DNA of 14,456 bases, from the NCBI GenBank assembly GCA_965224245.1, contig CBDCYW010000021.1:1-14456 (forward strand), read 5' to 3'. This DNA is from Candidatus Eiseniibacteriota bacterium (lineage in GTDB: Bacteria > Eisenbacteria > RBG-16-71-46 > CAZAMP01). This document shows, piece by piece, positions 1 to 14,456 of the stretch. The notes beneath the pieces are model-generated. The model searched no databases and was not told where the DNA came from. It worked only from the letters and a program-made list of their open reading frames with translations. Made by a program: the position numbers and the translations under genes. How positions within the stretch are numbered: position 1 is the first letter of the stretch; every line of letters starts with the position of its first letter.

Positions 1-17
1 CGAGTGCTCGTCGCCAA

Positions 18-647
18 TCAGCCCGTGTGGACCATCTCCCTCAACATCGCCCCCTGCCGCTCCAACCGCTCCGCGATTTCGACGAGCCTCGGCGCCCCAC
101 CGAAGACGAGGTTGCCCGGCGCGAACGGCATCATCTCCTCCTCGCCTGACCACGGCTCGACGTATCGCACGTATACCAGGTCGCAGCCGCCGAAGCCGGT
201 CCCGTGCTCGACGCGCTCGACGGTGCCGACGATGTGGCTGGCGTCTTCACGATGGGGGTTGTAGCGGATCATGACCTTGTCGCCGGGGTTCACGTCGTGG
301 CTCCCGTCGCGCGGGACGGCGGTGTCGTCTTCCGGCGCGGAGGCGGGATCGTCGCCGAGCGACGCGGTCAGCGCCTCTCGCTCCGCAGCATCGAGGTGTT
401 CCATCGGTGCCAGCCGGTTCCCCGACCAGGCGTAGACGGTCCGCTCCCCAGCGTCGACCCTGTCGACCCAGTTGACCGCGTTGCTGAAGCCGAACACCGA
501 GAACGGCCGAGGCGTCGTGCCACCTCGTCGCTCGCGACACGCGGCTAGAACGGCGCGCCCGACCTCCATGGCCAGGCGGTCCTCGGACTCGTTGTCGGAG
601 TGTCTCACGGCGTCTTCGTAGATCCAGAGCACGTGCGCGTATCCCAT
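18..647 (-). CDS. Hypothetical protein (209 aa); C-terminal part may be an SH3/KOW-like beta-barrel
   Basis: Open frame with ATG at 647 and a GGAGG RBS (cctcc 653-657) overlapping the upstream gene's stop. Protein-like composition; C-terminal VNPGDKVMIRY...GTVERV pattern. Confidence 0.75.
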   Translation of the reverse strand: MGYAHVLWIYEDAVRHSDNESEDRLAMEVGRAVLAACRERRGGTTPRPFSVFGFSNAVNWVDRVDAGERTVYAWSGNRLAPMEHLDAAEREALTASLGDDPASAPEDDTAVPRDGSHDVNPGDKVMIRYNPHREDASHIVGTVERVEHGTGFGGCDLVYVRYVEPWSGEEEMMPFAPGNLVFGGAPRLVEIAERLERQGAMLREMVHTG

Positions 648-656
648 GCTCGCCTC

Positions 657-1250
657 CTACTTGAGCGAGGCGCGTAGACGGTTTGCCAATGAGCCCGCCT
701 TGTTCCCGACGACCTCACGCGGCCCGAGGTGCCGATCGGTGTAATCCAGCGCCGCCTTGTTGATCGAGACCTTGATCAAGTCGGGGTTCAGCACCTCCTC
801 GGTGTCCGGCCTTCCCTTGATCGCGACCTTCACGCTCTTGCCCGACTTCTCGACGAGGAACGTCACGCGCTCGGCGACGTTCGTGGCGCGGCCGCCGCTG
901 AACTCGCAGGGAACGCCGGCCTTCTTGCAGGCGTCGCGATAGGGGGCCAGCGCGGCCCGGTAGCCGTCCTTGGCGGTGGCGATGATGGTCCGCGCCTGCG
1001 CTTCCAGTGCTTCGGCCTCGGTCTTGGCCCGGGCGACCGCCGACTCGGCCTTAGTGACGGCGCCCCGGAGACCGTCGAGGTCGGGGGTGTCGCCGCCGGT
1101 CGCGGCGCGTGTGCGCGTCTTCGGGGTCGGCCGGGCCCCAGGGGCCTTCTTCGCCCCGGTCTTCGCCGTGCGCCCCGACTTCGCGCCGGTGCCGCCCTTG
1201 GTCGCCTTCGCCGCCGTCGTCTTCCCCGGGGCCTTCTTCGTCGTCGCCAT
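657..1250 (-). CDS. Hypothetical protein with a Lys/Ala/Thr/Gly-rich histone-like N-terminal tail and a coiled coil
   Basis: ORF track gives 657..1295. A better start is ATG at 1250, preceded by GGAGGA (1255-1260). It begins MATTKKAPGKTTAAKATKGG, followed by a helical AVTKAESAVARAKTEAEALEAQAR segment. Confidence 0.8.
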   Translation of the reverse strand: MATTKKAPGKTTAAKATKGGTGAKSGRTAKTGAKKAPGARPTPKTRTRAATGGDTPDLDGLRGAVTKAESAVARAKTEAEALEAQARTIIATAKDGYRAALAPYRDACKKAGVPCEFSGGRATNVAERVTFLVEKSGKSVKVAIKGRPDTEEVLNPDLIKVSINKAALDYTDRHLGPREVVGNKAGSLANRLRASLK

Positions 1251-1299
1251 CTCGTCCTCCTGGCTGTGTTGCAGGCGCGGCGGAATGCGCGCCACTGCG

Positions 1300-1335
1300 A
1301 CACATGAACGCTCGACCAGGGCGAGGTCATCAAGT
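1300..1335 (-). promoter_or_regulatory. Conserved upstream motif, copy A (CTTGAT-N15-GAGCG-TT-CATGTG)
   Basis: Plus-strand acatgaacgctcgaccagggcgaggtcatcaagt (1302-1335) aligns with acatggacgctcggagtggcggggacatcaagt (9316-9348). It lies about 50 bp upstream of the ATG at 1250. Confidence 0.6.
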
Positions 1336-1356
1336 CGTTTCAGGGCAATAAGTTAG

Positions 1357-1389
1357 CTTGATTTGACGCCCATGGGAGCGAACCATGTG
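1357..1389 (+). promoter_or_regulatory. Conserved upstream motif, copy B (CTTGAT-N13-GAGCG-AAC-CATGTG), divergent from copy A
   Basis: cttgatttgacgcccatgggagcgaaccatgtg has the same three blocks as copy A in the opposite orientation and points toward the tyrosine recombinase. Confidence 0.5.
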
Positions 1390-1674
1390 GGGAGCGAGGA
1401 GGTCTGAAAAGCTCCCTGCATCGCGGGCGCCAAACCGGACGCTGGGTGCGGCGTGAGGCACTGCTCGCCACGGCGAGCGGGCTGGGCGACAGAAGCGGCG
1501 ACATCCGGATACCACGACGCCCCCGACGACGCGCTCTGTCGCGCCGAGGGGGCGGGGTATCTGTTCCCCACGCCGATGAGGTGATGCGGAAGCGAAGGTG
1601 CAGAGCGCTGGTGATTGGGGAACGCAGGGACAGTACCACACTCATCGTTAGCGCCACGCAAAAGGAGGATGAGC

Positions 1675-2265
1675 GTGCCGTATCGCGCCCCCGAGACCAT
1701 GACCACCGCCGAGCAGCGGCGGCTCCTCGACGTCAGCGCCGAGAGCCCGAGGCCCCGCGATCACGTGATGATCTCGCTCGCGCTGGGCACCGGGCTTCGG
1801 CTCGGCGAGCTCCTCAGCCTCGACGTCGGCGACGTCAGCCCCGATGGCGTCCACGTGCGCACACGCGTGAAGCTGCGAGTCGAGACGACCAAGGGCGCGC
1901 GCAAGGGCGAGGTGTTTCTGCCGGATCGGGTCGTCGAGAAGGTGACGCGGTTCCTGGGTTGGAAGGCGATGATGCGGGAGTCGCTCGATGGCGACGCGCC
2001 GCTGTTCATCTCGTCGTGGGGGAGGCGGCTGTCGCCGAGGCGGACGCAGATGATGTTCAGGGAATGGCAGGCACGCGCCGGCCTTGACAGGTATTACTGC
2101 TTCCATGCACTTCGACACACGGCAGTGACGTCCGTATACCGGATGAGCCGCGACCTGTTTCTCGCCCAGCGATTCGCGAGGCATGCGTCGCCGCTCACGA
2201 CGGTGATCTACACTCATCCGAGCGATGAGGAGATGGCGGAGAGGGTGCGAGACCTGCGGTGCTGA
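1675..2265 (+). CDS. Tyrosine recombinase/integrase, catalytic domain only (~196 aa)
   Basis: Catalytic motifs GLRLGEL (R), TTKG (K), FHALRH (H-x-x-R) and RHASPLTTVIYTH (H...Y). AGGAGG at 1663-1668 favours GTG 1675 (or ATG 1669) over 1615. No N-terminal core-binding domain is present. Confidence 0.93.
   Translation: MPYRAPETMTTAEQRRLLDVSAESPRPRDHVMISLALGTGLRLGELLSLDVGDVSPDGVHVRTRVKLRVETTKGARKGEVFLPDRVVEKVTRFLGWKAMMRESLDGDAPLFISSWGRRLSPRRTQMMFREWQARAGLDRYYCFHALRHTAVTSVYRMSRDLFLAQRFARHASPLTTVIYTHPSDEEMAERVRDLRC
2140..2265 (+). repeat. Direct repeat copy 1: last 42 codons of the tyrosine recombinase
   Basis: Ungapped alignment to 2963-3088 (offset 823); about 90/126 nt identical by hand count, with an exact 21-bp core ttcgcgaggcatgcgtcgccg at 2173-2193. 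Confidence 0.92.
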
Positions 2266-2298
2266 GTCGAGCCACGCCCGGCAGTCGGGACGCCACGC

Positions 2299-2329
2299 GA
2301 AGGGCTTCCACCGTTCTCGGTAGCCCTTC
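2299..2329. other. Intergenic bulged stem-loop downstream of the recombinase
   Basis: GAAGGGCT-tcc-ACCG-ttct-CGGT-AGCCCTTC: 8-bp and 4-bp stems separated by a 3-nt bulge; no U-tract. Confidence 0.5.
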
Positions 2330-2399
2330 CGACCTGGAAAGGACCGCTATGACCTAGAATCCTCGCTCCTGGTAGACTCTTCCATCGGAGGCCCTTTGA

Positions 2400-2961
2400 A
2401 TGCATTCCGAACTTGATCCGAAGTTCGCAGCCTACGAGCCAGGCATCCCGCGAAGGCAGGTCCCCGATGTCGCCATTCGTGATGCCACGCCCGCTGACGC
2501 CGAGGGCATAGCCCAGGTTCACGTGGAGCGCCATGGCACCGACCTCGACGACGTCGTTCCCAGGGTTCTCCATGACCTCCAGCTAGTTGCAAACGGCGAA
2601 CGCCAGGCATATCGGTGCGTCGCCGTGCACGACGGTGCCATCGCCGGCTTTGCCAATTGCGACTTCGTGGATTCGCCCACGCCACGACCTGCCGCCCGGC
2701 ACGACGGGCTGGGGGCTCTCCGGCATCGTGATACTGCGAGCATACCGCCGATGTGGCATCGGTGAACGCCTTACGCGACGGCGTCTCGACTGGCTTCGCG
2801 AGCGTACCGACGAGGTGACCTACTTCGTCGAGATGGTCAATCGCGCGTCCATCGATCTGCACGCCCAGCTAGGCTTCGAGGAGATCGCGCGTGACGTTCT
2901 GATTGGCGGCGACCGTTCGCGCGGGCTGCACGGTGTCTATCGCCTTCGCTTTCGCCGGTGA
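2400..2961 (+). pseudogene. GNAT-family N-acetyltransferase, frameshifted near 2665-2690
   Basis: The N-half (IRDATPADAEGIAQVH...CVAVHDGAIAGFA) is in ORF 2400..2765. The C-half (GIVILRAYRRCGIG acetyl-CoA motif; NRASIDLHAQLGF) is in the +1 frame, ending at 2961. GGAGG RBS at 2387-2391. Confidence 0.85.
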
Positions 2962-2962
2962 C

Positions 2963-3088
2963 CGAGTTTCCCGCGTCCTGTTCCTGGCGTAGCGGTTCGC
3001 GAGGCATGCGTCGCCGTTGACGACGATCGTGTACACTCATGTATCAGATGAAGAGTTAATGGTGAGAGTTCGGGACCTCTCCTGCTGA
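2963..3088 (+). pseudogene. Direct repeat copy 2: orphan alternative 3' end of the tyrosine recombinase
   Basis: Translates RVSRVLFLA*RFARHASPLTTIVYTHVSDEELMVRVRDLSC* versus RMSRDLFLAQRFARHASPLTTVIYTHPSDEEMAERVRDLRC* (31/41 aa identical). TAG at 2990-2992; exact 21-bp core at 2996-3016. Confidence 0.92.
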
Positions 3089-3165
3089 TGCTCGACAAGA
3101 CGATGGTCGAGGTCACGCGCAGGTAGGTAGTCTCGCACGCGTCCATCCCAATCGGAGAAGTCCTC

Positions 3166-4890
3166 TTGCGCCGCGGCATCCGAGACTTGGCGAGAACAAC
3201 GGCTGCAGCAGCGACGATTATGTTCTGCACGTTCGCCGCCTGCGACGACGGTGTGTCTCCCGATACCACACCTCCAATCGTAGCCATAGTTGCGCCGGCA
3301 GATGGGGCTACCGTTACTTCGTCCACGGCAATCCGCGCCGACGCAACGGACAACGACCGCGTGCGCGACGTTGCCTTCTTCGTGGATGGTCAGGTGCTGG
3401 CAACGGACGCCACCGCTCCGTACGAAGTGCAGTGGGAGCCAGCATTCTGGGCGGATGGCGGAATCCATTCACTTCATGCACGAGCAACCGATCAATCGGC
3501 GAATGTCGGACTAAGTGAAGTGCTGAACGTCACCGTCGAGAAGTCTGAAAATGCGACCGTACAACTAATATCTCCCGAAGATGGTGCGAGCGTTCGGTTC
3601 GGCGATGTATTCACGTTGGCGTGGGAAGCATTAGCCGGAGCCGAGACCTATACCGTGCAAGTGGCACCCGACGACCTGTTTTCTACCATCTCTTTCGATA
3701 CGACCACAGAGAATGTCGAGGCGCAGGTATGCCCACTCGACTTCGGACGTTATTACTGGCGAGTGAGAGCGACTCACGAGACGGGTGCGGCGACAAGGTG
3801 GAGTCGTGTCAGGCTGCTCGCGTACGGGCGCTCCTTCAACAGTACCTTCGGTCCTGGTGTTGCGCGCGACGTTGAGATCACTCCAGACGGTGGTTTCATC
3901 ATTGCGGGATGGAACTACGCATCCAATCTTGTCGTCGTTCGAACCGACGCCGATGGAGATACACTCTGGACCTACACATCCACGTCGTCCGGTGACGACT
4001 ACGGTCACGCCGTCGTGGTTGATCCAAATGGCGGTTTTGTAATCGCCGGCGAAAGGTCTTTGCCACCGTTCGCTGCACTCGTTCTGAGAATTGATGACGA
4101 CGGGGATGTCGTGTGGGAGCGCACGTTCCTCGCCGGGGGCTACGCGGCCGGGGCCAAAGGGATCATCGCAACCGCCGATGGTGGATACGCAGTCGTTGGG
4201 ACAGCAAACACGCCGGTCGGTGGTGACCTCTGGCTCCTGAAGATGAACTCAGTTGGAGAGGAAGAATGGCAAAGGTCGTTCGACCTGTGCGACCAAGACA
4301 ACGGGAGATCCTTGTGTCTCGCCGACGAGGATGGCTATGCAATCGCTGGAGTCAGCTGTGGTGGGGATGGTGCGGGCCGTCGACTCGTCGTCGTTCGCGT
4401 AGATGGTGACGGCCGCGAGATGTGGTGCAGCGTGTACGGAACGTCGTATGAGACTGGGAACGCAATCGTCTCCAACGGCGCTGGTGGGTTCGTCTGTGCT
4501 GGCCAAATAGCGGACGCCGAAGTAGGAGGTTGGCTCGTCGGGATCGACGGCTCGGGAGAATTACTTTGGCAGCGCACATTGGCGGGTGGCGTTGCCGGGA
4601 TCATGTACGACGTGGATCGTACGGCAGATGGCGGCTTCGTGGTCACCGGGTTCACGAGCACGGGCGGTAGTGAGCGTCGTCAAATCTACCTTGAGAAGAC
4701 GGACCCAGCGGGAGTTGAGGAATGGCATCGACTTCTCGGTGGGGACGGCGACGACGTAGGGTATGCGGTCAAGGCGGACGAGGATCTTGGGTTCGTGGTG
4801 GCTGGCTGGAATGACAGCGATCGACTCCTCCGCCTTCTAAAGACCTCACCGACGGGCGAACTAATCGACGAAGAGACGGGTGCGCGATGA
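3166..4890 (+). CDS. Putative lipoprotein with a bacterial Ig-like domain, an FnIII-like domain and beta-propeller repeats (574 aa)
   Basis: Signal peptide with lipobox FAA-C (Cys codon at 3241). DTTPPIVAIVAPADGATV...VAFFVDG...APYEVQW is Ig-like; GRYYWRVRA is FnIII-like; repeated W..T...D.G..V....DGGFVIAG blades. TTG start with GGAGA upstream. Confidence 0.85.
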   Translation: MRRGIRDLARTTAAAATIMFCTFAACDDGVSPDTTPPIVAIVAPADGATVTSSTAIRADATDNDRVRDVAFFVDGQVLATDATAPYEVQWEPAFWADGGIHSLHARATDQSANVGLSEVLNVTVEKSENATVQLISPEDGASVRFGDVFTLAWEALAGAETYTVQVAPDDLFSTISFDTTTENVEAQVCPLDFGRYYWRVRATHETGAATRWSRVRLLAYGRSFNSTFGPGVARDVEITPDGGFIIAGWNYASNLVVVRTDADGDTLWTYTSTSSGDDYGHAVVVDPNGGFVIAGERSLPPFAALVLRIDDDGDVVWERTFLAGGYAAGAKGIIATADGGYAVVGTANTPVGGDLWLLKMNSVGEEEWQRSFDLCDQDNGRSLCLADEDGYAIAGVSCGGDGAGRRLVVVRVDGDGREMWCSVYGTSYETGNAIVSNGAGGFVCAGQIADAEVGGWLVGIDGSGELLWQRTLAGGVAGIMYDVDRTADGGFVVTGFTSTGGSERRQIYLEKTDPAGVEEWHRLLGGDGDDVGYAVKADEDLGFVVAGWNDSDRLLRLLKTSPTGELIDEETGAR

Positions 4891-4966
4891 GACCATGCGC
4901 CATCACCTCGACTGGAGTTGACCCGTTTTCGTGGACACTGCCACGCTTGTGCGATGGAGGTCCACA

Positions 4967-5278
4967 ATGCCCCGATCTCGATACCCCGAAGAGCTGAAGG
5001 CTCGGATCATCGAGCTGGCGCGGGCCGGGCGTAGCCCGGAGTCGCTGGCCGAGGAGTTCGAGCCGTCAGCGAACGCGATCCGTAACTGGGTCAAGCAGGC
5101 CGATCTCGATGACGGCCGACGCGACGACGGCGGCCTGACCAGCTCCGACCTGGCGGAGCTGCGCGAGCTTCGTCGTGAGAACCGGCGGCTTCGCGAAGAG
5201 CGCGAGATCCTAAAAAAAGCCGCGGCCTGGTTCGCTCGGGAGGCCGAGTCGACGCCGAAAAAGCGTTCGCGTTCGTGA
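4967..5278 (+). CDS. IS3-family transposase OrfA (HTH plus leucine-zipper-like segment)
   Basis: ATG at 4967 after GGAGG (4956-4960). Sequence RYPEELKARIIEL...IRNWVKQ...ELRELRRENRRLREEREILKKAAAWFARE. Confidence 0.92.
   Translation: MPRSRYPEELKARIIELARAGRSPESLAEEFEPSANAIRNWVKQADLDDGRRDDGGLTSSDLAELRELRRENRRLREEREILKKAAAWFAREAESTPKKRSRS
5212..5219 (+). other. Programmed -1 frameshift site (A7G) that would produce the OrfAB transposase
   Basis: taaaaaaagc near the end of orfA; orfB is in the -1 frame; this is the established IS3-family mechanism. Confidence 0.8.
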
Positions 5279-6168
5279 GCGCGAACCGGGCCGATCATGC
5301 CGTCACGACGATGTGCCGCGTGCTGGACGTCTCCACCAGCGGGTACTACGCGTGGCGACGTCGTTCGCCGAGCAAGCGCGCTCGGGAGAACCATCGTTTG
5401 GGCCAAGAGATCCGAGCGATCCATGACACCTCGCGTGGAACCTACGGCGTCCCTCGCGTCCATGCCGAGCTCGTGGAGCGTCGCCGGGAGGCGGGTGTGA
5501 CGGTGTCGCCGAGTCGCAACCGGATCGCCCGTCTGATGCGTCTGTTGGGCCTTCAGGGGGTCACTCGGCGCAAACGCTACAAGACGACGGTGCGAGATCA
5601 TCGCGATCGGGTGGCGCCCGATCTGGTGGATCGCCAGTTCGTCGCCAGCGGCCCCGATGCGTTGTGGGTGGCCGACATCACGTACGTTCCGACGTGGGTC
5701 GGCTTCCTGTTCCTGGCGGTCGTGCTGGACGTGTGGAGTCGTCGCGTGGTCGGTTGGGCCATGGCCAGCCATCTTCGGACCGAGCTCGTTCTCGACGCCC
5801 TCGAGATGGCGATCATGCAGCGCCGACCGACGACCCAGACGATCTTCCATTCCGACCAGGGAAGCCAATACACGTCGATCGAGTTCGGCAAGCGCTGCCG
5901 GGAAGCGGGCATCCGCCCATCCACGGGATCGGTGGCCGATTGTTACGACAACGCGATGTGCGAAAGCTTCTTCGCCACGCTCGAATGTGAGCTCATCGAT
6001 CGCACGGCATTCCCGAACCACCAGATCGCGACCCGTGAGGTGTTCTCGTTCATCGAGGGCTGGTATAACCCGCATCGTCGACATTCAGCTCTCGGCTACC
6101 TCTCTCCCGCGCAGTTCGAAAGGAGGACTCAACAAGACAGAAGACCAGAACCCGGAATCCTCAACTGA
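5275..6168 (+). CDS. IS3-family transposase OrfB (DDE/rve domain)
   Basis: DDE motifs WVADITYV, HSDQGSQY and YDNAMCESFF, plus YNPHRRHSALGYLSP. Confidence 0.95.
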   Translation: MSANRADHAVTTMCRVLDVSTSGYYAWRRRSPSKRARENHRLGQEIRAIHDTSRGTYGVPRVHAELVERRREAGVTVSPSRNRIARLMRLLGLQGVTRRKRYKTTVRDHRDRVAPDLVDRQFVASGPDALWVADITYVPTWVGFLFLAVVLDVWSRRVVGWAMASHLRTELVLDALEMAIMQRRPTTQTIFHSDQGSQYTSIEFGKRCREAGIRPSTGSVADCYDNAMCESFFATLECELIDRTAFPNHQIATREVFSFIEGWYNPHRRHSALGYLSPAQFERRTQQDRRPEPGILN

Positions 6169-6251
6169 GAACTGTCCACGGAAACGGGGGACGCCCAGAC
6201 TGAGTTGGACGTTGGCTCGGCTCTTCGGGAGCGGCACTGGTGGAGATTGCG

Positions 6252-6860
6252 TTGAGCGTAAAGACGATCACTATCAAGTTCGACGATAGATGCTTCGAGT
6301 GTGGCTGGTATACCGACGGGACGACGGTTCACGTGCAGTGCGAGTTCGGCACCGCCAGCGAAGGCCTTGGCGCATCACACAATCACAAGAAGAAGGCTCG
6401 GAAGATGCTCCGGAGGATGATCGAGAACGGACTCTTCGGGGGCACGCCTGAGAACTACCTGGACAAGGCAAGGGACTTCCGAGACTGCGTGCGGGAATTG
6501 ATGCCGACCTGTCCAGGATGGGAGCAGGGGCATGCTGCGGCTGGCACCCGTCGCCTGATAGGAGACGCGTTCGAGCTATCTCTGAAGGCAGTGTGGCTGG
6601 CTGAGGGTGCCAGATGGCATGCCTTGAAGGACGCTGGTCATGACCTGACACGGCTCCTTGAGGGTTGCAACCTAGCCGGAGTGGCAGATGAACACGCCGA
6701 TCTCGTCAGGCGCATATCACCGTTTCACAAGCGGCGCGACTTCATGTACGTGAATCGCACCGGCGTTCGCTATCTCCCACCCGTGGGCGACCTGGTTGAC
6801 GCCCTAGATGCGATCATCGCCCTGGCCGAGCCGGTTTGCCGCGAGGCCATGATGCGGTGA
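6252..6860 (+). CDS. HEPN-like domain protein with an extra N-terminal domain
   Basis: AFELSLKA...G...LKDAGHDLTRLL matches the HEPN E..LKA / GH.L pattern. Start is TTG 6252 (GGAG at 6242-6245) or GTG 6240. Confidence 0.65.
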   Translation: MSVKTITIKFDDRCFECGWYTDGTTVHVQCEFGTASEGLGASHNHKKKARKMLRRMIENGLFGGTPENYLDKARDFRDCVRELMPTCPGWEQGHAAAGTRRLIGDAFELSLKAVWLAEGARWHALKDAGHDLTRLLEGCNLAGVADEHADLVRRISPFHKRRDFMYVNRTGVRYLPPVGDLVDALDAIIALAEPVCREAMMR

Positions 6861-6917
6861 TTGAAGAGGTCACGGCCGCAATTCGAGCCACACCGAGTAG
6901 GGGCGCTTCCGCCGACC

Positions 6918-7256
6918 TCATCGATGTCCAAGCCGACTGATACGTCTACGCTGGTCCGACCATGAGACCGACCGAAGCGCCTCGCGAAGCCGTCGCTCCC
7001 CGACGACGATCGACCCGTCGACCAACCCCACCTGGATCTCCGGCGCCAGCCCCAGCAGCGCCGTGATCTGCGAGAGCCTCGCCCTCGACACCCCGGCGAC
7101 CCGCGCCACGTCGGCGAAGCTCTCGATCCGCCCGTCGCGCACCATCGCGTCCAGCACGAGCGCAAGCGCCATCAACCTCGCCGATCGGGGCACGGTGGGG
7201 GCCTCAGGTTCGGGGGCCGCCTTGGGGCGAAACGTGGCACGAATGGTCACACTCAC
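6918..7256 (-). CDS. Small HTH protein coupled to the serine recombinase
   Basis: SFADVARVAGVSRARLSQITALLGLAPEIQ is a ParB/Spo0J-like HTH. Its GTG start overlaps the recombinase stop (GTGA, 7253-7256). Confidence 0.8.
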   Translation of the reverse strand: MSVTIRATFRPKAAPEPEAPTVPRSARLMALALVLDAMVRDGRIESFADVARVAGVSRARLSQITALLGLAPEIQVGLVDGSIVVGERRLREALRSVSWSDQRRRISRLGHR

Positions 7257-8782
7257 CGCTCACCGCCGGGCAGAAGCGAGACCGCACCCTCACGAAACGT
7301 GATCGCCACCTCGCCGGTCGACCCGTCGTACTCGACACGCTCGACGAGCAGCGTGAGGGTCTCGTGCTTCTCACGCGCCGTCAGACGCCCCCACAGCGCG
7401 TCGAACTCCGACAGGGCTTCCGAGACGCCCGTGCGGTTGATCGTGCGGCCACGGACCGCTGTGAGCGTTTCCTGGGCCACACGGCGGCGGCGCTCGGTGC
7501 TCCTGAGGCGTCGGTTGATCTCGGCGATGCGATCGTCGTCGTGTTCGTCACGGGCGCGGTTGAGTTCTCTACGGAGCTGCTTGATCTCGGCGTCAAGCAG
7601 GCGGACGTCGTTGGCGAGTTCTTTCACGCGAACCTTGGCCTGGGACTTGGCGGACGCGACGGTGGCGGCGATCAGCTTGGGGTCGCTGCCGATGCCCCGG
7701 ATCTGGTCGATGACGAACGCTTCGATCTCGCCAGCGGCGACCGGTGCGGTGGGGCAGGCGTGCGCCCCTTCCTTCTGGCGACGGGTGCAGACGTAGTACG
7801 CGTACGATCGGCGGCGCTTCACCGTCGCGGTCCGGGTCATCGCGGCGTCGCAGGCGGAGCAGCGGAGTAGGCCCGCGAGCAGGGCCGTGCGCTTCGTCCT
7901 CGGGGCCGAACCGTTCGTCACGCGGTTACCGGCCAGACACGCCTGCGCGGCCTCGAAGGTCTCGGAGTCCACGATGGCCTCGTGCTCTGCGTCCACGATC
8001 TCGTCACCGCAGCGGATCTGGCCCACGTAGAGGGGGTTCGTCAGGAGCTTCTGGAGCGTCGACTTACCGAAGTCCACGCCACCGTGGACCTTGTCCGAGG
8101 CCGACACCCAGCGTTTCGTGGTCCAGCCCCGGCGGCGGATCTCGGCGATGGTGGCCGAGAGCGATCGGTTCTCCAGGTAGACGCGGAAGACTTCTCGGAC
8201 CCGCTCGGCCTCGACCTCGTTCACGGCGAGCCGGCCACCACCTTCGGCCACGTCGTACCCGAGCACCGGCACGCCTCCGGTCCACTGGCCCCGTCGCCGC
8301 GCTGCCCGCATCTTGTCTCGGGTGCGCTCGCGGATCATCTCGCGCTCGAACTCCGCGAAGCTCATCAGCATGTTCAGCGTCAGCCGGCCCATCGACGACG
8401 ACGTATCGAGTTGCTGGGTGACAGACACGAGGCCAACCTCGTGCTTCTCCAGCGTCTGCATGATCCGGGCGAAGTCCAGCAGCGAGCGGGAGAGTCGGTC
8501 GACCTTGTACACGACGATCCGGTCGATCAGGCCCGCCTCGACGTCGCGCAGCAGCCGCTGGAACGCCGGGCGCTCGGTTGTGCCACCGGAGAAACCGCCG
8601 TCGTCGTAGCGGTCGGGAAGCGGCATCCACCCGAGACCCGCCTGCGACCGGACGAACGCCTCGGCCGACTCCCGCTGGGCGTCGAGCGTGTTGAAGGCCT
8701 GATCCAGGCCCTCGTCGGTGGACTTGCGGGTGTAGATGGCGCAGCGCACCTCGGGGGCCGATGTGGTCGACAGGACGGCCAT
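7253..8782 (-). CDS. Large serine recombinase (resolvase + recombinase + Zn-ribbon + coiled coil), ~509 aa
   Basis: RCAIYTRKS (catalytic Ser), YKVDRLSR, FAEFEREMIRERTRD, LAGLLRCSACDAAM...YYVC...C. ATG at 8782 sits just after the DUF2924 stop; the ORF-track extension to 8920 overlaps DUF2924. Confidence 0.95.
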   Translation of the reverse strand: MAVLSTTSAPEVRCAIYTRKSTDEGLDQAFNTLDAQRESAEAFVRSQAGLGWMPLPDRYDDGGFSGGTTERPAFQRLLRDVEAGLIDRIVVYKVDRLSRSLLDFARIMQTLEKHEVGLVSVTQQLDTSSSMGRLTLNMLMSFAEFEREMIRERTRDKMRAARRRGQWTGGVPVLGYDVAEGGGRLAVNEVEAERVREVFRVYLENRSLSATIAEIRRRGWTTKRWVSASDKVHGGVDFGKSTLQKLLTNPLYVGQIRCGDEIVDAEHEAIVDSETFEAAQACLAGNRVTNGSAPRTKRTALLAGLLRCSACDAAMTRTATVKRRRSYAYYVCTRRQKEGAHACPTAPVAAGEIEAFVIDQIRGIGSDPKLIAATVASAKSQAKVRVKELANDVRLLDAEIKQLRRELNRARDEHDDDRIAEINRRLRSTERRRRVAQETLTAVRGRTINRTGVSEALSEFDALWGRLTAREKHETLTLLVERVEYDGSTGEVAITFREGAVSLLPGGER

Positions 8783-8784
8783 GG

Positions 8785-9282
8785 TCAGTCTCTCGCTCTC
8801 TTGGCGCCCCAAAACACCTTGCCGTTCCAGTTCACGCCGGTCGCGGCCCTCGCCGCCCCGCTTAGCGAGCGGTACACCTCGCCGTCGAACTCGAAGCCGC
8901 CGTGCTCGAGGACGCGGCACTCTAGGACGCGGCCTCTGTACTCCCGGCGGAGCACCGTCCCGGCGGGCGGGAGGTTGAGATCACGCGATGACAAGCGTTT
9001 GCGAACGCGAGACGACGAGCGTGCGCCCGCCTCGGCGCCAATCGGTGGTCGCGTGCGCAGGAACGCGAAGTCGGCCAGCTCCCGGGCCCGGGCCATCACG
9101 GCCTCCGGGTGCCCCGAGAAGCCCTCGGCGTCGGCCTGGAGCTTCCAGGCGATGCGTTTCACCAAGTGCGCCTTGCTGTGCGAGCGCGTCTCCTCGCCCC
9201 ACAGGTCCCGGTAGCGCCGCTGAAGGTCGGCGACCGTCATGGCCCGCAGCGTCTCCAGCTCTCGATCCAGGTCCAGGGTCAC
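8785..9282 (-). CDS. DUF2924-family protein
   Basis: LRAMTVADLQRRYRDLWG...KRIAWKLQ...PPAGTVLRREYRG...YRSLSGAARAATGVNWNGKVFWG. GGAGGA RBS at 9286-9291. Usual position directly upstream of a serine recombinase. Confidence 0.9.
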   Translation of the reverse strand: MTLDLDRELETLRAMTVADLQRRYRDLWGEETRSHSKAHLVKRIAWKLQADAEGFSGHPEAVMARARELADFAFLRTRPPIGAEAGARSSSRVRKRLSSRDLNLPPAGTVLRREYRGRVLECRVLEHGGFEFDGEVYRSLSGAARAATGVNWNGKVFWGAKRARD

Positions 9283-9314
9283 GGGTCCTCCTCTCTCGGG
9301 GTGTCAACCGTGGG

Positions 9315-9348
9315 GACATGGACGCTCGGAGTGGCGGGGACATCAAGT
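9315..9348 (-). promoter_or_regulatory. Conserved upstream motif, copy C (CTTGAT-N14-GAGCG-TC-CATGTC)
   Basis: About 26 of 34 positions match copy A (1302-1335). It lies about 33 bp upstream of the DUF2924 start, in the same relative orientation as copy A to its gene. Confidence 0.6.
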
Positions 9349-9449
9349 GGATCGTTGGGGAGCTCGCCGGGAATCAAGCGGAGGTAGGCGCGGGCCAGCA
9401 GAGTCGCGAGCGCCGTGTGATCCAGGTCATTGCTCATGCTGACCATGCG

Positions 9450-9701
9450 CTATCGCGTCGACGAGGCCGCGCTGGGTGCGATCGTCGGTCGCGGGGTATC
9501 GACGGACTGGATGGCCCGTTTCACACAAGCCGCGACGTCCTGTCGAAGACAGGCTCGGAGCCGAACGGCCAACCGAAAGGATGGGTCGTTTGGTTCGCAG
9601 TCGCGCGTGGCGATCGCGAGGATTGGCACGAGTCGCTGCCAGATCGCATCGGTGAGGTCTATCGTCAACGTGTGGGACAGATCGGATCTGTAGGCGGTCA
9701 T
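9450..9701 (-). CDS. Small hypothetical protein (~83 aa)
   Basis: ATG at 9701 overlaps the upstream gene's TGA (ATGA coupling). Helical, protein-like sequence MTAYRSDLSHTLTIDLTDAIWQRLVPIL. Confidence 0.5.
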   Translation of the reverse strand: MTAYRSDLSHTLTIDLTDAIWQRLVPILAIATRDCEPNDPSFRLAVRLRACLRQDVAACVKRAIQSVDTPRPTIAPSAASSTR

Positions 9702-11380
9702 GGCTGTCGTCCGCGAAACATCCACTCGTAGCCTGGTTCGGACACGAGAGCCTTGCGAAGCTTCGTGCGCGCTCGCTTTATCCGCTGTCCCACGGCTTGT
9801 TGTGAAACACCAAGGCCCTCCGCGATGGTGGTCTGCGACTGGCCATCGCAGATGTGTGCGACGAGGATGTCCCGTTCCGTCTCGGTGCAGAATCGAGTGG
9901 CAAGGTCGTTCAACGACTCAGCCAGCTCTGGCTGCATGGGATGGTCCGTGGCACGGAGTTCGAACTCGCCACGGTCGCTTAGCTCTAGATCGTCCGAGGC
10001 CACCAAGAGAAGCCAGACAGGGTAGAAGTTCAAAAACAGGTGATATCGACGTCGAAGCTCCGCGGCGAGTTCGGCATTCGGGTGTTTGAAGACGACGACG
10101 GCGAGCCAAAGGGCGAGAGTCTCGGCGTCAGTGCTTGCGACGAACGACCGGACAACTGGGTCCAAGCCTGGGATCATGTTGCCGATGGACGGCTGTCGGA
10201 AATGCACGAGCTGAAACAGTCGTCGTTCCGCTGGACTGAGCCCCTTCCGGACCTTGCGGTAGAGCTGTCTGTTGATCGCGTCTAGGAACGCGAGCTGGCG
10301 GTTTCTGGCATCGAGCGAGATCAGCTGTAGCGACGCGACGAGGTCTCCATGGCTCGAGACGATGAGGTAGAGGGCCTCGAAGTACATCAGTGGGTCAAGT
10401 TGTGATAGCGCGCCTTCGATCACGGCTACCGCGTGTGCCGGGTTGTCGTAGTCAAAAGCAGTCGGATCGTGGTCGAGGATTGCGACGGCTTCCCGGATGG
10501 CGTCGTCGTCGAGCGAACTCCGGTAGTACTCCACTACATCCACGAACAGGTCTGTCGCAGCATCTGGGTCCACATTACGCGCGACGAGTTCCGCGAACCG
10601 ATCGGGCGCCGCGTCGCGGAGCGTGTGTGGGTGGATGTCGACGCGCGTGAGTATCCGATCTAGTCGATCGAGTATCGCCGTGGCACGATCACCGAAGTCT
10701 GTCCGAGGCACGCTCCTGCACTCGTTGATCAACGCACGAGCTGCCTTCCCGTAGGCGTCATCGGTGTTGATCTCCGCCCGTTCCATGGCTTCGGAGATGG
10801 ACAGCTGGATGCCGGCGTCGCGTCTGGCTTCGCGGACGGCACGACCAAGGAACTCAAGCTGCGCGTCGAGAAGATCGCTGCCCTGCCGCTCGAAGGTTTC
10901 GTAGCATTCCTCGACGAGTTCGAAATGCCGGAAGAGCGGGACCCGTAGCTGGATCTCAGGATCGTCCCATTCAGCCTTTGCCAGCAGCACGCCACTGCTC
11001 TCTGTCACCGGTCCGCCGAGCTCGGCGACCTGCTCCCAAAGAGTGGCGCCGGCACAGCAGGAGAGCCTCAACGCCGCGCGGAGCGTTGGAGAGTGCCGCA
11101 ATGTATCGGGCTCGAACATCCGCTTGCGAACGGGGACGACACGCGATCCCAGTGAAGCAAGAAACGGATCAGCCGCCTCGAAGTCCAGGGCTCCGCGACG
11201 ATGCATGTGCCGCCAAACGGCTGTCTCGACCGGGCACCCAGCGGACTCGTCGTCCGGCAGGATAAGGCGAGCAGTCTCTGTTGCGGAGTCGCAACTCGAG
11301 AGTTCGATGGCCAATGCGTCAGCTTCGATGTAGCCGATGCATGACATGTTGTCCGGGTCGTCGAACGTGAGCCGTTCCAT
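9698..11380 (-). CDS. Large protein (~560 aa) with a C-terminal sigma70 region-4-like HTH; N-terminal ~490 aa unrecognised
   Basis: CTETERDILVAHICDGQSQTTIAEGLGVSQQAVGQRIKRARTKLRKAL. ATG at 11380 follows GGGAGG (11387-11392). Confidence 0.8.
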   Translation of the reverse strand: MERLTFDDPDNMSCIGYIEADALAIELSSCDSATETARLILPDDESAGCPVETAVWRHMHRRGALDFEAADPFLASLGSRVVPVRKRMFEPDTLRHSPTLRAALRLSCCAGATLWEQVAELGGPVTESSGVLLAKAEWDDPEIQLRVPLFRHFELVEECYETFERQGSDLLDAQLEFLGRAVREARRDAGIQLSISEAMERAEINTDDAYGKAARALINECRSVPRTDFGDRATAILDRLDRILTRVDIHPHTLRDAAPDRFAELVARNVDPDAATDLFVDVVEYYRSSLDDDAIREAVAILDHDPTAFDYDNPAHAVAVIEGALSQLDPLMYFEALYLIVSSHGDLVASLQLISLDARNRQLAFLDAINRQLYRKVRKGLSPAERRLFQLVHFRQPSIGNMIPGLDPVVRSFVASTDAETLALWLAVVVFKHPNAELAAELRRRYHLFLNFYPVWLLLVASDDLELSDRGEFELRATDHPMQPELAESLNDLATRFCTETERDILVAHICDGQSQTTIAEGLGVSQQAVGQRIKRARTKLRKALVSEPGYEWMFRGRQP

Positions 11381-11775
11381 CACCTGCCTCCCGGTTCGCG
11401 TCGCGCGTGGAGGGTTCCACGCTCTACCCCGTACGGACGCCACAGGCCCAGCCTACAAGCCTCAGCTACAACGTTTTTTGTTTTCCGCCCTAATAGACCC
11501 TGGTGAAACAACTTAAGCCGCCGTCCGTGAGCGGGCCACTTTTCTGGACTTCACGGCTTGTAATCCGCCCTGGTGCTGTCCGTACCGGGTGAGGGCCACA
11601 GGGTAGTGGCCGCTCGTGGTAGGGGGGGCACGCATGACCGCTGGCACGCCCCGGCCGCCGGACTGAACCGTGGTGGGTGCCGCCACGCTGTGTGGACCAT
11701 GACCGGTGAGCACTGGGCGCGCCACGCCGTCTGCGCAGACTGTGGCCGAGAACATCTGACCGAGGATCAGGATGC

Positions 11776-12507
11776 ATGTTGCCAACTGAACGAACGCCAC
11801 CCAAACACGATCTCGCTGATTTCTCGACGCTTCTCTACGGCCCCAGCAAGATCGGCAAGTCGACCTTCGCCTCTGGAGCCCCCGACGCGCTCTTCCTGGC
11901 CACCGAGCCCGGGTTGAATGCGCTAGAGGTCTACCAGCAGCCGATCACCTCGTGGGTCGATCTCCTGGCGGCGTGCGCGGAGCTCTCGAAGGGCGAACAC
12001 CCGTTCAAGACCGTCGTGATCGACACGATCGACAACGCGTACCGCATGTGCGCCGAGCACATCTGCGGCCGGAACGGCGTCGACCACGAGGCGGACCTCC
12101 CTTACGGCAAGGGGTTCTCGCTGGTCCAGAACGAGTTCCAGCGCGTGCTGACGAAGCTCGCGTTCATGCCGTGCGGTCTCATCCTGATCTCCCACGCCCA
12201 GGAGCGCGAGATCGAGACCCCGGGGGGCCGCCGGACGCGCGTGATGCCGACGCTGCCCGAGAAGCCACGGCGCATCGTGGTCGGCCTGGTCGACCTCGTG
12301 CTCTACGTGGATCTCGACGGGTCGGGACCGGGCGCGCGGCGGGTCATCCGGACGAAGCCGACGGCGACCTATGACGCCGGGGATCGCACGGGGCGGCTTC
12401 CCGAGGTGATCGGGCTGAACTATGTGGAGTTCGATGCGGCGTTTCGCCGCTCGGTGACAGACGCGGACCAGACCACTCACTCGACCGACAAGGAGAAGCC
12501 AGTATGA
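11776..12507 (+). CDS. AAA_24 / Sak4-like phage P-loop ATPase
   Basis: Walker A YGPSKIGKST, Walker B TVVIDTID, plus YGKG, LILISH and YDAGDRTGRLP motifs. Confidence 0.9.
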   Translation: MLPTERTPPKHDLADFSTLLYGPSKIGKSTFASGAPDALFLATEPGLNALEVYQQPITSWVDLLAACAELSKGEHPFKTVVIDTIDNAYRMCAEHICGRNGVDHEADLPYGKGFSLVQNEFQRVLTKLAFMPCGLILISHAQEREIETPGGRRTRVMPTLPEKPRRIVVGLVDLVLYVDLDGSGPGARRVIRTKPTATYDAGDRTGRLPEVIGLNYVEFDAAFRRSVTDADQTTHSTDKEKPV

Positions 12508-12920
12508 GCCAGCTCGCAGACGTCCTCGCACAGTTTGACGACGCCTTCAACGACCTGGAGGTGCACGCGGAGTCCAAGGTGCCCGACGGTAAGTACCACG
12601 CGAGAGTCGAAAAGGCCGAACTGACGACGTCGCAGAACGGCAACCTGATGCTCGTGTGGCGGCTTCGCATCATCGGGCCCGATTACGAGGACGAGGTCCT
12701 CTGGCATCGGAACATGATCGCCAGCGAGGACAACATGCTGTGGCTCAAGAAGGACCTCGTGACGTGCGGAGTCCATCTCGACAGCCTCAGCGAGTTGCCG
12801 AACGCCCTTGACGGACTCATCGGGCTTACGCTCGCCGTGGCGAAGAAGACCAAGGGCGAGTACGAGAACGTGTACCTCAACAAGCGGCTCGAGGTGTCCG
12901 CTGGCTCGACGCCGTTTTGA
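12504..12920 (+). CDS. DUF669-like putative phage ssDNA-binding protein
   Basis: VPDGKYHARVEKAELTTSQNGNLMLVWRLRI; C-terminal PF; ATGA-coupled to the AAA_24 gene. Confidence 0.8.
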   Translation: MSQLADVLAQFDDAFNDLEVHAESKVPDGKYHARVEKAELTTSQNGNLMLVWRLRIIGPDYEDEVLWHRNMIASEDNMLWLKKDLVTCGVHLDSLSELPNALDGLIGLTLAVAKKTKGEYENVYLNKRLEVSAGSTPF

Positions 12921-12930
12921 TCCGAGGGGC

Positions 12931-13374
12931 GTGTCGATCGTCGTCGACACGCGTGAACAGCGACCGTGGAGCTTCTCGCCGGAGCGTCCGACCGTGCGTC
13001 GGGCGCTGCCGGCGGGCGACTACTCGGTCGTGGGACTGGAGGAGTGGGTCGCCGTGGAGCGGAAGTCGGTGAACGATCTCGTGACGAGCCTGACCCGGGA
13101 GCGAGCGCGGTTCCTTCGCGAGATGGAACGGTTCGGGGCCTACGACGCGGCCTGTGTGGTCGTCGAGGCCGAGCTGGCCGACGTCGCGGCGCACCGGTAC
13201 CGGTCGAGGGCCACGCCGCGTTCCATCGTGGGGTCGGTGATCACGATCGGGCTCCGCTACCGGGTGCCCACCTACTTCTGTGGAAGCCGCTCGCTCGCGG
13301 CCGCGTTCACCGAGCGCTATCTCGTTCGGTACGCCCAGGAGCGGGCGGCAGTCCAGGTGAGGGCCGCGTCGTGA
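12931..13374 (+). CDS. ERCC4-domain nuclease (stand-alone)
   Basis: Motifs IVVDTREQ, LPAGDYS and VAVERKSVND. The start is uncertain; in-frame GTG 12931 just after the DUF669 stop was chosen. Confidence 0.88.
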   Translation: MSIVVDTREQRPWSFSPERPTVRRALPAGDYSVVGLEEWVAVERKSVNDLVTSLTRERARFLREMERFGAYDAACVVVEAELADVAAHRYRSRATPRSIVGSVITIGLRYRVPTYFCGSRSLAAAFTERYLVRYAQERAAVQVRAAS

Positions 13375-13417
13375 GGGGCGGGGTCGTGCCGCGTTCCATT
13401 GCCTCGGGGGTGCCGAC

Positions 13418-13918
13418 ATGATGGGCGAGACACTCGGGCACGCGCTGCGGTGCGCCGAGCGGGGATGGCGGGTGTTCCCGTGCGGGCCGGGGGCCAAGAT
13501 ACCGGTCGCCGGCTGCCACTGGCCGGACGAGGCGTCTCGGGACCCCGCCGAGATCGCACGCTGGTGGCAGATCCACGCCGAGCCCAACTACGGGATCGTG
13601 ACGGGCGAGACGAGTGCCATCTTCGTCGTCGATCTCGATCGCCATGGGCTCGATGGGGACGAGTCGGGGGCAGAGGATGGGCTCGTGACGCTCGCGGCCC
13701 TGGAGAACGCGCACGAGGAGATCCCGCCGACGTTGACGGTGCGGACACCGTCGGGCGGGTTCCATCTGTACTTCCGGTACCCCGAGGGCGGCGTCCGGAA
13801 CTCCGCGCGGCGCATCGGTCCGGGGATCGACGTGCGCGGAGACGGCGGTTATGTCGTCGGCCCGGGGTCCATTGTCGACGGCACGCGCTACACCATCGTC
13901 GATCGGTGGCGGCCATGA
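13418..13918 (+). CDS. Bifunctional DNA primase/polymerase (Prim-Pol) domain, ending just before its usual C-terminal motif
   Basis: GWRVFPC, NYGIVTG, VVDLDRH, VRTPSGGFHLYF and IDVRGDGGYVVGPGS. Confidence 0.9.
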   Translation: MMGETLGHALRCAERGWRVFPCGPGAKIPVAGCHWPDEASRDPAEIARWWQIHAEPNYGIVTGETSAIFVVDLDRHGLDGDESGAEDGLVTLAALENAHEEIPPTLTVRTPSGGFHLYFRYPEGGVRNSARRIGPGIDVRGDGGYVVGPGSIVDGTRYTIVDRWRP

Positions 13919-14456
13919 CGGTGGTCCAGACCGAGATCGCCGAGGCCCCGGCGTGGCTCCTCGAGCTGGCGCGAGAGAAGCCGAGGGCACTGTCTCTCGT
14001 ACCATCGCCCGTGTCGCCGCGCGTGAAGACCGTGGGCGAGATCATGACCGAGGCGGGGAAGCTGGAAGGGTTCACCGAGACGGCGCCGGGCAAGCTGAGG
14101 GGATGCTGCATCTTCCATGATGACACGCATCCGTCCGCTGCCGTCTGGGTCGGAGATGAGCACGATCTCGGCAGCTATCACTGCTCGGCAGGCTGTGGAT
14201 CGTTCGGGGCCAAGGAACTCGCCGCGCGTCTCGGCATCGCGTTCCATCGGGAGGGCCCCCTCGGGCCGGGGCGCACCACCGGGCAGCGCACGTACCGCCT
14301 GGACGAGGTGGGCAACGCCGAGCGTCTGGTCGACCGCTTTGGCGACGTCCTCCGCTATTGCCCGCAGCGCCGGTCCTGGCTCGTGTGGGACGGGGGCCGC
14401 TGGGCCTGGGATGTGGCCGACAGCGTCTTCGAGTACGCGCGAAAGACGATCAATGC
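13915..14456 (+). CDS. P4-family primase/helicase N-terminal part: CHC2-type Zn finger + D5_N (partial, runs off the window; not in the ORF track)
   Basis: Hand translation from ATG 13915: MTVVQTEIAEAPAWLLEL...GCCIFHDDTHPS...YHCSAGCG...DEVGNAERLVDRFGDVLRYCPQRRSWLVWDGGRW. No stop before the window end. Confidence 0.85.
   Translation, partial: MTVVQTEIAEAPAWLLELAREKPRALSLVPSPVSPRVKTVGEIMTEAGKLEGFTETAPGKLRGCCIFHDDTHPSAAVWVGDEHDLGSYHCSAGCGSFGAKELAARLGIAFHREGPLGPGRTTGQRTYRLDEVGNAERLVDRFGDVLRYCPQRRSWLVWDGGRWAWDVADSVFEYARKTIN

Follow-up and report, generated by a model that had tools for sequence, protein, structure and literature searches.

Orphan 3' ends of a minimal tyrosine recombinase gene separate varied cargo genes in cassette-like arrays

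Introduction

Is there a second way for bacteria to line up single genes with the help of a dedicated recombinase? To our knowledge, only integrons are well understood among systems that work in this manner. The question is raised by a locus in the stretch of DNA analysed here (14,456 nucleotides, hereafter the window), in which one strand carries, in this order, the gene for a minimal tyrosine recombinase, a cargo gene, a repeat of the 3' end of that recombinase gene and a further cargo gene. The original prediction, made from the sequence of this locus, read it as an integron-like array whose insertion site lies inside the recombinase gene. If such a system existed, cassette capture would have evolved more than once, here with a much smaller enzyme and a site within that enzyme's own reading frame. 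It would also account for part of the accessory-gene turnover, including that of defence genes, in abundant, little-studied soil phyla and would offer a compact recombinase whose own gene supplies the target, in a stretch of about 30 codons.

Results and discussion

A recombinase gene followed by a second copy of its own 3' end

The recombinase reading frame extends over 1615-2265, and we favour the GTG at 1675 as its likely start because 40 aligned family members share the resulting N-terminus (Table 1). PF00589 was the sole match of the 196-aa protein (E 1e-25; 91 bits versus a cut-off of 27.1), which aligned only to the C-terminal domain in the structures of XerA, XerC and XerD. R42, K73, H144, R147, H170 and Y179 are all present, in columns that are invariant in the 40-sequence alignment, and this complete R-K-H-R-H/W-Y set places the protein, judging by its sequence, in the tyrosine recombinase superfamily. 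Scores stayed below the cut-offs of further recombinase models, be it for integron integrases (TIGR02249, 48.7 bits versus 265; PRK15417, 21.8 versus 435), for Xer proteins (TIGR02224, 82.4 versus 335; TIGR02225, 63.7 versus 330; the XerA model NF040815, 90.5 versus 220) or for FimB/FimE (NF007371, 30.1 versus 222).

Table 1. Features of the window discussed in the text.
Feature	Position	Strand	Remarks
up1, 212-aa gene, divergent neighbour of the recombinase gene	657-1295	-	no family match
Minimal tyrosine recombinase gene	1675-2265	+	196 aa, catalytic domain only; PF00589
21-nt block, codons 167-173, candidate crossover zone of the window locus	2173-2193	+	identical to 2996-3016
Present right arm of the recombinase tail (codons 174-196 and stop, including catalytic Tyr179)	2194-2265	+	
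Cargo gene for a GNAT acetyltransferase, broken into two frames	2400-2961	+	frames 2400-2765 and 2587-2961
Orphan recombinase tail: last 42 codons, in register	2963-3088	+	stop at family position
21-nt block, second copy	2996-3016	+	identical to 2173-2193
Second cargo gene, 574 aa, Big_7 Ig domain and beta-propeller repeats	3166-4890	+	PF17957 (E 1.4e-18); phrog_8401
IS3-family transposase, two overlapping frames, within the variable region	4931-6168	+	rve, HTH_21 and rve_3 on 5275-6168
206-aa ORF, final piece of the variable region	6240-6860	+	no family match
Beginning of the block common to paralogous elements	6949-10262		blastn versus seven other copies, 77-86% identity
Large serine recombinase gene	7253-8920	-	within the 6949-10262 block; domains Resolvase, Recombinase, Zn_ribbon_recom

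The gene order first described (recombinase, GNAT, second recombinase 3' end, lipoprotein) held, with the GNAT gene turning out to be frameshifted. Only its second frame matches PF00583 (E 1.1e-8), and, being spread over two frames, the gene is therefore either a pseudogene or affected by an assembly error; the genome holds no second copy of it. Its TGA (2959-2961) finishes two bases ahead of the tail copy, so that the two abut as originally described. The tail in turn aligns without gaps to 2140-2265, with 90/126 identical nucleotides (71.4%) and 31/41 identical amino acids, in line with the match to the last 42 codons noted at the outset; 13 of the codon differences are silent and 10 change the amino acid. 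A sole in-frame stop (TAG, 2990-2992) precedes the end at the family position and lies, again as first described, upstream of the shared 21-nt block. The resemblance is not due to chance, since the tail was found both by tblastn against the 6.9-Mb genome (E 1.5e-15; E 1.5e-13 in a separate search) and by nhmmer with a DNA profile of the family (2961-3088; E 5e-24).

The two copies of the 21-nt block are spaced 823 bp apart. The orphan's block is identical to that of the resident gene at 21/21 positions and only 71-90% identical to those of seven paralogues. When a crossover within the block was computed, it yielded an open frame of 591 nt (196 aa) plus an 823-bp circle, which are the very products that had been foreseen.

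The second cargo gene has a GC content of 0.54-0.60, below that of the recombinase gene, and its product carries, as read from the sequence, a putative lipoprotein-like N-terminus. The 206-aa ORF further downstream matched nothing in Pfam, NCBIfam or PHROG and has no other copy in this genome, while the IS3-family transposase between the two recurs on contigs C19, C11 and C23.

Orphan tails recur in related loci

Repeated tails separating variable genes were expected in homologous loci if the array model were true, and this is what we observed. Our survey comprised 161 loci with a full recombinase gene from genomes and metagenomes, taken as the best 80 loci per collection, of a family with at least 2,642 homologous proteins. 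By tblastn, 55 C-terminal fragments lay downstream on the same strand, compared with two upstream on the same strand, two upstream on the opposite strand and one downstream on the opposite strand, in flanks of similar total length (724 kb upstream, 815 kb downstream). The nhmmer DNA profile recovered 73 orphan tails from the same loci, 68 of them downstream on the plus strand, four upstream on the plus strand and one downstream on the minus strand. The downstream orphans occupy 47/161 loci with at most four per locus, and 55 of the 68 terminate exactly at the stop codon. Arrays were present in 14/30 loci of Acidobacteriota, 5/17 of Eisenbacteria, 2/5 of Gemmatimonadota, 1/1 of Nitrospirales and 25/80 metagenome loci; among 19 loci of the Myxococcota type, none had tails. 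The displaced-tail architecture is therefore real and widespread rather than a one-off.

The 68 units in these 47 loci measure 58-5440 bp, with a median of 958 bp; a single ORF with a tail often makes up the whole unit. Their cargo is varied: Pfam matches were obtained for 22/52 ORFs and include RES, Abi_alpha, TIR_2, Mrr/HSDR_N-type, HNH, serpin, peptidase and TonB receptor families. No recombinase domain was detected among the 52 cargo ORFs scanned, nor in the tail-plus-GNAT unit of the window.

Two broader screens proved uninformative, namely a self-tblastx of 85 loci that looked for further repeats of gene parts (3,512 pairs, mostly spurious) and a grouping of upstream ORFs into clusters, which returned mostly spurious GC-rich frames. 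We also set aside an assembly artefact, given that tail runs identical within a locus are mostly shorter than assembler words and that arrays are present on megabase contigs.

Origin of the tails and position of the breakpoints

Among 55 tails, 46 retain the stop at the family position, and the stretch from T175 to C196 is as conserved in tails as in full genes. At conserved codons, tail and resident gene agree at 0.9-0.98 of first and second positions and at 0.4-0.6 of third positions. Since the differences fall mainly on third positions, the tails must have diverged as working genes before their capture, in support of the earlier view that the second copy in the window represents a different functional allele. 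In several long tails among those read by eye, the right arm too is interrupted by stops or frameshifts; there is therefore no sign that the right arms of orphans are protected in place.

As for what moves together, downstream DNA was unrelated in 22 of 43 gene pairs that are at least 90% identical in codons 117-165, and in 15 of these 22 the right arm was also less than 75% identical. As a rule, a tail thus stays linked to the DNA that lies downstream of it and not to the body of the gene, in agreement with the proposal that a unit consists of a recombinase tail plus cargo. Sharp mosaic switches were seen at codons 171, 173 and 179, and apparent breakpoints are scattered between codons 171 and 190, with others at the stop codon. 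The orphans have ragged left ends, ranging from codon 117 or earlier up to codon 182, and typically cover some 20 to 80 codons of the 3' end. Taken together, the ends of orphan homology at the stop codon and the switches at codons 171-190 suggest exchanges within the reading frame and define no single point.

We also searched for a shared DNA site. The 21-bp core had been put forward as the crossover site, yet it does not extend to the family because synonymous sites within it are unconserved: across the family, those in codons 166-176 show the ordinary level of conservation. A comparison of identity within loci yielded no 100% window. The family consensus displays no dyad symmetry by eye. Attachment-site folding of the attC kind was likewise rejected, as both strands of the two tail copies of the window fold no better than shuffled sequences (z +0.98 to +1.98).

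Cassettes in transit were sought in three ways. All-against-all blastn of 210 tail-plus-downstream segments returned whole-locus homologues only and no cassette present in two contexts at 85% identity or more. In 55 before/after comparisons, no orphan with its downstream DNA matched the current tail of a close relative, the best case reaching 0.86 with unrelated downstream DNA. In one public run (word share 0.05), contigs aligned at 80% similarity span the body of the recombinase gene in diverged relatives; no circle, excised junction, empty site or joint between the two 21-nt blocks was seen in these contigs, which cover almost none of 2272-3081. Of the integron-like capture model, the repeated tails, the varied cargo and the provenance from other alleles thus stood, while no family-wide core and no fixed breakpoint emerged.

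How the arrays might arise

From this architecture and its recurrence, both of which are directly observed, we infer the following scheme, to which we assign a probability of roughly 0.55. DNA carrying a replacement 3' end plus cargo would enter the gene of a minimal tyrosine recombinase within its final ~30 codons, with the reading frame kept in register. The gene would remain whole after every such event and have a new tail, including the catalytic tyrosine, while the prior tail would be shifted downstream as an orphan; repeated insertion would build up arrays of up to four orphan tails. The window would show one unit of this kind, 823 bp long and made up of the new tail and the GNAT gene, with the old tail and then the lipoprotein gene behind it. 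The recombinase itself most likely joins the DNA, acting around codons 167-181 of its own gene, and the incoming DNA may be either small circles of tail and cargo or small recombinase-bearing elements, in which case the second gene copy would later be eroded from its 5' side.

Self-catalysed, integron-like capture is a plausible candidate mechanism. That it amounts to a second cassette-capture platform, independent of integrons, whose site is the 3' coding end of the recombinase and whose cassettes renew its C-terminus, is a more tentative proposition, somewhat short of even odds. If true, a 196-aa enzyme would build accessory and defence arrays in Acidobacteriota, Eisenbacteria, Gemmatimonadota and Nitrospirota, and possibly alter its own activity at every capture. 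Even if the enzyme did not catalyse the process, displaced tails would serve as a practical marker of recently acquired DNA in metagenome-assembled genomes, comparable to displaced tRNA fragments for genomic islands.

The most serious rival, to which we would give about half the weight of our scheme or less, holds that capture is independent of the recombinase: related multi-copy elements would recombine via short conserved stretches (by relaxed annealing of the phage type, template switching or microhomology joining), selection would retain products with an intact gene, and orphan tails would be by-products at the edge between a conserved gene and a variable region. Several features of the window's own genome speak for it. 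Its eight paralogous recombinase genes are mosaic over their full length, switching every 30-60 nt, and the products of its elements include an ERCC4 nuclease and a Sak4-like protein for annealing. Moreover, up1, which is not a recombinase, is conserved across the related elements of this genome and lacks Pfam, NCBIfam and PHROG matches, has orphan 3'-tail arrays of a like kind on C11 and C3. The scattered breakpoints and the lack of a family-wide DNA site point in the same direction, as do 11 N-terminal fragments in the surveyed loci, nine of them upstream on the same strand and five ending at the conserved ALGTGL motif. On the other hand, RecA-type recombination needs about 25 nt of identity, and the longest run shared by tail and resident gene is for that reason short (median 14 nt), the two being only 60-80% identical. 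Simple crossovers between two elements would further yield chimeras, not duplicated tails, and in the window's own elements no 3'-tail arrays were found behind the serine recombinase, sigma-like, AAA_24, DUF669, ERCC4 and primase genes. Finally, the arrays recur behind one gene family in the four phyla just named, including at chromosomal loci without phage-like recombination genes nearby.

Less probable still is tandem accretion followed by erosion, whereby whole elements would integrate beside or into one another and the downstream copies shed all but some cargo and the recombinase 3' end, leaving the orphans as decaying relics. The ragged left ends, which in 7/68 orphans reach the first codons of the profile (117-119), would fit such decay, as would the stops or frameshifts in some right arms, the few loci in which 6-75 kb contain two or three full copies, and chromosomal remnants at C1:892570. 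However, random deletion predicts that half of the left ends fall in codons 1-98, whereas most orphans begin after codon 140. Neither the small units nor the cargo-less duplicated tails that lie 7-40 nt behind the stop are what accretion leads one to expect, and an intact recombinase gene nearly always comes first in the array.

A one-off duplication or homologous-recombination scar peculiar to this contig, suggested by the fact that a genome-wide search found a single orphan recombinase tail (2963-3088), is refuted to near certainty by the same architecture in 47/161 independent loci and by differences at 18/42 third positions and 13 synonymous codons between the two copies, which a recent local duplication would not be expected to produce. 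The large serine recombinase was set aside as the agent as well, because the sites of such enzymes share few bases and the enzymes insert whole elements, neither of which explains a 1-kb spacing.

Comparison with known systems

Capture into the recombinase's own tail, our preferred reading, would combine traits of several known systems. As in integrons, small (~1-kb), mostly single-gene units with very varied cargo form an array that runs in one direction from a tyrosine recombinase gene, and the newest unit would adjoin the recombinase. In contrast to integrons, the enzyme does not belong to the IntI family and lacks an N-terminal domain; what is repeated is coding sequence from the recombinase 3' end instead of an attC hairpin; and the array extends downstream in the gene's own orientation, where insertion would rewrite the enzyme's C-terminus.

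The integrase IntP of phage Mx8 is far larger than 196 aa. Its attP is reported to be part of the coding sequence for the integrase, which gains a new 3' end upon integration (PMC6070905), as we propose here. Yet the partner site of Mx8 is an attB of the host and its enzyme is altered, whereas at the present loci the incoming end would be a homologous tail of full length, with the previous one retained downstream and arrays growing by repetition of the event. Archaeal 'suicidal' integrases of the SSV type likewise have their site within the integrase ORF and are hybrids of differently derived pieces (PMC7253208). Integration of the SSV type, however, splits and inactivates the gene, which here would stay intact at every step.

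A further group is made up of genomic islands at the 3' ends of tRNA and protein genes (the Islander principle, tycheposons, CIME accretion). Tycheposons and CIMEs form tandem arrays and have integrase-less satellites. At islands of this group, sequence brought in by the insert restores the target gene, and a displaced fragment lies at the far end (PMC4383910). Our loci display the same arrangement of intact target gene, insert and displaced 3' fragment in direct orientation, with the differences that the target is the recombinase gene itself and that the inserts are about 1 kb long without an integrase of their own.

Literature searches returned no account of recombinase-tail arrays, and PMC10945833 treats cargo hotspots of ICEs, which are distinct from them; the cassette-like displaced-tail architecture is thus apparently new to the literature. 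Lastly, FimB/FimE-type invertases resemble the present enzyme in their size of ~200 aa and in having no separate N-terminal DNA-binding domain, but the NF007371 score sets the two apart and the repeats here are direct, with 1/73 orphans on the opposite strand.

The recombinase gene and its displaced tails

The architecture described here, an intact tyrosine recombinase gene with a replaced tail, then cargo, then the displaced tail (orphan tail), with up to four repeats, is genuine and has a direction; it recurs in four named phyla and is specific to this recombinase family. We put the probability that it is the product of repeated insertion into the 3' end of the recombinase gene at about 0.9. 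The family comprises at least 2,642 proteins at E ≤ 1e-10 and, at E ≤ 1e-30, occurs in 24 of 206 genomes of the class to which the window belongs. We examined 161 of its loci with flanks of up to 10 kb: the best 79 in species genomes, the best 80 in metagenomes and two close ones on viral contigs. With 40 family members as tblastn queries, C-terminal fragments on the same strand were found 55 times downstream versus twice upstream, and on the opposite strand twice upstream and once downstream, in flanks of near equal length (724 kb upstream, 815 kb downstream). An nhmmer DNA profile built on the last 80 codons retrieved 73 orphans in these loci (68 downstream and four upstream on the same strand, one downstream on the opposite strand), and 55 of the 68 downstream same-strand orphans end exactly at the stop codon. 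The original prediction had proposed a search of homologous loci for repeated tails between variable genes; these 68 tails, spread over 47 of the 161 loci with a maximum of four in one locus (L072), bear it out. The units of tail plus cargo span 58–5440 bp from stop to stop (median 958). Going by record titles, arrays are present in 14/30 Acidobacteriota, 5/17 Eisenbacteria and 2/5 Gemmatimonadota loci, in the single Nitrospirales locus (1/1) and in 25/80 metagenome loci, and in none of the 19 Myxococcota-type, seven other or unnamed, and two viral loci. Units of 58–134 bp are cargo-less tail copies, which in L121 and L162 start at about codons 179–181, directly past the catalytic tyrosine codon and 7–40 nt behind the stop.

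Features of the window, its genome (C numbers for contigs) and related loci (L numbers)
Feature	Position	Strand	Basis or remark
up1	window 657-1295	minus	212 aa; no family match; conserved divergent neighbour of recombinase gene
Tyrosine recombinase gene	window 1675-2265	+	196 aa; PF00589, E 1e-25
GNAT gene, split over two frames	window 2400-2765 and 2587-2961	+	ORF list, Pfam
Orphan tail, second copy of last 42 codons	window 2963-3088	+	alignment to resident gene
Big_7/beta-propeller (putative lipoprotein) gene	window 3166-4890	+	Pfam
IS3-family insertion sequence	window 4931-6168	+	IS3 transposase, Pfam
Full-length recombinase paralogues	C22, C23 (two copies), C11, C3, C18, C10, chromosome		eight
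up1 gene with two orphan tails each	C11:45661-48956; C3:4281-7609		
N-terminal recombinase fragments	L056:9106-9216; L075:1959-2078; L175:4050-4154; L102:8917-9027 and 3527-3643		plus six others
Cargo-less tail copies	L121:1853-1911; L162:10585-10678; L053:7959-8093; L176:3726-3909		
Degenerate chromosomal element copy	C1:880000-895000		
AAA_24 (Sak4-like) fragment	C1:6111342-6111494		51 N-terminal residues

The window locus

The window is one entire contig (C22, 14,456 bp) of a 6.94-Mb genome that consists of a 6.45-Mb contig (69% GC) and 26 small ones (57–69% GC). Its recombinase matches Pfam in the catalytic domain only, aligns to the solved XerA, XerC and XerD structures solely in their C-terminal domain and scores far too low for the NCBIfam models of the Xer, integron-integrase and invertase families, whose cut-offs it misses. 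Since the N-termini of 40 aligned relatives begin at the same position, 196 aa is its genuine length. As originally predicted, the two tails share exactly 90/126 nt and 31/41 aa, many of their codon differences are synonymous (13 versus 10 non-synonymous), the orphan has a single stop (TAG at 2990-2992) and both tails contain the same 21-nt block (2173-2193 and 2996-3016). The 823-bp spacing of the repeats also stands, as does the computation that crossover within the block would yield an open 196-aa gene. This block of the orphan is 21/21 identical to the resident gene and only 71–90% identical to the seven paralogues.

The frame shift in the GNAT gene, placed at about 2640-2710, means that the gene is a pseudogene or that the assembly is in error, and no other copy of this gene was found in its own genome. 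The lipoprotein gene is lower in GC, and the variable stretch also holds one ORF of no assigned family. The IS3 element occupies part of this variable region, past the lipoprotein gene and ahead of the conserved serine-recombinase block, and has relatives on C19, C11 and C23.

Linkage, breakpoints and origin of the tails

Among 43 gene pairs at least 90% identical in codons 117–165, the DNA after the stop is unrelated in 22. In 15 of these 22, the right arm (codon 176 to stop) falls below 75% identity; in five, it is still at least 85% identical, which places the break at the stop codon. Codons 75–116 fall below 75% in only 4/43 pairs. These comparisons indicate that the tail usually moves together with its downstream DNA. 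Identity switches occur after codon 171 (two pairs), inside codon 173 (three pairs), after codon 176 and, sharply, after the Tyr179 codon (L057/L070), with less clear switches at codons 181–190, and the left ends of the orphans in the DNA profile range from codon 117 or earlier to codon 182. Neither breakpoints nor left ends are fixed, and the synonymous sites of the supposed core lack conservation across the family.

The stop at the family position is kept in 46/55 tails, and conservation from Thr175 to Cys196 equals that of full genes, with a gradual fade leftward. At conserved codons, tails and resident genes agree to 0.9–0.98 at first and second positions versus 0.4–0.6 at third positions, from which we infer that the tails probably diverged within working genes of other elements and were captured later. 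RecA-type recombination needs roughly 25 nt of identity; the longest identical run between a tail and the resident gene of its locus has a median of 14 nt, and for sequences this dissimilar that route does not readily account for capture. In several long tails among those inspected, the right arm also contains stops or frameshifts, and thus orphans show no evidence of being kept intact in place.

How the tails may be captured

The odds that the recombinase itself would catalyse capture are about even. The leading alternative is recombination through short homologies between multi-copy elements, which draws its best support from up1, a non-recombinase gene with the same kind of tail arrays. The N-terminus of up1 is Lys/Ala/Thr-rich, and it matched no recombinase in any family library used. 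Each up1 orphan, a C-terminal tail located behind the full gene, ends at the stop and has a conserved GC-rich terminator-like hairpin after it; spacing is 1.1–1.6 kb, and there are two allele types, which are combined in one full copy, C23b. An own-genome search found no 3'-tail arrays for the serine recombinase, sigma-like, AAA_24, DUF669, ERCC4 or primase genes. Alternatively, whole elements may have integrated in tandem and later eroded; this would be compatible with either mechanism, and such erosion may explain the ragged left arms of the orphans.

The eight paralogues (85–88% protein identity) are mosaics over the whole gene, with the nearest relative changing every 30–60 nt, and the window's orphan recombinase tail is the only one in the genome. 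They are housed in related phage-like elements with the order divergent up1, recombinase gene, variable stretch of 0.9–4.7 kb and conserved block (large serine recombinase, sigma-like protein, Sak4-like AAA_24 protein, DUF669, ERCC4, primase); the other copies carry genes for secreted or surface proteins and of defence type in this variable stretch. Within the window, the two recombinase genes converge on the cargo that separates them. The eight elements (C3, C10, C11, C18, C22, C23, C1:6.10 Mb) share ~75–88% nt identity, and those of C18 and C1 98.5% over the recombinase gene plus 700 bp downstream. Small contigs of 62–65% GC, under the chromosome's 69%, carry seven of the copies. The degenerate copy contains an N-terminal recombinase fragment (residues 1–102, 65% identity), a C-terminal up1 fragment, a serine recombinase relative (48% identical) and an IS3 relative; the AAA_24 fragment precedes the chromosomal element's full gene by 50 bp.

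Among the related loci, we found 11 N-terminal recombinase fragments, nine of which precede a full gene on its own strand. Of all 11, five stop at the conserved motif ALGTGL (box I arginine), which hints at a putative second exchange point near the 5' end of the gene. Tail-plus-downstream comparison revealed no cassette shared between loci, no orphan matched a close relative's current tail as a before/after pair, attC-like folding was absent from the window's two tail copies, and one public read run, in which 2272-3081 was barely covered, yielded no circle or excision junction; nor was any empty site found. Together with the unfixed ends, the lack of family-wide synonymous conservation in the supposed core, the mosaic paralogues, the up1 arrays and the N-terminal fragments, these null searches speak against a simple integron-like, self-catalysed model.

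Relation to known systems

Islands in tRNA genes regenerate their target and displace a fragment (PMC4383910), the same logic as in the tail arrays. A site within the integrase's own reading frame is likewise shared with Mx8 integrase (PMC6070905) and SSV-type integrases (PMC7253208). What is new is the combination: the recombinase gene is the target, it stays whole, the tail with the catalytic tyrosine is swapped and short units lacking an integrase accumulate. The literature searched, with subscription-only papers outside it, gave no description of recombinase-tail arrays.

Cargo and surroundings

Pfam matches were obtained for 22 of the 52 longest unit ORFs, none of them a recombinase, and include RES, Abi_alpha, TIR_2, HSDR_N/RAMA, HNH_3, Trypsin_2 and Serpin as well as TonB-dependent receptor, SDR, NAD_binding_10, AhpC, HTH_17, Lcl_C and Laminin_G_3. 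By a crude count in GC-rich DNA, 38 units have their longest ORF on the array strand, and 23 have it on the opposite one. In 17 loci, a large serine recombinase homologue lies just upstream of the tyrosine recombinase, in the order primase-polymerase, DUF2924, serine recombinase, small ORF, tyrosine recombinase and cassettes, which looks like a single integrative element that encodes recombinases of two classes. Other arrays are located amid ordinary chromosomal genes. L063:4827-10585 reads Prim-Pol/DUF3987, DUF2924 and serine recombinase, and L061:7478-10585 holds DUF2924 and serine recombinase.

Follow-up and report, generated by a model that had tools for sequence, protein, structure and literature searches.

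The DNA analysed here (the window) is a complete contig of 14,456 nt (14.5 kb) from a genome assembled into one 6.45-Mb contig (69 % GC) and 26 small contigs (57–69 % GC). It contains an intact tyrosine recombinase gene on the forward strand (positions 1669–2265, ATG at 1669 and TGA at 2263–2265), whose product of 198 aa consists of the catalytic domain only and matches PF00589 over residues 10–187 of 198 (91.4 bits, cut-off 27.1). Divergent from it lies ORF212 (657–1295, reverse strand), without a Pfam match. Downstream of the recombinase gene there is a stretch (2266–2960, forward strand; from the ORF list and Pfam) of intergenic DNA and a GNAT acetyltransferase gene, which is broken over two frames (2400–2765 and 2587–2961), with a match to PF00583 in the second frame only (35.8 bits); it is probably a frameshifted pseudogene, or else reflects a sequencing error. 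Further to the right are a forward gene for a Big_7/beta-propeller-like secreted protein of 574 aa (3166–4890; PF17957, 67.7 bits), a forward IS3-family transposase in two ORFs (4931–6168; HTH_Tnp_1, HTH_21 and rve) and, on the reverse strand, the start of a conserved block (6949–9400), recognised by the synteny of eight paralogous loci and by Pfam, with ORF112, a large serine recombinase gene (7253–8920) and a DUF2924 gene (8785–9282), the last two identified with Pfam.

The recombinase belongs to a family of proteins of 194–198 aa with at least 2695 matches, which carry generic XerC names. Residues R44, K75, H146, R149, H172 and Y181 are invariant in 26 aligned members, and we take them to be the catalytic R-K-H-R-H/W-Y set, H172 presumably being the second catalytic His of the window recombinase. 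Xer, Cre and lambda Int possess an N-terminal core-binding (SAM-like) domain, which is absent from this protein, since it begins nine residues ahead of the PF00589 match; this marks a subgroup and not an exclusion from the tyrosine recombinase superfamily. Scores were far below the cut-offs of the NCBIfam equivalog models for XerA (90.6 against 220), XerC (82.6 against 335) and XerD (64 against 330), of the FimB/FimE-type invertase model PRK09871 (30.1 against 222) and of the integron-integrase models TIGR02249 (48.9 against 265 bits) and PRK15417 (21.9 against 435 bits). A search of 45 loci totalling 380 kb identified no inverted repeats of 50 nt or longer. Only four IMG/VR loci contain the family, indicating that it is not typical of recognised viruses.

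The 3′ end of the recombinase gene occurs twice in the window. A repeat search detected a direct repeat of 118 nt with 74 % identity (2148–2265 and 2971–3088, at a spacing of 823), and alignment and an nhmmer search with a DNA profile of the family extended it to codons 157–198 plus stop, in the gene itself (copy A, 2137–2265) and downstream of the GNAT gene on the same strand (copy B, 2961–3088; 2961–3085 by nhmmer). The two copies are identical at 58 of 70 positions through codon 183 and at 26 of 45 in the tail, and the sequences outside the repeat are unlike each other (17/60 identical before it and 18/60 after it). Copy B has an in-frame TAG at 2990–2992 (codon 167, CAG in the intact gene) and is open from F169 to its own stop. 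A search of all contigs with the recombinase recovered copy B (E 1.4e-13, with one TAG) and no other recombinase fragment in the genome. Within the repeat, the gene and the remnant have two exact tracts in common, a 21-mer spanning codons 169–175 (F-A-R-H-A-S-P, including the codon for H172; 2173–2193 and 2996–3016, both on the forward strand) and the 9 nt for Y181-T182-H183 (2209–2217 in the gene); the codons that the window gene uses at 181–183 are found in none of the other seven of the eight paralogues compared. The second 21-mer is part of an orphaned 3′ end of a recombinase gene (2961–3088), and the Big_7 gene, being the first gene past this displaced tail, was presumably the former neighbour of the recombinase gene.

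Eight full-length recombinase paralogues are present in the genome (85–87 % aa identity), of which the large contig carries one and the small contigs seven, and the window is part of a mobile element with eight related copies in this genome. These copies share a layout of ORF212 on the reverse strand, the recombinase gene, a variable region and a conserved block with ORF112, the large serine recombinase, the DUF2924 protein and an HTH protein, followed by AAA_24, DUF669, ERCC4 and PrimPol/D5_N. The variable region, bounded by the recombinase gene and the right-hand block, is 883 bp long in two copies; in the window it measures 4683 bp and contains the GNAT gene, the remnant, the Big_7/propeller gene, the IS3 transposase and ORF206. 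Paralogues C10, C23a and C23b have both the tail type and the downstream gene in common. A pre-insertion locus, with a tail of the remnant type directly before the Big_7 gene, was not found in 60 relatives searched at the DNA and protein levels, and a search for sequencing runs covering positions 1600–3600 gave no entry.

The first-pass annotation drew attention to the 21-mer, and its basic description holds. The window contains two exact copies of the 21-mer and no other match at up to three mismatches, two matches did not occur in any of 200 shuffled windows, and translation places both copies in frame as FARHASP. Likewise, flanking codons do differ at wobble positions, as had been pointed out, but the repeat is not limited to 21 nt and extends over 118–125 nt. 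Since both copies are homologous coding sequence, the shuffled window is the wrong null for an exact tract of this kind, and we therefore compared remnants with genes from other loci. An exact run of at least 21 nt occurred in 6.2 % of 2712 such pairs. The remnant from the window has a run of this length with 4 of 79 unique family genes, among them two unrelated metagenome genes whose runs (26 and 24 nt) exceed the 21 nt shared with its own gene, and the exact 21-mer is carried by 2 of the 79. The tract is thus within the family background, at about 5–6 %, and is ordinary.

The same annotation read a 16-nt palindrome within the 21-mer (2176–2191) as a recombination core overlapping the codon of the catalytic His, in which inverted arms of 4 bp flank a spacer of 8 bp. 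Seven of its eight pairs are indeed complementary; however, the window contains nine 16-mers with at least 7/8 complementary pairs, against 9.7 ± 3.0 in 30 block shuffles, and among homologous 16-nt segments only 3 of 79 genes keep 7/8 pairs, most having 2–5. It had also named normal synonymous diversity at these codons as evidence against such a core, and normal diversity is what eight paralogues and 79 homologues display. The FARHASP codons differ among all eight paralogues (GCG/GCA/GCT, AGG/CGG/CGA/CGC, CAT/CAC, TCG/TCA and CCG/CCT/CCC); third-position pairwise identity at the seven codons among 74 unique homologues is 0.33–0.65, as elsewhere in the gene; Ser174 is coded by AGY as well as by TCN; and the sequence of the 21-mer is private to nearly every gene. 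Two other candidate signatures were discarded. A palindrome GTCAG-CCCG-CTGAC over H172–T178 showed no wobble covariation and its sequence is unique in nearly every gene, and DNA folds of 2955–3100 and 2132–2277, examined on both strands for hairpin sites resembling attC, were no better than those of shuffled sequences (z-scores +1.95, +0.97, +0.74 and −0.16).

Full-length genes with C-terminal fragments behind them were also found in relatives of the same class and in metagenome-assembled genomes labelled Acidobacteriota, Eisenbacteria and Terriglobia. In a set of 80 metagenome loci, picked out of at least 591 solely for containing a full-length gene, 22 loci carried a total of 28 C-terminal fragments, all of them downstream and on the strand of the gene; none was found upstream (191 kb searched) or antisense, the downstream search having covered 213 kb in the 80 loci. 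A scan at the DNA level with nhmmer gave 110 hits on the forward strand and none on the reverse. The set of remnants is biased to coding-like sequence, as its initial detection relied on a protein profile, and nhmmer added only four fragments to the 26 from that profile, a scarcity of decayed remnants suggesting turnover or maintenance and not passive scars. Except for a few (in L036, L087, L095 and L124, and the second fragment of L090), the fragments reach the stop codon, and their left edges range from codon 107 to 185, mostly 140–174. Compared with unrelated genes of the family, the identity of the remnants from about codon 172 to the stop is 0.92–1.0 at codon positions 1 and 2 and 0.35–0.55 at position 3; these values are the same as those between genes, indicating that the remnants are recently functional gene ends.

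The units are separated by 36–3620 nt of non-repeat DNA, often with one gene, and cargo with Pfam support includes HSDR_N-like, RES, Abi_alpha, RAMA, HNH, protein kinase and SDR genes. Among the 36 longest ORFs, chosen from 66 listed, ten genes were clearly supported by Pfam, four on the strand of the recombinase gene and six on the opposite strand. The pattern is not restricted to the recombinase, because ORF212, a gene unrelated to the recombinase whose 3′ end likewise borders variable DNA, has C-terminal fragments downstream of itself and on its own strand in two of the sister elements (two in C11 and three in C3). In contrast, orphaned ends of the internal core genes (serine recombinase and DUF2924) or of ORF112 were not found in the sister elements. 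These loci have the architecture of C-terminal displacement, in which orphaned 3′ fragments lie behind an intact gene and in its orientation; in the window and across the family, a variable tip is also sharply delimited from a constant body.

We then examined where relatedness breaks. Genes L078 and L106 are 88 % identical through codon 184 and unrelated beyond. L090 and L099 agree in a cargo block and in the remnant as far as codon 182, but neither in the tail nor in the DNA that follows; a second shared block is first in one of these arrays and lies behind the remnant in the other. Fragments consisting only of the tail begin at codons 179–185. In L116, a tail fragment of 44 nt is 100 % identical to the tail of its own gene and a near-identical block of 58 nt follows both tail copies after ca. 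100 nt, although a shared downstream element of this type is not general across loci. Third-position distances divide the gene into three blocks (aa 1–132, 133–176 and 177–198). The correlation between adjacent windows has a minimum at codons 175–181 (0.03–0.07), which is weak on its own, there being similar lows at 85–87 and 107–115 that are possibly due to alignment gaps. In a maximum chi-square analysis of 33 gene pairs (left identity ≥85 %, right identity ≤72 %; several pairs not independent), breakpoints mapped to codons 130–146 in 18 pairs, mostly among the paralogues of this genome; the other 15, for the most part from independent loci, have theirs at codons 173–192. Exchange therefore involves the tail and the DNA behind it as one unit, whose boundary is that between the conserved body and the variable tail, mostly at codons 173–192.

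Most junctions thus fall 10–20 codons downstream of the 21-mer, around Y181-T-H-P-S185, and not at the place where the first-pass annotation expected crossovers; its broader proposal of a recombination site in the 3′ end of the gene survives in that DNA did recombine in at this end, though not at the dyad core. In spite of the clustering at codons 173–192, no short window of 6–8 nt is identical in all 26 gene–remnant pairs. We also considered a crossover at or after the stop codon, with the remnant as the module's own site, an idea weakened both by L090 and L099, which share cargo and left arm but not the tail, and by the coding-type conservation of the remnants. The sequences after the stop codons of units from the same locus were at background in 42 of 45 pairs, and the three above it comprised two overlapping windows and one from L042. 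L078 and L101 were rejected as a filled and an empty site, because their tails differ and the shared 167 nt (95 %) begin where a convergent gene has its stop codon.

Taking together the anatomy of the locus, the constant polarity of the fragments across the family and the break of relatedness near codons 173–192, we favour, with a probability of about 0.55, an insertion anchored by homology as the origin of the displaced tail, a process for which the encoded recombinase would not be needed. The last third of the resident gene would have been the point of entry, by recombination, of DNA carrying the end of a related gene and the GNAT gene. The resident gene would have retained its body, acquired a tail of incoming sequence (2218–2265, codons ~184 to stop) and remained intact; the old tail, with a short conserved stretch ahead of it, would have moved 823 bp downstream. 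The anchor would be homology in the conserved gene body, and the other end may have been joined illegitimately, or the whole may result from a single crossover of a circular piece. The identical 21 nt, and the 9 nt at codons 181–183, would then be the residue of strong amino-acid constraint and shared codon choice. Homology anchoring accounts for the polarity, the variable left edges, the coding-type conservation of the remnants and the absence of a site signature, as well as for the seemingly fixed right edge, because this is simply the gene end, and for a junction that appears to lie where the variable tail starts. The fragments of ORF212, which is not a recombinase, make us lean in the same direction. 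There is also a parallel in the strings of orphaned 3′ regions at Rhs and type VI secretion (T6SS) loci, for which two reports propose homology-facilitated illegitimate recombination (PMC5361080, PMC3482391). Several observations speak against it, however. The gene that collects the fragments is itself a site-specific recombinase, so that a self-directed reaction is a natural suspect; repeats of 75–165 nt with 60–90 % identity are poor substrates for recombination of the RecA type; and several fragments show next to no homology to the left of the junction, with none in L116 and only 5 nt in L066. In addition, fragment left edges at codons 179–185 coincide with the junctions between gene pairs, as a fixed crossover would predict, and in 8–9 of 26 pairs of a gene with its own remnant the longest exact run lies over codons 170–175, against 7–15 % of background pairs, which is about twice the background frequency.

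This excess is also one of the arguments for a site-specific capture targeted by the recombinase to its own gene, which we regard as a possible but distinctly less probable explanation. The site of the enzyme might lie in its own reading frame, with the crossover near codons 181–185 and FARHASP in the left arm; circular modules composed of a replacement tail, cargo and a mimic of the left arm could, on this tentative scheme, be integrated by the enzyme; and each event might conceivably renew the last ~14 codons and send the old tail downstream, as in an integron with attI inside the integrase gene. Such a reaction would agree with the strict polarity of the fragments, with the clustering of junctions and tail-only left edges at codons 179–192 in loci from different phyla, with the different order of modules in L090 and L099, with modules of 36–3620 nt that often hold a single gene, and with a coding quality that is retained to the right of the junction, stops appearing to its left (e.g., codon 167 in the window). 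Also in its favour, the codon choices at 169–175 and 181–183 are common to the window gene and its remnant and missing in the other seven paralogues, the sequence at codons 181–183 is private to each paralogue, and attachment sites inside integrase genes have precedents in phage Mx8 (PMC6070905) and in archaeal SSV-type elements (PMC8371274). It would explain why arrays form at a recombinase gene in several phyla, why fragments without homology on the left start at the same few codons, and why decayed fragments are scarce. On the other hand, nucleotides are not conserved past coding constraint, there is neither an inverted-arm architecture nor a short window identical in all gene–remnant pairs, and the third position of codon 182 agrees in 0.35 of own pairs, which is the background value. 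Breakpoints scatter across ~20 codons and cluster again near codon 130, left edges are spread from codon 107 to 185, the Pfam-supported cargo lies in both orientations (4 + and 6 −), and ORF212 has the same arrays. It is possible, though less probable than not, that a widespread family of minimal recombinases in soil and sediment bacteria (Acidobacteriota, Eisenbacteria and Myxococcota metagenome-assembled genomes) runs a gene-capture platform in the enzyme's own frame, with a landing site just past the codon of the catalytic Tyr. A local accident, be it a one-off tandem duplication, a decayed second recombinase gene alongside, whose 5′ part was lost upon entry of the GNAT gene, or a misassembled contig, would fit the sole recombinase remnant of this genome and a region whose GNAT frameshift and remnant stop look like decay, but is very unlikely, because several other genomes and 22 of 80 independent metagenome loci have this layout with constant polarity, and copies only 74 % identical are not what duplication by an assembler yields. 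Least credible of all is that the 21-mer itself, kept identical by selection at the DNA level, is a core site in which GCGA/TCGC arms enclose an 8-bp spacer, with the codon of the catalytic His in the middle. Its exactness over seven wobble positions, its 7/8 complementary pairs and the restriction of the AGG and CAT codons to the window gene and remnant among the paralogues of the genome suggested it; the chance frequency and poor retention of the palindrome, the normal synonymous variation, the longer exact runs of the remnant with unrelated family genes and the position of most mapped junctions further downstream contradict it, and the comparison of homologues largely refutes it.

The arrays are comparable with those of polymorphic toxins, namely Rhs, CdiA and the T6SS effector–immunity arrays of Vibrio cholerae (PMC5361080, PMC3482391): an intact gene with a constant body and a variable 3′ tip is followed by orphaned 3′ fragments on the same strand, each of which starts in the conserved region and runs through to the former stop codon, and other genes lie between them. 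Unlike in those systems, the genes here are that of a 198-aa tyrosine recombinase and, beside it, ORF212, on a mobile element, with no secreted toxin, the variable tip is of ~14 residues and not a separate domain, and the intervening genes are mixed cargo (GNAT, RES, Abi_alpha, HSDR_N-like, SDR and kinase) instead of cognate immunity genes. The recombinase arrays thus resemble toxin arrays in their working but are not members of the toxin families.

Among integrases, the Mx8 IntP/attP system is described as a bacterial tyrosine integrase with the attachment site in its own coding sequence, so that the gene acquires another 3′ end upon recombination (PMC6070905). There, the complete phage integrates into a tRNA-linked attB of the chromosome, with host DNA supplying this 3′ end, whereas here small modules without an integrase pile up behind an intact gene and no defined att core was found. 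Archaeal SSV-type ("suicidal") integrases have their target within the integrase gene, and fragments of this gene mark past events; they are split and inactivated into int(N) and int(C) at the ends of the element and are called, in a review, exclusive to archaea (PMC8371274). The gene studied here stays whole, and only C-terminal pieces occur, directly downstream. As in integrons (IntI, attI and attC), a tyrosine recombinase gene lies beside short modules split by a repeated element of 60–165 nt, with the newest module closest to the gene, but this repeated element copies the end of the gene itself, has no hairpin fold, and the cargo is in both orientations. In Islander-type integration into tRNA genes, the target is similarly restored by the incoming DNA and the opposite end of the insert is marked by the displaced 3′ fragment (PMC4383910). 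In the present loci, the recombinase gene is itself the target, and the inserts are of 0.04–3.6 kb without an integrase of their own.

The displaced recombinase tail of the window is one case of a widespread array pattern that is apparently undescribed: no description of it for this recombinase family was found in the literature searched, most subscription journals being outside the search. Genes from a family of small recombinases of this size (at least 2695 matches) accumulate, in series, displaced ends of their own, interspersed with metabolic and defence-type cargo. If the insertions are anchored by homology, C-terminal displacement, known from toxin genes, would also apply to mobile-element core genes, and orphaned gene ends would be a simple signature for cargo hotspots and for the order of acquisition. 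If the recombinase itself acts, these loci would be a new kind of gene-capture platform, integron-like but with a wholly different site logic, they would be the first such system in bacteria whose recombinase rewrites its own C-terminus at each event, and the arrays of gene ends would be a record of captures of defence and metabolic genes. Whichever mechanism holds, such fragments will be missed by annotation pipelines or labelled as pseudogenes.

The source genome (G000) contains one mobile element in eight related copies, on contigs C1, C3, C10, C11, C18, C22 (the contig of the window) and C23. Common to all eight copies is a gene set comprising a small tyrosine recombinase, a large serine recombinase, DUF2924, AAA_24, DUF669, ERCC4 and PrimPol/D5_N. 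Seven of the copies are on small contigs (62–65 % GC), which may be plasmids, phage-plasmids or unplaced pieces, and the remaining one is situated at 6.10 Mb of the main contig (69 % GC). In the variable region of the window, the GNAT acetyltransferase gene (2400–2961) consists of two overlapping frames, of which only the distal one matches PF00583; this split gene is either a pseudogene or the result of a sequencing error. The same region contains an IS3-family insertion sequence (4931–6168) with an HTH_Tnp_1 ORF and an rve ORF that overlap at 5275–5278, a related copy of which is carried by C23.

The eight paralogous recombinase genes showed 84–95 % identity over their first 360 nt; over the following 144 nt, identity was 62–94 % and the genes grouped differently. 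For the gene of the window, the compared parts were 1669–2060 versus 2060–2265. Max-chi-square analysis detected a sharp break near codon 130 in 12 of 33 gene pairs, all 33 having at least 85 % identity to the left of the breakpoint and at most 72 % to its right. This pattern of sequence identity suggests that the 5′ part of the gene was homogenized or that its 3′ third was swapped. At the C-terminus, residues R194, L196 and C198 are conserved in the family protein alignment (A2), the very last residue being an invariant cysteine (codon 2260–2262 in the window), which is unusual for a tyrosine recombinase.

Further observations concern the sequences beyond this gene end in two metagenome loci carrying a recombinase of this family. 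In locus L116, the last 44 nt of the recombinase gene recur with 100 % identity ca. 935 nt downstream, and each copy of the tail is followed, after ca. 100 nt, by a 58-nt block (regions 6542–6739 and 7477–7677). The two blocks differ by a single base and may have a function linked to the tail; a block of this type after the tail was not seen in other loci. In locus L078, the 65 nt (2137–2201) separating the stop codon of the recombinase remnant from the next conserved gene include a GGTTCAATCC-type stretch, resembling a tRNA T-arm, which may be a tRNA-gene fragment left by another integration event.

The last 5–9 codons (region 6918–6948) of ORF112 (112 residues, minus strand), whose 3′ end is oriented towards the variable region, vary like the recombinase tail, because its paralogues align no further than residues 103–107. 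A search for orphaned ORF112 fragments found none. ORF212 (657–1295, minus strand) has a basic N-terminus, rich in Ala and Lys, and matches neither Pfam nor NCBIfam profiles. In two sister elements (C11, ca. 45.6–49.0 kb, and C3, 4.2–7.7 kb), C-terminal fragments of ORF212 (residues 126–212, 139–212, 162–212 and 174–212) are arrayed downstream of this gene and on its own strand, mirroring the recombinase remnants.

Self-comparison of 45 of the metagenome loci L054–L133 (380 kb) identified 57 direct and no inverted repeats of at least 50 nt. Several direct repeats spaced by kilobases do not include the recombinase gene, such as L079 333–882/2429–2978 and those in L130, and may correspond to the orphaned ends of further genes.
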